Shown piece after piece: positions 1 to 64,000 of a stretch of DNA of 64,000 nt (positions within the stretch are counted from its first letter, which is position 1; the number at the start of each line of letters is the position of its first letter). Source of the DNA: Candidatus Entotheonellaceae bacterium (lineage in GTDB: Bacteria > Tectomicrobia > Entotheonellia > Entotheonellales > Entotheonellaceae); NCBI GenBank assembly GCA_965238075.1, contig OZ250173.1:3008001-3072000 (forward strand), in the 5' to 3' direction. The notes beneath the pieces are model-generated. The model saw nothing but the letters and a program-made list of their open reading frames with translations, was not told where the DNA came from and did no database searches. Position numbers and translations under genes: made by a program.

Positions 1-422
1 TCTGCGCCAAGGCCGCCATTCCGGTGATGGGGCAAAACGGCGGCGGCAGCATCGTCAACGTGGCGTCGATACGCGCCGTCACCGCCGGCGGTAACATGAC
101 GCAGTACGACACCAGCAAGGCTGCCGTGGCCGGGCTGACGCGCGGCCTGGCGATGGACCACGCCATGGAGGGCATACGGGTCAACGCCGTGTGCCCGGGG
201 CCGATCTTCACGCGTTTCCACGAGAACCGGGCGCGGGAGGCTGGCAAGACGCCGGATGAGTTCAAGAAGACCTTCGCGGGCGGCGTCATGCTGCAGCGGC
301 CGGGCACGCCGGAGGAGGTGGCGGCGTGTATCCTGTTCCTGGCTTCGGACGATGCCTCATTCGTCACCGGCACCTGTCTGTTCGTCGACGGCGGGATAAC
401 CGCGGCGTCGCCAACATCTTGA
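1..422 (+). CDS. SDR family oxidoreductase, 5' end outside window
   Basis: IVNVAS, catalytic YDTSK, IRVNAVCPG and FVTG..LFVDGG motifs. Confidence 0.9.
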   Translation, partial: CAKAAIPVMGQNGGGSIVNVASIRAVTAGGNMTQYDTSKAAVAGLTRGLAMDHAMEGIRVNAVCPGPIFTRFHENRAREAGKTPDEFKKTFAGGVMLQRPGTPEEVAACILFLASDDASFVTGTCLFVDGGITAASPTS

Positions 423-573
423 TTTCAGAGGATATAGCGGGATGTTTCCGACCGGGTTAGGATCGTGTGAAGTATTCCACACGTTTTGGGGAAAACCACT
501 GGAATTTCCCATCTAAGCGATTGGCGGAAGTGAGGTTGCGCGGAATGCTGAATTTGTCATCACCACCCCGGCG

Positions 574-1014
574 TCAGGGTTGCCAGCGGGCGACCGTCTC
601 GACGGCTTCGCCGAGCGAAGCGAAGAGGCGAACGTCGCGCCGCGGCGTGCCGCAGGCGAGGCAGGTCCAGCGCGGCATCAGGCCCTGGCGCCAGCGCACC
701 CCGGCGGTGCGACGGTTGCACATCCGGCAATGGCCCGGCACGGTGGCGAACAGCCAGCCGCAGACCCAGCACACCCATTTGGTGGCGCCGCCGGTGGCGT
801 CCTGCACCAGGGCGCCCTCGGTGCGGCGGCGGCAGACCCGGCAATGGACGTGCTGCCAGTCGGTGACGCGCCAATCCATGAAGCGGCTCTGGCCGCAGCG
901 GACGCATTCCCAGATCATGACGGGTTTTTCGAGGTTGGGGAGGCGGCGCCACATGGTTTGTTGGCCGCATGGCTCGCAGTGGGCTTGCTGGGGTCTGAGG
1001 TATGGTTCGTACAT
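574..1014 (-). CDS. Hypothetical protein with three tandem zinc-ribbon repeats
   Basis: Six CxxC motifs arranged as three HCxxC...T...WxCxxCG units; ATG at 1014 (the longer track start runs into repeats). Confidence 0.75.
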   Translation of the reverse strand: MYEPYLRPQQAHCEPCGQQTMWRRLPNLEKPVMIWECVRCGQSRFMDWRVTDWQHVHCRVCRRRTEGALVQDATGGATKWVCWVCGWLFATVPGHCRMCNRRTAGVRWRQGLMPRWTCLACGTPRRDVRLFASLGEAVETVARWQP

Positions 1015-1023
1015 CTTTCGCGT

Positions 1024-1155
1024 TTTCAGTTTCGAGTCTTCCGTTCTCAATCCTCAGTTCTCAAAACTACGGCTTCCGCCGGAGTGACGGGCAGTTTGAA
1101 CACGGATTCTTTTCAACCTTCTAATGCTCTAGAAACTCAAAACTGGAAACTAAAA
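1024..1155. repeat. Inverted degenerate heptamer arrays enclosing a REP-like half element
   Basis: TTTCAGT TTCGAGT CTTCCGT TCTCAAT CCTCAGT TCTCAAA (1024-1065) versus ACTCAAA ACTGGAA ACTAAAA (1135-1155); CGGCTTCCGCCGGAGTGACGG at 1070-1090. Confidence 0.55.
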
Positions 1156-1157
1156 GC

Positions 1158-1877
1158 ATGAGTCAGCGTTATGCCCTGGTTACGGCTGGTGCGCAAGGGC
1201 TGGGATCGGCCATGGCGCGGCATCTGGGGCGCCAGGGGTACAGCCTGTTCATCCACTACTACACCAGTCGGGAAAATGCCGAGGCGCTGCGGGCCGAGGT
1301 CGCCGCGGCGGGCGGCGAGGCGGTTTGTGTGCAGGCCGACCTGTCGCGCGCCGCGGGCCGTGAGCGCCTGATGGCGGAAATCGCGGGCCGCACGCCGGCA
1401 TTGCACGTCCTGGTCAACAATGTCGGCTGGTATTTCATCGAGCGGTTGCCCGACATCACCCTGGCGCAGTGGGAACAGGCGCTCAGCCTCAACTGCACGG
1501 TGGCCTTCCACCTCACGCAACTCGCGTTGCCCCTCCTGGAAGCGGCCCAGCCGCCGGGCCGAATTGTCAATATCGGCGATTCGGCCTGTGACCGCCTGGC
1601 TGCGCACGTCATGGCGACGCCCTACCACATCGCCAAGTTGGGCCTGCACGTGCTGACCCGCAGCTACGCGGAACTGCTCATGCCCAAGGGCATCACGGTC
1701 AACATGATTTCGCCGGGATTTCTGGAAAACAGCGTTGGCCGCCCGCCCAGGCGACTGCCCGCCGGGCGCAAAGGGTCGTTCGACGACGTACTCGGCGCCT
1801 TGGATTACCTCCTTTCCGAGCAGGCCGCGTACGTGTCGGGAACCAACCTGCTGGTGACCGGCGCCTGGCAGCTATGA
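1158..1877 (+). CDS. SDR family oxidoreductase (pteridine-reductase-like)
   Basis: TAGAQGLG, IHY, LVNNVG and YHIAK motifs. Confidence 0.9.
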   Translation: MSQRYALVTAGAQGLGSAMARHLGRQGYSLFIHYYTSRENAEALRAEVAAAGGEAVCVQADLSRAAGRERLMAEIAGRTPALHVLVNNVGWYFIERLPDITLAQWEQALSLNCTVAFHLTQLALPLLEAAQPPGRIVNIGDSACDRLAAHVMATPYHIAKLGLHVLTRSYAELLMPKGITVNMISPGFLENSVGRPPRRLPAGRKGSFDDVLGALDYLLSEQAAYVSGTNLLVTGAWQL

Positions 1878-2852
1878 ACGCTGGCACAGGTAAATTCCTT
1901 CCTCCTGTGAATCAAGCACCCACGTCTGCCCGACTTTGAAGCCGGCGTCGTCGAGCACCTGCGGCAGCGCCGCCGGCGTGAAGCGGTTCGAGAAGAATAC
2001 CTCCAGCACCTCTCCCTTGTGGAAGTCGAACGATTCCTCGTAAAGCGCCAATTGTACGTCTTGCAAGACTTGGGCGTTAGCCTGGATGTGCCAGATATGG
2101 CCGTCCTCGCGCCGCGGCCGCGCCTGCACCGCCAGCCGCAGGTCGGAGCCCGCAAAGCCCAGGCTGTCGAGCAGTCCGCTGAACCAGGCACGGGCCAGCG
2201 GATTGTCGTACTGCGGCAGGATGCGTTGCGCGGCCGCTGAGCCGTATGGGCCGGGCGACAGGTTGGCGGAAATCAGCAACAGGTCGTCAGGCCGCATCAG
2301 ACGCCGCAGGTAGGACAGCAGAGCGGCGTCGTCGAAATTCGGGATGATGCCGAAGCAGCCGAAGACGCGGCGGGCGCCGTCGGCTTCCTGTTGTGCCAGC
2401 CAAGAGTCGAGGTCGGGCTCTGCTGCCAGATCGACAACCAGTGGCGAGGCGCTCAAGGCGGGGAACGTTCCTTGCAGGCGCAGCATCGTTTCCAGCACCA
2501 GCGCGGCGCTGGTATCCGTGGGGCTGACGTGCAGCGCGCCGCCGTAGTCCAGGGCGTGGCGCACGAACAGGGCGTCCTTGTTGCCGCCGCCGCATCCCAG
2601 GCTGACGTAGTGCAGGGGTTGTCCCGTCAGGGCGGCAATGGCCGCCTGAAAAGACCGTTCGTACAACGCCAACAGTTCCGGTTCGGTGCGCGACGGTGAG
2701 TAAGCCTGATGGTAGGCCAACCACCGTTGCGCCTGCGCCGGCGAGTCGTACAACAGCCGCCCCGGCAGCTTGCGGGCGCGCAATCCCTGCCGGCACTGCA
2801 TGGCTACCTGCTCGGGGTACTGGGAGTCGTGGAATGTGAGCGTCATCGGCAT
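1872..2852 (-). CDS. EgtD-like SAM-dependent methyltransferase (Methyltransf_33-like)
   Basis: RKLPGRLLYDS N-terminal motif, SLGCGGGNKD SAM loop, YDNP and GEVLEVFFSNRF; divergent from canonical EgtD. Confidence 0.75.
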   Translation of the reverse strand: MPMTLTFHDSQYPEQVAMQCRQGLRARKLPGRLLYDSPAQAQRWLAYHQAYSPSRTEPELLALYERSFQAAIAALTGQPLHYVSLGCGGGNKDALFVRHALDYGGALHVSPTDTSAALVLETMLRLQGTFPALSASPLVVDLAAEPDLDSWLAQQEADGARRVFGCFGIIPNFDDAALLSYLRRLMRPDDLLLISANLSPGPYGSAAAQRILPQYDNPLARAWFSGLLDSLGFAGSDLRLAVQARPRREDGHIWHIQANAQVLQDVQLALYEESFDFHKGEVLEVFFSNRFTPAALPQVLDDAGFKVGQTWVLDSQEEGIYLCQRS

Positions 2853-3011
2853 GCGGATGGATACTCGATTCTGGTTGTTAAAGCCACGTCACCGCCGGGT
2901 GATTCCGATTCGGTAGCAACCGGCACAATCATGGTACATCGGCGTCCCTGGCTTTTCCAAGAGAGCTCAGCGACGGACGTTCCAGAGCCAGGGCAAGCCG
3001 CCCCTTTTCCC

Positions 3012-3040
3012 TTGACACCCTGCAGACCTTCCCCTACGTT
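3012..3040 (+). promoter_or_regulatory. Putative sigma70 promoter
   Basis: TTGACA-17nt-TACGTT upstream of the gene at 3099. Confidence 0.5.
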
Positions 3041-3098
3041 ACCGCTTCCGCAAGCGCCGGTGGGTGATTGCCTTCTTGCGAGCGCTAAGGAAAGGCCC

Positions 3099-3407
3099 AT
3101 GGCAAGCCTCATCTTTGACACCCACGCCTTTGTGAAGCAACTTACCGAGGCCGGAATGCCTGAACAACAGGCGGAAGTGCTGGCTCGGACCCACGCGGCG
3201 TTGATTGATGAACGTCTGGCCACCAAGGATGACTTGCAGGCATTGGAATTGCGTCTGAGCAATCAGATCAAGGAACTGGACACGCGGTTCAGCCATCAGA
3301 TGAAAGAGTTGGAATCTCGACTTCGATACGATCTGACGGTTCGTCTCGGTTCCATGTTCGTTGTGACCGCCGGTTTGATCGTCCCGTTGTTGAAACTCAT
3401 GCAATAA
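3099..3407 (+). CDS. DUF1640/CCDC90-like coiled-coil protein with C-terminal TM helix
   Basis: FDTHAFVKQLTEAGMPEQQAE...LATKDDL signature; AAGGAAAGG RBS. Confidence 0.85.
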   Translation: MASLIFDTHAFVKQLTEAGMPEQQAEVLARTHAALIDERLATKDDLQALELRLSNQIKELDTRFSHQMKELESRLRYDLTVRLGSMFVVTAGLIVPLLKLMQ

Positions 3408-3484
3408 CCATTTTGGCAGACCCGACACCGCTGGCGCCCTGAGCCGCGTAGACCCCCGCATCCACCGGCTGAGAAAGGGGTAGC

Positions 3485-4264
3485 ATGACCATCGAATGCC
3501 ACCTTGACATCCGAGGCGTTTCGAAGCATTTCGGTGGGGTGCAGGCCATTGGCGACGTCAGCTTGCAGGTGAACCGGGGTGAGATCGTCTCGGTGATCGG
3601 GCCGAATGGCGCCGGCAAGACGACGCTCCTGAACATGATCAGTGGTTTTTACCATCCCGACAGCGGTTCGATTCTCCTCGCCGACCGCGACATCTCACGT
3701 CTTTCCCCCAGCCGCATTGCCACCCTTGGTGTCGCCCGAACCTTCCAGAACATCGCGCTGTTTCGCGGCATGACGGTGCTCGACAACCTCATGCTGGGGC
3801 GGCACGTACACATGCGCACTGGCGTACTGAGCGCCATGTTGCGCTTCGGGCCAGCCTTGCGGGAAGAAGTACAACACCGTGAGGTGGTCGAGGACGTCAT
3901 CGAGTTTCTCGACATCCAGCCGCTGCGCAAACAGCCGGCGGGGGCGCTGGCTTACGGATTACAAAAGCGCGTCGAACTCGGTCGCGCTCTGGCGGCACAC
4001 CCGCAGGTGCTGCTGCTCGACGAGCCGATGGGCGGCATGAACATAGAAGAAAAAGAGGACATGGCGCGCTTCGTCCTGGACGTGAACGACGAGTGGGGCA
4101 CCACCATCGTATTGATCGAGCACGACATGGGGGTGGTCATGGACATCTCTGACCGGGTCGTCGTTCTGGACCTGGGGCAAAAAATCGCCGAAGGCACACC
4201 GGACGAGGTTAAGGAAGCGCCGGAGGTCATCAAAGCCTACCTGGGAACCCCGGCCGCGAGTTGA
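3485..4264 (+). CDS. Liv-type ABC transporter ATP-binding protein (LivG-like)
   Basis: GPNGAGKT Walker A, ARTFQN, LLLDEP. Confidence 0.95.
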   Translation: MTIECHLDIRGVSKHFGGVQAIGDVSLQVNRGEIVSVIGPNGAGKTTLLNMISGFYHPDSGSILLADRDISRLSPSRIATLGVARTFQNIALFRGMTVLDNLMLGRHVHMRTGVLSAMLRFGPALREEVQHREVVEDVIEFLDIQPLRKQPAGALAYGLQKRVELGRALAAHPQVLLLDEPMGGMNIEEKEDMARFVLDVNDEWGTTIVLIEHDMGVVMDISDRVVVLDLGQKIAEGTPDEVKEAPEVIKAYLGTPAAS

Positions 4265-4307
4265 CCCTGGCTGCGCGCACCCACAACTGCATCACGAGGA
4301 AGAGACG

Positions 4308-6215
4308 ATGGCCGAGACCCTGCCGCACTACCTACTTCGCAACGCCCGTGAGTTTCCTCATCAGGTGGCCATGCGGGAAAAGGAAAAGGGCATCTGGCAG
4401 CAGTGGACCTGGCGCCAGTACCTCGACGAGGTGCGCGATTTGGCACTGGGGCTTGCCGCGTTGGGATTCGAGCGCGGCGACAAGCTGGCGATCCTGAGCG
4501 ACAACCGGCCGCAGGTCTACTGGGCCATGGTGGCCGCGCAGGCGCTTGGCGGCATGCCGGTGCCGCTGTATCAGGACTCGATCAGCCGGCAGCTGGCCTT
4601 CGTCGTCGATCACTCGGACGCCGCCATGGTGCTGGCCGAGGATCAGGAGCAGGTGGACAAGGTTCTGGAACTGAAGGATCGCCTCCCCAAGATGCATCGG
4701 GTGATCTACGACGATCCGAAGGGTATGCGGCACTACGACGATCCGTGGCTGACCAGCTTCACCGCCGTCCAGGAAAAGGGCCGCGAGTTGGGCCGGCAGC
4801 AGCCGCAGCTTTTCGACGAGCACGTCTCGGCAGGACAAGCCGACGATATCGCGCTGATCTGTTACACCTCCGGCACCACCGGGCAGCCGAAGGGCGCCAT
4901 GCTGTCGCACGCCAACCTGATCACCGCCGTCGAGGGCATGCAGACCGTCGAGCCCTACTACCCTACCGACGAAACCCTGGCCTACCTGCCGCCCGCCTGG
5001 GTTGGCGATACCTTCTGGTCGCTGGCCGGCGCGCTGATGACGGGATGCCGGGTGAACTGCCCGGAACGCCCGGAGACGGTGCAGGCGAATATCCGGGAGA
5101 TCGGCCCGCACTTCCTGGTGGCGCCGCCGCGCATCTGGGAGAACCTCGTTTCCGAGGTGCGCACCCGCATCGACGACGCCTCGTTCATGAAACGCTGGCT
5201 GTTCCACAAGCTCATGCCCATCGGCGAGGACGTGGCGCGCAAGCGCATGGCGAAAGAACCGGTGGGCGCCCTCCAGAAGGGCCTGCACAAGCTGGCGGAG
5301 TTCTTCGTTTTTGGCCCCCTGCGCGACCATCTCGGTTTCCGCCGCATCCGCTCGGCCTACACCGGCGGCGCGCCGCTCGGCCCGGAGGTCTTCCTGTTTT
5401 TCCGCGCCCTCGGCATCAATCTCAAACAGGTGTACGGTCAAACGGAATCCGGCGTCACCTGCGTACAGCGTGATGACGACGTCTCTCTGGGCACCGTCGG
5501 CAAGCCGTTTCCCAACGTCGAGATGGCGGTGTCGGACGACGGCGAGGTACTGATCAACGGCCCGATGGTCTTCAAGGGCTACTACAAAGACGAGGCTGCC
5601 ACCGCTGCCGCCCTCAAGGACGGCTGGCTGTATTCGGGCGACGCCGGGCTTATCGACCCGAACGACCATTTGGTGGTCATCGACCGCGCCAAGGACGTGA
5701 CGGCGCTTACCGACGGCACCCGATTCGCCCCGCAATTCATCGAGAACAAGCTGAAGTTCAGCCCATATATCAAGGAGGCGGTGTCGTTCGGCCAGGATCG
5801 CCCGTACGTCGCCGCCATGGTCGATATCGATATGGAGAACGTCGGGCGCTGGGCGGAAAAGAATCGCCTGGCGTACACCACCTACACCGATCTGGCGCAA
5901 AAGCCCGAGGTCTATGACCTCATCGCGCTGGAGGTCGACCGGGTGAACCGCGACCTGCCCGAATCGACCCGTATCCGGCGCTTCCTGCTGTTGCACAAGG
6001 AGCTGGACGCCGATGACGAGGAGATCACCCGCACGCGCAAGGTGCGCCGTGGGCTGGTGGCGGAACGGTACGCCGACATCATTGCCGCCCTGTTCACCGA
6101 GGAAGTCTCGACCGTGCCGGTGACCTCGGTCATCACTTACCAGGACGGGCGTCAGGCAACGCTGGAGACCACGCTGGCGATTCGCGATGCCGGTACGGCC
6201 CTGGCCGAGGCGTAG
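4308..6215 (+). CDS. Long-chain fatty-acid-CoA ligase / AMP-binding protein
   Basis: YTSGTTGQPKG, YGQTE, GWLYSGD, EITRTRKVRR. Confidence 0.93.
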   Translation: MAETLPHYLLRNAREFPHQVAMREKEKGIWQQWTWRQYLDEVRDLALGLAALGFERGDKLAILSDNRPQVYWAMVAAQALGGMPVPLYQDSISRQLAFVVDHSDAAMVLAEDQEQVDKVLELKDRLPKMHRVIYDDPKGMRHYDDPWLTSFTAVQEKGRELGRQQPQLFDEHVSAGQADDIALICYTSGTTGQPKGAMLSHANLITAVEGMQTVEPYYPTDETLAYLPPAWVGDTFWSLAGALMTGCRVNCPERPETVQANIREIGPHFLVAPPRIWENLVSEVRTRIDDASFMKRWLFHKLMPIGEDVARKRMAKEPVGALQKGLHKLAEFFVFGPLRDHLGFRRIRSAYTGGAPLGPEVFLFFRALGINLKQVYGQTESGVTCVQRDDDVSLGTVGKPFPNVEMAVSDDGEVLINGPMVFKGYYKDEAATAAALKDGWLYSGDAGLIDPNDHLVVIDRAKDVTALTDGTRFAPQFIENKLKFSPYIKEAVSFGQDRPYVAAMVDIDMENVGRWAEKNRLAYTTYTDLAQKPEVYDLIALEVDRVNRDLPESTRIRRFLLLHKELDADDEEITRTRKVRRGLVAERYADIIAALFTEEVSTVPVTSVITYQDGRQATLETTLAIRDAGTALAEA

Positions 6216-6226
6216 GGGAGAGACCA

Positions 6227-7111
6227 ATGGAATTCCTGTTCGATCTGACCGCCAACGGCCTGCTGGTGGGGCTCATGTACTCCCTGGTGGCGCTGGGCTT
6301 CGTGCTCATTTACAAGGCCACCAGCGTCATCAACTTTGCGCAGGGCGACCTGCTGATGTTCGCCGGCTACGCGGCGGCGGTGATGACCGGCGGCCTCGGC
6401 ATGCCCTTATGGGCCATGGTGCTGGTGCTGTGTGCCGGCATGGTGCTGCTGGGCTTCGTGCTGGAGCGTGGCATCCTGCGCCCGATGGTCGGGCAGCCGG
6501 TGGTGTCGGTCATTATGGTGACCATCGGCCTGAGTTTCGTGCTGCAGGGGCTGGTGACGATCATATGGGGCGCCAACACGCGGGAACTGGCCCTGCCGGT
6601 TCGGTTCGAGCCGTACATCCTGGGTCCCGTTTACATCTCGCCGATCAACCTGGTGGCTGCGGTCATCGCCATTTTGTTCCTGATTGGCTTTGGCGTGTTT
6701 TTCACGCGCAGCCGCCTGGGGGTGGCCATGCGGGCGGTGGCCGATGACCAGCAGGCGTCGATGGTGGTGGGCATCAAAGTGCCGCGCGTGTTCGCGCTGT
6801 CGTGGGCCATCGCCGGGCTGGCGGCGGCCGCGGGCGGCATCATCTGGGGCAACCAGATCGGCGTCGACACCTTTCTGGCCCTGGTCGGCCTCAAGGTCTT
6901 TCCGGTGGTCATTCTCGGCGGCCTGGACAGCATCGGCGGCGCCATCATCGGCGGCGTGCTGATGGGCGTCATCGAGAGCCTGGCAGCCGGCTACCTCGAT
7001 CCCCTGGTGGGCGGCGGCACAAAGGATTTTATTCCCTATGTGCTGATGATTCTGGTGCTGTTCGTGCGGCCGTACGGCTTTTTCGGACACGAGACGATCG
7101 AGCGGGTGTAG
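6227..7111 (+). CDS. Liv-type ABC permease (LivH-like)
   Basis: VINFAQG, GVAMRAVADD, VVILGGLDSIGG; multiple TM helices. Confidence 0.93.
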   Translation: MEFLFDLTANGLLVGLMYSLVALGFVLIYKATSVINFAQGDLLMFAGYAAAVMTGGLGMPLWAMVLVLCAGMVLLGFVLERGILRPMVGQPVVSVIMVTIGLSFVLQGLVTIIWGANTRELALPVRFEPYILGPVYISPINLVAAVIAILFLIGFGVFFTRSRLGVAMRAVADDQQASMVVGIKVPRVFALSWAIAGLAAAAGGIIWGNQIGVDTFLALVGLKVFPVVILGGLDSIGGAIIGGVLMGVIESLAAGYLDPLVGGGTKDFIPYVLMILVLFVRPYGFFGHETIERV

Positions 7112-7113
7112 AC

Positions 7114-8196
7114 GTGATCAACCGGGAATCGGGCATATTTCAGACGAGCTACGAGGGCGATATGGCCCTCTACACGCTGCCGCTGGCCAGGAACACCACG
7201 CGGGCGGTGGTGGCGTTGCTGGTCCTGCTTCCCGTCCCGCTGATGATGGCGAGCAACGAGCACCTGATGAGCATCGCCACCACCATCACCCTGGCGGCCA
7301 TCGGCGCCATCGGCCTGAACCTTCTGGTCGGCTACACCGGGCAGATCTCCATCGGTCAGGGCGCCTTCATGATGGTCGGGGGGTACACCGCCGCCATCCT
7401 GTCGAGCCGCTACGGCATGCCCTTCTGGTTCGGCATCCTGGCGGGCGGCTGCACGACTGCGCTGGTCGGGGTTCTGTTCGGCATTCCGTCCCTGCGCATC
7501 AAGGGCCTGTACCTGGCCATCGCCACCCTGGCGGCGCAGCTCATCATCGAGTGGGTCATCAACCACGTGCCGTGGATCAGCGGCGGCGCGCAGTCCTCCA
7601 TCTACGTCGACAATCCGGTGCTGTTCGGTTTCGAGTTCAACACCGAGTTCCGGCGCTACTACCTGGTGCTGGTGGTCTTCCTGCTGGCCTTTTTCGGGGC
7701 CCAGAACCTGGTGCGGGGGCGCATCGGGCGGGCCTTCATCGCCATCCGCGACCGCGACATCGCGGCGGAGATCATCGGCGTCAATCTGTTTCGCTACAAG
7801 CTGCTGGCTTTCGCTATCAGCTCGTTCTATGCCGGTGTGGCGGGAGCGCTGTGGACGTACTACCTGCGCATCGCCAACTACGAGAATTTTGTCCTGGTGG
7901 TGTCGATCGAATACCTCGCGATGATCATCATCGGCGGCCTGGGCAGTGTGCTGGGGGCGGTCTTCGGGGCCATTTTCATCAAGCTGTTTCCCATTGCTCT
8001 GGACCTGACGGTGGTGAGCGTTTCAGAGGGTGTTTTCGGCATTCCATACCAGGATGTGGCCAATTTCCTGGCCAACATGCAGCTATTCCTGTTCGGCGCC
8101 TTGATCATCTTTTTCCTCACCGTCGAGCCGCAGGGGTTGGCTCGCATGTGGGAACACGTCAAACGGTACTTCCGATTGTGGCCTTACTCGTACTGA
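7114..8196 (+). CDS. Liv-type ABC permease (LivM-like)
   Basis: GYTGQISIGQ, LRIKGLYLAIATLA, GRAFIAIRD; GTG start 3 nt after the upstream stop. Confidence 0.92.
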   Translation: MINRESGIFQTSYEGDMALYTLPLARNTTRAVVALLVLLPVPLMMASNEHLMSIATTITLAAIGAIGLNLLVGYTGQISIGQGAFMMVGGYTAAILSSRYGMPFWFGILAGGCTTALVGVLFGIPSLRIKGLYLAIATLAAQLIIEWVINHVPWISGGAQSSIYVDNPVLFGFEFNTEFRRYYLVLVVFLLAFFGAQNLVRGRIGRAFIAIRDRDIAAEIIGVNLFRYKLLAFAISSFYAGVAGALWTYYLRIANYENFVLVVSIEYLAMIIIGGLGSVLGAVFGAIFIKLFPIALDLTVVSVSEGVFGIPYQDVANFLANMQLFLFGALIIFFLTVEPQGLARMWEHVKRYFRLWPYSY

Positions 8197-8256
8197 AGTC
8201 GGAGCGGACAGGGTAGGGCGCATCGGGCAAACCTGCTTGCAGAAAGGAGAACTTCC

Positions 8257-9489
8257 ATGCAGTCGCGTTGCGCTACGAAATGGCTCGGTGGATTGGGTGT
8301 GCTGGTGGTACTGCTCGGCACCGGGGGGTTGCTGTCGGCCGATGAGATCGTCGTGGGCGGACAGTGCGACCGCACCGGCCCGACGAAGTTCATCGGCACG
8401 CTGCTGTGCCCCGGGGTGAACGACTACATCAAGCTGATCAACAAGAAGGGCGGGATCAAGGGCCATACGGTGCGCTATATTGAGGTGGAGCATGCCTACA
8501 AGGTCGACCGCGGTGTTGAGGCCTACGAACGCATCAAGCACGCGGGGGGTGTGGCGACGGTTGATTACGGCACGCCCATCGTGTACGCGCTGACGCCGCG
8601 GCACATGGAAGACAAAATTCCGGGCCTGACGCCGGGCTTCGGGCGCGCCGATGCGGCGGACGGCGAGCGCTTTCCGTATATCTTCCCGGTGGCTGCCTCG
8701 TATTGGTCGCAGGCGGGGGCGGCGATGCAATTCATCAAGGACCAGGGGGCCGCGGCGGGTGCCAAGGTCGCGTATATCTATTACGACAATCCCGCCGGGC
8801 GCGAGCCGCTGCCCATTTTCAGGCGCATTTGCGAGCAGGAAGGCTACAGCTGCCGCGAGTTTGCGGTGCCGCCGCCGGGTATCGAAATGGCCGCCGCGGT
8901 CCTGGACATCACGCGCCGCATGCGGGCCGAGTGGGTGGTCTCGCACCTGTTCGGCAAGGCGCCGGCCATTTCCATCCGCGAGTTTCGCAAGAACGGTTTC
9001 CCGCTGAACAAGGTGGTCAGTCTGGTATGGGGCGCCGGTGAGATGGATATGGTCGCTGCGGGCTGGAAGAACGCCCAGGGTTACCTGGGAATGCAATTTG
9101 CCGGCGTCGGGCGTGATTATCCGGTGATTCGCGAGATCATCAGCATGTATGAGGCGGAAGGGCGGGGGGTGCCGGAGATGGTCGGCCAGGTGTACTACAA
9201 CCGCGGCGTCTTTACGGCGGCGATCATCGTCGAGGGGCTGCGCCTGGCGGTGGAGAACTTCGGCCTGCCAGTAACCGGGGAAAAGGTGAAGATGGGCTAC
9301 GAGCGCATCACGGATTTCACCCTGGGCGGCTTCCTGCCGCCGCTCAGCGTCACCCCGCAGGATCACGAGGGCGGCGGCTGGGTGCGCATTTACGAGACCA
9401 TGGGCGAGGACCTGGTGCCGCACACCGAGTGGTTTCAGGGCTATCGGGACGTCGTCCTCGATGAGGTCAGGAAGGCGGCGCAGGAATAG
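8257..9489 (+). CDS. Liv-type ABC substrate-binding protein
   Basis: Signal peptide, DRTGPT, INKKGGIKG; operon context. Confidence 0.9.
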   Translation: MQSRCATKWLGGLGVLVVLLGTGGLLSADEIVVGGQCDRTGPTKFIGTLLCPGVNDYIKLINKKGGIKGHTVRYIEVEHAYKVDRGVEAYERIKHAGGVATVDYGTPIVYALTPRHMEDKIPGLTPGFGRADAADGERFPYIFPVAASYWSQAGAAMQFIKDQGAAAGAKVAYIYYDNPAGREPLPIFRRICEQEGYSCREFAVPPPGIEMAAAVLDITRRMRAEWVVSHLFGKAPAISIREFRKNGFPLNKVVSLVWGAGEMDMVAAGWKNAQGYLGMQFAGVGRDYPVIREIISMYEAEGRGVPEMVGQVYYNRGVFTAAIIVEGLRLAVENFGLPVTGEKVKMGYERITDFTLGGFLPPLSVTPQDHEGGGWVRIYETMGEDLVPHTEWFQGYRDVVLDEVRKAAQE

Positions 9490-9517
9490 GCGCGGCGAGC
9501 GGGGGGCCTGTCCGGCC

Positions 9518-10312
<795 letters not shown>

Positions 10313-10434
10313 CGGGCCGTCAGCGACGCGTCAGGCGCCATTCAGCTTGTCACCGCTGGGGTGGCGGCGTAGAGTAGGGTGCTGATTTTCCCAGGAGGCT
10401 TGGATGCCGCTGTCGGGACAAAGAGGACTTCACG

Positions 10435-11418
10435 ATGGTGACTGAAGTCACACCCTTGGAGAAGCAGGAAACGCGGCCCAGCCTCTGGCAGCGCTTGCTG
10501 GATTGGAGCGCTACGGACGCGCTCACGGGCTACGCCTTCGTTCTGCCGGCCTTCGGCTGGATCGCCGTGCTGGTGGCGATGCCGTTCTGCATCGCGCTGG
10601 CTTACAGCGTCAGCAATGCCTGGATCGATACCGAGTGGATTTGGGCGGAGTTCCTGGGCCTCCAGGAGGGAGAACTGGCGTTCCTGGGGCTGGACAATTT
10701 CATCGACTTGTTCGGCGACAGTATCTTTCTGCAGACGCTGCAAAATTCCATCGTGTTCTCAACCGCCTCGGTCGCCCTGAAGGCTATCCTGGGCCTCACA
10801 CTGGCGTTGCTGCTGAACCGCACCCTGCACTTCAACAAGGTAATCCGCGGCGCGTTGTTGCTGCCCTTCGTGGTGCCGACCGCCCTCAGCACGCTAGGGT
10901 GGTGGTGGATGTTCGACTCGCTATACAGCGTCATCAACTGGACGCTGGTGCATCTCAACCTGGCGGAACGCGGCCCGGCGTGGCTGTCTGACCCGTATCT
11001 GGCCATGCTGGCCGTCATCATCGTCAACACCTGGCGCGGCCTGCCGTTCTTCGCCATCACGGTGCTGGCCGGTCTGGTGTCGATCCCCAATGAGTTGTAC
11101 GAGGCCGCCGAAACGGACGGCGCTGCGGCGCTGCGGCGTTTCTGGCACATCACGCTGCCGCTGCTGCGCCCGGTGCTGGCGGTGGTGGTGCTGTTCTCGA
11201 CGATCTTCACGCTGGCCGAATTCAACATCATCTTCGTGCTGACCCGGGGCGGCCCGGAAAACATGACGCACCTTTTTTCCACCCTGTCATACACCTACGG
11301 ACTGATCGGCGGGCAACTCGGCTCCGGCGCCGCTATCTCGCTTTTCCTGTTTCCCTTCATGCTGGTGATCGTCTACTTCCAGTTGAAACTAATCCGTCGG
11401 GATACGACGTACGATTAG
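10435..11418 (+). CDS. Carbohydrate ABC transporter permease
   Basis: LYEAAETDGA EAA loop, LTRGGP; TM helices. Confidence 0.92.
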   Translation: MVTEVTPLEKQETRPSLWQRLLDWSATDALTGYAFVLPAFGWIAVLVAMPFCIALAYSVSNAWIDTEWIWAEFLGLQEGELAFLGLDNFIDLFGDSIFLQTLQNSIVFSTASVALKAILGLTLALLLNRTLHFNKVIRGALLLPFVVPTALSTLGWWWMFDSLYSVINWTLVHLNLAERGPAWLSDPYLAMLAVIIVNTWRGLPFFAITVLAGLVSIPNELYEAAETDGAAALRRFWHITLPLLRPVLAVVVLFSTIFTLAEFNIIFVLTRGGPENMTHLFSTLSYTYGLIGGQLGSGAAISLFLFPFMLVIVYFQLKLIRRDTTYD

Positions 11419-11513
11419 CCGTCGGCGGGCAGGGGAGGCAAGCTGATGCCGTTGGATGGGCGGCGTCATCCTGGCCTTTCAGGTGCTGGTGTTTGGCAAG
11501 CCGTTCTTTACGT

Positions 11514-12702
11514 GATGGAAAGGAACCTCGCAATGTGGCCCTCGGCACAATCGATTCATCTTGTTGGCGCGGCGTTCGCGCTGCTGCACGTGCTCGCCGG
11601 CATCGCCGCCGGACAGCCTCTTGTGGTGGTGCTTGGCGCCATCGGTTTGCTGCTGGCCTATGGCCTGCGGCGGCGCAGCGATTCCGTCCGCCTGGGGAGC
11701 ATCGTGCTGCTGACGCTGTACGTGCTGATGCGGCTGATTCTGGGTGTGTTCGCCTGGCGCGGCGCAGGGGCGGCGGTGCAGGTGCCGAACATCGTGGCCA
11801 TCCTCGGGTCGCTGTATCTGGTGCTGGCCTTGGGGCGCCTGGGCGCGGCGTTCGCCAGCAAGCGCGACATGTGGCTGGGGGTGTTTATCTCAAAATACCT
11901 GCCGTTGCTGCCGTACCTGTTTTTCGCCCTGTTCCCGTTGTACTTCATGATGGTCACGTCGCTGAAGACGGACAACGAACTGTACGACCTGGAAGCGGTG
12001 CCGTTCTGGATCACCGGCGCCGGGTTCACGGTCGACAACTACGGCTACCTGTTCGAGGAGACGCCGTACGTGGTATGGCTGATCAATACGCTGAAGGTCT
12101 CCATCAGCGCCACGGCGATCTCGGTGGCGATTGCCGTCCTGGCCGCCTACGCCCTCGCCCGTCTGAGCTTTCGCGGCGCCGAGACGTTCGGCGTGGCGGT
12201 GTTCGTGACCTACCTGGTGCCGCCGTCGCTGCTGTTCCTGCCCCTGGCGCGGGTGGTGGACAGCCTCGGCCTGTCGGACAGCACGCTGGCGCTGATCGTC
12301 ACCTATCCAACCTTTTTGATTCCGTTCTGCACGTGGCTGTTGATGGGGTATTTCCGCACCATCCCCAAGGAAATTGAAGAATGCGCCATGATCGACGGCT
12401 GTAACCGTATCCAGGCCCTGTTGCGCATCGTCCTCCCCATGGCCGTGCCGGGCATCATTTGCGCCGTCCTGTTTGGCTTCACCCTGTCCTGGAACGAGTT
12501 TCTCTACTCCCTGGTGTTCATCTCCAGCACCGGCGCCAAGACCATCTCCGTGGGTGTCATCTCCGAACTCATTCGAGGCGACATCTATTACTGGGGCCAG
12601 CTCATGGCCGGCGCCATGGTCGGCTCCATCCCCATCGTCGTTGCCTACGTCTTCTTCATGGATTACTACGTCTCCGGCCTCACCGCAGGAGCGGTCAAGT
12701 AG
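11514..12702 (+). CDS. Carbohydrate ABC transporter permease with hydrophobic N-terminal extension (start uncertain: 11446, 11514 or 11533)
   Basis: IPKEIEECAMIDG, SWNEF, GLTAGAVK. Confidence 0.88.
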
Positions 12703-12824
12703 GTCGGATTCGAGAAGCGTAGTCCGACATTCCTATGAAAATAAGCCTGGAATGACCAATTTGAGGCGTGGAACAACCTGATTTTCATAGGAATGACGAA
12801 GATGCTTCTCGACGCCCAGCCTAC
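12699..12824. repeat. GTAG-type REP doublet (REPIN-like)
   Basis: GTAGGTCGGATT...TCCGACA and inverted ...CCCAGCCTAC; perfect 15-bp IR CATTCCTATGAAAAT (12728-12742) / ATTTTCATAGGAATG (12781-12795). Confidence 0.75.
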
Positions 12825-12866
12825 GCCATCAATTCAAAGCTGTTGGACTACTAGCCGTCACGCAAG

Positions 12867-13412
12867 TCACCCGGCTGCGAAACGGTTCGACTGCCCCAGC
12901 AGTCGATGAATGCCCGCCGCCTTGCGGCGCAGATCATCCCCCTCGTTTCTGCTTTGTGCCGACACGTCATACGTCAGGTCCGCAACGGCATGATAGCGCT
13001 CGCGCCGCGCCTCCCACACCTGGGCAATTTCCGCTTCCGCAGGCCCCTGCCCGGTGAGGGACGGGCGGTGGCTGTGGCGGGCGATGCGCGCTGCCAAGAC
13101 CGACAGGTCGCAGACGAGCAGAACCACGACGCTGCATTCCCTTAGGACCCGCGTGTTTTCCGCGTCGATCAGGGCGCCGCCACCGACCGCGATGACGTGC
13201 TTGCGGAGCCGCGCGGCGTCCGCCACGACCTGGCGTTCCAGGTTGCGAAAATGGTCCCAGCCGTGCTGCGCCACGATGTCGTTGATGGACATGCCGGCGC
13301 GGCGCACGATGTCCTTATCAGTGTCGCGGAAACCGTAGCCCAACAGGCGGGCGAGGGCTCTGCCGAGGGTGCTTTTGCCGGTGCCGCGCAGGCCGGTCAG
13401 GACGACGTTCAC
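12867..13412 (-). CDS. aroK: Shikimate kinase
   Basis: GLRGTGKST, DTD, FRNLE, GGG, RPSL. Confidence 0.93.
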   Translation of the reverse strand: MNVVLTGLRGTGKSTLGRALARLLGYGFRDTDKDIVRRAGMSINDIVAQHGWDHFRNLERQVVADAARLRKHVIAVGGGALIDAENTRVLRECSVVVLLVCDLSVLAARIARHSHRPSLTGQGPAEAEIAQVWEARRERYHAVADLTYDVSAQSRNEGDDLRRKAAGIHRLLGQSNRFAAG

Positions 13413-13415
13413 GCC

Positions 13416-14705
13416 TCACACCTTTTCGACGGATATGCCAATGTGCCGCAGGTCGTCCCAGAAGCTGGGGTAGGTCTTGGCGACGCAGTCCGGCTCGCGG
13501 ATGCGGATGCCCGGCAGGCGGGCGCCGGCCATGCCGAAGCACATGGCCATGCGGTGGTCGTCGTAGGTGTCGATTTCCGCGCCGTGCAGGGCGGCGGGGT
13601 TACCATCGATGTGCAGGCCGTCGGGCAATTCCGTCACCGCGGCGCCGATTTTGCGCAGTTCGGTGGCCAGGGCTCGTAGGCGGTCGGTTTCCTTCACGCG
13701 CAGGTTGGCGATGTTGCACAGGCGCGTTTCGCCTTGGCAGAAGGCGGCGAGCACGGCCACCGTCATGGCGGCGTCGGGGAGGGCATTGAGGTCGATGTCT
13801 TCTAGCGGCTGTAGCTGCCGTGGCCCCACCACGTGCCACCCCTGGCGCCGCGACACGGTGCAGCCCATGCGTTCCAGCACCTGCAGGAAGCGCGTGTCGC
13901 CCTGCACCGAATCGGGCGGCACATTGGTCACGCACATGGTTTGCCCGAGCAGGGCGGCGAGGCCCCAGAAATAGCTGGCCGAGGACGCATCGCCCTCGAT
14001 GGCGTAGTCTCGGGCTGCGTATACCTGCCGCCCCGGAATGCGAAACAACCGGTAATCGTCGTGCGCCACTTCGACGCCAAAGCGCGCCATGATGTCCAGG
14101 GTCAGGTCGACGTAGGGCACCGACACCAGGGTGTCCTGGACCTCCAGCACCACGTCATGCCGGGCGTAGGGCGCCGCCATCAGCAGGGCAGACAGAAACT
14201 GGCTGCTGATGGCGCCCGAGACGGTGGCGTGGCCGCCTTGCAGGCGTGTGGCGCCAACGCGGACCGGAGGGCAGCCGTTGTCGCGTTCGCTGGTGACATC
14301 GGCGCCGAGCTGAGCGAGGGCGGTGAGCAGGTCGGCGATGGGGCGCTCCTGCATCCGCTCATTGCCGGTGATCGTGCTGGGGAATCCCGCCAGGGTCATC
14401 ATGGCGGTCAGGAACCGGGTTGCGGTGCCGGAATTGCCGAGGAAGAGGGGTGTGCCGGGGTCGCTGAATTGCCCGCCCAGCCCGTGCACGGTGAAGACGC
14501 CGCCGTCGTGCGTGACCTGGATCCCCAGGCGTTCGAGAGCCGCGCGGGCAACGCGCGTATCGTCGCTGTTCAGGACGTCGCGCAGGGTGCTCGTGCCATC
14601 GGCCACGGCGGCGATGGTCAGGGCGCGGTTGGTATAGCTCTTGGAGCCGGGAACGGCGTGTTCCGGCGCGATGCCGGGGGTTGGGATAACCTCGATGCGT
14701 TCCAT
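13416..14705 (-). CDS. aroA: 3-phosphoshikimate 1-carboxyvinyltransferase
   Basis: PGSKSYTNR, LGNSGTATR, SSQF, RVKETDR, DDHRMAM. Confidence 0.97.
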   Translation of the reverse strand: MERIEVIPTPGIAPEHAVPGSKSYTNRALTIAAVADGTSTLRDVLNSDDTRVARAALERLGIQVTHDGGVFTVHGLGGQFSDPGTPLFLGNSGTATRFLTAMMTLAGFPSTITGNERMQERPIADLLTALAQLGADVTSERDNGCPPVRVGATRLQGGHATVSGAISSQFLSALLMAAPYARHDVVLEVQDTLVSVPYVDLTLDIMARFGVEVAHDDYRLFRIPGRQVYAARDYAIEGDASSASYFWGLAALLGQTMCVTNVPPDSVQGDTRFLQVLERMGCTVSRRQGWHVVGPRQLQPLEDIDLNALPDAAMTVAVLAAFCQGETRLCNIANLRVKETDRLRALATELRKIGAAVTELPDGLHIDGNPAALHGAEIDTYDDHRMAMCFGMAGARLPGIRIREPDCVAKTYPSFWDDLRHIGISVEKV

Positions 14706-14761
14706 GCGCGGCTCGTAGGATGACCCCGGGCGGGAAACGATGCCGGAGTGGGGAGGGAAGG

Positions 14762-14836
14762 TACCCCCGAGACGATTCGAACGTCCGACACACGGCTCCG
14801 GAGGCCGTTGCTCTATCCATGCTGAGCTACGGGGGC
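14762..14836 (-). tRNA. tRNA-Arg (anticodon CCG); 3' CCA not encoded (ACCT follows)
   Basis: Reverse complement GCCCCCGTAGCTCAGCATGGATAGAGCAACGGCCTCCGGAGCCGTGTGTCGGACGTTCGAATCGTCTCGGGGGTA folds into a cloverleaf; stem ACGGC/GCCGT encloses CT-CCG-GA. Confidence 0.96.
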
Positions 14837-14937
14837 ACGGCTAAACGAAGCCATACTATAACTGAGTTCGCCGGGCTTGGACAACATCTTTTCTCGGTCT
14901 GCGCAAGCGCCGGTGCCGTCATGTTATAGTTTCGCAC

Positions 14938-15558
14938 ATGTATAGCGATCGACAGAAAGACTCACGAGGCGTTTCGCCTTCATTCAGCGAAAAACAGAGA
15001 TTGTGTCATCCTGGCCGCTCGCGGTTTTGGCATTGGCACGGCTTGGTGCTTCTGGCTGTCGTCGGGTTGACGGTGTGGGGCTGCGGGTACACGCTCATCG
15101 GCTCGCCGTCTGGCGGGTTGGACAAGCGGGTTGCCGCTGTGGCCGTGGAGCCGTTCACCAACGGAACGCGCGAGCCCCAGATAGAACATTACGCCACCGC
15201 GGCGTTGCGTCAGGCGCTGATGGAGGGACGGGGGTTCGGGTTGACCTCGGCGGCTGCGGCTCAAACACGGGTGCAGGGCCGCGTTCGCCGCTTTCGCGCA
15301 ACGGCGCTATCATACGGCCCCAACGACAGGGTGTTGGAGTACCGCCTCGAAGCCGACATCCGCGTTTCTGTTCTGAGCGGGGAGGAGCCGCAGCCGCTGC
15401 TGCAGCATGACATCCCGGCGCGGGCCGAGTACCTGGTGTCGCGCAGCGGGGACGTGCGCGAGGAGGCTGTGGCACGCGAGGCCGCCCTGGCCCTGTTGGC
15501 GCGGCAGTTTGCCGATCGTTGCGCCGCCTGGCTGACCATCGCCTTATTGGAAGGGTGA
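14938..15558 (+). CDS. LptE-like lipoprotein (true start probably downstream)
   Basis: Lipobox VWGC followed by GY; EPFTNGT; lies directly before holA as in leuS-lptE-holA operons. Confidence 0.75.
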   Translation: MYSDRQKDSRGVSPSFSEKQRLCHPGRSRFWHWHGLVLLAVVGLTVWGCGYTLIGSPSGGLDKRVAAVAVEPFTNGTREPQIEHYATAALRQALMEGRGFGLTSAAAAQTRVQGRVRRFRATALSYGPNDRVLEYRLEADIRVSVLSGEEPQPLLQHDIPARAEYLVSRSGDVREEAVAREAALALLARQFADRCAAWLTIALLEG

Positions 15559-15562
15559 CCGC

Positions 15563-16567
15563 ATGCCGCGTCTTGCCATCGCCGACTTCTGGCGTCGATT
15601 GGACCAAGGCACCATCGATCCGTTCTACCTCTTCTTTGGCCAGGAAGCCTACCTGATCCGCGAGTACACCGAGACCCTGACAGCCCGCATTCTCGGCGCC
15701 GCGCCACGCGATTTCAATTACGACCGCTATGCCATGGCGGACCGCGACAGCCTCGCCGAAGCGCTGGGAACGGCCCGCACGCTGCCCGTCATGGCGATGT
15801 ATCGGGTGGTGGTGGCACAGGATTTACAGGAGTTGCGCAAAGCCGATTGGCAGCTGTTGGAAGGCTATGTGACGTCGCCTTCCGAGAGCACGGCATTGAT
15901 CGCCGGCAGCCGGGACAGCGAGCCGAAGAAGTTCCCCGAATTTGTGTGGAAGCATGCGACGGCGGTGGCCTGCGCGCCACTGGACGGCGGCAACCTGCGC
16001 GGCTGGGTGGCCAAGGCGGTGACAGAGGCAGGTTACAGCATTACCGATCAAGCCATTCGCGGCTTGTTGCAAGATCATGACCCCGACCTGCGCATTCTGG
16101 AGCGCGAGATCGAGAAACTGTGTACGTACGTGGGCGAGCCGGGAGAGGTGAGCCTGGAAGACGTGCAGGCGGTAGGGCAGGCGTCGCGGCAGCATTCCCT
16201 CTTTGCGCTGTCCGACGCGCTCGGCGGCCGCCAACCGGGGCCGGCGTTGCTGGAAGTCGACCACCTGCTCAATCAGGGCGAGCCGCCGCTCGTCGTCATG
16301 AGCATGATCGTGCGGCACTTCCGCCTGTTGTGGACCATCAAGCAACTCGCCGGCCAAGATCAGGATCGTTACCACATCGCCAAGACGCTGCGCCTACCGC
16401 CCAACGTGTGCCGCACCCTGATGGCGCAGAGCGGGTTCTTTTCTGCCGAGCGATTGCAGGAATTATATGGGGCTGCTTTGGAGGCAGATCTGACGTTCAA
16501 AAGCACGAACAAACCCCCGCGGACTATTCTGGAGGGGTTGGTTCTCCAGTTGTGCGCGGGGGTTTAA
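15563..16567 (+). CDS. holA: DNA polymerase III delta subunit
   Basis: YLFFGQEAYL, TLPVM, EIEKLCTY, EADLTFKS. Confidence 0.92.
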   Translation: MPRLAIADFWRRLDQGTIDPFYLFFGQEAYLIREYTETLTARILGAAPRDFNYDRYAMADRDSLAEALGTARTLPVMAMYRVVVAQDLQELRKADWQLLEGYVTSPSESTALIAGSRDSEPKKFPEFVWKHATAVACAPLDGGNLRGWVAKAVTEAGYSITDQAIRGLLQDHDPDLRILEREIEKLCTYVGEPGEVSLEDVQAVGQASRQHSLFALSDALGGRQPGPALLEVDHLLNQGEPPLVVMSMIVRHFRLLWTIKQLAGQDQDRYHIAKTLRLPPNVCRTLMAQSGFFSAERLQELYGAALEADLTFKSTNKPPRTILEGLVLQLCAGV

Positions 16568-16842
16568 GCGGGTTGACTGGCGAGCGTCGCGACCTTGCGG
16601 GTGAGGCGAGAGATGCGCCGGGAAGCCTGGTTCCTGTGGATAATGCCCTTGGTGGTGGCTTTGCCCAAGGCGCGCACCGCAACGGGAAGCTCGGCTTGAG
16701 CGGTGGGAACGTCTTTGCGCGCGACGGCCGAGGTGACGCGCCGGATGGTGGTGCGCAGGGCCGAGCGCAGCATGGTGTTACGCTCATTGCGCTTCTTGTT
16801 TTGGCGGTTGCGTTTCACTGCTGAGGGATGACGATTTGCCAT
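16564..16842 (-). CDS. rpsT: 30S ribosomal protein S20
   Basis: MANRHPSAVKRNRQ...KGIIHRNQASRRISRL. Confidence 0.97.
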   Translation of the reverse strand: MANRHPSAVKRNRQNKKRNERNTMLRSALRTTIRRVTSAVARKDVPTAQAELPVAVRALGKATTKGIIHRNQASRRISRLTRKVATLASQPA

Positions 16843-16870
16843 AAATAAGGTCTCCTTTTGGTGAGCGGGC

Positions 16871-16900
16871 AGTATAGCAAGGGGGTCGCGGAGGTGTCAA
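16871..16900 (-). promoter_or_regulatory. sigma70 promoter of rpsT
   Basis: TTGACA-18nt-TATACT with extended TGn on the minus strand. Confidence 0.7.
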
Positions 16901-16979
16901 CGATTCGCCGAGATTGTAAAGGAGCTTGCGGAATCCTCTCGAGTGAACTAATCTGTATGGACTAAGCGGAGAAGGTATT

Positions 16980-17225
16980 ATGCGTATCGTCAACATGCAC
17001 GAAGCCAAGACGCATCTCTCGCGTCTCGTTCAGGCGGCGGCCAATGGCGAGCCGTTCATCATAGCGCGGGCGGGTAAACCGGTGGTCAAGGTTATGGCAG
17101 TGGAAACACTGGGGCTCGGAGCGACGCGCCGAACCGGGTTTCTGGCTGGCAAGATTTCTGTGCCGAAGGACTTTGACCGCATGGCGTCCGCCGAGATCGA
17201 AGCCTTGTTTGAGACGGACACGTGA
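16980..17225 (+). CDS. Phd/YefM-family antitoxin
   Basis: VNMHEAKTHLSRLV...GEPFIIARAGKPV. Confidence 0.93.
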   Translation: MRIVNMHEAKTHLSRLVQAAANGEPFIIARAGKPVVKVMAVETLGLGATRRTGFLAGKISVPKDFDRMASAEIEALFETDT

Positions 17226-17611
17226 GCTTCCTTCTTGACACGCATGTTCTGCTCTGGGCGGCGGGTATGCCAGAGCGGCTGCCGGGCGAGGTACGGGCGA
17301 TGATCGAAAACCTGGAGACCGAGTTGATCTTCAGTGCTGCGTCCCTCTGGGAGATTGCCATCAAGAGTGGACTCGGGCGCGCGGATTTCAGGGTCGATCC
17401 GCGTCTTCTGCGCCGGGGATTGCTGGAGAATGACTATACGGAACTGGCCGTGACAGGCGCCCATGCGGTGGTTGTGGATCTGCTGCCGCCAATCCACCGG
17501 GATCCATTCGACCGTATTCTGATTGCGCAGGCTCAGGTCGAAGGGATTACCCTATTGACGACGGACGAAGTCGTAGGGCGCTACCCAGGACCGATCGAGG
17601 TGCTTCGATAA
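17222..17611 (+). CDS. VapC-family PIN-domain toxin
   Basis: LLDTHVLLW, SAASLWEIAIK, HRDPFDR; GTGA overlap with the antitoxin gene. Confidence 0.94.
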   Translation: MSFLLDTHVLLWAAGMPERLPGEVRAMIENLETELIFSAASLWEIAIKSGLGRADFRVDPRLLRRGLLENDYTELAVTGAHAVVVDLLPPIHRDPFDRILIAQAQVEGITLLTTDEVVGRYPGPIEVLR

Positions 17612-17737
17612 ACACCGGCGAACCGCTGATCTTTCGGCGCCGCGGCCGACGACACGGTTGAAAGGCGTGGATGGACGCCGACGGCCGAGCCGTCGCCCAA
17701 GTGGTCGGCAATCCCATGGGGCCATGCAGGCTTCAGA

Positions 17738-17770
17738 TGCCGGATTACGCCGGCGGCTAATCCGACCTGC
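17738..17770 (-). repeat. GTAG-type REP-like palindrome
   Basis: Reverse complement GCAGGTCGGATTAGCCGCCGGCGTAATCCGGCA resembles the element at 12699. Confidence 0.65.
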
Positions 17771-17828
17771 CCATCGCGGATAGGGTGCCGGACGGCGTTG
17801 GTCGCCATACCTTACGGAGTGAGCATAA

Positions 17829-19802
17829 ATGGTTACGCATATTGGCGTTGATACCGGCGGCACGTTCAGCGATTTCATCCGCATCGAGGACGGCGCGCCG
17901 GTAATTCATAAAGTCCTGTCGACACCGGACAACCCGGCGCAGGCAGTATTGGAGGGGCTGGAACACCTGTGTCCCGATCTCGTCGGGGTGGAGGTGGTGC
18001 ACGGCTCGACCGTGGCGACCAATGCGCTGTTGGAGCGCAAGGGCGCCCGCACGGCGTTGGTGGCGACGCGGGGATTCGAGGACGTGCTGGAGATCGGGCG
18101 GCAGACGCGCCCGCACTTGTATGACCCGTTCGTGGAGAAGCTGCCGCCGCTGGTGCCGGGCCGCATGCGGTTCGGCGTTGCCGAACGCCTGGCCTACGAC
18201 GGCGAGGTGCTGGAGCCCCTGGCGCCGTCGGAAATCGAGCGAATTGTCGAGCGCGTGCGGCGCTCCGGGGCGCAGTCGCTGGCCGTCTGCCTGCTGCACG
18301 CCTACGCCAACCCGGTGCACGAGGCGGCCATCGCGCAGGCGGCGCGGCGGCTCGGCATCCCCGTGTCGGTGTCGCATCAGGTGCTGCCGGAGTTTCGCGA
18401 GTACGAGCGCTGCAGCACCACCGTGGTGAACGCCTATCTGCGCCCGGTGATGCAGCGTTACCTGCAAAGTTTGTCCGAGGCGCTGCAGGGCGCCAAGCTG
18501 CGGGTGATGCGCTCCAATGGCGGGGTGATGTCGGCGGCGCGGGCGCACCAGGAAGCCGTGCACACGGTGCTGTCCGGCCCGGCGGGCGGCGTTGTGGGGG
18601 CGTTTCGCAGCGCCCGCGAGGTCGGCTATGCCCACGTCATCACGTTCGACATGGGCGGCACTTCCACGGACGTGTCGCTGTGCGAGGAACAGCCGCGCAC
18701 GACGACGGAGACGATTGTGGCGGGCTGTCCGGTCAAGGTGCCGGTGCTGGACATCCACACGGTGGGGGCGGGCGGCGGCTCGCTGGCCACCATCGATGCG
18801 GGCGGTGCGCTGCAGGTCGGCCCGCAGAGCGCCGGCGCCGATCCGGGTCCGGTGTGTTACGGCAAGGGCGCGGGGCTGACCGTCACCGACGCCAACCTGT
18901 ACCTGGGCCGCCTGCACCCGGACGGATTCCTGGGCGGCAACATGCGGCTGGACGTGCCGCGCACCTGGGCGGCGGTGGCGGATTTCGCGGCACGCACCGG
19001 CCTGAGCCCGGAGGTGCTGTGCCAGGGCATCCTGGAAGTGGTGAACGCCAATATGGAAGGCGCCATCCGCGTCATTTCGGTGGAGCGCGGCCACGACCCG
19101 CGCGAGTTCGTCCTGGTGTCGTTCGGCGGCGCCGGCGGCATGCACGCGGCGGATCTGGCGCGGCGGTTGTCCATCCCCACGGTGCTGGTGCCGGCGCATC
19201 CCGGCATTCTGTCGGCCTACGGCATGCTGGTGTCCGACTACGTGCAGGAATACGCTCAGACCCTGTTGGTCCCGGTGGCGGAACTGACGCGCGAGCGGGC
19301 CGAGGCGGCGTTCCGGGAACTGGAGGCGCGCGGCAGGGAGACGATGCAGGAGGAAGGCGTTGCGCCGCAATCCATCGAGATCAGCCGTTTCGTTGACATG
19401 TGCTACGTGGGCCAGTCGTTCGAGTTGGTGGTGCCGTGGAGCGACCATTGCAGCGGCGAGTTTCACCGTCGGCACGAGAGCCGTTACGGCTATGCCGACA
19501 GCACGCGGGCGACGCAGATCGTCAACGTGCGCATCCAGGTGGTAGGGCCGGCCGGGGTGGCGCATCGTCCGCTGCGGGTGGCGGACGGCAACGGCGGTGG
19601 TGACGCCCACGTCGACACGGTGTCCATGTGGGGCGAGGGGGGCTGGCTGCAAACGCCGGTTTACGACCGCCAGCGCCTGCAGCCCGGGCAGCATCTGCCC
19701 GGCCCGGCGCTGATTACCGAATACAGCGCGACCACCGTGGTGCCGGACGATTTCACGGCGCGCATCGACGATTATTACAACCTGGTGCTGCAGCAACGTT
19801 GA
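17829..19802 (+). CDS. Hydantoinase/oxoprolinase subunit A
   Basis: GVDTGGTFSD, HGSTVATNALL, DMGGTSTD, SAGADPGPVCY. Confidence 0.95.
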   Translation: MVTHIGVDTGGTFSDFIRIEDGAPVIHKVLSTPDNPAQAVLEGLEHLCPDLVGVEVVHGSTVATNALLERKGARTALVATRGFEDVLEIGRQTRPHLYDPFVEKLPPLVPGRMRFGVAERLAYDGEVLEPLAPSEIERIVERVRRSGAQSLAVCLLHAYANPVHEAAIAQAARRLGIPVSVSHQVLPEFREYERCSTTVVNAYLRPVMQRYLQSLSEALQGAKLRVMRSNGGVMSAARAHQEAVHTVLSGPAGGVVGAFRSAREVGYAHVITFDMGGTSTDVSLCEEQPRTTTETIVAGCPVKVPVLDIHTVGAGGGSLATIDAGGALQVGPQSAGADPGPVCYGKGAGLTVTDANLYLGRLHPDGFLGGNMRLDVPRTWAAVADFAARTGLSPEVLCQGILEVVNANMEGAIRVISVERGHDPREFVLVSFGGAGGMHAADLARRLSIPTVLVPAHPGILSAYGMLVSDYVQEYAQTLLVPVAELTRERAEAAFRELEARGRETMQEEGVAPQSIEISRFVDMCYVGQSFELVVPWSDHCSGEFHRRHESRYGYADSTRATQIVNVRIQVVGPAGVAHRPLRVADGNGGGDAHVDTVSMWGEGGWLQTPVYDRQRLQPGQHLPGPALITEYSATTVVPDDFTARIDDYYNLVLQQR

Positions 19803-19857
19803 TGAAGGGAGGCTCGGTTCAGTCTGCCGACTCGCACTGCCTGCCCCCGAGTTTTCC

Positions 19858-19939
19858 GTCACCCCGGCGAAAGCCGGGGTCCAGGGTTTTCTGGAGCAGA
19901 GGTCACAGGTCACTGGATTCCGGCATGCGCCGGAATGAC
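19858..19939. repeat. Palindromic REP/RPE-like doublet
   Basis: GTCACCCCGGCGAAAGCCGGGGTCCAG ... CTGGATTCCGGCATGCGCCGGAATGAC, two inverted hairpin units. Confidence 0.8.
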
Positions 19940-19979
19940 CATTATGTAAGCATGGCCACTCCGTCCCAAGGAGTTACAA

Positions 19980-21529
<1,550 letters not shown>

Positions 21530-21554
<25 letters not shown>

Positions 21555-22483
21555 ATCGGCAACGGCATGAAGCACAAGATGAAGATGACAAGGGCGAGGC
21601 AGGCGACGGCCCGGCTGCGGAGGTCGAGCGTCGTGTAGGGGTCTATAACTGTCGGGTGGCGGCGGCTGACGAATAAGCCGATCAAGGCCCATATCCACCA
21701 GCCTTCCCACAGCACAAATCCCATGGCCACGAGCGCGGCAACGAGTGCCCAGGTGACGTAGCGGGCGCGTGCCCCCACCAAGGCGTAGACAATGTGCCCG
21801 CCGTCGAGTTGCCCCATGGGGAGCAGGTTGAACATCGTGACCAGGATGCCAAACCAGGCGGCCATGCCGACGCTGTTGAGGCTCAGCGTGGTCTCCGGCG
21901 GCAGCGAGCCGACCACGGCCCGGCTGATCATCTGCAGCAATAGCGGTTCTCCCAGCCTGAAGCCGAATCCCACCTGCGAATTCGTCACCACGTCGGAAGT
22001 CGCATAGCCGTAGAGCATGGCGGGCAGGGCCACGCAAAAGCCCGCGATAGGCCCGGCTGCGGCGACGTAAAGCAAGGCGCGCCGGTTGAGCGGCGGCGAT
22101 TTCATGCGGATGAAGGCGCCGAAGGTCCCCACTGGCGGAATCGGCGAGGGAATGAAGTACGGCAAAGTCACGTCCATTCCGTAGTAGCGGGCCGTCAGGT
22201 AATGCCCCATTTCGTGGCACAGGAGGATGGCCATGAGCGTAGCGGCGTAGGGCAGGCCGCGATAGAAGAGACCCGGCTGCGCCAATGGATTGAGGCCCTC
22301 CCACACCATGCCCGCCGCGACGGTTGTGAGCAGAGTGGCAAGAAATAGCAGCGCGTGCAGGATGTAGGACCGACGAGTGGGCACCGTTGCGACCATCGTG
22401 GGGATGGCCGTCCATTCGGGTCCCGAAGGATTCCAGGTGGGGCCAAGAGGCCGCGGCCATTGGGGAGAGTCAAAGGGGCGCAT
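21530..22483 (-). CDS. Site-2 protease (M50) family membrane metalloprotease
   Basis: HEMGH, AGP, NLLPMGQLDGGH. Confidence 0.92.
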
Positions 22484-22515
22484 GCGGGTACCTTCCGCGG
22501 CGAACCGTCCGGCGC

Positions 22516-23466
22516 TTACGACGCCAGGACGGGTGCGTTACGGCGCTCGAAACAGGGCATGATCTCTTGCGCGTAGAAGGCCAGTTGCCGAATGAGCTGG
22601 TCGGGCGGGCAGGCCGGCCACAGGGCGTACTTGGTCAGGCCGTGTTCGCAATACCGTTGCAGGATGTTGCGGCATTCGTCGGGCGTTCCCACGGCGCTGC
22701 GTTCGAGCATCATTTCCGGCGGCCGGCGAAGGTTGCCGGCAAAAGAGGCGGCGAAGTCACGCCGGGCCTTGTCGCCGTCCGGGTCGACGTGGCAGAAGAC
22801 AATGCTGCCGGACTCGATGTTCTCGGGCTGCCGTCCGTATTCCTGCGCAAAAGCGGCGATTTTTTCGATGCCCTCGGCGAATTCCTGCGGCGTGACGAAG
22901 GAGGCGAACCAGCCGTCGCCGACGCGCGCCACCCGTTTGAGCGCGGCGTCACTGCGCCCGCCGATCCAGATGTCGATTTTCTGTTGTGGGCGCGGGGTGA
23001 TAGTTACGTGCTCGAACTGGTAATGCTTGCCGTGGTGGGTGACGTCAGATTCCTGCCACAAGCGGCGCAGGATGGCGATGCTTTCGTCGGTCATGCCGCC
23101 GCGCGACTTGAGCGGCACTTTGAAGGCCTCGGCTTCCTGCTTATCGGCGCCGAGCCCGGCGGCCATGATCATGCGTCCGTTCGACAGGTAGGCCAGCGTG
23201 GCCACCTCGCGGGCCACCGCGATGGGGTGGCGGAGGGGCATCATCATGACGCTGGGGCCGAATTTGAGGCGCTGGGTGCGCGCCGCGATCGCCGCCATCA
23301 TGGGAACGATGGCCACCTCTTCGCGGTTTCCCATCATGTGGTCGCTGAGCCAGACGGAATCGACGCCCCAGGCTTCGGCTTTGTCGATGTACTCGAACAG
23401 CGTTGCGGCGTCCGGCATGCCCTGGTGCCACAGCCCCAGGCCAATGCCCATCTTGATGTTTGCCAT
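22516..23466 (-). CDS. LLM-class flavin/F420-dependent oxidoreductase
   Basis: DSVWLSDH, LRHPIAVAREVATL, IWIGG; GGAG RBS. Confidence 0.9.
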   Translation of the reverse strand: MANIKMGIGLGLWHQGMPDAATLFEYIDKAEAWGVDSVWLSDHMMGNREEVAIVPMMAAIAARTQRLKFGPSVMMMPLRHPIAVAREVATLAYLSNGRMIMAAGLGADKQEAEAFKVPLKSRGGMTDESIAILRRLWQESDVTHHGKHYQFEHVTITPRPQQKIDIWIGGRSDAALKRVARVGDGWFASFVTPQEFAEGIEKIAAFAQEYGRQPENIESGSIVFCHVDPDGDKARRDFAASFAGNLRRPPEMMLERSAVGTPDECRNILQRYCEHGLTKYALWPACPPDQLIRQLAFYAQEIMPCFERRNAPVLAS

Positions 23467-23533
23467 GCTTTTCTCCTGAAAAGGCGGCCATTGTAGCGGG
23501 TTGGCCGGGGTGTCGCAAACGGCGCCGGGCCAT

Positions 23534-24262
23534 TCATGCTGTGGAGCGGGACAGTTCCCGAACGTGCGGCTCGCCGTCGATGAGCTCGCCCACCAGTACC
23601 AGGTCGGCGAGGCCCACGAACAGGCCGTTTTCGACAACGCCGGGGATGTTGTTCAAAGTCCGTTCGAGGTGCGCGGGGTCGTCAATGGCATCGAAGGTGA
23701 CGTCCAGCAGCATGTTGCCCTGGTCGGTGATCAGAGGGCCTACTTTCTTCGCGCCCATGCGCAGTTGAGGGTGGCCGCCCAAGCGCTCGATGGCGCGCGT
23801 TACGGGTACGACGGCCATCGGCAGCAGCTCGACGGGCACGGCGAACGTGGAGCCGAGACGCTGCACCAGTTTCTTGTCATCGACGATGACGATGAACAGA
23901 TCGGCGTGGGCGTCGATGATCTTTTCCTGGGTATGGGCCGCGCCACCGCCTTTGACCAATGCCAGGTGCGGGTTCACCTCGTCGGCGCCGTCGATGGCGA
24001 CGTGGATTCGGGGAGTGTCGTCCATGGTAGTGAGGGGAATGCCGTTGCGTCTTGCCAGGTTGGCGGCGTCGAAAGACGTGGGAACGCCTCGAACGTCCGT
24101 GAGGTCGCCTGTTCGCAAACGCTGCCCGAGATGCTCGATGGCGAACGCCGCGGTGGAGCCGGTGCCGAGTCCCACCACACTGCCGGACGCCACGCGGGCA
24201 GCGGCGGCCTGTCCGACGGCGCTTTTCAGCAGTTGCTGGGTGTCGGGGTTGCTGTCGTTCAT
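23534..24262 (-). CDS. rpiA: Ribose-5-phosphate isomerase A
   Basis: [25 protein letters not shown]. Confidence 0.97.
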
Positions 24263-24354
24263 GGTTGTTTCCTCTGCATCATGGCGGTTTGCCTTCGGCG
24301 TTCCGGCGCTCCTAGAATACCCTATCCGCTACCTGTACCTGGAGACGAAAAACC

Positions 24355-25494
24355 ATGCACCCCTCTGACGATCCGCAACGCTCCGCCTACGAGTCCGTCA
24401 GGCGCTGGCGCCTGTGGGCTTTGGGGCTTCTCCTTCTTGCGCTTGTCTGGTTGCTCGTGAACCGCTTCGATTTCGACGTGTACGACCCCGACGCGGTGCC
24501 GCGGGCTATCACACCGCGGGGCGAATTGGCGCAGGACGAGCAGACCACGATTGAGCTGTTCCGCAATGCCTCGCCGTCCGTCGTTTACATCACCACGGTG
24601 GCGCTGCGGACGGATCGCTACAGCCTCAACATGTTCGAAATTCCGCAGGGTACCGGATCGGGGTTCGTGTGGGACGACGAGGGGCACATCATCACGAATT
24701 TTCACGTCATTCAAGGCGCCAGCGCCGCCCGGGTAACTCTGGCGGACCACACGACGTGGGAGGCGCGCCTGGCCGGTGCGGCGCCCGATCAGGACCTTGC
24801 TGTGCTGTACATCAACGCGCCGAGCCATCGCCTGCGCCCGATTGCGGTCGGCACCTCCACCGGTCTGCAGGTTGGGCAGAAGGTGTTCGCCATCGGCAAC
24901 CCGTTCGGGCTGGATCAAACGCTGACGACGGGCATCATCAGCGCGCTGGGACGGGAGATCACCTCGGTTACGGGACGGACGATCACGGGCGTCATTCAGA
25001 CGGACGCGGCGATCAATCCGGGCAATTCGGGCGGCCCGTTGCTGGACAGCGCCAGCCGGCTGATCGGCGTCAACACGGCAATTTACAGCCCGTCGGGTTC
25101 CAGCGCCGGCATCGGTTTTGCGGTGCCGGTGGATACCGTCAATCGGGTTGTGCCGCAGTTGTTGCGTCACGGCAGGGTCGTGCGTCCGGGCATCGGTGCG
25201 CGCTTTGCCGACGACGACACAGCGCGGCGGCTGGGCCTGTCCGGCGTTCTGGTACTCGACGTGATCGAGTCCGGCGCCGCGGAGGCCGCCGGGCTGCGGG
25301 GCACCGGACGCGACGCGCAAGGCAGGTTGGTTCTGGGTGATGTCATTGTGAGCGTGGAGACGTACCCGGTGGCATCCCTGAACGATTTCCACGACGCCTT
25401 GGCGGCCTTCGAGGTGGGCGCTGCCGTACAGGTGACCTTCATCCGCAACGCCCAGCGCCGCAGCATGCCGGTAACCCTCCAGGCGTTGCAGTGA
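24355..25494 (+). CDS. HtrA/Deg-family serine protease with PDZ domain
   Basis: GSGF, TNFHV, QTDAAINPGNSGG; N-terminal TM helix. Confidence 0.94.
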   Translation: MHPSDDPQRSAYESVRRWRLWALGLLLLALVWLLVNRFDFDVYDPDAVPRAITPRGELAQDEQTTIELFRNASPSVVYITTVALRTDRYSLNMFEIPQGTGSGFVWDDEGHIITNFHVIQGASAARVTLADHTTWEARLAGAAPDQDLAVLYINAPSHRLRPIAVGTSTGLQVGQKVFAIGNPFGLDQTLTTGIISALGREITSVTGRTITGVIQTDAAINPGNSGGPLLDSASRLIGVNTAIYSPSGSSAGIGFAVPVDTVNRVVPQLLRHGRVVRPGIGARFADDDTARRLGLSGVLVLDVIESGAAEAAGLRGTGRDAQGRLVLGDVIVSVETYPVASLNDFHDALAAFEVGAAVQVTFIRNAQRRSMPVTLQALQ

Positions 25495-25609
25495 AGAACA
25501 GGGGATTCGGCTTGCCGCGCGTGCGCCGGCGTCGGACGGAATCATGGTTTCGTTTGCGCTGCGCTGATCCGTAAGAGGAGATAGGCTCTTCAGTAGCCTG
25601 GGTGAGAGA

Positions 25610-26371
25610 TTAAATACCCGTAGGCGTTTGGGCGGATAGCTTGATATCGAAAGCGGCAGGTTTATCTTCCCCGAACCGAATAACTGATTTTTCCCGGAAT
25701 GATACCGGAATGTCCAACTGCCGCCAGCCTGTTGATTCTTCTTGAACTGCTTCAATCCGTGTCAGGACTTCTTCATCAACGTCATTCCTGATGTGGAAGA
25801 AGACGTTGTTTGGCCGACTCTCACATTCAATAAATCCATACCCCTTTTCTTTATTAAAGTTGATGATCTTCCCCTGCAACAACTCTTCGCTGAGCGTCAC
25901 GGCTCGCGGAGATTTGATGGTTTTTTCCATGTCTTGCAAGCGTCGGATATTCTCATCGAGATCGAAGAACTCGAAAGAGAAGTTGCGGGTCAGCCGTAAA
26001 CCAACAACGCGACGATACTTGTAGGCACGATTGAACACCAGCGTCAAGAGTGCGGCATAGACCAGCGTGGCAGCGCCCTGTTCAATATCAGCCGTAGGGT
26101 CGGATTCCAAATACACCGCTTTAGGAACGATGATGTTTTTCTTTTGAACGTAAGCGAAGTCACGCTGCTTTGTCACATCGTCTTTATTGGCCGTTATTTG
26201 TATGCCGATATGCTCCGGTAGCCGTGCCACATCTCGAAAGCCGTTCACGATGAAGTCGAGCTTGTACTGGTGATCGTACGTTTGATCGTAGTAGATACGG
26301 CATCCCAACGCTTCAAGTTTGGTGCGTAGACGTTCCTCAAAGTTGATCCCGTGAATGAAAGGACGATTCAT
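25610..26371 (-). CDS. Putative PD-(D/E)xK-like nuclease domain fused to a cold-shock domain
   Basis: C-terminal GKIINFNKEKGYGFI...VFFH (RNP1/RNP2); N-terminal GxxFE...LDF...IQIT; AAGGAG RBS. Confidence 0.7.
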   Translation of the reverse strand: MNRPFIHGINFEERLRTKLEALGCRIYYDQTYDHQYKLDFIVNGFRDVARLPEHIGIQITANKDDVTKQRDFAYVQKKNIIVPKAVYLESDPTADIEQGAATLVYAALLTLVFNRAYKYRRVVGLRLTRNFSFEFFDLDENIRRLQDMEKTIKSPRAVTLSEELLQGKIINFNKEKGYGFIECESRPNNVFFHIRNDVDEEVLTRIEAVQEESTGWRQLDIPVSFREKSVIRFGEDKPAAFDIKLSAQTPTGI

Positions 26372-26603
26372 TGAGATATCTCCTTCGTGTTACACACCAA
26401 AGAGGACAATATCTCGCGCCTGGGACCAGGGTCGGGCAAACGGAATTTTGCAATTGTCACAGAGCGGGGGTTAGCTCAGGACGGCTAGAATAGCAGAGCG
26501 CTTTTAGGGGCGCAAATGCCTCGCGAGCAAGCGGGGAAGGAGGGTGTTTGCAGACGTTTCCGGGTCCGTGGGAGTGTTAGGAACTCCGTTGCGTTGCGGC
26601 AAA

Positions 26604-26632
26604 TTGACAGGGCCATGTGGGTTCTCTACATT
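26604..26632 (+). promoter_or_regulatory. Putative sigma70 promoter
   Basis: TTGACA-17nt-TACATT. Confidence 0.55.
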
Positions 26633-26676
26633 GGCGGTTTTGACGTTTCCTCAGAGCAGAGGGAAACTAAAGGCTT

Positions 26677-27813
26677 TTGACTTTCTCGAAGTGGGGGAGT
26701 GGTGTGAATCATAGCAGGTCAGGATGGATGATTGGCGCGGCATTGGGTTTGGTTCTTATGCTGGGTAGCGATGCGTGGTCGCAGGATATGCAGTCGTTTG
26801 ATCTACCGGCGTGTGCCCGTGATGCTGCGACGGACGTAGTGCTGAATGACCGGGTGCTGGATGCCATGATTGAGGCGGCTGCCACCGGGGTTCGACCGGA
26901 CCGCCAACAAGAGAAATTCTTCATCGTGTTGCAGCATTATCTGGGCTCGAGCGGGAACCTGTTGTTCGTCTCCCGAACGGCGGGCGAGGGACTCGTTTTA
27001 TGGCGGGAAGATTGCGAGCCGGATCCTAGCGCCGACACCCACGTGCAAGCCTATGTGAGCGGTCTGACGGCGCAGCAACAACTCGCCTTGGTGACCTACC
27101 GCGACTTGGTGGCGACGTTTGACGTGGAGCCCGCGGCGTCCGAGATGCCGTTAATGCCGTCAATGGGAGACATGGTGCGCATTCCGGCCGGCGCCTTTCA
27201 GCGCGGCGACGGCACGACGGCGGCGCTGGAGGCATTCGCCATAGACGTGTACGAGGTGACCAATGCCGAATACCAGCGCTTCATCGCCGGCGGTGGGTAT
27301 GCCGAGGCCAGCTACTGGCTGCCGGAAGGGTGGGCTTGGCGCGAAAGCAAGAAACGTGAGCAGCCCAGCTATTGGAACAACGAGGATTTCAACGCCGCCC
27401 AGCAACCCGTGGTTGGCGTATCGTGGTATGAGGCGGACGCGTATTGCCGCTGGGCCGGCAAGTCGCTTCCCGAGGAGCCGCAGTGGGACAAAGCATGCCG
27501 GGGCATTGACGGCCGCGCCTTTCCGTGGGGCAGCGAGCCGCTTGCGGGGGAGGGAACCGGGCAGTCGTCCTTCATCCTGCCGGTTGCCGTGGGGGACATG
27601 CCTCAGACAGCGAGTCCGTACGGCGTCTACGATCTGGCCGGTAACGTTTTGGAGTGGAGCGGCACGACGAACGACCGGGGCGGCCGCGTGTTGTGCGGCG
27701 GCTCCGGCGCCAGCGATTCGCGTCACGTCGGTTGTGGGGTGCGGTCGGTCCTTTTACCGGGTGTTTCGGCGAACTTCGTCGGGTTTCGCTGCCAGCAGGC
27801 CGCGGCTCAATAA
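26677..27813 (+). CDS. Secreted FGE-sulfatase (SUMF1-fold) domain protein (start uncertain)
   Basis: YEVTNAEY, PVVGVSWYEA, SPYGVYDLAGNVLEW, GFRC; signal peptide. Confidence 0.85.
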   Translation: MTFSKWGSGVNHSRSGWMIGAALGLVLMLGSDAWSQDMQSFDLPACARDAATDVVLNDRVLDAMIEAAATGVRPDRQQEKFFIVLQHYLGSSGNLLFVSRTAGEGLVLWREDCEPDPSADTHVQAYVSGLTAQQQLALVTYRDLVATFDVEPAASEMPLMPSMGDMVRIPAGAFQRGDGTTAALEAFAIDVYEVTNAEYQRFIAGGGYAEASYWLPEGWAWRESKKREQPSYWNNEDFNAAQQPVVGVSWYEADAYCRWAGKSLPEEPQWDKACRGIDGRAFPWGSEPLAGEGTGQSSFILPVAVGDMPQTASPYGVYDLAGNVLEWSGTTNDRGGRVLCGGSGASDSRHVGCGVRSVLLPGVSANFVGFRCQQAAAQ

Positions 27814-28637
27814 GCCTGTCCCATGTAGGCCGGGTTGAGATGTCCCATGCCGCCGTCCACGCTGATCACCTGACCGGTGACGAAATCCGACAGGTCCGTG
27901 GCGAGAAATTCAATCACCTTGGCGCAATCCTCGGACCGGCCGATGCGGCCCATGGGAATCTGCGTGACCAGCTCGTCCTGAATTTTTCCCAGCCCGCCCA
28001 TCCAATTGACGGTTGCCACGTATCCGGGTGCGATGGCGTTGACGTTGATGCCGTATGACGCGAGTTCCAGGGCCAGCGCGCGGGTCAGTTGAATGACACC
28101 GGCTTTCGCTACGGCGTAGGGGGCGAGCATCGGCATCAATGGCCGCAAGCCGGCTACCGAGGCGACGTTGATGATCTTGCCGCGGCGGCGCTGTTGCATG
28201 TGACGGCCGACGGCACGGCAACACAAGAAGGCCGAGTGCAGGTTTTTCGCCATTACTGTGTCCCAGACTTCGGGTGGGCACTGGGTTACGCTTTGGCTGC
28301 CGCGCCCGCCGCCGGCGTTGTTGATCAGAATGTCGATGTGACCGAACGAGGATAGAGCTTCGTCCACCATCCGCTCGACCGCGGTCTCGCAGGTGACATC
28401 GGCGGCAATGCCGATGGCTTGCCGTCCCAGGTGGCGGATTTCTTCCGCCACCGAGCCGGCTGTCAGGGGTTCGCCGACCTGTTCGGCGGAAGCCAGATCG
28501 ACGTCATTGACGACGATGTCGGCGCCCAATTGCGCCAGCCGCAGCGCGTAGGCTCGTCCCAACCCGCGTCCCGCCCCGGTTATCAAGGCCACTTGCCCCC
28601 GCAAACGCGGCGGGAAATACTCCGCATCGGTTTCCAT
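27807..28637 (-). CDS. SDR family oxidoreductase
   Basis: TGAGRGLG, NNAG, YAVAK. Confidence 0.92.
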   Translation of the reverse strand: METDAEYFPPRLRGQVALITGAGRGLGRAYALRLAQLGADIVVNDVDLASAEQVGEPLTAGSVAEEIRHLGRQAIGIAADVTCETAVERMVDEALSSFGHIDILINNAGGGRGSQSVTQCPPEVWDTVMAKNLHSAFLCCRAVGRHMQQRRRGKIINVASVAGLRPLMPMLAPYAVAKAGVIQLTRALALELASYGINVNAIAPGYVATVNWMGGLGKIQDELVTQIPMGRIGRSEDCAKVIEFLATDLSDFVTGQVISVDGGMGHLNPAYMGQAY

Positions 28638-28710
28638 TTCCACTCCTTTCCTCGTTTTCAATACGGCACTCGCCGTTGTCGACACCAGATGGCTGGCGGT
28701 GGTCCGGGAT

Positions 28711-29880
28711 TCAACCGCACCCGCGCGACCCCAGGCGTGAGAGGCGATGCTCGGCCTGGCTGTGCAGGTTGTCGACGTCGCGTTCTCGCAGCAAGGTGCA
28801 GTAGAGCTGGCGAGCGGTTTCGACCGACCCGCGCTGCTCGTACAGGGTTGCCAGGTAGAACTTCGCCCACAGGCTTTCGTCCCGGGCTGTGCGCGGGTCG
28901 TTATTGATGGCGCCGCGAAACGCCTCGAAAGCCAATTCAGGCTGATTGGTGTCGAGCAGGGCCCGGCCCCAGGTGTAATACAAGTCAAACCGTTCATCCG
29001 TACCGACGAGGGTCTCAGGCCGCTCCGCCAGGGTCGTTGCCAAGGCGCTCAGCGTGGCGGCTGCTTGCGCTTTATCGCCGTGCTCGAACTGGCTGCGTCC
29101 GGTCAGCAGACTGAAGTGGCCGTTGCCGGGATACGCCTGGCGCAACGACTGGCCGAGGGCGATGGCTTCTGGGTAGCGCTTCTCCACGACGTACAGTTGG
29201 AGCAGGAACGTCCGCGCCAAATCCTGGCTGAATCGTCCGGTCTCGGCGGCGCGCCGGAAATGATGGACGGCGTCCTCGGGACCTTGCAGGGCGATGCCGC
29301 CCAGCAAGCGCTGCACCAGAGATGGGACGCCATCCCCGACGAAGTAAAGCATCCCCAGACCCAGATGGGCATCGCTCATGGCCTCGTGGGACAGGAGTGA
29401 TTTTTCCAGCCGTGAACGTCCTTGCGCGGCGAGTTGCAGTGGGGTCCATGGCGCATCCTGCTGCGGCAGCAGGGCATCAAAAACGGCGGCCAGTCCCACG
29501 AGCAATTGCAACCGGCCTTGGCGGGGCGACTCGGCGAGTTGCCGCTGACCATCTTGCAGAATTTGCGCGAAAAGCTTGCGCGCGGTGACATGTGCCGGGG
29601 GGCGCTGGCGGGTTTGCCAATGCGTTTGCAGATAGGCTATGATGCCCCGCGTCAATTGCGTTTCAAGGGTTTCTCGGCCATCCGGTTCCGCACGGCTGAC
29701 GGCGTCGTGAGCCTGGACAAAACGCAGGTGCAACGCCTCCTGCACGGCGCCTCTCATGATGCCGAAAGGTAGCTCGGGGGCGGCCTCGTGGGCATCGGCG
29801 AGGCCCAGTTCCGCCGCGCCGGGCCGCAGGCACAGGAACAGCGCAAGAATTGCCAAAAAGGTTCGACGGCGCCGTTTCAT
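28711..29880 (-). CDS. Exported tetratricopeptide-repeat protein
   Basis: Signal MKRRRRTFLAILALFL; TPR-like helices (DAHLGLGMLY, YYTWGRAL, FYLATLY). Confidence 0.75.
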   Translation of the reverse strand: MKRRRRTFLAILALFLCLRPGAAELGLADAHEAAPELPFGIMRGAVQEALHLRFVQAHDAVSRAEPDGRETLETQLTRGIIAYLQTHWQTRQRPPAHVTARKLFAQILQDGQRQLAESPRQGRLQLLVGLAAVFDALLPQQDAPWTPLQLAAQGRSRLEKSLLSHEAMSDAHLGLGMLYFVGDGVPSLVQRLLGGIALQGPEDAVHHFRRAAETGRFSQDLARTFLLQLYVVEKRYPEAIALGQSLRQAYPGNGHFSLLTGRSQFEHGDKAQAAATLSALATTLAERPETLVGTDERFDLYYTWGRALLDTNQPELAFEAFRGAINNDPRTARDESLWAKFYLATLYEQRGSVETARQLYCTLLRERDVDNLHSQAEHRLSRLGSRGCG

Positions 29881-30019
29881 ATTCGCCTCCACATGCCATC
29901 CGTGTCCGCAACCTAGCTCGGTCATTTATTATAGACAGGTGATGCCGAAGGGGAAACCCAGCGGCGGAGCCGGTATTGTATGCTCTTCCGCGGCCGCCAT
30001 TCTCCGGGACGCTCCGATC

Positions 30020-30247
30020 ATGATGAAAACGTGCCCCCTGTGTCAGACGGAGATGCCCGAGCGCTACAATTATTGCTACCAATGCGGCGAGCATGTTGGC
30101 GAGACGGCGGCGCTGCCGGTTGACGTCGACCCGCAGGTCGCCGAGACGCAACGGCGCCAGGAATGGGTTATCCAATACGGCTGCTTAACGCTCATCATCG
30201 TCTGGACAATCTTCGGGTTGTGGTTTTTCTTCAACATGAACCGTTAA
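30020..30247 (+). CDS. Small zinc-ribbon protein with C-terminal TM helix
   Basis: CPLC...CYQCG plus hydrophobic tail. Confidence 0.75.
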   Translation: MMKTCPLCQTEMPERYNYCYQCGEHVGETAALPVDVDPQVAETQRRQEWVIQYGCLTLIIVWTIFGLWFFFNMNR

Positions 30248-30283
30248 CGGGCGGACCCTTATCTGGGTCTCGGAGTTAGGGCT

Positions 30284-30535
30284 GTGCGACAAACACCGGA
30301 TGAAGCGTGGAAGAAAATCCACACGGCTTTCAATGATGCGGAACTGCACCTGATTACGGGCATCCTGGCCGGGGAGGGGCTGGAGTGGCGTATCAAGTCC
30401 CGGCGGGTGCCGCAACTGCCGATGTCGCACGGGGCGCTGGGGGAAATGGAAATCTACGTGCCTGAAGCCGATGCCCCGTTCGCCCAGCGTATCTTGTTGA
30501 TTTATCGCAACGCTTCGGCGGCTGGCGACACATGA
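30284..30535 (+). CDS. DUF2007-like putative signal-transducing protein
   Basis: ELHLITGILAGEG...EIYVPEADA pattern; GGAG RBS. Confidence 0.75.
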   Translation: MRQTPDEAWKKIHTAFNDAELHLITGILAGEGLEWRIKSRRVPQLPMSHGALGEMEIYVPEADAPFAQRILLIYRNASAAGDT

Positions 30536-31695
30536 CGGAGGCTACCATGCAGACGTATGACGTGATCGTTGTCGGTGTCGGGGGGATGGGCAGTGCGGCG
30601 GTGTATCACCTGGCGACACGGGGCCAGCGGGTTCTGGGCCTTGAACAGTACGACATTCCGCACCAGCAGGGATCGTCTCACGGCATCTCGCGGATCATCC
30701 GCATGGCGTACTACGAGCATCCGTCATACGTGCCGCTCTTGCACCGCGCTTACGAGCTGTGGTGGGCACTGGAGCGGACCGTCCAGGAGCGCCTGTTGCA
30801 CGTCACCGGCGCATTGAACATCGGCACCGAAGCGGGCGACGTATTCACCGGGGCGGTGAAGTCAGCGCAGGAGCACAACCTGGCACACGAAATTCTGGAG
30901 GCCGAGGCGGTTCGACGGCGATTCCCCGGCTACGGGGTGCAGGCGCCGCTGATGGCTCTGTACGAGCCCCAGGCCGGACTTCTGGCGGCTGAACGGTGCA
31001 TCGTGGCGCACGTGACGGCGGCCCTGCAACACGGCGCCGAAGTCCACGGCCGCGAGACCGTTGAGGGTTGGGAGACCAGCGATGCCGGCGTGCAGGTCCG
31101 AACCAATCGCGGCGTCTATCAGGCCGAGCGTCTGGTGTTGACGGCCGGCGCTTGGACCCATCGGCTTCTGGCGCCCTACCACGGCGTGCTGCAACCGGAG
31201 CGGCAGGTGCTGATCTGGATGCAGCCGCGCGTGCCGAGCGCCTTTCACATGGCCGCGTTTCCGGTTTTCATTTTGGATGTCGAGGAGGGGCGCTTTTACG
31301 GCATGCCGATCTACGGCATCCCCGGCTTCAAGATTGGCCGTTTTCACCATTTGGAACAGCTCGTGGACGACCCTGCCACCATGGACCGGGGCTTTCACCC
31401 TGAGGACGAAGACCTGCTGCGCGGCCTTGTACGGCGCTATTTTCCGGACGGCGAAGGTCCGATTTTGTCCACGGCCACCTGTATGTTCACCAACTCCCCC
31501 GACGGGCATTTCGTCATCGACGTTCACCCCGAAGACCCGCGAGTGGTGTTCGCTGGGGGCTTTTCAGGACACGGCTTCAAATTCTGCCCCGTCATCGGCG
31601 AAATCCTGGCCGACCTGGCTGAGGACGGCGCCACTCGGCACGATATTTCCCTGTTCAGCGCCGCGCGCCTGGCCCCTTCCGCCGTCGAGAAATAG
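30532..31695 (+). CDS. solA: N-methyltryptophan/sarcosine oxidase
   Basis: GVGGMG, GSSHGISRIIR, TCMF (FAD-attachment Cys), FSGHGFKF. Confidence 0.9.
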   Translation: MTEATMQTYDVIVVGVGGMGSAAVYHLATRGQRVLGLEQYDIPHQQGSSHGISRIIRMAYYEHPSYVPLLHRAYELWWALERTVQERLLHVTGALNIGTEAGDVFTGAVKSAQEHNLAHEILEAEAVRRRFPGYGVQAPLMALYEPQAGLLAAERCIVAHVTAALQHGAEVHGRETVEGWETSDAGVQVRTNRGVYQAERLVLTAGAWTHRLLAPYHGVLQPERQVLIWMQPRVPSAFHMAAFPVFILDVEEGRFYGMPIYGIPGFKIGRFHHLEQLVDDPATMDRGFHPEDEDLLRGLVRRYFPDGEGPILSTATCMFTNSPDGHFVIDVHPEDPRVVFAGGFSGHGFKFCPVIGEILADLAEDGATRHDISLFSAARLAPSAVEK

Positions 31696-32490
31696 ATGAG
31701 TCTGTCAGACCTGGAACGCTTGTTCGGCCTGCGTGGCAGAGTGGCGCTGGTCACCGGTGCTTCCAGCGGCTTGGGCAAGGAATTTGCCAGAGGTCTGGCG
31801 ATGGCCGGCGCCGATGTCGCCGTTGTAGCAAGGCGGTTGGAGCGCTTGCAGGCGGTGGCCGCCGAGTTGGAGGCATTCGGTGTGCGGGCGTATCCCGTGC
31901 AGGCTGACCTCCAGCATGAGGAGCAGATCGAGGCGGCCGTCCGGGAGGTGCATGACGTGCTAGGCCCCATTGACATCCTGGTCAATAATGCCGGGATCGC
32001 GCCCGTGGGCCGTGCGGAGCGCCACGATCTGGAAAAATGGCAGCAGGCGCTGGACGTCAACCTGACGGCGGTATTCTTGTGCTGCCAGCACGTCGGGCGT
32101 CGGATGATCGAGCGCGGCCAGGGTGGGCGCATCATCAATATCTCCTCGGTGCTCGGGGAAGGGGCCAACTCGGTGCACCGGACCGTCGGTTACGCCGCTA
32201 CCAAGGGCGCCGTCACCAATCTGACCCGGCAACTGGCGGTCGAATGGGCGGCCCACGGCATCACGGTAAACGCCCTGGCACCGTCCTGGTTCCCGACCGA
32301 AATGATCACCGATCCCCGCCTGGGCCGGGTACACGACGAGCAGCGGACGCGCATGGAGCAATTCACGCCCCTGGGGCGCCTGGGGAGGGAGGGGGAGTTG
32401 CTGGGCGCCATCATCTACCTCGCCTCGCCCTCCGCATCGTACGTGACCGGCGCCGTGCTGCACGTTGACGGCGGCTGGCGAGCCTGGTAG
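31696..32490 (+). CDS. SDR family oxidoreductase
   Basis: TGASSGLG, NNAG, YAATK, VDGGW. Confidence 0.93.
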   Translation: MSLSDLERLFGLRGRVALVTGASSGLGKEFARGLAMAGADVAVVARRLERLQAVAAELEAFGVRAYPVQADLQHEEQIEAAVREVHDVLGPIDILVNNAGIAPVGRAERHDLEKWQQALDVNLTAVFLCCQHVGRRMIERGQGGRIINISSVLGEGANSVHRTVGYAATKGAVTNLTRQLAVEWAAHGITVNALAPSWFPTEMITDPRLGRVHDEQRTRMEQFTPLGRLGREGELLGAIIYLASPSASYVTGAVLHVDGGWRAW

Positions 32491-32578
32491 CTGGGAAAAT
32501 CGCCGCCTTAACGTCTGACTTCTGGGAGGATACGTCTGTTGTCGGGCGGTTTCGTTCGATGCGGAGCCAGATGGGGGC

Positions 32579-32608
32579 TTGCCCTGCGGAAAATACCTGT
32601 GGTAGAGT
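32579..32608 (+). promoter_or_regulatory. Putative promoter of the cysH leader
   Basis: TTGCCC-18nt-TAGAGT with extended TGn. Confidence 0.55.
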
Positions 32609-32651
32609 ACCTAATTACCGTTCAGATTACTTCAAAAGGCAATGACTGCTC

Positions 32652-32774
32652 ATGACGGATATTTCCACGACGAGTTACCGGTTTTCTTCCACGTCACTGT
32701 GTACCCATGAGACTGGCGGCGCGTGTTGTCGCGGCACGGTTTGCTGCGTATGTCAGCCACGGGGGTGTGGATGA
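32652..32774 (+). CDS. Cys-rich leader peptide (40 aa), probable attenuator peptide
   Basis: Manual translation MTDISTTSYRFSSTSLCTHETGGACCRGTVCCVCQPRGCG*; AAAGG at 32635-32639. Confidence 0.75.
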   Translation: MTDISTTSYRFSSTSLCTHETGGACCRGTVCCVCQPRGCG

Positions 32775-32797
32775 AGTAAGCCGTTTTGTCCGTCGTT

Positions 32798-32843
32798 AAA
32801 ACCGCCCACTCCCTGCCGTAGGTGAGTGGGCGGTTTTTATTTT
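32798..32843 (+). terminator. Intrinsic terminator within the cysH leader
   Basis: AAAACCGCCCACTC...GAGTGGGCGGTTTT followed by TATTTT. Confidence 0.85.
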
Positions 32844-32895
32844 GTTGCCGGTTAAGTCTTGAGCCTCGGCATTGCATAGATGGAGGAGTTAAAGA

Positions 32896-33681
32896 ATGGG
32901 TTTTAAACGGATCCGCTTTGACAAAAGTGAAGTTGATGCCATGGCCGCCAGATTCGCCGACGCCGACCCTGAGGAGGTGATCGCGTGGGCTTTGGGGGGT
33001 TTCGGTGACGCTGCGGTGGTGGTCACCGGCTTGCAGGCGGAAGGCATGATTATTTTGGACATGGCTTGCCGGCTTCGGCCTTCGGTTCGCGCCCTCACGG
33101 TGGACACGGGCCGCCTCCCTCAAGAGACCTACGCATTTATTGACCGCGTCCGCGACCACTATCCGGCGATGCGGCTGCGAACTCTCTTTCCCGACCACCG
33201 CGACATCGAAGCATTCACCCGGGAAAACGGCGTGAACCCCTTTTACAACTCGACGGACCTGAGGATGCAGTGCTGCAACCTGCGCAAGGTGCGCCCGTTA
33301 GCGCGCGGGTTGGAAAATGCCGATGCCTGGTTTGCGGGGTTGCGGCGCGACCAAAGCTCCTCGCGATCTCACATCAAGAAAGTAGAATTGGATTACACGC
33401 ACGGCGGCATTGTGAAGCTCAACCCACTTGCCGATTGGACCAAGGAAGACGTGTGGGCGTATGTCCGCGAGTATGACGTGCCTTACCACCCGTTGTACGA
33501 GCAAGGTTATCCCAGTATCGGTTGTGGGCCCTGCACGCGCGCCACGTATCCCGGCGAGGATGATCGGGCCGGGCGCTGGTGGTGGGAAATACGTGGCGTA
33601 AAGGAGTGCGGTATCCACTTCTCCCCCGTCACGGGCCGCACCGAACGGAGCAATGGCGCCTTCGTCGCAGCCATGTCGTAG
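32896..33681 (+). CDS. cysH: Adenosine 5'-phosphosulfate reductase (4Fe-4S type)
   Basis: VDTG, CCNLRKV, GLRRDQS, SIGCGPCT, ECGIH. Confidence 0.95.
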   Translation: MGFKRIRFDKSEVDAMAARFADADPEEVIAWALGGFGDAAVVVTGLQAEGMIILDMACRLRPSVRALTVDTGRLPQETYAFIDRVRDHYPAMRLRTLFPDHRDIEAFTRENGVNPFYNSTDLRMQCCNLRKVRPLARGLENADAWFAGLRRDQSSSRSHIKKVELDYTHGGIVKLNPLADWTKEDVWAYVREYDVPYHPLYEQGYPSIGCGPCTRATYPGEDDRAGRWWWEIRGVKECGIHFSPVTGRTERSNGAFVAAMS

Positions 33682-33706
33682 AACCCGGTATGCGACGGCA
33701 GCCTCG

Positions 33707-33736
33707 TTGACATCCTTAAGGCTCGGCACTTATAAT
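33707..33736 (+). promoter_or_regulatory. sigma70 promoter upstream of the dksA-like gene
   Basis: Perfect TTGACA-18nt-TATAAT. Confidence 0.8.
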
Positions 33737-33837
33737 GTCGCTCTTTTTTCCGTGAGAGGCGGTTATCAGAACTCGTTTTGCCGGCCTCTCCTGAACACGT
33801 TTTGCGGTGTAAGTCGTTATCAGAGGGTGGCAGCGTC

Positions 33838-34215
33838 ATGGCAGAATCATACGAAAAGATACGGACGGATTTACAACAGCGGCGTCAGGGTATCCTCTCA
33901 AAAATTTCCGACGAACAACACCTGCAGGCGATTGATGATGAGGCCACCCACGGAGATTCCCTCGATATTGCCAGCAATGCCCGCGACCGCGAAATTACGT
34001 TCATGCTGAAAAGCCGCGAGTTGGATGAGTTGCGTGCCATTGAGGATGCCCTCGAGCGCATGAATCACGACGATTACGGGATTTGCGTGAACTGCGAAGA
34101 CCCGATCGAAATCAAGCGCCTTGAAGCGATTCCGTGGACACGTTTCTGCCGCGGTTGCCAGGAAGAAATGGAAAGCCGCAAAGCCGGCGGACATCTGAAT
34201 TACGACGTGTCGTAA
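33838..34215 (+). CDS. dksA: DksA/TraR C4 zinc-finger protein
   Basis: DSLDIA coiled-coil tip, YGICVNCEDPI...RLEAIP...CRGCQ. Confidence 0.85.
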   Translation: MAESYEKIRTDLQQRRQGILSKISDEQHLQAIDDEATHGDSLDIASNARDREITFMLKSRELDELRAIEDALERMNHDDYGICVNCEDPIEIKRLEAIPWTRFCRGCQEEMESRKAGGHLNYDVS

Positions 34216-34233
34216 CTACTCTGAGCCTCCCTC

Positions 34234-36741
34234 ATGGCAAGCGACGCCGAGCTCGCTCAATCATCCGCTTCTGATTCCACGCCCCTATCCACATCATCCC
34301 CTTGCATCGCCAAGGTCGTCGTCGAGCTTCCCCTCGAAGATCCGCTTGACTACCGCATTCCGCCAGCCTTGCAGGAGTATTGTGCGGTCGGCCAACGCGT
34401 GATGGTCCCGGTCGGGCACCGGGAACTGCTCGGCTACATCGTCGGACTTGCCTCTCACAGCGCCGTATCCGATCTCAAACCGTTGAATGAGGTGCTGGAC
34501 GAGACACCGGTGGTCTCGGCCGACCTGCTGCGGCTAACGAAGTGGGTCGCCGACTATTACCTGTGCTCGTGGGGTCAGGTCCTGAAGGCCGCCATACCCG
34601 AGGGCTTACGGGAACGCTCGGTCACCGTTTACGACCTGACGCCCGAGGCCCGGCAATCCCCCTCGGCATGGCCGGTGGGCAGGGCAGGGGAAGTGCTTCG
34701 TTGTCTGGAACGCCAAGGCGCCTCGCGCCGCCAGGACCTCGCCAAATCCGTTGGCACGGGCAACCTCGCGGGTTTGCTGCGGCGTCTGCAAGATCAAGGA
34801 CTCATCAGCCAGACTCGCCAGCGCCATGCTCCCAAGGTACGGGAACGCACGACGACCATGGTGCGCTTGCTCCCCACGGCTGACGCCGCCCGGACCCTTG
34901 TGGAGCAGATTCGACCCCGCGCCCCGAACCAGGCGAAGGTCCTGGCTTTACTGTTGGAACAGCCGGCATGCGATTTGAAGACGCTGCGGCGTCAGCTTGC
35001 GGGCGCCCCGGCTGCCGTCAAGCGCCTGCAGCAGCAGGGGCTCGTGGAGGTATACGAGGTCGAAGACCTGCGCCGGGTCGTCCCGTTGCCGCCCGACCAG
35101 CCGGCCTCGTTGCCTGTCCCGAATGACGCCCAACGGTGCGCTCTGGAACAGATCGAGGCCATCCTGGCGGCACCAGACGGGACACCGATTTTGTTGCACG
35201 GCATTACCGGCAGCGGCAAGACCGAGGTTTACATGCGCGCGATTGCCGGCGTGCTGCGCCAAGGCAAATCGGCGCTCGTCCTGGTGCCTGAAATAGCTCT
35301 GACCGACCAACTCGTGCAGCGCTTTGCGGCCCGTTTTCCTTCCCGGCTCGGTGTGCTGCACAGCGGCCTTTCCGGCGGGGAACGCTTCGACGAATGGCGT
35401 CGTCTGGCGCGCGGCGAAGCACAGATTGCCATCGGAACCCGCTCGGCAGTTTTCGCCCCGATGCAGCATCTCGGCCTTATTGTCGTTGACGAAGAGCACG
35501 ACACCTCCTACAAGCAGGAGGAAACGCCGCGCTACAACGCCCGGGACGTTGCCATTGTTCGCGCTCAGCAAAGCGGGGCGGTGGTGGTCCTGGGTAGCGC
35601 AACCCCGGCGGTGGAATCGTTTCACAATGCCCAAACGGGCAAGTACCTGCTCCTATCACTACCCCATCGTATTGACGACAAGCCTCTGCCGGCGATCACG
35701 CTGGTGGACCAGCGGGAGCACACGGCGCCGAACGAACGCATCGTGTCCGACCCGCTGCGGGAAGCCATCGCCGCCTGCCTGGAGCGCCGCGAACAATGCC
35801 TCATTCTGATTAACCGGCGCGGTTTTGCCGCCTACCTGCAATGCCGTGATTGCGGCTCGGTTCCCTACTGTGAACATTGCAGCGTGGCGCTGACGTATCA
35901 TCGCGGCACCCACAGGCTGCGGTGCCATTACTGCGGCTTCAACCAAGCGGTGCCGCCGTTCTGCGCGGGGTGCGAAAGCACGTCAATGCGGCCCCACGGC
36001 CTCGGCACCCAGCAGGTCGAATCGGTGCTGAGCGCGCTGTTTCCCGAGGCGCGCCTGGCGCGCATGGACCGTGATACCACACGCGCCAAGGCGGCGCATC
36101 AGCGCATTCTCCGTGCCCTGGGCAACGGCGACATCGACATTCTGGTTGGCACCCAGATGATTGCCAAAGGGCACGATTACCCCAACATCACCCTGGTCGG
36201 GGTGGTGTCCGCCGACGCCAGCCTCTCGATGCCCGACTTCCGGGCGCCCGAGCGCCTGTTTCAACTCCTGACCCAGGTTGCCGGGCGTGCTGGACGGGGC
36301 CAACGCCCCGGACGCGTGCTCATGCAGACTTACCGCCCGGAGCACGACAGCGTGGCTTTCGCATACGGGCATGACTTCACCGGCTTTTTTCAACTCGAGA
36401 TCGCACGGCGGCAGTCCGTTCTCTACCCGCCGTTTTCCCGCTTGGCGCGCTTGATTGTCGAGAACCCGAAGGCCGAGCAGGCGGAGGCAACCAGCCAGCG
36501 AATCGGCGAAACGCTGCAACGCCAGATTCCGCCGCGCTCTGATGTGACCATCCTGGGACCGGCCGAGGCGCCCATCGCCCGGTTGCACGACCGCTACCGC
36601 TGGCACCTCCTTGTGAAGAGCGTGTCGAGCAAGGCGTTGCACCAATGCCTCACCGCTGGATTGGCCGAGGCCCGCCGGCAAAAGGCGTTCCCGCGTTTGA
36701 CGCGCGTCAGTGTGGATATTGATCCGGTCAGTTTTCTGTGA
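34234..36741 (+). CDS. priA: Primosomal protein N'
   Basis: GITGSGKTEVY, DEEH, four CxxC, QVAGRAGR, DIDP. Confidence 0.97.
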   Translation: MASDAELAQSSASDSTPLSTSSPCIAKVVVELPLEDPLDYRIPPALQEYCAVGQRVMVPVGHRELLGYIVGLASHSAVSDLKPLNEVLDETPVVSADLLRLTKWVADYYLCSWGQVLKAAIPEGLRERSVTVYDLTPEARQSPSAWPVGRAGEVLRCLERQGASRRQDLAKSVGTGNLAGLLRRLQDQGLISQTRQRHAPKVRERTTTMVRLLPTADAARTLVEQIRPRAPNQAKVLALLLEQPACDLKTLRRQLAGAPAAVKRLQQQGLVEVYEVEDLRRVVPLPPDQPASLPVPNDAQRCALEQIEAILAAPDGTPILLHGITGSGKTEVYMRAIAGVLRQGKSALVLVPEIALTDQLVQRFAARFPSRLGVLHSGLSGGERFDEWRRLARGEAQIAIGTRSAVFAPMQHLGLIVVDEEHDTSYKQEETPRYNARDVAIVRAQQSGAVVVLGSATPAVESFHNAQTGKYLLLSLPHRIDDKPLPAITLVDQREHTAPNERIVSDPLREAIAACLERREQCLILINRRGFAAYLQCRDCGSVPYCEHCSVALTYHRGTHRLRCHYCGFNQAVPPFCAGCESTSMRPHGLGTQQVESVLSALFPEARLARMDRDTTRAKAAHQRILRALGNGDIDILVGTQMIAKGHDYPNITLVGVVSADASLSMPDFRAPERLFQLLTQVAGRAGRGQRPGRVLMQTYRPEHDSVAFAYGHDFTGFFQLEIARRQSVLYPPFSRLARLIVENPKAEQAEATSQRIGETLQRQIPPRSDVTILGPAEAPIARLHDRYRWHLLVKSVSSKALHQCLTAGLAEARRQKAFPRLTRVSVDIDPVSFL

Positions 36742-36808
36742 CGGAGCGGGCTGGAAAACGAGCCATGCCTGCAGGGGCGGATCCGCTCCCCACGAAAAGG
36801 GTTTTACT

Positions 36809-36845
36809 CCCTCTCCCCTGGTGGGAGAGGGTTGGGGTGAGCGGG
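36809..36845 (+). repeat. CCCTCTCCC/GGGAGAGGG REP-like repeat
   Basis: Near-identical inverted copy at 39492-39528. Confidence 0.8.
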
Positions 36846-36931
36846 AGGGAGATCAGGACCATGTCCGGTAGGGGTTGTTTCTTACCCGTGGTCGAATTCC
36901 TCATCTCAAACCGCAACCATGACTTTACTGA

Positions 36932-36991
36932 GAGCATGTTTGTGAATAGCGGCGCTCCCAGGCGGGGGCAGGATCATTCACAAACACCCCC
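36932..36991. mobile_element. 60-bp MITE with 3-bp TGA flanking duplication
   Basis: Imperfect 16-bp TIRs containing perfect TGTTTGTGAAT/ATTCACAAACA; TGA at 36929-36931 and 36992-36994. Confidence 0.7.
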
Positions 36992-37232
36992 TGAGGCAGC
37001 GATGCTTGCCGGCGTCAACGATGGCCGCGGCTACTTGGGGCGGCAGCGGGTCGCCTCGGTCGCGGTAGGACTGAATGAACGCCGCCGCTACGCTTTGCAG
37101 GCTTTCCAGTGCCTGCACGGTGGTGTCGCCCCAGGCTTGGCAGCCGGGCAGGGCGACGATCTCGGCTAGGTACTTGCCTTCGGTTTCATCCGACGGTTCC
37201 CGCAGGACGGACGGTAGTCTGTACAGGTCCAT
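36978..37232 (-). CDS. HicB-family antitoxin, 3' end altered by the MITE
   Basis: EGKYLAEIVALPGCQAWGDT...GDPLP. Confidence 0.8.
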   Translation of the reverse strand: MDLYRLPSVLREPSDETEGKYLAEIVALPGCQAWGDTTVQALESLQSVAAAFIQSYRDRGDPLPPQVAAAIVDAGKHRCLRGCL

Positions 37233-37470
37233 GTCGAGACTCCCCAACGCATTCTGCAAGCTTGATTCCTTCGGCAGTCTGTCGTATTTCCCCTGCTGTA
37301 TCAAGGCCGACAGCAGGCAGAGAAGCCCTTACTAGCCCTGGAGAAACCATGACCATCAACACACTCCGAGCGTACTGCAATGAGAGTACGAAAGTATCTC
37401 AGAAGCAGGCCCTTGGACGGGTGGAGGACTTCGTGATGACGAAGCGTATGGCTGACGAGGGAAATCCTGA

Positions 37471-38841
37471 ATGAGGATACGTAAAAACCGTCCTTATGGG
37501 GCGAGTTCAAAGTGGGAACGGCTGGCCGATGCGGGACCAGGGCCTATCAATGTTTATTGGGATGCTGCATTCCTCTCCCGATGCAGTGAGCGGGAAGCCT
37601 GTGCCTGGCTCGAGAACCGGCCTGTGAATTACAATTCTCTGACTGGGGTACCCGAAACGCCTCCAGAAAGCCACGTCCTCGAATATATCCTGTATCGACG
37701 GGACTCACCCCTAGTTGATCTTATACTTGCTAGGTATGGGCGGTCTCGGTCCGTGCTTGAACGAGTGTTCAGGCGTTCAACTTTATCCATAAGAGCCGTT
37801 GCCTGCGGTAACCCCTCCCTTTTCTACGGCGAAAAGGTGCGATTCACGACCTCTGCCCCTGAAATCTTTCTGCCTATTGTCACGCATGGTTCTCTCGCAG
37901 AGCTTCGCGCGATCTGTGAGAACCTACACATGTTCAGTAATTTTTATGCCTACCTTGCTGAATGTTGGGAGGGCTGGGGACATACGCAATTTAATCCTGA
38001 TACGCAGGTATCAGACGACCGCTTTAAACGCATACTGTTTTTCTTGAGTCAAAACCCCCGCATTTCAACGCCATTTGAGGAAAGTAAACAACGTGGCTTT
38101 GGTTACGAATTTCCTGTGGTACGGGAGTACGAGGAACTACAACAAAAATGTTGGGAACTTGCAAAAGTCATCCCGGTTGAACGAGAGTGGGCATACATCC
38201 TTTCTGAACTCTATCGGAATCTCTGGGACGGACATTATAACTTCGATCATATTGAGGCAGTGTTGGATCGCTGGCGTCCAGCGAATGAGAGCTTCCATGA
38301 GTTTGAAACATCCCCTTTTGAACGGATAAGGGAAGAGATCGCGGCCAAGTTTCTTACACCGAAAATCGAGATGTTGAACAGCGATGATCCTGCAATGAGA
38401 AAAGCCTTCTACCGCACATTTGATCCTGAAAGACCCTACTATGAAACAGACCGGATTGAGTGGCGTGAAATGGACTGGACCGAGTGGCTTGCACGCGATG
38501 AATACTGCCATTTGTGGCTGGAATCCAATCAAAAGATCTGGCAGTCACCCCTTGGTCGACGGAAGTTAGAAAACTTGCTCTGGCATGCCTCTCGTAGAGA
38601 TCACTCAGACTTGGACTTCTTCAGAGAACGAGAGGAAGAATATCGAAAGACAAACCCAGAGTGGTTCGAAAATGAAGAGGAACAAGAAGAATACCATGAA
38701 CCTGAACCTGATCGACTTGGGAATCTTGAGCGCGCGATCGAGAATCTGGGAGCGGCATTCGGCCAGCGACGTGCTACCGACGCGATCTGGTTCCTTGTCG
38801 CAGCGCTTATCGGATCTTTCGTTGGGGCGGCGATCTGGTAA
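37471..38841 (+). CDS. Hypothetical 456-aa protein, lower GC, C-terminal TM anchor
   Basis: Long ORF in AT-richer DNA with short alternative frames; acidic stretch then AIWFLVAALIGSFVGAAIW. Confidence 0.8.
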   Translation: MRIRKNRPYGASSKWERLADAGPGPINVYWDAAFLSRCSEREACAWLENRPVNYNSLTGVPETPPESHVLEYILYRRDSPLVDLILARYGRSRSVLERVFRRSTLSIRAVACGNPSLFYGEKVRFTTSAPEIFLPIVTHGSLAELRAICENLHMFSNFYAYLAECWEGWGHTQFNPDTQVSDDRFKRILFFLSQNPRISTPFEESKQRGFGYEFPVVREYEELQQKCWELAKVIPVEREWAYILSELYRNLWDGHYNFDHIEAVLDRWRPANESFHEFETSPFERIREEIAAKFLTPKIEMLNSDDPAMRKAFYRTFDPERPYYETDRIEWREMDWTEWLARDEYCHLWLESNQKIWQSPLGRRKLENLLWHASRRDHSDLDFFREREEEYRKTNPEWFENEEEQEEYHEPEPDRLGNLERAIENLGAAFGQRRATDAIWFLVAALIGSFVGAAIW

Positions 38842-38931
38842 TGATATCTGAATGAAAAACGGCTCTGATCTCCTCTTCTGTTGCCTATTTGGTCATCTTG
38901 TCATCCGGTCGATAAAACAAAAGGACACCGA

Positions 38932-39480
38932 ATGGCGATATTACCCATCCGCACCTACCCGGATAGCGTGTTGCGCCGCAAGGCCCAGCCGGTCGAGAGT
39001 ATTGATGACGCGCTGCAGCAACTGATCGACGACATGATCGAGACCATGTACGCGGCGCCGGGGATCGGGTTGGCCGCGCCCCAGGTTGGTGTGTCTTTGC
39101 GGGTTTTCGTCGTTGACATTACTAGCGGCCAGGACCCGAACGGGGTGATAACGGCCATCAATCCCGAACTCAACGGCCTCGAAGGCCGCCTGCAGGTTGA
39201 CGAGGGGTGCTTGAGCCTTCCCGGCATTTACGGCCCGACGCCGCGCGCCGCCGAGGTGCTGTTACGGTGCACCAACCGCGCGGGCGCAGCGGTCGAAATC
39301 CCCGCACAGGACCTCCTGGCGCGGGCGTTTCAGCACGAAACGGACCACTTGGAAGGGCGCTTTTTCTTCAACCGCATGGGACCTGTCGGCCGTGATATCG
39401 TCCTGCGGAAATTCAGGCGCGCTCAACGCCAGTCGCAGGGCAAGGACAACCAGACACTTTCGAATCAAGACGCCTTGTAA
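38932..39480 (+). CDS. def: Peptide deformylase
   Basis: GIGLAAPQ, EGCLS, HETDH. Confidence 0.97.
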   Translation: MAILPIRTYPDSVLRRKAQPVESIDDALQQLIDDMIETMYAAPGIGLAAPQVGVSLRVFVVDITSGQDPNGVITAINPELNGLEGRLQVDEGCLSLPGIYGPTPRAAEVLLRCTNRAGAAVEIPAQDLLARAFQHETDHLEGRFFFNRMGPVGRDIVLRKFRRAQRQSQGKDNQTLSNQDAL

Positions 39481-39491
39481 TCCGGGGCTTT

Positions 39492-39528
39492 CCCCCTCAC
39501 CCCAACCCTCTCCCGCCGGGGGAGAGGG
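39492..39528 (-). repeat. CCCTCTCCC/GGGAGAGGG REP-like repeat
   Basis: Inverted copy of 36809-36845, lying between def and fmt. Confidence 0.8.
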
Positions 39529-39541
39529 AACGGAGTCATCC

Positions 39542-40480
39542 ATGCGGGTCATTTTCATGGGCACGGCCCCTTTCGCCGAGCCGACGTTGCGCGGCCTGTT
39601 CGGCTCGTCTCACGACGTTCTGGCGGTTGTCACGCAACCGGACCGGCCGCGCGGCCGCGGCCGTAAACCGTCGCCGTCGCCGATCAAGACATTGGCCATG
39701 ACGCATGATTGTGCCGTTTTGCAGCCGGCGAGCCTGCGCCGGGACGCGGTTGTTGTTGAGCATCTGTCGTCCCTGCGTCCGGAGGCAATCGTGGTCGTGG
39801 CCTATGGCAACATTCTGCCGCTGTCGGTGTTGGAAATTCCGTTGCATGGCTGCATCAACGTCCACGCTTCCCTGCTGCCGAAATACCGCGGGGCGGCGCC
39901 GATCAACTGGGCTCTGATGCGGGGGGAAGCCGTGACCGGCTGCACGGTGATCCAGATGGACGAGCACGTGGATACGGGCGACATCTGGTGGCACGACGCC
40001 TGCGACATCACGGCGGACGATGATGCCCTGAGCCTGGGCACTCGCCTGGCGGATCTCGGCGCCGCCGGCCTCCTTGAGGTGCTTGCGGCCATCGAACAGG
40101 GGACCCTGGCGCCGCGTCCCCAACCCGAGGACGGCGTCTCGTATGCGCCAAAGCTGACCAAGGAATTGAGTCCTATCGCCTGGCAGCAACCCGCCGCGGT
40201 GGTACACAATCGCATTCGCGGCCTGGTTCCGTGGCCGGGCGCCACAACCCGTTTCGGCGACCTGGACGTCAAGCTGTGGCGCACCGCCGTCCACGACGAA
40301 CCCCATGCGGAGGCGCCGGGCACGGTGACCGCGGTGACGCCGGAGGGGTTGCTTGTCGCCTGCGGCACCGATCAGCTGTTCATCCATGAGCTTCAGCCAG
40401 CCAATCGGCGCCGTATGCCGGCATCCGACTTTGCGCAGGGCTACCGCGTTCAGCAGGGGCAATGGTTTGCCTGGAATTGA
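39542..40480 (+). CDS. fmt: Methionyl-tRNA formyltransferase
   Basis: FMGT, TQPDRPRGRG, INVHASLLPKYRGAAPI. Confidence 0.97.
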   Translation: MRVIFMGTAPFAEPTLRGLFGSSHDVLAVVTQPDRPRGRGRKPSPSPIKTLAMTHDCAVLQPASLRRDAVVVEHLSSLRPEAIVVVAYGNILPLSVLEIPLHGCINVHASLLPKYRGAAPINWALMRGEAVTGCTVIQMDEHVDTGDIWWHDACDITADDDALSLGTRLADLGAAGLLEVLAAIEQGTLAPRPQPEDGVSYAPKLTKELSPIAWQQPAAVVHNRIRGLVPWPGATTRFGDLDVKLWRTAVHDEPHAEAPGTVTAVTPEGLLVACGTDQLFIHELQPANRRRMPASDFAQGYRVQQGQWFAWN

Positions 40481-41837
40481 GCCCCGAGGCGGAACGGCAC
40501 GGCAGACGGCTCTGCGCGCGCTCCACGCCATTGACGCGGAGCAGGCTTACACGGACGTGGCGCTGCGGCAGATGTTGGACGCCAGCGCCCTGGAGCGGCG
40601 GGACCGGGCTTTCGTGACGGCGTGTGTGTACGGCGCGGTGCGCTGGCAGGGCCGTATCGATTGGCTGCTGTCAAAGGCGTGTAGCCGCCCGCTCGACTCT
40701 CTGACGCCTTGGATTCGCAACATCCTCAGGCTGGGAGCTTATCAATGCTTGTGGATGGAACAGGTCCCACCTCGCGCGGCGGTGCATACCTCGGTGGAGT
40801 TGGCACGGCGTTTTGGGCACGCCGGGGTCGCCGGTCTGGTGAACGGCGTTCTGCGAACCCTGCTGCGGCGGCACACCACGTATGCTCTGCCGGACGCCGA
40901 CACGCAGCCGACAGCGCATCTCGCGGTGGCGCACTCGCATCCGCAATGGCTGGTTGAACGTTGGCTGGACCGTTACGGCTGGGCGCGTACGCAAGCCCTG
41001 TGCGCCGAGAATAATCGTCCCCGAGACGTCACCCTGCGGGTCAACACGTTGCGCACCACCCCGCAGGCTTTGGCGCAGCGCCTTGTGCAAGAGGGGCTGC
41101 GGCTGGTCAGGCCCTCCCGTCTGCTGGCGCAGGCGCTGGTCGTGCAGGGAACGAGTCGCCTGGACGCGCTGCCGAGTTACCGGGACGGCTTATTCCAGGT
41201 TCAGGACGAAGGCGCCATGCTGGTGGCGCCGTTGTGCCGGGCGCAGCCCGGACAGCGCGTGCTTGATGCCTGTGCAGCGCCGGGCGGCAAGACGACTCAC
41301 TTAGCCCAGCTTATGGGCGACACAGGGCGGATTTTGGCCTGCGACGGGCAGGCGAGCCGCTTGCAGTTTCTGGATGCCAACGTGCGGCGTCTGCGGTTGA
41401 CGAGCATCACCCACGCGGTGTCGGACAGCACCGGGCCGCTGCCGTGGTCGGGTGTTTTCGACCGTATTCTCGTGGATGCGCCGTGTTCCGGGCTGGGCGT
41501 GCTGAGCCGTCATCCTGACATCAAGTGGCGCAAAGGCTCCGAGGATCTGCAGGGCTTGCAAGCCACGCAGCTGGCGCTGCTTGAGGCGCAGCACCGCTGC
41601 CTCGCCGCTGATGGGTTGATGGTGTATAGTGTGTGCTCCAACGAGCTGGAGGAGACGCGCGACGTGGTGCGGACGTTCCTGGAGCGCCACCCGGAACTGC
41701 GGCTCGACGCGGTGGCCGGTGACCTTCCAAAAGAACTCGATCAGCATTCTTCCCAAATCGAAACCCTTGACCTGACGCCGGAGCAATATGGTACCGAGGG
41801 CGTCTTTGCGGCCCGTTTTCGCGCACGAAATTCGTAA
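40467..41837 (+). CDS. rsmB: 16S rRNA m5C967 methyltransferase
   Basis: NusB-like N-terminus, SHPQW, DACAAPGGKT, DAPCSG, YSVCS. Confidence 0.95.
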   Translation: MPGIEPRGGTARQTALRALHAIDAEQAYTDVALRQMLDASALERRDRAFVTACVYGAVRWQGRIDWLLSKACSRPLDSLTPWIRNILRLGAYQCLWMEQVPPRAAVHTSVELARRFGHAGVAGLVNGVLRTLLRRHTTYALPDADTQPTAHLAVAHSHPQWLVERWLDRYGWARTQALCAENNRPRDVTLRVNTLRTTPQALAQRLVQEGLRLVRPSRLLAQALVVQGTSRLDALPSYRDGLFQVQDEGAMLVAPLCRAQPGQRVLDACAAPGGKTTHLAQLMGDTGRILACDGQASRLQFLDANVRRLRLTSITHAVSDSTGPLPWSGVFDRILVDAPCSGLGVLSRHPDIKWRKGSEDLQGLQATQLALLEAQHRCLAADGLMVYSVCSNELEETRDVVRTFLERHPELRLDAVAGDLPKELDQHSSQIETLDLTPEQYGTEGVFAARFRARNS

Positions 41838-41854
41838 CGTTGAGGAAGTCCCGC

Positions 41855-42502
41855 ATGGTGAAGATCGCTCCTTCGATACTGGCGGCGGATTTCACCCGTT
41901 TGGGTGAAGAGATCGCCAAGGTCGAGGCCGCTGGGGCCGACCTGTTGCACGTCGACGTGATGGATGGCCATTTCGTGCCTAGCCTGACTATCGGCCCGCC
42001 CGTGATCAAGGCCATCAAGGCGGTCACCAAGCTGCCGTTGGACGTTCATTTGATGGTCGAGCAACCGGACGCCCTGTTGCCGGATTTCATCGACGCCGGC
42101 AGTGACAATCTGACGGTTCACGTCGAAGCCTGCCGCCACCTGCACCGCACCATCCAGTCCATCAAGGATGCCGGGGTGCGCGCCAGTGTCGTCTTGAATC
42201 CCGCCACCTCGCTGCACGCTCTGGACGAGATCCTTTCCGAGGTGCATATGGTGCTCCTGATGTCGGTGAACCCGGGCTTCGGCGGGCAACGTTTTCTGCC
42301 CGCGACGCTCGACAAAATCCGCGCGCTCAGGGCGCGGATCGGGGAACGCCAGTTGCCGGTGGACATCGAGGTTGACGGCGGGGTGAAGGCCCATAATGCT
42401 GCCGATATTTGCGCTGCCGGTGCCGACGTTCTGGTGGCCGGCACGGCGATCTTCGGGCAGCCGGATTACGGGGCGGCCATCCGGGCATTACGGGCTGCAT
42501 AG
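41855..42502 (+). CDS. rpe: Ribulose-phosphate 3-epimerase
   Basis: IAPSIL, HVDVMDGHFVP, MSVNPGFGGQ, VDGG. Confidence 0.97.
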   Translation: MVKIAPSILAADFTRLGEEIAKVEAAGADLLHVDVMDGHFVPSLTIGPPVIKAIKAVTKLPLDVHLMVEQPDALLPDFIDAGSDNLTVHVEACRHLHRTIQSIKDAGVRASVVLNPATSLHALDEILSEVHMVLLMSVNPGFGGQRFLPATLDKIRALRARIGERQLPVDIEVDGGVKAHNAADICAAGADVLVAGTAIFGQPDYGAAIRALRAA

Positions 42503-42616
42503 GGGTGCCGCTCGGCCTGCCAGGGGGCCGCGGCGCTTGACAAGGGGCCAGAAAACACAATAATTCCCCAATCCTCCGGCATTTTACTTGGCCCTTTGGA
42601 GACCCAAGGACGCGGC

Positions 42617-43954
42617 ATGTTTGAATCCCTTTCCGCAAAACTCGACGGCATTTTTTCCCAGCTGCGCGGGCGCGGCAAGCTGACGGAAGCCAACATTAAA
42701 GAGGCGACGCGCGAAATCCGGCTGGCGCTTCTGGAAGCGGACGTCAACTTTCAGGTCGTCAAGGACTTTGTGCAGCGGGTGCGTGAGCAGGCTCTCGGGC
42801 AGGAAGTCATGCGTAGCCTGACGCCGGGCCATCAGGTGGTGAAGATTGTCCGTGACGAATTGACGACCCTTATGGGTTCGCAGCACGTGCCGCTTACCAT
42901 GGCGTCGCAACCGCCGACCACCTTCCTTCTGGTTGGCCTGCAGGGTTCCGGGAAGACCACCTCGGCAGCCAAGCTTGCCAGGAAATTGCAGGACATGGGA
43001 CGCCGCCCTTTGTTGGTGGCGGCCGACGTGTATCGCCCCGCGGCGATGGAGCAATTGCGCCTGCTTGGCGAGCAGCTCGAGGTTCCCGTGGTGGTGCGAC
43101 AGGATTCCCGCGATCCGGTTGACATCTGTCGGCAGGCTTTCGAGGAGGCGCCTCAGCATCAGGCCGACGCCATCGTCATTGACACGGCGGGACGGTTGCA
43201 GATTGACGAGACGCTGATGCAAGAACTGGCGGAGATCAAGACGGCCACCAATCCCCGCTACACGTTTCTCGTGGTCGATGCGATGACCGGGCAAGAGGCG
43301 GTCAACGTGGCAACGGCCTTCAACGAGGCGGTGAGCATTGAGGGGGTGATTCTCACCAAGCTGGACGGCGATGCCCGGGGCGGGGCGGCGTTGTCGATCC
43401 AGGCGGTGGTCGGCAAGCCCATCCAATTCGTCGGGGTTGGTGAAAGGCTGGACGCCTTGGAAGCCTTCCACCCGGAGCGCATGGCGTCGCGGCTCCTCGG
43501 CATGGGCGATGTGTTGACGCTCATCGAAAAGGCCGAGCAGGCCATTGACCCCGAATCGGTTGCGGACCTTGAGTCGAAGATGCGCCAGGCGAGCTTCACG
43601 CTCGAGGACTTTCAAAGCCAATTGCGTCAGGTCAAGCAGATGGGGCCGCTGGAGAATCTGATGGAATTGATTCCGGGCCTCAAGGGCGCCAAGCTCCCGG
43701 TGGCCGGTGAGAAGGACTTGAAGAAGGTTGAGGCCATCATTGGTTCCATGACCTTGGTCGAACGTCGCAATCCGGCCCTGATCAACGGCAACCGGCGGAA
43801 GCGCATCGCCTTCGGCAGCGGCACCCGGGTGGAGGACGTCAATCGCTTACTGAAACAGTTCGGTCAGATGCGCAAGCTCATGAAGTCGATGATGAATGGC
43901 AAGGGCAAGAGCCGTCGCAGGTGGGCGGGAATGCCCATGGTACGACCCTTTTGA
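42617..43954 (+). CDS. ffh: Signal recognition particle protein
   Basis: ALLEADV, GLQGSGKTT, DTAGR, TKLDG, Met-rich M domain. Confidence 0.98.
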   Translation: MFESLSAKLDGIFSQLRGRGKLTEANIKEATREIRLALLEADVNFQVVKDFVQRVREQALGQEVMRSLTPGHQVVKIVRDELTTLMGSQHVPLTMASQPPTTFLLVGLQGSGKTTSAAKLARKLQDMGRRPLLVAADVYRPAAMEQLRLLGEQLEVPVVVRQDSRDPVDICRQAFEEAPQHQADAIVIDTAGRLQIDETLMQELAEIKTATNPRYTFLVVDAMTGQEAVNVATAFNEAVSIEGVILTKLDGDARGGAALSIQAVVGKPIQFVGVGERLDALEAFHPERMASRLLGMGDVLTLIEKAEQAIDPESVADLESKMRQASFTLEDFQSQLRQVKQMGPLENLMELIPGLKGAKLPVAGEKDLKKVEAIIGSMTLVERRNPALINGNRRKRIAFGSGTRVEDVNRLLKQFGQMRKLMKSMMNGKGKSRRRWAGMPMVRPF

Positions 43955-43992
43955 GGGGTGATCTTTTTACAATTTCAACATGAGGTGTTCGA

Positions 43993-44274
43993 GTGGCTGT
44001 TCGTATTCGCCTGAAACGCATGGGCGCCAAGAAGCGTCCTTTCTATCGTATTATCGTAGCCGACGCGCGAGCGCCGCGTGACGGTCGGTTCATTGAGACA
44101 TTGGGGACCTACAACCCGCTTACGGAGCCGTCTGAGGTGAAGCTGGCGGAAGACAAAGTCCGCCTGTGGCTGGCGCGGGGAGCGCAGCCCTCCGACCCTG
44201 TGCGCGATATCTTGAAACGTCAGGGGTTGTTGGGTTCGGGAAGCGCCGTTGCGGAGTCTGAGGAAGAAAGCTGA
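43993..44274 (+). CDS. rpsP: 30S ribosomal protein S16
   Basis: [25 protein letters not shown]. Confidence 0.98.
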
Positions 44275-44307
44275 TCGCCTGTAACCGGTGGCAGGGAATC
44301 CGACAGG

Positions 44308-44820
44308 ATGGAGCACGAAAAGCTCGTTGCCATTGGTCGTTTTACGAAGCCGCATGGCGTTCGGGGCGAGTTGGTTTTCCTGCCGTATGTGTCCGACGTG
44401 GCGCTGCTGCCCGAACTCAGCGAACGGCAGGTGCGGATACGGCACAAGACGGCCCCCGTGCAGACATGCACGATTCTGGCGTGGCGCATGGCCCATAGCC
44501 GGGTGCTGGTGCAAATCGAAAGCTGTCGAGACCTATCCGAGGCGGAATTACTGCGAGATTACGAAATGGTCGTCCCGTGCCAGTGGTTTTCTCCCTTGCC
44601 CGTCGGTGAATACTACTGGTTTGAAATCGAAGGTCTGACCGTGTACGCCGGCGACGGACAGGCGTTGGGCATCGTGACGGACATCATTCACACCGGCAGC
44701 AACGATGTCTACGTTGTCAGCCATGATGACCGCGAGACCCTGGTGCCAGCCCTTAAGGACATTGTCCGCACCATCGACCTGGAGGGCGGCGCGATGTACC
44801 TCCACAACCTACCCGGCTGA
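44308..44820 (+). CDS. rimM: Ribosome maturation factor
   Basis: KPHGVRGE, EYYWFEIEG, TGSNDVY. Confidence 0.93.
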   Translation: MEHEKLVAIGRFTKPHGVRGELVFLPYVSDVALLPELSERQVRIRHKTAPVQTCTILAWRMAHSRVLVQIESCRDLSEAELLRDYEMVVPCQWFSPLPVGEYYWFEIEGLTVYAGDGQALGIVTDIIHTGSNDVYVVSHDDRETLVPALKDIVRTIDLEGGAMYLHNLPG

Positions 44821-44835
44821 ACTGATCCGTGCACG

Positions 44836-45582
44836 ATGGACGTTCATATCCTCACCATTTTTCCCGGCATGTTCGTCTCACCCCTACAGGCGAGCATCCT
44901 GCAGCGGGCGCAGACGCACCAGCACCTTCGCGTGACCGTGCATGACCTGCGCGATTTTGCTTCGGGGCGGCATCGGGTAACCGACGACAGCCCCTACGGC
45001 GGCGGCGCCGGCATGGTGATGAAGCCGGAGCCGATTGTCGCGGGCATTCAGGCGCTGCAGGAACGCTTTGGCCCGGCTTACGTCATGTTGATGAGCCCGC
45101 AGGGCAGGGTGCTCGATCAGGAATTTGCCAAGACTTTACTGGGTCATTCATGCGTGGTGCTCATTTGCGGCCGCTACAGCGGGATCGACGCCCGCGTCAT
45201 GCCGTACATTGACGCCGAACTTTCGATTGGCGATTACGTGTTGACGGGCGGCGAGTTGCCGGCCATGGTGGTGTTGGACGTGGTGGGGCGGATGATTCCC
45301 GGCGTTGTAGGAGATCGCCAATCGGTGGAGGAGGATTCGTTTTTCAACGGCCTGTTGCAGGGGCCGCAATACACGCGGCCGGAAACCTTTGACGGCGCCC
45401 GCGTACCGGCTATTCTGTTGTCCGGAGACCACGCCGCGATTGCCGAATGGCGGCACCGGCAGGCCCTGCAGACGACGCTGCAAAGGCGTCCGGACCTGTT
45501 GGGGCGCGTTCCGCTGACGCCTCAGGACCGAGCGATTCTGCGGGAAATCGGCCGCGAAGAAACGAACCCGCATGAGCCATGA
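44836..45582 (+). CDS. trmD: tRNA (guanine-N1) methyltransferase
   Basis: DDSPYGGGAGMV, SPQG, SIGDYVLTGGE, YTRP, LLSGDH. Confidence 0.95.
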   Translation: MDVHILTIFPGMFVSPLQASILQRAQTHQHLRVTVHDLRDFASGRHRVTDDSPYGGGAGMVMKPEPIVAGIQALQERFGPAYVMLMSPQGRVLDQEFAKTLLGHSCVVLICGRYSGIDARVMPYIDAELSIGDYVLTGGELPAMVVLDVVGRMIPGVVGDRQSVEEDSFFNGLLQGPQYTRPETFDGARVPAILLSGDHAAIAEWRHRQALQTTLQRRPDLLGRVPLTPQDRAILREIGREETNPHEP

Positions 45583-46138
45583 CCGCCCTCAGTTGTTCGT
45601 CGCGCTGTTGCATTTTCCCGTGTATAACAAGAACCGTGAGGTGATTGCCACCTCGCTGACGACAGTCAACCTGCACGATCTCGCCCGGTTGGTCACGACG
45701 TATGGCGTCATGGGCTGTTACGTGGTGACGCCGTTCCAGCGCCAGCGCGAGCTGGCCTGTCGGATGATCGTTCACTGGACCGAAGGATACGGTGCTGCCT
45801 ATAATTCGACGCGCGCCGAGGCGCTGCAGCATCTCTGCATCGTCGACAGCCTTGCGGAGGTCGAGCAGGACATTTCGCGGCGATGTGGAAGCGCACCCCA
45901 TACCATTGCAACGGATGCACGACGGTTTCCCCAGTGCACGTCGTACGCCGACCTGCGAGACATCATTTGGCGGCAGCGGGAGGCTTTCCTGCTGCTTTTG
46001 GGGACGGGGTGGGGACTTACGGACGAACTGATGGCTGGCTGTAACTACATCCTGGCTCCCATTGCTGTTGGTACCCGATACAATCACCTGCCGGTACGGG
46101 TCGCGGCGGGTATTATGCTCGACCGACTGCTCGGTTGA
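45572..46138 (+). CDS. SPOUT-class RNA methyltransferase (TrmD-associated, DUF2168-like)
   Basis: ALLHFPVYNK, LHDLAR, GTGWGL, YNHLPVR...LDRL. Confidence 0.85.
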   Translation: MSHDRPQLFVALLHFPVYNKNREVIATSLTTVNLHDLARLVTTYGVMGCYVVTPFQRQRELACRMIVHWTEGYGAAYNSTRAEALQHLCIVDSLAEVEQDISRRCGSAPHTIATDARRFPQCTSYADLRDIIWRQREAFLLLLGTGWGLTDELMAGCNYILAPIAVGTRYNHLPVRVAAGIMLDRLLG

Positions 46139-46193
46139 GTCGACGCGATGGGAAGAGCCGGGCCCCTTCATATTTTGTTGAGGAAATAGCGTT

Positions 46194-46544
46194 ATGCATG
46201 CGTTAATGGATATCGAACAAACCCAGATGAAGCGCGATCTGCCCGAGTTTCGTGCCGGCGATACGGTGCGGGTGCAGGTGCGCATTATTGAGGGCACCCG
46301 CGAGCGCGTGCAGGCGTTCCAGGGCGTGGTGCTTGCCATCAGTGGCAGCGGCGTGCGTCGTACCTTCACCGTGCGCAAGGTTTCCTCGGGCATCGGGGTG
46401 GAGCGAGTTTTCCCTTTGCATTCGCCCAGGATTGACGCCATTGAAGTCGTGCGGCGCGGACGGGTTCGCCGCGCCAAGCTGTTTTACCTACGCAAGCTGA
46501 GGGGCAAAGCGGCGCGCATCAAAGAGCGTCGTACGCGCGTCTGA
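46194..46544 (+). CDS. rplS: 50S ribosomal protein L19
   Basis: [29 protein letters not shown]. Confidence 0.98.
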
Positions 46545-46555
46545 GGATCCGGTGC

Positions 46556-47206
46556 ATGGCCCAGCGCGACATCTCCGGCGTGTCTCACTTGCCGTTCGAA
46601 CAGGAGGCACGTCAGGCAGGGTATCGCACCATCGCCGGCATTGATGAAGCGGGGCGCGGGCCGCTGGCGGGTCCAGTGGTTGCCGCTGCCGTGTGCCTTC
46701 CTTCCGCACATGACGTTCCAGGACTGCAGGACTCGAAGCGTCTGACGGAGCGCCAGCGAGAGGCGGTTTACCGGCTTATCTTGCGTGCAACTTTGGCGTA
46801 TGGTGTCGGCGTTGTGTCGCACCGGCTGATTGACCGGCATCACATCCTGTGGGCGACAAAGGAAGCCATGTTGCGGGCGGTGAGGCAACTTGCGAGGGTT
46901 CCCGACCTGTTGCTGATTGACGGCCCGATATCGCTGTCGACCGCCATCGATCAACGCCCTATCGTGCGCGGCGATGCCTCCTGCGCCTCCATTGCCGCCG
47001 CATCCGTGATCGCCAAGGTGACGCGTGACCGTATGATGGTGGCTTATGGCAAGCGTTATCCTGCTTACGGTTTTGCGCGGCATAAAGGCTATCCCACCCG
47101 TGACCATTACGCGCGCCTGCGCGCCCATGGTGCCTGTGCCATTCATCGGCTCAGTTTTCGCGGCGTGCTCGATCCGACACCAGCTTCCGGCAAGGCCGAT
47201 TCATGA
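46556..47206 (+). CDS. rnhB: Ribonuclease HII
   Basis: GIDEAGRGPLAGPV, DSK, IAAASVIAKV, HKGY. Confidence 0.97.
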   Translation: MAQRDISGVSHLPFEQEARQAGYRTIAGIDEAGRGPLAGPVVAAAVCLPSAHDVPGLQDSKRLTERQREAVYRLILRATLAYGVGVVSHRLIDRHHILWATKEAMLRAVRQLARVPDLLLIDGPISLSTAIDQRPIVRGDASCASIAAASVIAKVTRDRMMVAYGKRYPAYGFARHKGYPTRDHYARLRAHGACAIHRLSFRGVLDPTPASGKADS

Positions 47207-47586
47207 CCAAGTGGCGCCTGAGACGCGGTGCGCAGGGTGAGCAGATAGCCGTCGATTATCTGAAACGTCTTGGCTATCGCATCCAGCAACGAAATTACCG
47301 TTGCAAGCAGGGCGAGATCGACATCATTGCCTGGGACGGTGCGGCGTTGGTCTTTGTCGAGGTCAAGACCAAGAGTCGAACGGACTTCGGCGCGCCGCAA
47401 GCGATGGTCACCAGACAAAAGCAGGCGAAGATCGTGCACGTTGCGATGGCCTACGTCCAGGAACATCAGGTACGAGATACCGACCTGCGGTTTGACGTGG
47501 TGGCCGTTACCTGCCCGCCGGATGCGGCACCGGAGGTGGTGCACGTGCCGGCGGCGTTCGATGCTTCCCCGCAGTTTCTCTATTGA
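47203..47586 (+). CDS. yraN: YraN-family (UPF0102) protein
   Basis: GEQIA, GEIDII, FVEVK, RFDVV. Confidence 0.93.
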   Translation: MTKWRLRRGAQGEQIAVDYLKRLGYRIQQRNYRCKQGEIDIIAWDGAALVFVEVKTKSRTDFGAPQAMVTRQKQAKIVHVAMAYVQEHQVRDTDLRFDVVAVTCPPDAAPEVVHVPAAFDASPQFLY

Positions 47587-47614
47587 CTGGGGATCGCCGA
47601 AGGTTGGCGTTGTC

Positions 47615-47643
47615 TTGACAAAGGTTGCCCGGCTATCTATCTT
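47615..47643 (+). promoter_or_regulatory. sigma70 promoter of the rplM operon
   Basis: TTGACA-17nt-TATCTT. Confidence 0.7.
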
Positions 47644-47697
47644 GGTGCCTTGCGTTTTGCAAGGCACCGCCATATTTCACGGTACGGAGTTGCAATC

Positions 47698-48129
47698 ATG
47701 CGGACAGTCTCCATTCGTAAGGAAGACGTCACTCATAGTTGGTACGTCGTTGATGCAGAGAACAAAGTCTTGGGCCGACTCGCCTGTGAGGTGGCGAAGA
47801 TTCTTCGCGGCAAGCACAAACCGATCTATACACCCCACGTTGATACGGGCGATTACGTCGTCGTTGTGAATGCGGACAAGGTCGTTCTGACGGGTAAGAA
47901 ATGGGCGCAGAAGCTGTATCGCTGGCATACCGGGTACCCCGGAGGGTTTCGGGAAGTGACCGCCGAGAAGATGCATCAGCGTAAGCCCACGCGGCTCCTT
48001 GAGTTGGCGGTGCGGGGCATGCTCCCGAAAACCAAACTGGGGCGGGCCATGTATCGCAAGCTGAAGGTGTATACCACGCCCACGCATCCGCACGCGAGCC
48101 AGCAGCCGCAGCCCTTGGACATTAATTGA
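47698..48129 (+). CDS. rplM: 50S ribosomal protein L13
   Basis: WYVVDA, LRGKHKP, GMLPK. Confidence 0.98.
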
Positions 48130-48193
48130 GTTTTGTCTGCCAGGCGGATGGCGCTTGGCAGTCCATTTGATGGCACACGGTTTTGGAGAGGGT

Positions 48194-48589
48194 ATGGCAG
48201 AACAGTTTCGCTACTACGACACGGGCAAACGAAAATCCGCGATTGCCCGTGTATGGCTTATGGCTGGGGACGGCAAGATTTCCATCAATCGCCGCCCGTT
48301 CGAGGATTACTTCCCGCTTGAAACCCACAAGACCTCCGTTGAGTCTCCCCTCAAACTCACCAACACCCTTGGTCAGTATGACGCCTACATCACTGTACGC
48401 GGCGGCGGCGTGTCCGGGCAGGCCAGTGCGATCCGGCACGGCATCGCCAAGAGCCTGTTGCATCTGGATGCGACGTTTCGACCGATACTGAAGCAAGCGG
48501 GTTTTCTGACGCGTGATTCACGCATCAAGGAACGGAAAAAGTATGGACAGAAGAAAGCGCGCAAGCGTTTTCAATACTCCAAACGCTAA
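48194..48589 (+). CDS. rpsI: 30S ribosomal protein S9
   Basis: [23 protein letters not shown]. Confidence 0.98.
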
Positions 48590-48663
48590 GGCAACGAACG
48601 CTGCACCGGCTGCCATGGCAGTGTTGCACAGTTGACCCGTGCTGGGGCCAGGCACAGGAGGAG

Positions 48664-49530
48664 GTGAACCTTTTGGCAACAATTACCATCCGACAATTAT
48701 TAGAGTCCGGGGCGCACTTCGGGCACCAGACAAATCGCTGGAACCCGAAAATGAAGCGGTATATTTTCGGGGCGCGGAAGGGTATCTATGTCGTTGATCT
48801 ACAACAGACGTTAGAGCGTTTTCGCGAGGCATACGACTTCGTTCGCCGCACAACATCGCGTGGGGCCCACATCCTGTTCGTCGGCACGAAGAAGCAGGCG
48901 CAGGACATCGTGGGCAGTGAGGCGACGCGCGCTCAGCAGCATTATGTGAATCAACGGTGGCTGGGCGGCATGCTGACGAATTTTTCGACGATTAAGAACA
49001 GCCTCGGGCGACTCAAAGAGTTTGAGCACATGCAGGAAATGGGCATGTGGGAGAGCCTGCCCAAGAAAGAAGTGTTGCAGTTGCAAAAGAAGGCCGACAA
49101 GCTTGAGAAGTTGCTGGGCGGCATCAAGTCGATGGAAGCCCTGCCGGGCGCCCTTTTCGTTATTGATTGCAAGAAAGAAAAGATCGCCATTAGTGAAGCC
49201 AAGAAACTCGGTATTCCGACGGTTGCGATCGTCGATACCAATTGCAACCCGGATGACATTGACTACGTCATTCCAGGCAATGACGATGCGACCCGCGCCA
49301 TTCGGCTGATGACCTCGCAAATTGCGCAGGCCGCTATCGAGGGGATACATGAGCGTCAAGCCGCTTCGCTGAAAGAGGAAAGCGCTGTCTCGACGCCGTC
49401 GCAGGAGGAATTGAGCCCCGCGGACGCTCAGGCTGAGGCCGCCCAGCCCGAGGCGGCTGTCGAACCCGCGGTTGCCGTCACGGCCTCGAGTGAGGTTGAC
49501 CCGCCCGCAGAATTGCCTGCCGAAGATTAA
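48664..49530 (+). CDS. rpsB: 30S ribosomal protein S2 (GTG 48664 or TTG 48673 start)
   Basis: [27 protein letters not shown]; acidic tail. Confidence 0.98.
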
Positions 49531-49561
49531 GTAAGCTCAGGGGGAAGAAGAAGGAAGGATT

Positions 49562-50161
<600 letters not shown>

Positions 50162-50197
50162 GCCGCGGCCCTTGATATGGGCTGCTCTCATGCGTAA

Positions 50198-50931
<734 letters not shown>

Positions 50932-50932
<1 letters not shown>

Positions 50933-51489
50933 TGCTGGATGACGTCTACCACGAAGTGGATCACAAAATGGAGCGCTCGTTAGCCGCCCTCCGCAAAGAG
51001 CTGTCCCGAATCCGTACCGGGCGCGCCACACTGGCGCTTTTGGAGGGGATCGACGTGGATTACTACGGTACCACCACGCCTTTGGATCAGATGGCCACCC
51101 TGGCGGCTCCTGAAAGCCGTTTGCTGACCATTCAGCCGTGGGACAAATCGCAGGTCGGGCTCGTTGAAAAGGCCATTCAGCGCTCCGATTTGGGGTTGAC
51201 GCCCATGAACGACGGCAAGATCATCCGACTGGCGATCCCGCCGCTGACCACCGAGCGCCGCAAGGATTTGGTCAAGAAGGTCAAGAAGATTGGTGAAGAC
51301 GCGAAAGTCGCCCTGCGCAATGTTCGCCGCGAGGGCAACGAAACACTCAAGGACCTGGAAAAGACCAAGGACATCTCCCAGGACGATTTGCGCCGTGGGC
51401 AGGAGCAAGTCCAGAATATTACTGATCGCTTCATTTCTCAGGTCGATGACGTTTTGAACGCCAAGGAACACGAGATTCTGGAGGTCTAG
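50932..51489 (+). CDS. frr: Ribosome recycling factor
   Basis: IRTGRA, VDYYG, PPLTTERR, RNVRR. Confidence 0.98.
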
Positions 51490-51625
51490 CAGGAATGTCC
51501 GTCGTCTTTTAATGAGAATTGCCCAGGTGTGGCTCCGCGCTGCTCAGTTGTCCCGATTCCGGGTTCAACATGTTGTCCCTGATAACTGAGAGCGTTTCCG
51601 TGCTGTTTAGCGGTGTGGACGGCTC

Positions 51626-52441
51626 ATGGAACAATTGCGGCGTGTGATCAGTGCCTTGGTAATTCTTCCCCCCTTCATTCTTATCCTTCTGTACGCGCCT
51701 GTTGAACTGTTTTCCCTTCTCGTCCTGGCCGTCAGCATCCTGGCTTTACACGAATACAGCACCCTGTTGAAACAGATAAACTTGCCCATCGGTAGCGGGG
51801 CTTGTTACGTTGCGGCCTTTGCCCTGACGGTGGCGGCCTATCTGGGCGGCTGGCCTTGGCTTTCGCCGGCGCTGTTCCTCAGCCTCTTGCTGCACACCCT
51901 GACCGCTATCATCTCTTCGCAGGGCGTGTCCGGTAAATTTTCCATGGTGTTGCACGGCGCTTTCGGCGTCCTTGGCATTGCCTGGTGCCTCAGCCACTTT
52001 ATCGTTCTACGCGGCATGCAGGCGGGGCAATGGTACCTGCTTTTCATGTGCATCACGGTGTGGGTTAGTGACTCCATGGCCATGTATACTGGGAAGTTCC
52101 TGGGACGCCGCCGACTGGCCGGATCGCTCAGCCCCGGTAAAACCTGGGAAGGCGCCATAGGGGGGGCGATGAGCGGTGTGGTGACCGCCGGGGCGACGGC
52201 ACCGTTCCTGGTACCTCAACTGCTGCTGTGGCAAGGCGTGCTGCTCGGTTTCCTGATAACGCTTGCGGCTCAGATCAGTGATTTGGGAGAATCAATGCTC
52301 AAACGCTACACCGGCGCAAAAGACTCCAGCGGGCTCATTCCCGGCCACGGGGGTGGTCTGGACCGTATCGATAGCATGCTGTTCGCTGCCCCGACGTTGT
52401 GCTACGCGCTTGAATTGCTGGGCAAGGCGTCCGCTGCCTGA
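51626..52441 (+). CDS. cdsA: Phosphatidate cytidylyltransferase
   Basis: SPGKTWEG, DLGESMLKR, KDS...PGHGG..DRIDS. Confidence 0.95.
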   Translation: MEQLRRVISALVILPPFILILLYAPVELFSLLVLAVSILALHEYSTLLKQINLPIGSGACYVAAFALTVAAYLGGWPWLSPALFLSLLLHTLTAIISSQGVSGKFSMVLHGAFGVLGIAWCLSHFIVLRGMQAGQWYLLFMCITVWVSDSMAMYTGKFLGRRRLAGSLSPGKTWEGAIGGAMSGVVTAGATAPFLVPQLLLWQGVLLGFLITLAAQISDLGESMLKRYTGAKDSSGLIPGHGGGLDRIDSMLFAAPTLCYALELLGKASAA

Positions 52442-52477
52442 GGAAGTGCCTTTCAGAGGGATTAGGGAGGCGTTTGT

Positions 52478-53665
52478 ATGGACACCCGAAAAGGTATCGC
52501 CGTGCTCGGTTCAACGGGTTCAATCGGCGTCAACACCTTGAGCGTAATCGCTTCTCATCCTGACCAATTTGCCGTGCTGACGCTCGCGGCCCATTCAAAC
52601 GTGGACAAGCTTGAGGTGCAGGTGCGTCGCTTCCGCCCTCGGCTGGCCGTGCTGTTCGACGAGGAAAAAGCCAACTATCTGCGTGACCGTCTGGGGGATA
52701 TGGATGTCGAAGTGGATTCAGGTTTGGACGGACTGTGCCACGCTGCTGTGTATCCCGGTGTTCAATTGGTGATGTCGGCGGTAGTCGGTTCCGTCGGACT
52801 GTGGCCCACTCTGCGCGCTGTCCAGTCCGAGGTTGATGTGGCGCTGGCGAACAAGGAGTCCCTGGTGATGGCGGGGGAGTTGATCATTCGTCCCGACAAG
52901 CGGGCGTGGGGGAGAATTATTCCCGTCGACAGTGAACACAACGCCATCTTTCAGGTTTTGCAAGATCAGCAGCGCTCGGCACTGCGCCGCATCTTGCTGA
53001 CGGCTTCCGGCGGACCGTTTCGCGACTGGTCGCTGGAAGACATGCGGTCCGCCAGCGTCGTCGAAGCACTCAAGCACCCAAACTGGAAAATGGGTCCTAA
53101 AATTACCGTCGACTCTGCCACGATGATGAACAAGGGACTTGAGTTGATTGAGGCGCACCGACTTTTTGACGTGTCTGTCGAGAACCTCCAGATCGTCGTG
53201 CACCCTGAGAGCATTGTTCACTCCATGGTTGAATTTCACGACGGTTCCGTGCTGGCCCAGCTTGGCATTCCAGACATGCGCGTGCCGATTTCCTATGCGT
53301 TGGCTTATCCGCAACGACTGCCGAACACCCTGCCGTCGCTCGATTTGTTTTCTGTGCAGGCCCTGCATTTTTATCCTCCTGATCACGAACGTTTTCCCTG
53401 CCTGCGGCTGGCCATTGAGGCCGCGCGCTGCGGGGGGACGATGCCTGCCGTTCTAAACGCTGCCAACGAAGTCGCCGTACAAGCCTTCCTGGATGGGTCG
53501 ATCAATTTCCTGGCGATTCCGAAGGTGATTGAGACCGCCATGGCCCGACACGTCTCCATCCCTCTTGACGACGTTGAAATCGCGCTGGAGGCGGATCGCT
53601 GGGCGCGCGAATACGCCGCAACGGCGGTGAAAGCGTGTGGGGGTGTATTCAGGGATGTTGTGTGA
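52478..53665 (+). CDS. dxr: 1-deoxy-D-xylulose 5-phosphate reductoisomerase
   Basis: LGSTGSIG, LANKE, PVDSEH, HPNWKMG, NAANE. Confidence 0.97.
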   Translation: MDTRKGIAVLGSTGSIGVNTLSVIASHPDQFAVLTLAAHSNVDKLEVQVRRFRPRLAVLFDEEKANYLRDRLGDMDVEVDSGLDGLCHAAVYPGVQLVMSAVVGSVGLWPTLRAVQSEVDVALANKESLVMAGELIIRPDKRAWGRIIPVDSEHNAIFQVLQDQQRSALRRILLTASGGPFRDWSLEDMRSASVVEALKHPNWKMGPKITVDSATMMNKGLELIEAHRLFDVSVENLQIVVHPESIVHSMVEFHDGSVLAQLGIPDMRVPISYALAYPQRLPNTLPSLDLFSVQALHFYPPDHERFPCLRLAIEAARCGGTMPAVLNAANEVAVQAFLDGSINFLAIPKVIETAMARHVSIPLDDVEIALEADRWAREYAATAVKACGGVFRDVV

Positions 53666-53728
53666 CCTCCCGACACCGGAATGAAGTGCTGGTTTTACCG
53701 CACGGCACTGGGCATCCGAGGGGCAGCC

Positions 53729-54322
53729 ATGTCTGATGAGAAGGTGCGAGCCTTTATTGCCATCAGGCCGGCTGCAGGCTTGTATCAGGCGTGTACCGGT
53801 GTGGCCGCAGCCGGCCGCGGACTACCCATGCGCTGGGTGCGTCCCGAATCTGTCCACCTGACGCTCAAATTTCTAGGGGACGTGCCGGTGGGCGCCATCC
53901 CGGCGATTCATCAAGCGTTGCGACAGGCCGCGGAAGGCTTGGTAACCTTTAGCGTCTCGGCGCGAGGGCTTGGCTGCTTTCCCAATGCAACCCGTCCCCG
54001 GGTCTTATGGATGGGTCTTGACGATCCGCGGCGTGAATTGCTACAACTCCAACGTCGCATCGGATCGACCTTGGCAGCGCTGGGAATCTCGGCGGAGGAG
54101 CGGCCATTCCGACCGCACCTAACCCTGGCCCGTGCTCGCGGAACCCGGGTCGGCGAGGAACTTGACGCGTTGTTGAGCGAGTACAAGAATCACGTTTTTG
54201 GCGATCTCTTCGTTTCCCAAATCCACCTCATGCGGAGCGACCTGTATGAAAAAGGGGCGGTGCATACGCCTCTTCATTCGGTTGCCCTGCAAGGCTCAAG
54301 CACCAGCTGCGCTATCGCGTAA
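53729..54322 (+). CDS. thpR: RNA 2',3'-cyclic phosphodiesterase
   Basis: Two HxT motifs (HLTLKFLG, PHLTLAR), RPRVLW. Confidence 0.9.
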   Translation: MSDEKVRAFIAIRPAAGLYQACTGVAAAGRGLPMRWVRPESVHLTLKFLGDVPVGAIPAIHQALRQAAEGLVTFSVSARGLGCFPNATRPRVLWMGLDDPRRELLQLQRRIGSTLAALGISAEERPFRPHLTLARARGTRVGEELDALLSEYKNHVFGDLFVSQIHLMRSDLYEKGAVHTPLHSVALQGSSTSCAIA

Positions 54323-54346
54323 AGCCATCAGAAAGGGGAGGCAACG

Positions 54347-54781
54347 ATGTTGAAACAGATTCGTGCCACTCGTAAACACGGCTTTACCCTCATCGAACTG
54401 ATGATCGTGGTTGCCATCATCGGCATTTTGGCCGCCATCGCGGTGCCGAATTTCACCGCTTATCGCAATCGCAGTCGTGTCGCTGCCGCCGTGGCTACCG
54501 CCGAAACCGTTCGCGCTGCACTAGCGAGCTATGCTGCCGAACAAGTCAGCAGCCTCTATCCCCTCGGCGAGGATATCGAGGACTATGACGAGGCGGTCGC
54601 TCTACTTAACCCGCACGGCGCGGCCTTGCCTGCCGGCCCTGCCACGGTTTCTATCGACTCTCTGTCCTATGATTCCGAAGACGGTGAAACCTACATCCTC
54701 AACATTGTTGTTAATGTGCCCGACGGTGTCACGGGAAAGCAACTCACCGTCACGCCCGGGAGGATCGAGAGAGGGACGTAA
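54347..54781 (+). CDS. pilA: Type IV major pilin
   Basis: G|FTLIELMIVVAIIGILAAIAVP class III signal. Confidence 0.9.
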   Translation: MLKQIRATRKHGFTLIELMIVVAIIGILAAIAVPNFTAYRNRSRVAAAVATAETVRAALASYAAEQVSSLYPLGEDIEDYDEAVALLNPHGAALPAGPATVSIDSLSYDSEDGETYILNIVVNVPDGVTGKQLTVTPGRIERGT

Positions 54782-54793
54782 CTTCCCGAACCC

Positions 54794-55558
54794 ATGCCCA
54801 GCACTTTTGGCTACGTCGTCGCCTTTGTCTTGGGAAGCATCGCCGCCAGCTTCGCCAACGTGTGCATCCACCGCCTTCCGTTACGGCAATCCATCGTATA
54901 CCCAGCCTCGCGGTGTGCCTCCTGCCTACACACCCTGCGCCCTTGGCACAACCTGCCGATTGTCAGTTTTGTCGCCCTGAGGGGCCGTTGCACTTTCTGC
55001 CAGGATCGCATTTCCTGGCGTTATCTGGTCGTGGAAAGCCTTGGCGGTCTGTTGTATCTGCTGGGATATCACCAACTCGGGCTTTCGGTGCCCGCATTTG
55101 CCTACGCCCTGCTGGCGACGGCGTTGCTGATCGTGTCTTTCATCGACTTCGCTCACATGATCATTCCCGATGCGGTGACGTTGCCGGGCATTGTGGTCGG
55201 CGTCGCCATTGGCTTGCTTCCCTCGTCAATCGGATTTGCCAATGCCGTTGCCGGCGTCTGCCTGGGCGGGGGGATTTTCTTGCTTATCGCCTTGGTATAC
55301 CCCGACGGCATGGGCGGCGGCGACGTGAAACTCATCGCCATGATCGGGGCGTTTGTCGGCTGGCAGGCGGTGCTCACAGCCATCATTCTGAGCGCTTTCT
55401 GTGGGGCGGTTAGTGGGTTGACGCTGATCCTGTTGGGGTTCAAGGAGCGGCGAGACCCCGTGCCATTCGGCCCGTTTCTGGCCATCGGAGGGACCGCGGC
55501 CATGCTGTGGGGTGAGGCATTGTTGGCATGGTACGGCCGCTGGACGTTGTCGTTCTGA
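54794..55558 (+). CDS. pilD: Prepilin peptidase/N-methyltransferase
   Basis: SFANVCIHRLP, two CxxC, GMGGGDVKL, PFGPFL. Confidence 0.95.
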   Translation: MPSTFGYVVAFVLGSIAASFANVCIHRLPLRQSIVYPASRCASCLHTLRPWHNLPIVSFVALRGRCTFCQDRISWRYLVVESLGGLLYLLGYHQLGLSVPAFAYALLATALLIVSFIDFAHMIIPDAVTLPGIVVGVAIGLLPSSIGFANAVAGVCLGGGIFLLIALVYPDGMGGGDVKLIAMIGAFVGWQAVLTAIILSAFCGAVSGLTLILLGFKERRDPVPFGPFLAIGGTAAMLWGEALLAWYGRWTLSF

Positions 55559-55618
55559 TGACGCCAGGGGAGGGGGCTGATCCTCCAGACTATTTCTCCG
55601 AACAGGGAGGCAAACAAG

Positions 55619-55813
55619 ATGGCTGAGTACGTCCATCCGGAAGTACTGGTGAGCACCGAATAGGTTGCCGCTCACCTCAACGACCCATCCGTGCGGATTG
55701 TCGAATCGGATGAGGACATCCTGCTCTACGAAACCGGACACATACCCGGTGCCATAAAGGTAGACTGGCAAAACGAGTTGCAAGACCAGGTGGTGGTGCG
55801 CGACTACGTCAAT
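55619..55813 (+). pseudogene. Truncated sulfurtransferase 5' fragment with TGG>TAG at codon 15
   Basis: Protein nearly identical to the N-terminus of 57727-58575; TAG at 55661-55663; similarity ends after RDYVN. Confidence 0.88.
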
Positions 55814-56002
55814 CAATGGGCGGAGATGTGGTATCATGACCTTAAACCGTTGGGAAGGGTTTTGTGGGTCATGCGGGACAGGTTGCGTGGCTTTCCACGT
55901 GAGACAAAACGCTTTAACTCAATACGTAGATCCAACGGGTTGAGATCATCTATATTATCCATGGCGAGTCGTTACGGCAAAAACTTTCCGGAGGACCGTC
56001 TG

Positions 56003-57553
56003 ATGAAGTACGATCACATTGTGTTAGGAGCGGGATCAGCCGGCGCCATCGTTGCAACGCGCCTCAGTGAGGACCCCCAGCGGTCGGTTTTGCTGCTCGA
56101 AGCTGGGCCCGATTATCCCGACTTTGAACGCTTGCCGGATGAGGTCAAGTTTGGCTTCGCTACCGCCACAGACATCATGGTAAGCGATCACAACTGGCAG
56201 TTTGTTGGCAAGGCGACGGACATGTCAGAGGAGATGTTGGTGCCGCGGGGTAAAGTTACGGGTGGTTCGAGCGCGATCAACGGCCAGGTTTTTCTCCGTG
56301 GCGTTCCTGAGGATTACGACGCCTGGGCGGCCATGGGCAATGACCTGTGGCGTTTTCAGAACCTGTTGCAGTATTTCCGTACCATCGAGACGGACATGGA
56401 TTTCGGCGGGGATGACTTCCATGGCTCTGATGGACCGATCATGGCGCGGCGCTTTCAGCCGGACGAGTGGCTGACAGACCAGAGAGCATTCTACAATGCG
56501 TGCAGAGCCGCAGGATTCCCGGACAGTCCGGACCACAACGATCCCGATGCCACCGGCATCGGCCCGGTGCCTTGCAACAACCCCAATGGGATTCGTTGGA
56601 GCACCGCCCTAGGCTACCTCAATATGGGCCGACATCGGTTGAATCTGACCATCAGGCCCAATTGCACGGTGCACCGCATCATCTTTGATGGCAAGAAGGC
56701 CGTTGCGGTGGAAGTGGAGAGTGGCGGACAGACGTTTGTCGTCGAGGGAGAAGAAATTATTCTCAGCTCCGGTGCCATCGGATCACCTCATATCCTGTTG
56801 CTGTCCGGGGTAGGTCCAGCAGACCAATTGCGCGACTTGGGTATCCCAATAGTGCAACCTCTGCCTGGCGTCGGCCAGAATTTACGCGATCACCCCATCA
56901 TCTACGTCACCTGGCGTACCAAGGCGTCGCACCCCCTGGATGGATTTGCCCCCAGAATCCAGATGGCGCTGCGGTGGACGGCGGAAGGCTCCGACCTGCG
57001 CAACGACCTGATGATCTTTATGCAGTCATTTGCCACCCAGCGGGTCAACCGCGGCGGCGGGCGTATGCTGCCCTTGGGTATTCGGATGCTGGGTGTCCTC
57101 GACTTGGCCATGAGTTCGGGAGAATTGCGCCTCCAATCCGCCGATCCCAGCGTTCAGCCATCCTTGGACTACCGCTATCTCGAGGACGAGTTCGACCGGC
57201 GACGCATGCGCGAAATGGTTCGGCGAGCGGCGAAGCTCGCCGAGCACGAGGCGTTTCAGGACATCATTGCCGAACGCATCGAGCCCACGGATGCTGAACT
57301 CGCGACTGACGAGACCCTGGATGCCTATCTGCTGCGGGAGGTCACCACAGGTCAGCACATCTCCGGGACCTGTAAGATGGGGCCGGCGTCAGACCCCATG
57401 GCCGTGGTGGATCAATATGGTAAGGTGCACGGGCTCGAAAACCTCAGAGTCGTTGACGCCTCCATCATGCCCGACTGTATCCGGGCCAACACCAATGTGA
57501 CCACCATGATGATCGGAGAGCGTATAGCCGACTTCATTCGTCAAGAACCATAA
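56003..57553 (+). CDS. GMC-family flavin oxidoreductase (choline-dehydrogenase/MftG-like)
   Basis: [46 protein letters not shown]. Confidence 0.92.
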
Positions 57554-57726
57554 AAAGCGCCAGACTCATAGGCCCATTGCCTGCCGTTGATTGTCCGTTT
57601 CAAGATGGTTTTCGGGTTCTGGCCGTTACGCTGATGCGGTCTTGACGAATGGCTTAGGGTAGGGCAGGTAGCGGAGGATGCGGTTTGGTCCTCCTGACCA
57701 TTTCTTTGAGCGTGGAGGCACCTCTT

Positions 57727-58575
57727 ATGGCCGAGTATGTTCATCCAGAAGTGTTGGTGAGTACCGAATGGGTTGCCGAGCACCGCAATGACCCATCCGT
57801 GCGCATTGTCGAGTCCGATGAGGACATCCTGCTGTATGAAACCGGGCACATCCCGGGCGCCGTGAAAGTGGATTGGCAGAACGAATTGCAGGACCAAGTG
57901 GTGCGCGATTACGTCAATAAAGAGGCATTTGGGAGTCTCATCGGTAGTAAGGGTATCGGCAATAACCACACGATTGTATTTTACGGGGACAGAAACAATT
58001 GGTGGGCCTGTTATGCCCTGTGGGTCTTCAAGATGTACGGTCACGCCGATTGCCGCATTATGAACGGGGGTCGGCAAAAATGGATTGACGAGGGTCGCGA
58101 GTTGAGTACCGAACGGCCGCATTATCCTGCCGTCACTTATGCCGCCACCGGGCCGGACCTCAGCATCCGCGCCTTCCGTCCGGAAGTGGTGGACCACATG
58201 AGCGCCAGCAAAGCCCTGATTGACGTGCGGTCACCAGCGGAGTATAGCGGCGAACTCACCCATATGGCGGATTATCCCCAGGAAGGTGCGCTGCGCGGTG
58301 GCCACATTCCTGGTGCCGCGAATATCCCTTGGGGGCAAGCGGTTGCCGCAGACGGCACGTTCAAAAGTGCGGATGAGCTCAAAGACCTGTATGAGGGCCG
58401 GGCGGGTCTCGCGCCGGATGGCGATGTCATCGCGTATTGCCGTATTGGTGAACGTTCGAGCCATACGTGGTTTGTGCTCACCTATCTGTTAGGCTATCCC
58501 AACATCCGCAACTATGATGGCTCGTGGACGGAATGGGGCAACCTCGTGGGGGCACCGATCGACAAGGACGTCTGA
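57727..58575 (+). CDS. Two-domain thiosulfate sulfurtransferase (SseA/CysA-like rhodanese)
   Basis: GHIPGA twice, YCRIGERSS active site, YDGSWTEW. Confidence 0.95.
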
Positions 58576-58701
58576 AGAGCGGCAGGACCCCGGCGGCGGG
58601 GTGGCTTCACAGCAACCCCGTCGTTTTTATCCTCGTTCACCCCTGGCGCCTTACAGCGTCGGGTCTGACACCCCAAGGGTCAGGCGAACTATAACGTAGA
58701 G

Positions 58702-58727
58702 AAAGCCGCCTCCGGGCGGCTTTTTTT
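58702..58727 (+). terminator. Intrinsic terminator
   Basis: AAAGCCGCC-TCCG-GGCGGCTTTTTTT. Confidence 0.85.
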
Positions 58728-59251
58728 GTTGGGCGGTATTTTGTACGGTCCTCCAGGCAAATCACGCCTGAGCGATTCTGAGGCGTCATCCGGTCATGTC
58801 GAGCGGGAACCCGTGGCAAAGAAAGACCCGAAGGAAAGCCGGCCGCTGATGCTGCGGCGCTCGCAGTGGGAGACGCTGTGCAACTTCGCGCCCAAGCTCG
58901 ACGTGCATCTCGCGCACCTCAAGGGGATAAAGCCGTAGCACACGGTCAACTTCGCATAATCTCCCAATGTGTCAACTTTCGGAAATCCTGAAACCTGCGT
59001 AGATACTGAACTTGCGCGATTTCACGCCGGAGGCCTACGACGCACCTCACCGACAGCCGCAGTTTCCGCGAAATCAACCCGAATCGGTGGGAAGCCGGCC
59101 GCATCAGCAGTTCCATTTGCTGCCCAGGTGGGGGGCCTCAAGTGGCCGCGAGCGGACTTGGCCCAATCGCCGGCGGGTCGCAGTTGTCCGCCCAAGCGAC
59201 ATTGCACAGCCCAAAATGGGCCGTCGCCCCACCACGAGCGGGGCTGCATGC

Positions 59252-59483
59252 TTACTCGGCGCTCTGCGCATCGAGGCGCCCTTCGAGGTGCGACACGCGA
59301 CGGTCGAAGCTCCTCACGATGGCCTCGAGCACATCGTCGAAGCGCTTATTAACGGCATCGAAGCGTGCGTTGGTCTCAGCCTGCAAGCGGTCGATGGCAG
59401 GTATTGACCTGGTTGAACATTACGACCATTGCCACCAGTAACCCCGCAAAGGCAACGATGTTGCTGATTGCCTTCCAGTCCAT
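59252..59483 (-). pseudogene. Frameshifted small TM plus coiled-coil protein
   Basis: AAGGAAGG RBS; MDWKAISNIVAFAGLLVAMVVMFNQVNT, one extra base near 59399, then AIDRLQAETNARFDAVNKRFDD...LEGRLDAQSAE*. Confidence 0.6.
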
Positions 59484-59798
59484 AAAGCCTTCCTTTACCG
59501 CCACTACCGCCACGCCCGAAGCCGCGCGGCGGTTCCAACGCCTCCAGGTTACCGAAATCTATGCGCAGATTGCTTCGAGGCGTTCGGCAAGTGTGGACGT
59601 CTGGAGGAGTCGGGCAGGTTGTCCAGCCAGTCCTGATACTCAGTCTGGAGTTCCCCATCAAGGTCTGCACCGTGTCTCGCCAGCGCTGTGGCCGGCCCCT
59701 TTGGTCACGCGGGCGCCGTTAGTGGATGCGCCGCTGTCTCTTTGCGTTATTCCCTGCCCTGCCGCCATTATTCCCCGTTACGTTGTACCATCCAGCAC

Positions 59799-60584
59799 TT
59801 AGCTTCCACACCTCTTTGCAGCCGTCCCGTCGAGAAAAGGGCGGAGCCAGCCTAGTCCCGCTACGGTGTCGCCGCGCGGCCGGTATTCGCAGCCGACCCA
59901 GCCCGTGTATCCAAGGTCGTCGATCAGATCGAACAGATACGGGTAGTTGATCTCACCGACGTCGGGTTCGTGACGGCCGGGATGGCCGGCAATCTGGAAG
60001 TGGTCGATCACCTCAAGGTGAGTCTTGATGGTTTCGGACAGGTTGCCCGTCATGATCTGGCAGTGATAGAGGTCGAGTTGCAGGAACAGGTTGTCGTGAC
60101 CCACTTGGTCCATGATGCGGCGCGCTTGCGCTGCGGTGTGCAGAAAATATCCGGGCATGCCGGTGGTGTTGATCGGCTCGATCAGCAGGTGAACGCCGTG
60201 GGGCTGCAGGGTTCCCGCCGCCCGTCTCAGGTTTCGCACGTAGACGGCCTCGCAGTCCGAGCGGTCTATCTCTGCGGGCGGCGCCCCGGCCATGGCATGC
60301 AGGCGCGGGCAGTTCAAAGCGCGGGCGTAGGTCAAAGCCCGCTCCAGACCCGCGGCGAATGCCTCCTCCTGCCCGGGGATGGCTGCCATGCCGTCAGGCG
60401 GCAGGTTGCAGAGGACCTGCTGGACACTGTTGCGCGGCAAAAGCTGCGCCAGCTCAGCGGGCGGAACCTCGTAGGGAAACGGACATTCGATGCCGTGAAA
60501 GCCGGCCTGCGCCGCGGCGGCGTAGCGGTCCACAAACGGCACTTCGTTGAACATGAAACCGATGTTGGCGGAAAAACGCGGCAT
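59799..60584 (-). CDS. Hydroxypyruvate isomerase family (Hyi/OtnI)
   Basis: MPRFSANI, IEPIN, DLYHCQ, PGRHEPDVGEINY, GCEYRP. Confidence 0.92.
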   Translation of the reverse strand: MPRFSANIGFMFNEVPFVDRYAAAAQAGFHGIECPFPYEVPPAELAQLLPRNSVQQVLCNLPPDGMAAIPGQEEAFAAGLERALTYARALNCPRLHAMAGAPPAEIDRSDCEAVYVRNLRRAAGTLQPHGVHLLIEPINTTGMPGYFLHTAAQARRIMDQVGHDNLFLQLDLYHCQIMTGNLSETIKTHLEVIDHFQIAGHPGRHEPDVGEINYPYLFDLIDDLGYTGWVGCEYRPRGDTVAGLGWLRPFLDGTAAKRCGS

Positions 60585-60608
60585 CCTGACGGCCTCCCTA
60601 AACCCCCG

Positions 60609-61490
60609 TCAATTGGGGCGGCGGTGGTTTTGTACGTAGCGATACATCCCGGCGATGTTCATCGGGAACCAGTTGAGGCGCGGGTTGTCCGAGTGGTACC
60701 CGAACCACTTTTCGTACTTGGGCAGCCGGATCGTCTGCTGCATTTCTTCCAGCGACAGGCCCGCCCTGGCATGCTTCAGCACCTCCCGATGCAGGTCCTG
60801 CATGTATTCCCGAAACTGCCGCACGTGGTCTCGTGTTCCCACCCGGCCATGCCCCGGCACCAGGATGTCGAAGTCCATGCGCTCGACGCGCTCCAGAGAG
60901 TCGATCCATTCCTCGATGTAGGCGTCGTGGAAATCGCGGTACGCCAGCGCTCCAACCGGGATGAAGTCGACGGCGAAAAGGATTCGCTCCTTCGGAAACC
61001 GCATGACGATTGAATTGTCCGAGTGGTTCCGGCCCATGTAGGAGAGTTCCACTGTCGTGCCGCCCAATTCGATGCTCATGCGGTCGGTGAAGGTGAGGTG
61101 CGGCGTGGCCGTGCGGCGTTGCTCGCCCACGATTTTGGCCCTGGCCCGTTCGTGCGCCACCACGATGGCCGTATCGGCGAAGACTTCGCCGCCGGAAATA
61201 TGATCGGGATGTTCGTGACTGTAGATGAGGTACTTGACGGGCTGATTGAATCGCCGCTGCAGAGCCTCCTTCAACCACGCGGCCGCTTCGGCATTGATGG
61301 GATCCGTGGCGATAATCCCCTCGGGGGTCACCGAGAAGACCGAATAGTGGGCGTTATTGCGAAAGCGGTACACCTCACCGGCGATGCGTTCGATGTCGCG
61401 CTCCGCATCTTGGGCGAAGGCCCAAACGGCGTTAAAGGCCAGAAACAGGGCGATCAGAAGGCTGGTGAACGTCAGTCGGGTCATTTTCAT
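60609..61490 (-). CDS. Secreted metallo-beta-lactamase-fold hydrolase
   Basis: Signal peptide, SHEHPDH, NHS, VDF, PGHG. Confidence 0.9.
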   Translation of the reverse strand: MKMTRLTFTSLLIALFLAFNAVWAFAQDAERDIERIAGEVYRFRNNAHYSVFSVTPEGIIATDPINAEAAAWLKEALQRRFNQPVKYLIYSHEHPDHISGGEVFADTAIVVAHERARAKIVGEQRRTATPHLTFTDRMSIELGGTTVELSYMGRNHSDNSIVMRFPKERILFAVDFIPVGALAYRDFHDAYIEEWIDSLERVERMDFDILVPGHGRVGTRDHVRQFREYMQDLHREVLKHARAGLSLEEMQQTIRLPKYEKWFGYHSDNPRLNWFPMNIAGMYRYVQNHRRPN

Positions 61491-61511
61491 GCGGCGGGCT
61501 CCTTTCTATGG

Positions 61512-62378
61512 TTACCCATTCATGGCTTCACGAAACTGCCTGATGGCGGCGATGTGGGCGTCCGGCGTAGACAGGCCGGCTCGCATGGTGTTCAGGGAGA
61601 GGTGCGTCGCACCAAGACCGCGCCAGGCTTCAGCCAGCCGGCCCCAGGCGTCCGGGCCGCTTTCGGCAAGGCTGATGCGCCCCTCGATGCCGATCGCCGA
61701 AGGGTCGCGCCCGGCGGCGCGGGCATAGCCGTGCATGCGTTCGATGGTCGCGCGCCCGGCATCGTCCGGCGCAAACTGCGGAAACCAGCCGTCCGCCAGC
61801 CGTCCGACCCGCTCGACCAAGGCCTCTACACGCCCGCCCAGCCACAGGGGAATAGGCCGCTGCACGGGCAGGGGATTAATGCCGGCGTGCGTGACGTTGT
61901 GCCAGCGGCCGTGGAAGTCGACGACCTCCTGCGTCCACAGAGCGCGCAGCACCGCGATTTGTTCCTCACTGCGCTTGCCGCGGTCGTGAAAATTCTCGTT
62001 CAAGGCCTCGTATTCCACGGCATTCCAGCCGATGCCCACACCCAAACGCAACCGCCCGCCACTGAGCACGTCCACGGCCGCCGCCTGTTTGGCGACCAGC
62101 GCCGTCTGCCGCTGCCCCAGAATGATGACCGCCGTCACCAACTCCAGCTTCTGGGTCAAGGCAGCAAGGTAGCCGTAAAGCACGAAGGGCTCGTGAAACA
62201 TGTCGCCCCGCGCGTAGGCGCCTCCCCAATTTTTGTAATGCGTGGTGTCGGCGCCCAGCACATGGTCGAAGACGATCAAGTGGGCGTAGCCTAATTCTTC
62301 AGCGGCCTGGGCGAAATCGCGCACCCCTGTCGGGTCGGCGCCGATCTCGGTCTGAGGGAAAATGACACCGAGCTGCAT
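61512..62378 (-). CDS. LLM-class (probably F420-dependent) oxidoreductase
   Basis: FPQTEIG, DHVLGA, FHEP, GWNAVEY; AGGAGG RBS. Confidence 0.9.
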   Translation of the reverse strand: MQLGVIFPQTEIGADPTGVRDFAQAAEELGYAHLIVFDHVLGADTTHYKNWGGAYARGDMFHEPFVLYGYLAALTQKLELVTAVIILGQRQTALVAKQAAAVDVLSGGRLRLGVGIGWNAVEYEALNENFHDRGKRSEEQIAVLRALWTQEVVDFHGRWHNVTHAGINPLPVQRPIPLWLGGRVEALVERVGRLADGWFPQFAPDDAGRATIERMHGYARAAGRDPSAIGIEGRISLAESGPDAWGRLAEAWRGLGATHLSLNTMRAGLSTPDAHIAAIRQFREAMNG

Positions 62379-62504
62379 CGCTCTCCTCCTGAAAACGGGT
62401 TGCCAAATAATGACGGAATCGTAGGGGTTGGTTGGCGACGCCATTCTGCCACAATGGGCTTGATGGTGCTACACGGTTGCACCCGTCACGGTGCCCCGCG
62501 GCAG

Positions 62505-62534
62505 TTGACAACCCCTGCGGCGCGCAACTAAAAT
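62505..62534 (+). promoter_or_regulatory. sigma70 promoter of cysS
   Basis: TTGACA-18nt-TAAAAT. Confidence 0.7.
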
Positions 62535-62601
62535 CGCTGAATTGTCAAAGACACTCCTTACTTGTTTCGATTCTCCTCTGTTCAGAAAGTTCAGCCAATA
62601 C

Positions 62602-63993
62602 ATGTTGCGGTTTTATAATACCCTGACGCGGGAAAAAGACGACTTTCGGCCGCTCGAACCGGGGAAAGTCAGGATGTACACCTGTGGACCCACCGTGTAC
62701 AACAGTCCTCACATCGGCAACTACCGCGCCTACGTTTTTGAAGACCTTCTGCGCAGGTATCTCAAGTACCGCGGCTATGACGTCAACCAAGTGATGAATT
62801 TGACCGACGTTGATGACAAGACGATTCGTGACTCGCGCCGCGCTGAGATGACCCTGCGGGATTTCACCGCCATCCATAAGAAGGCTTTTTTTGAAGACCT
62901 CCGGACGTTAAACATCGAGTCCGCCGAAGTCTATCCCGCCGCCACGGACCACATCCCCGACATGGTCGCCATGATTCAGCAACTCCAGAATCGCGGCTAT
63001 ACGTATGACGTGGAAGGCTCCATTTATTTCCGTCTCGACCGCTTCCCAAGCTACGGCAAGCTCGCCCACCTCGACGCTGAAACCCTGCAAAATGGCGCCA
63101 GCGGCAGGGTGGACCGCGATGAATATGCCAAGGACGACGTGCGCGACTTTGCTCTATGGAAGGCCTGGACTCCCGAGGATGGCGACGTGTTCTGGGAGAC
63201 CGAACTGGGCAAGGGACGGCCCGGTTGGCACATCGAGTGCTCGGCCATGTCGATGAAATACCTCGGCACGCACTTCGATATTCACACGGGCGGCGAGGAC
63301 AACATATTTCCCCACCACGAAAACGAAATTGCACAGTCCGAGGCCGCCACCAGCGAAACCTTTGTGAATTACTGGCTGCATTGCCGGCATCTGCTGGTCG
63401 ACAACATGAAGATGTCCAAATCCCTGGGCAACTTTTTCACCCTGCGCGACCTGCTCGACCAGGACTTCAAGTCCAAGGGCATCCGCTACGCCTTGCTGGC
63501 CACGCACTATCGGCAGCCGATGAACTTTACGCTGGACAATCTGCGTGGCGCCGAAACCGGGGTGCAACGGCTGCTCGACTTCATGGACAACTTGCCGTCG
63601 GCAGACGGCAGCGGGGCCGACGTGCGGCCTCTGCTACAGCAGACGCGGGAAAGCTTTGAAAAGTCCCTCGACGACGACCTCAACATCTCGGGCGCCTTGG
63701 GCGCCATTTTCCAGCTGGTGCGTGACGTAAATCGCATCCGGGCCGATGGCCGGCTCAGTTTGGCCGATGCCGGAGCGGTGCAAGACCTGATGCACCATTT
63801 CGACAGCGTTCTCGGCATCCTCGACGTTGACGCCGCCGCGCACGACGCGGATGTTGAAGAGTTATTGGCGCAACGCCAGGAGGCGCGCAAAAATCGCGAT
63901 TTTGACCGTGCAGATGCGCTGCGCGACGCCATTCGGGAACGCGGTTACGTCATCGAAGACACCCCTCATGGCCCTCGACTCAAACGGATGTGA
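62602..63993 (+). CDS. cysS: Cysteine-tRNA ligase
   Basis: CGPTVY, HIGN, GRPGWHIEC, FPHHENE, KMSKS. Confidence 0.98.
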   Translation: MLRFYNTLTREKDDFRPLEPGKVRMYTCGPTVYNSPHIGNYRAYVFEDLLRRYLKYRGYDVNQVMNLTDVDDKTIRDSRRAEMTLRDFTAIHKKAFFEDLRTLNIESAEVYPAATDHIPDMVAMIQQLQNRGYTYDVEGSIYFRLDRFPSYGKLAHLDAETLQNGASGRVDRDEYAKDDVRDFALWKAWTPEDGDVFWETELGKGRPGWHIECSAMSMKYLGTHFDIHTGGEDNIFPHHENEIAQSEAATSETFVNYWLHCRHLLVDNMKMSKSLGNFFTLRDLLDQDFKSKGIRYALLATHYRQPMNFTLDNLRGAETGVQRLLDFMDNLPSADGSGADVRPLLQQTRESFEKSLDDDLNISGALGAIFQLVRDVNRIRADGRLSLADAGAVQDLMHHFDSVLGILDVDAAAHDADVEELLAQRQEARKNRDFDRADALRDAIRERGYVIEDTPHGPRLKRM

Positions 63994-64000
63994 GCATGCC

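What the first reader, a model, noticed from the sequence alone, without database searches (positions are those of the whole stretch)
32579..32896. Hidden Cys-rich leader peptide with antiterminator/terminator: probable cysteine-sensing attenuator controlling APS reductase (cysH)
Seen: a promoter (32579-32608), an AAAGG RBS, and a 40-codon ORF at 32652-32774 that is below the ORF-track cutoff: MTDISTTSYRFSSTSLCTHETGGACCRGTVCCVCQPRGCG. It carries 7 Cys codons (C17, C25-26, C31-32, C34, C39). An intrinsic terminator starts 24 nt after its stop (32798-32843), before the cysH RBS. GGGGGTG (32761-32767, last leader codons) can pair with CACTCCC in the terminator 5' arm (about 32807-32813), giving a mutually exclusive antiterminator. 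Established: this is the architecture of trp/his/thr-type ribosome-mediated attenuators, and APS reductase supplies sulfur for Cys synthesis; sulfate assimilation is classically regulated by CysB, CymR, SAM riboswitches or T-boxes instead. Inference: ribosome stalling at the Cys codons during Cys-tRNA shortage frees the antiterminator and allows cysH transcription, while complete translation covers it and causes termination. I recall Cys-rich leaders being predicted in some Actinobacteria but know of no such terminator-based attenuator on cysH in this kind of lineage; novelty needs a literature check. A metallothionein-like or RiPP peptide is the alternative, but no maturase lies nearby.
Basis: partly seen in the sequence, partly recalled or inferred. 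Interest (0 to 1): 0.9.

Follow-up and report, generated by a model that had tools for sequence, protein, structure and literature searches.

The report
Cysteine-sensing leader attenuator before cysH
A 40-codon mini-gene rich in cysteine codons, followed by a transcription stop hairpin, sits in front of the sulfur-assimilation gene cysH and most likely switches that gene on when cysteine runs short; it is a textbook kind of switch in a little-described cysteine version.

Summary
The parts are a 40-codon ORF with 7 Cys (32652-32774), a strong hairpin with a U-run (32798-32846, -29.4 kcal/mol, z -6.6), and a thioredoxin-type APS reductase gene (32896-33681).

Five of 5 same-genus genomes keep the leader. 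Substitutions fall mainly at third codon positions, so the ORF is translated.

The same genome has a paralogous leader and near-identical terminator in front of a sulfite/nitrite-reductase-family gene. All 14 genomes of the family (labelled Ca. Entotheonella / Tectimicrobiota) carry a Cys-codon-rich leader, 13 of them before sir or cysH.

Each leader has a C/U-rich segment next to the first Cys codon and a G-run at its stop codon. The G-run is complementary to that segment and to the terminator's 5' arm, giving a trp-like 1:2 / 2:3 / 3:4 layout. Statistical support for the antiterminator pairing in this particular locus is weak, and there are no usable transcript data.

Best reading: a ribosome-mediated, cysteinyl-tRNA-sensing transcription attenuator (about 0.75).

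Cys leaders are published for mycobacteria (translational control) and Rhodobacterales cysS (predicted). This scan has already noted 29 such attenuators in other phyla.

The conserved non-Cys peptide motif (THxTGGxCC) is under amino-acid selection and remains unexplained.

The parts
32579..32608 (+). Promoter-like site: TTGCCC, 18-nt spacer, TAGAGT with TGn just upstream (extended -10). The inferred transcript start is near 32615.
   Evidence: Sequence read. Both hexamers and the TGTGG are invariant in 6 of 6 genus genomes. By my own count the site matches 8 of 12, below the threshold of the consensus scan. By my own reading of the sequences printed, leaders in five other genomes (G006, G008, G010, G012, G011, G013 read; no tool was run on them) have TTGAC[AC], 17-18 nt, TAnnnT/C in the same position.
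32635..32639 (+). Weak Shine-Dalgarno-like AAAGG, 12 nt before the leader ATG
   Evidence: It is conserved in 6 of 6. The spacing is long, and ribosome-binding sites of leaders in other genera are weak or absent (my reading).
32652..32774 (+). Leader ORF of 40 codons with Cys at 17, 25, 26, 31, 32, 34 and 39, ending in TGA at 32772-32774
   Evidence: The ATG is kept in 6 of 6 genomes. Of 26 variable columns, 16 are third positions, 7 first and 3 second. pN is below pS in 15 of 15 pairs. C17, C25-26 and C31-32 are invariant.
32684..32701 (+). Region 1: pyrimidine-rich segment (TTCTTCCACGTCACTGTG) ending at the Cys17 codon, which pairs with region 2
   Evidence: It pairs this way in the minimum-energy fold. 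The best 1:2 duplex is -12.4 kcal/mol. 94.9% of cells are paired across 6 genomes, against at most 62.8% when the partner is slid, with no double changes.
32758..32774 (+). Region 2: G-run CACGGGGGTGTGGATGA overlapping the last leader codons and the stop codon. It can pair with region 1 or with the terminator's 5' arm (antiterminator).
   Evidence: 2:3 duplex -16.2 kcal/mol. The nucleotides are kept in G004 although a 1-nt insertion changes the reading frame there. Pairs with region 3 are 87% kept, without covariation.
32798..32815 (+). Region 3: 5' arm of the terminator (AAAACCGCCCACTCCCTG)
   Evidence: The core CCCACTCCC recurs in the terminators of the paralogue and of four other genera.
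32819..32846 (+). Region 4: 3' arm of the terminator, followed by the U-run (TTTTTATTTTGTT)
   Evidence: The stem is 97.2% paired across 6 genomes, and 2 pairs show changes on both sides.
32882..32888 (+). Shine-Dalgarno GGAGGAG of cysH
   Evidence: Invariant in 6 of 6 genomes.
32896..33681 (+). cysH, an assimilatory thioredoxin-type APS reductase (261 aa); the regulated gene
   Evidence: PF01507 at 9.7e-45. TIGR02055 at 248.7 bits, above its cut-off, and NF002537 at 272.5 bits. It is the single copy in the genome.

Best explanation
This is a ribosome-mediated (leader-peptide) transcription attenuator that reads the supply of cysteinyl-tRNA(Cys) and sets read-through into cysH.

Inferred sequence of events:
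1. Transcription starts near 32615 from the conserved promoter.
2. A ribosome translates the 40-codon leader.
3. When Cys-tRNA is plentiful, the ribosome runs to the stop codon at 32772-32774 and covers the G-run (region 2, 32758-32774). Regions 3 and 4 (32798-32837) then fold into the terminator and RNA polymerase stops in the U-run, so cysH stays off.
4. When Cys-tRNA is scarce, the ribosome stalls at Cys17 (masking region 1) or at the Cys25-26 or Cys31-32 pairs (holding regions 1 and 2 apart). Region 2 stays free and pairs with CACTCCC in the terminator's 5' arm. The terminator does not form and cysH is transcribed.
5. Without translation, region 1 pairs with region 2 and termination follows.

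A paralogous leader controls a sulfite/nitrite-reductase-family gene in the same genome, so the two form a small Cys-responsive regulon.

Shown: the sequence elements, their conservation, the coding signature, the paralogue and the relatives in other genera. Inferred: stalling, the alternative folds in vivo, and the direction of regulation.
For: 1. Anatomy. The ORF, the strong hairpin with its U-run and cysH lie in line on one strand. The consensus scan found no promoter in the 52 nt between the U-run and cysH.

2. Translation. In 6 genus genomes the ATG is kept. 16 of 26 variable columns are third positions, and pN is below pS in 15 of 15 pairs.

3. RNA-level constraint on the tail. G004 has frameshifted C-terminal tails in both leaders. 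For the cysH leader the aligned sequence shows that the G-run nucleotides are kept.

4. Terminator. 97.2% of cells are paired, and 2 pairs changed on both sides.

5. Paralogue. At G000:C1:3211803-3211919 lies MNFGSTVIQGISPHCTHCTGGACCSYEGHNTFRRGRFG, then GCCCACTCCCTG...CAGGTGAGTGGGC and a T-run, then a 750-aa NIR_SIR protein. These are the only two such loci in the genome.

6. Family-wide recurrence. All 14 of 14 genomes of the family carry a Cys-codon-rich leader, and 13 of 14 carry it before sir or cysH.
   - These include poly-Cys leaders with no other similarity: G006 ...PCCCCQGCCPC..., G009 ...CCCCCCCCACCCC..., G012 ...CCCCCCACCCC...
   - The poly-Cys leaders are followed by the same type of terminator. 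It is doubled in tandem in G006 and G010.

7. Geometry.
   - In 7 of 7 independent leaders the best partner of the 5' arm is a G-rich run within the last 36 nt of the ORF or its stop codon.
   - In 4 of 7 (g1 cysH, g1 sir, G006, G008) its best upstream partner ends at or 1-2 nt before the first Cys codon.
   - In G012 it ends just before the main Cys run.

8. Folds with a ribosome mask, on RNA cut before the 3' arm. The expected three states appear clearly in 4 of 7 independent leaders (g1 sir, G006, G009, G010). In those, the arm is free without a ribosome or with one at the stop codon, and is paired to the G-run when the ribosome sits at a Cys codon.

9. Duplex strength against random sequence. 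The 2:3 duplex is stronger than that of 2,000 random genome windows at fractions 0.058, 0.213, 0.004, 0.065, 0.018, 0.003 and 0.001.

10. Pathway logic. APS reductase and sulfite reductase supply sulfide for cysteine synthesis (established biochemistry).
Against: - No transcript evidence. Only assembled contigs of RNA libraries were available, and they cannot show transcript ends or levels.
- The antiterminator at this locus is modest. The duplex is -16.2 kcal/mol against a mean of -14.9 for composition-preserving shuffles (p 0.34). There is no covariation. A slide of 2 columns pairs almost as well (85.7% against 87.0%). G005 has an A-C mismatch in it.
- In the masked folds the cysH leader behaves as expected clearly only in G001 and G004, marginally in G000 (0.54 at Cys31 and Cys32), and not in G005, G003 or G002. 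G012 does not fit: its arm is paired in every state.
- The leader's ribosome-binding site is weak.
- Non-Cys residues are under amino-acid-level selection, which a pure codon counter does not need.
- The sir leaders of G013 and G011 lack a recognisable terminator. Some family members must therefore work differently.
- Cys34 and Cys39 lie so close to region 2 that stalling there would mask it.
Confidence: 0.75

Rival explanations
1. The same attenuator, but the nascent leader peptide takes an active part. The conserved ~24 residues up to the Cys pair (consensus MNxGSTIIQGISxRRTHxTGGxCC; here ...SLCTHETGGACC) would sit in the ribosome exit tunnel. From there they would sensitise or gate stalling at the Cys codons, perhaps in response to a sulfur metabolite, as TnaC and SpeFL do for tryptophan and ornithine.
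For: - pN is below pS in 15 of 15 sir-type pairs across genera and 15 of 15 cysH-type pairs, over codons that are mostly not Cys.
- The exact motif T-H-x-T-G-G-x-C-C is present in 22 of 23 motif-type leaders: 12 in the genus, G007, G008, G010, G011, G013 and 5 metagenome peptides. The one exception is the G011 second copy, which has TDQTGGTCC.
- The tail after the Cys run is free to vary, and even to change frame.
- Motif-type leaders have only 2-3 consecutive Cys codons. The 3 leaders without the motif have runs of 4 to 8.
Against: - Three poly-Cys leaders work with the same terminator type without the motif, so it is not essential to the device.
- Common descent plus overlapping RNA constraints could hold part of the sequence.
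- No known arrest motif was recognised, and no family was found in Pfam or NCBIfam.
- Nothing here tests an interaction with the ribosome. The comparison with TnaC and SpeFL is recalled, not tested.
Confidence: 0.2
2. The short ORF is an independent gene for a small Cys-rich peptide (a metal, Fe-S or redox ligand) with its own promoter and an efficient terminator. cysH would then be transcribed separately, so the ORF is not a regulatory leader.
For: The amino-acid sequence is under purifying selection. The ORF has its own conserved promoter-like site and a very strong terminator. Both downstream enzymes are Fe-S proteins (recalled).
Against: - The peptide tail is frameshifted in G004 at both loci.
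- Poly-Cys leaders with no sequence similarity occupy the same position before the same genes.
- Linkage to sir or cysH holds in 13 of 14 family genomes.
- Only 52 nt, with no promoter-like site by the scan, separate the U-run from cysH.
- In two genera the terminator is doubled. That fits a regulatory stop better than the end of a gene.
Confidence: 0.07
3. Translational attenuation of the mycobacterial type: the stalled ribosome frees the cysH ribosome-binding site rather than preventing termination. Alternatively, Rho-dependent termination.
For: This is the experimentally shown mode for polycysteine short ORFs in M. smegmatis (bioRxiv 10.1101/834739, abstract and sections 9-10 read). The sir leaders of G013 and G011 lack a canonical terminator.
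Against: - This locus has a -29 kcal/mol hairpin running into a U-run, with compensatory changes in its stem.
- The leader is not leaderless: about 37 nt lie between the inferred start and the ATG.
- No conserved pairing to the cysH Shine-Dalgarno was looked for beyond the minimum-energy fold, so this rival is only partly tested.
Confidence: 0.05
4. A RiPP precursor or metallothionein-like peptide, or a protein- or ligand-binding RNA or DNA palindrome, with no role in sensing cysteinyl-tRNA.
For: The lineage (labelled Ca. Entotheonella / Tectimicrobiota) is known for peptide natural products; I saw this only in the search listing and abstracts. The hairpin sequence is conserved across genera, more than a generic terminator needs.
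Against: - No maturase-type neighbour. The flanking genes are a DAO oxidoreductase, an SDR, cysH, a DksA-type zinc-finger protein and PriA.
- The element always sits before sulfur-assimilation genes, on the same strand, with a U-run.
- The arm motif forms a hairpin at only these two loci in the genome.
- No Rfam family reached its gathering score.
Confidence: 0.03

Closest known systems
Classical leader-peptide transcription attenuators of enterobacterial amino-acid operons (trp, his, leu, thr, ilv, pheA)
   Same: Both have a short translated leader enriched in codons of the pathway's end product. Both have an intrinsic terminator before the first structural gene. Both have four segments able to pair 1:2, 2:3 or 3:4, with the stop codon placed at region 2.
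   Different: The sensed amino acid is cysteine. The targets are single sulfate-assimilation genes (cysH, sir). The host is an uncultivated Tectimicrobiota lineage. The Cys codons are spread over 23 codons rather than in one run. The non-regulatory residues of the leader are under amino-acid selection. There is no sequence relationship. The description of the enterobacterial systems is recalled textbook knowledge.
Polycysteine leaderless short ORFs of mycobacteria (Canestrari et al. 2020, bioRxiv 10.1101/834739; first predicted by Seliverstov et al. 2005, PMC1262725)
   Same: Cys-codon-rich upstream ORFs before cysteine-related operons. Several loci in one genome respond to one signal (their 'ribulon'). 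Non-Cys residues are conserved in some of them (section 9 read).
   Different: The mycobacterial ORFs are leaderless. The studied case acts on translation by freeing a sequestered Shine-Dalgarno. Seliverstov et al. found no terminators there (passages read). This locus has a 5' UTR, a strong intrinsic terminator and no detected similarity.
uORFC-8-2 motif upstream of cysS in Rhodobacterales (PMC8632094, section on the motif read)
   Same: A predicted uORF with two tandem Cys codons inside a stem, followed by an intrinsic terminator. The authors interpret it as ribosome-mediated attenuation that senses Cys-tRNA.
   Different: It controls the cysteinyl-tRNA synthetase gene, not sulfate assimilation. 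It occurs in a different phylum, with a different structure (two stems) and a different peptide. It is also only predicted.
Cys-leader attenuators noted earlier in this scan (for example e1-2829785, e1-2153084, e1-2115288, e1-4355273)
   Same: The same architecture, a Cys-codon leader plus terminator before cysH, sir or cysDN, as described in those notes.
   Different: Other phyla: Chitinophagales, Acidobacteriota, Bacteroidota, Gemmatimonadota. The sequence look-ups found no look-alike stretches. Those notes are unchecked AI notes and I did not re-test them.
Ligand-sensing arrest peptides (TnaC, SpeFL), relevant only to the novel reading
   Same: A short leader whose whole nascent chain, up to the stall site, is conserved at the amino-acid level.
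   Different: No sequence similarity is known, and no evidence of arrest or ligand sensing exists here. This comparison is recalled, not tested.

Membership tests
Ribosome-mediated leader-peptide transcription attenuator | A short ORF in the 5' leader that is actually translated | tested here: met
   The ATG is kept in 6 of 6 genomes. 16 of 26 variable columns are third positions. pN is below pS in 15 of 15 pairs. This is comparative evidence only, with no ribosome profiling. The Shine-Dalgarno is weak.
Ribosome-mediated leader-peptide transcription attenuator | Enrichment of codons for the amino acid made by the regulated pathway | tested here: met
   7 of 40 codons are Cys, including two tandem pairs. 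C17, C25-26 and C31-32 are invariant. Relatives carry 4 to 12 Cys codons.
Ribosome-mediated leader-peptide transcription attenuator | An intrinsic terminator between the leader ORF and the structural gene | tested here: met
   -29.4 kcal/mol, z -6.6, with a U-run. 97.2% of cells are paired and 2 pairs changed on both sides.
Ribosome-mediated leader-peptide transcription attenuator | A mutually exclusive antiterminator whose 5' strand is covered by a ribosome at the leader's stop codon | tested here: inconclusive
   The complementarity exists and the stop codon lies inside region 2. At this locus, however:
- the shuffle p is 0.34 and the fraction among random genome windows is 0.058;
- there is no covariation;
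- the masked folds are clear in 2 of 6 cysH orthologues and in 4 of 7 independent leaders.
Ribosome-mediated leader-peptide transcription attenuator | Gene expression responds to supply of the charged tRNA | not testable with these tools
   Only contigs of RNA libraries were available.
Mycobacterial polycysteine leaderless-sORF translational attenuators | The leaderless short ORF begins at the transcription start | tested here: not met
   The -10-like hexamer ends at 32608 and the ATG is at 32652, so the inferred 5' UTR is about 37 nt. The transcription start itself is not mapped.
Mycobacterial polycysteine leaderless-sORF translational attenuators | Regulation by sequestering the downstream gene's Shine-Dalgarno | not tested
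   Only the minimum-energy fold was inspected. No conserved pairing to 32882-32888 was sought.
uORFC-8-2 (Rhodobacterales cysS uORF motif) | Located upstream of cysS, with tandem Cys codons near positions 14-15 in the first of two stems | tested here: not met
   The downstream gene is cysH. The Cys pairs are at codons 25-26 and 31-32. No Rfam family reached its gathering score. I do not know whether that motif is in Rfam.
RiPP precursor peptide | A modifying enzyme (radical SAM, YcaO, lanthipeptide synthetase or similar) encoded nearby | tested here: not met
   The neighbours in 29000-38000 are a DAO oxidoreductase, an SDR, cysH, a DksA-type zinc-finger protein and PriA. The paralogue sits before a NIR_SIR protein.

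The most novel reading that the evidence does not exclude
The leaders form a peptide family (MNxGSTIIQGISxRRTHxTGGxCC...; the cysH copy is a diverged paralogue). Its whole nascent chain up to the Cys pair is kept by amino-acid-level selection across at least four genera and in metagenome sequences. The boldest reading not excluded is that this chain is an arrest or sensor module inside the ribosome tunnel. It would make two or three Cys codons suffice where motif-less relatives need four to twelve, or it would respond directly to a sulfur metabolite. The device would then combine tRNA-charge sensing with nascent-peptide sensing.
Probability: 0.2. Interest if true: 0.8.

Novelty: new variant of a known kind. 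Interest (0 to 1): 0.55.

Why it matters
Textbooks credit sulfate assimilation control to protein regulators (CysB, CymR) and to riboswitches or T-boxes. A leader-peptide attenuator on cysH and on a sulfite-reductase-family gene adds cysteine to the amino acids that the ribosome itself reads for transcription control. It does so in an uncultivated, sponge-associated phylum where no regulation has been studied.

Together with the 29 earlier notes of this scan in other phyla, it suggests that Cys attenuators are widespread but almost undescribed.

This family also offers a clean natural experiment. Closely related genomes hold motif-bearing leaders with 2-3 Cys codons and motif-less poly-Cys leaders in front of the same gene and the same type of terminator. 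That contrast makes the question "does the nascent peptide matter in amino-acid attenuators?" directly testable.

For annotation, these 27-42-codon ORFs are missed, and a spurious 182-aa antisense ORF (32650-33198) covers the leader.

Tried and rejected
- **Rfam.** Scanning 31500-34500 at E up to 10 gave 4 matches, all far below their gathering scores and none relevant.
- **Consensus promoter/terminator scan.** It reported neither element of the finding.
- **First alignment.** Three loci were in the wrong orientation. It was discarded and redone.
- **An alternative ORF from the ATG at 32642.** That ATG is ACG in G001 and G002, so I rejected it.
- **Search of all species genomes with the cysH-type peptide.** It returned only 5 loci, all in the same genus.
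- **Metagenome scan with the terminator-arm pattern.**
  - After requiring a T-run, 21 hits remained.
  - None carried a Cys-rich leader of this kind. One had a 3-Cys ORF that looked like chance.
  - The pattern is too generic, so the scan gave no information on distribution.
- **RNA-library runs.**
  - Four runs from 2 studies hold the stretch, but only as contigs.
  - In 4 of 4 no contig bridges 32796-32832. Pieces stop at 32749, 32779, 32794 and 32795 and resume at 32833, 32855, 32858 and 32932.
  - Three of the four runs have loose ends at those places, and no DNA run was laid for comparison.
  - This is not evidence for or against termination. Depths are per contig and cannot compare the leader with cysH.
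- **Search for other classical attenuators in the genome.** No convincing Trp, His, Thr, Phe or Ile leader emerged. The one candidate I checked (MKPYWWF...) lies between membrane/cytochrome-type genes, to judge by their sequences, and is probably the end of a gene.
- **Class-level relatives (G014-G016).** Their sir-like matches lie inside operons or at contig ends, so the presence of a leader could not be judged.
- **Look-ups of earlier scan notes by sequence and by place.** Nothing was found.
- **Supplementary files of the papers.** They were not consulted. Tables S2 and S3 of Canestrari et al. may list further Cys short ORFs.
Full report
**Observation**

- Promoter-like site: TTGCCC, 18 nt, TAGAGT at 32579-32608, with TGn before the -10.
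- Weak ribosome-binding site: AAAGG at 32635-32639.
- Leader ORF: 40 codons at 32652-32774, MTDISTTSYRFSSTSLCTHETGGACCRGTVCCVCQPRGCG, with 7 Cys.
- Hairpin: 32798-32837, running into a U-run.
- Downstream gene: GGAGGAG and the ATG of a 261-aa protein at 32896.

The hairpin folds at -29.4 kcal/mol. Shuffles average -13.5, giving z -6.6, and 0 of 200 shuffles fold as well.

The downstream protein is a PAPS_reduct domain protein (9.7e-45). It passes the NCBIfam model for thioredoxin-dependent APS reductase at 248.7 bits against a cut-off of 235.3. It is the only such gene in the 3.35-Mb genome.

The simple consensus scan reported neither the promoter nor the terminator. By my count both fall just outside its limits. 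No Rfam family reached its gathering score.

Cys-rich short ORFs as such are common in this 62% G+C genome: 458 have at least 5 Cys and at least 12% Cys. The case therefore rests on context and conservation, not on Cys count.

**Is the ORF real?**

The leader DNA is present in 5 of 5 other genomes of the genus, at 85-96% identity over 341 nt. In the alignment the ATG, the promoter hexamers, the terminator and the cysH ribosome-binding site are kept.

Of the 26 variable columns within the ORF, 16 are third codon positions, 7 first and 3 second. In the first 23 codons, 9 of 10 variable columns are third positions. Nei-Gojobori counts give pN below pS in 15 of 15 genome pairs. The ORF is therefore translated and its amino-acid sequence is constrained.

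In G004 a one-base insertion changes the frame after Cys32, yet the nucleotides GGGGGTGTGGA are unchanged. That part is constrained as RNA. An alternative ATG at 32642 is lost in two genomes, so I rejected it.

**A paralogue and a family**

I scanned the whole genome for short ORFs ending just before strong terminator-like hairpins: 718 hairpins and 1,435 ORF/hairpin pairs. This locus came first for Cys density.

The scan also turned up a second locus, at G000:C1:3211803-3211919. It reads MNFGSTVIQGISPHCTHCTGGACCSYEGHNTFRRGRFG, then GCCCACTCCCTG...CAGGTGAGTGGGC and a T-run, then a 750-aa protein with NIR_SIR and NIR_SIR_ferr domains. That protein stays below every NCBIfam equivalog cut-off; its best match is the NirA family. 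A sulfite-reductase role is therefore inferred.

The two leaders share CTHxTGGACC, with synonymous differences between them, and they share the terminator core. They are the only two such loci in the genome.

Record titles label the nearest genomes Candidatus Entotheonella sp. or Tectimicrobiota. In the 14 genomes of the family held by the tool, I found a Cys-codon-rich leader in 14 of 14, and before sir or cysH in 13 of 14.

| Genome | Leader | What follows |
|---|---|---|
| G006 | MMRLVLLPLPCCCCQGCCPCRQGGGVT | two tandem terminators, then a sir-cysH operon |
| G009 | MLSMSALRFSALCCCCCCCCACCCCNTGGSG | terminator, then sir |
| G012 | MMFLSACLCATPCCCCCCACCCCAAGGGGAGRLSG | terminator, then sir |
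| G010 | MNHGSTIIQGISSRRTHQTGGMCCC... | two tandem terminators, then sir |
| G008 | MNLDSTIIQGRTNLCTHHTGGTCCC... | terminator, then a RimK-family ATP-grasp gene |
| G013, G011, G007 | VN[YH]GATIIQGIS.RRTH.TGGYCCC... | before sir, without a canonical terminator |

A profile search of 5.8 billion proteins found 5 more peptides of the motif type in metagenomes. Neither Pfam nor NCBIfam has a family for any of them.

In the three genomes of the two other families of the phylum, the question could not be judged.

**Mechanism**

The minimum-energy fold of the leader RNA pairs a pyrimidine-rich segment that ends at the Cys17 codon (region 1, 32684-32701) with the G-run at the end of the ORF (region 2, 32758-32774, which includes the stop codon). 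This leaves the terminator (regions 3 and 4) intact.

This is the 1:2 / 2:3 / 3:4 layout of the trp attenuator.

The same layout recurs elsewhere.
- In 7 of 7 independent leaders the best partner of the 5' arm is a G-rich run in the last 36 nt of the ORF.
- In 4 of 7 its best upstream partner ends at or 1-2 nt before the first Cys codon. In G006, a 12-bp helix ends exactly where the CCCC codons begin.

I also folded the RNA cut before the 3' arm, with a 28-nt ribosome mask. In 4 of 7 independent leaders (g1 sir, G006, G009, G010) the 5' arm is free when no ribosome is present or when one sits at the stop codon. It is paired to the G-run when the ribosome sits on a Cys codon.

The terminator stem is 97.2% paired across the six cysH leaders, with compensatory changes at two pairs.

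**What speaks against, or is missing**

For the window's own locus the antiterminator is not statistically distinctive.
- Composition-preserving shuffles pair as well in 34% of trials.
- Random genome windows pair as well in 5.8% of trials.
- There is no covariation, and a slide of two columns pairs almost as well.
- The 1:2 helix is 94.9% paired against at most 62.8% when slid. It was derived from this very sequence and shows no double changes.

In the masked folds the cysH leader behaves as predicted clearly in G001 and G004, marginally in G000, and not in G005, G003 or G002. G012 does not fit at all.

The leader's ribosome-binding site is weak. Cys34 and Cys39 are too close to region 2 to help.

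There is no usable expression evidence. Four RNA-library runs from two studies hold the stretch only as contigs. None of their contigs bridges the hairpin, but three of the four runs have loose ends there, and no DNA run was laid for comparison. I draw nothing from that.

**An unexplained feature**

The residues before the Cys pair are conserved as amino acids, not as nucleotides. pN is below pS in 15 of 15 pairs of sir-type leaders across four genera. The exact motif T-H-x-T-G-G-x-C-C is present in 22 of 23 motif-type leaders.

The tail after the Cys run varies freely. Leaders with the motif have 2-3 consecutive Cys codons, and the three without it have runs of 4 to 8.

A passive codon counter does not need this. 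The conserved stretch is about as long as the ribosome tunnel, so an active nascent chain is possible. Canestrari et al. raise the same options for mycobacterial leaders (section 9 of the preprint). Nothing here tests it.

**Comparison with what is known**

- **Seliverstov et al. 2005 (PMC1262725; abstract and passages read).** They predicted Cys-run leader peptides before cys operons of Mycobacterium and Propionibacterium acnes and before cbs of Bifidobacterium longum, and stressed that no terminators were found.
- **Canestrari et al. 2020 (bioRxiv 10.1101/834739; abstract and sections 9 and 10 read).** They showed that leaderless polycysteine short ORFs in M. smegmatis control downstream genes by unmasking a ribosome-binding site.
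- **A 2021 survey of structured noncoding RNAs in 26 bacterial genomes (PMC8632094; the motif section read).** It describes uORFC-8-2, a predicted uORF with two Cys codons plus an intrinsic terminator before cysS in Rhodobacterales.

My searches found no paper describing a Cys leader with an intrinsic terminator on cysH or sulfite reductase, and none on regulation in Tectimicrobiota. The library lacks most subscription journals, and supplements were closed.

Within this scan, 29 earlier notes describe Cys-leader attenuators before cysH, sir or cysDN in other phyla. No sequence relatives of this one were on record. This kind has therefore been found repeatedly by the scan on other DNA.

**Verdict**

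The best explanation is a cysteinyl-tRNA-sensing leader-peptide transcription attenuator on cysH, paired with a paralogous one on a sulfite/nitrite-reductase-family gene (confidence about 0.75).

It is a new variant of a known kind: textbook logic with an amino acid and targets rarely described for it, in a new phylum, plus an unexplained conserved nascent peptide.

Noticed in passing
window 33707-33736: A perfect consensus promoter (TTGACA, 18 nt, TATAAT; 12 of 12) lies 26 nt after the cysH stop codon and before a DksA/TraR-type zinc-finger gene (33778-34215). cysH therefore looks monocistronic. A terminator-like hairpin at 33724-33740 overlaps the promoter's -10.
   Followed up: no
window 32533-32558: A terminator-like hairpin plus T-rich tail lies 43 nt after the SDR gene (31696-32490) and just before the leader's promoter. 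The leader is therefore probably its own transcription unit.
   Followed up: no
L043 (G006) about 1470-1540 and L042 (G010) about 1500-1580, minus strand: In two genera the conserved terminator hairpin is present twice in tandem, about 40 nt apart, after the Cys leader. Each copy has its own U-run.
   Followed up: partly
L041:440-1432 (-), G008: In this genus a motif-type Cys leader plus terminator precedes a 331-aa RimK-family ATP-grasp protein (TIGR00768 at 55.9 bits, below its cut-off) instead of sir or cysH. This may be a cysteine-consuming ligase. The assembly is only 62% complete.
   Followed up: partly
G000:C1:1060874-1061038 (+), outside the window: A small ORF reads MRKPIVVFLTLAMFLVGSSVAFGASHEEGEANPCNPCNPCNPCNPCNPDGGDSN. 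It looks signal-peptide-like, has five NPC repeats and is followed by a terminator hairpin. No long ORF lies within 300 nt downstream.
   Followed up: no
window 32758-32774 and 32805-32815; same positions in relatives: The G-runs at the leaders' stop codons (such as GGAGGTGA, AGGAGGGTG, GGGAGGGGTGA) look like strong Shine-Dalgarno sequences, and the terminator's 5' arm (CCCACUCCCU) looks like an anti-Shine-Dalgarno. Whether ribosomal anti-SD pairing plays a part was not examined.
   Followed up: no
window 32650-33198 (-): A 182-aa antisense ORF covers the leader, the terminator and the start of cysH. I consider it almost certainly spurious, but it could be called by gene finders and hide the leader.
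   Followed up: no
window 32855: In one RNA-library run (X9) the contig that begins at 32855 carries 22 unlike letters in front, which look to me like sequencing-adapter sequence (recalled, not checked). Another run's contig begins at 32858. This could be a fragment end, an RNA 5' end or an assembly artefact.
   Followed up: no
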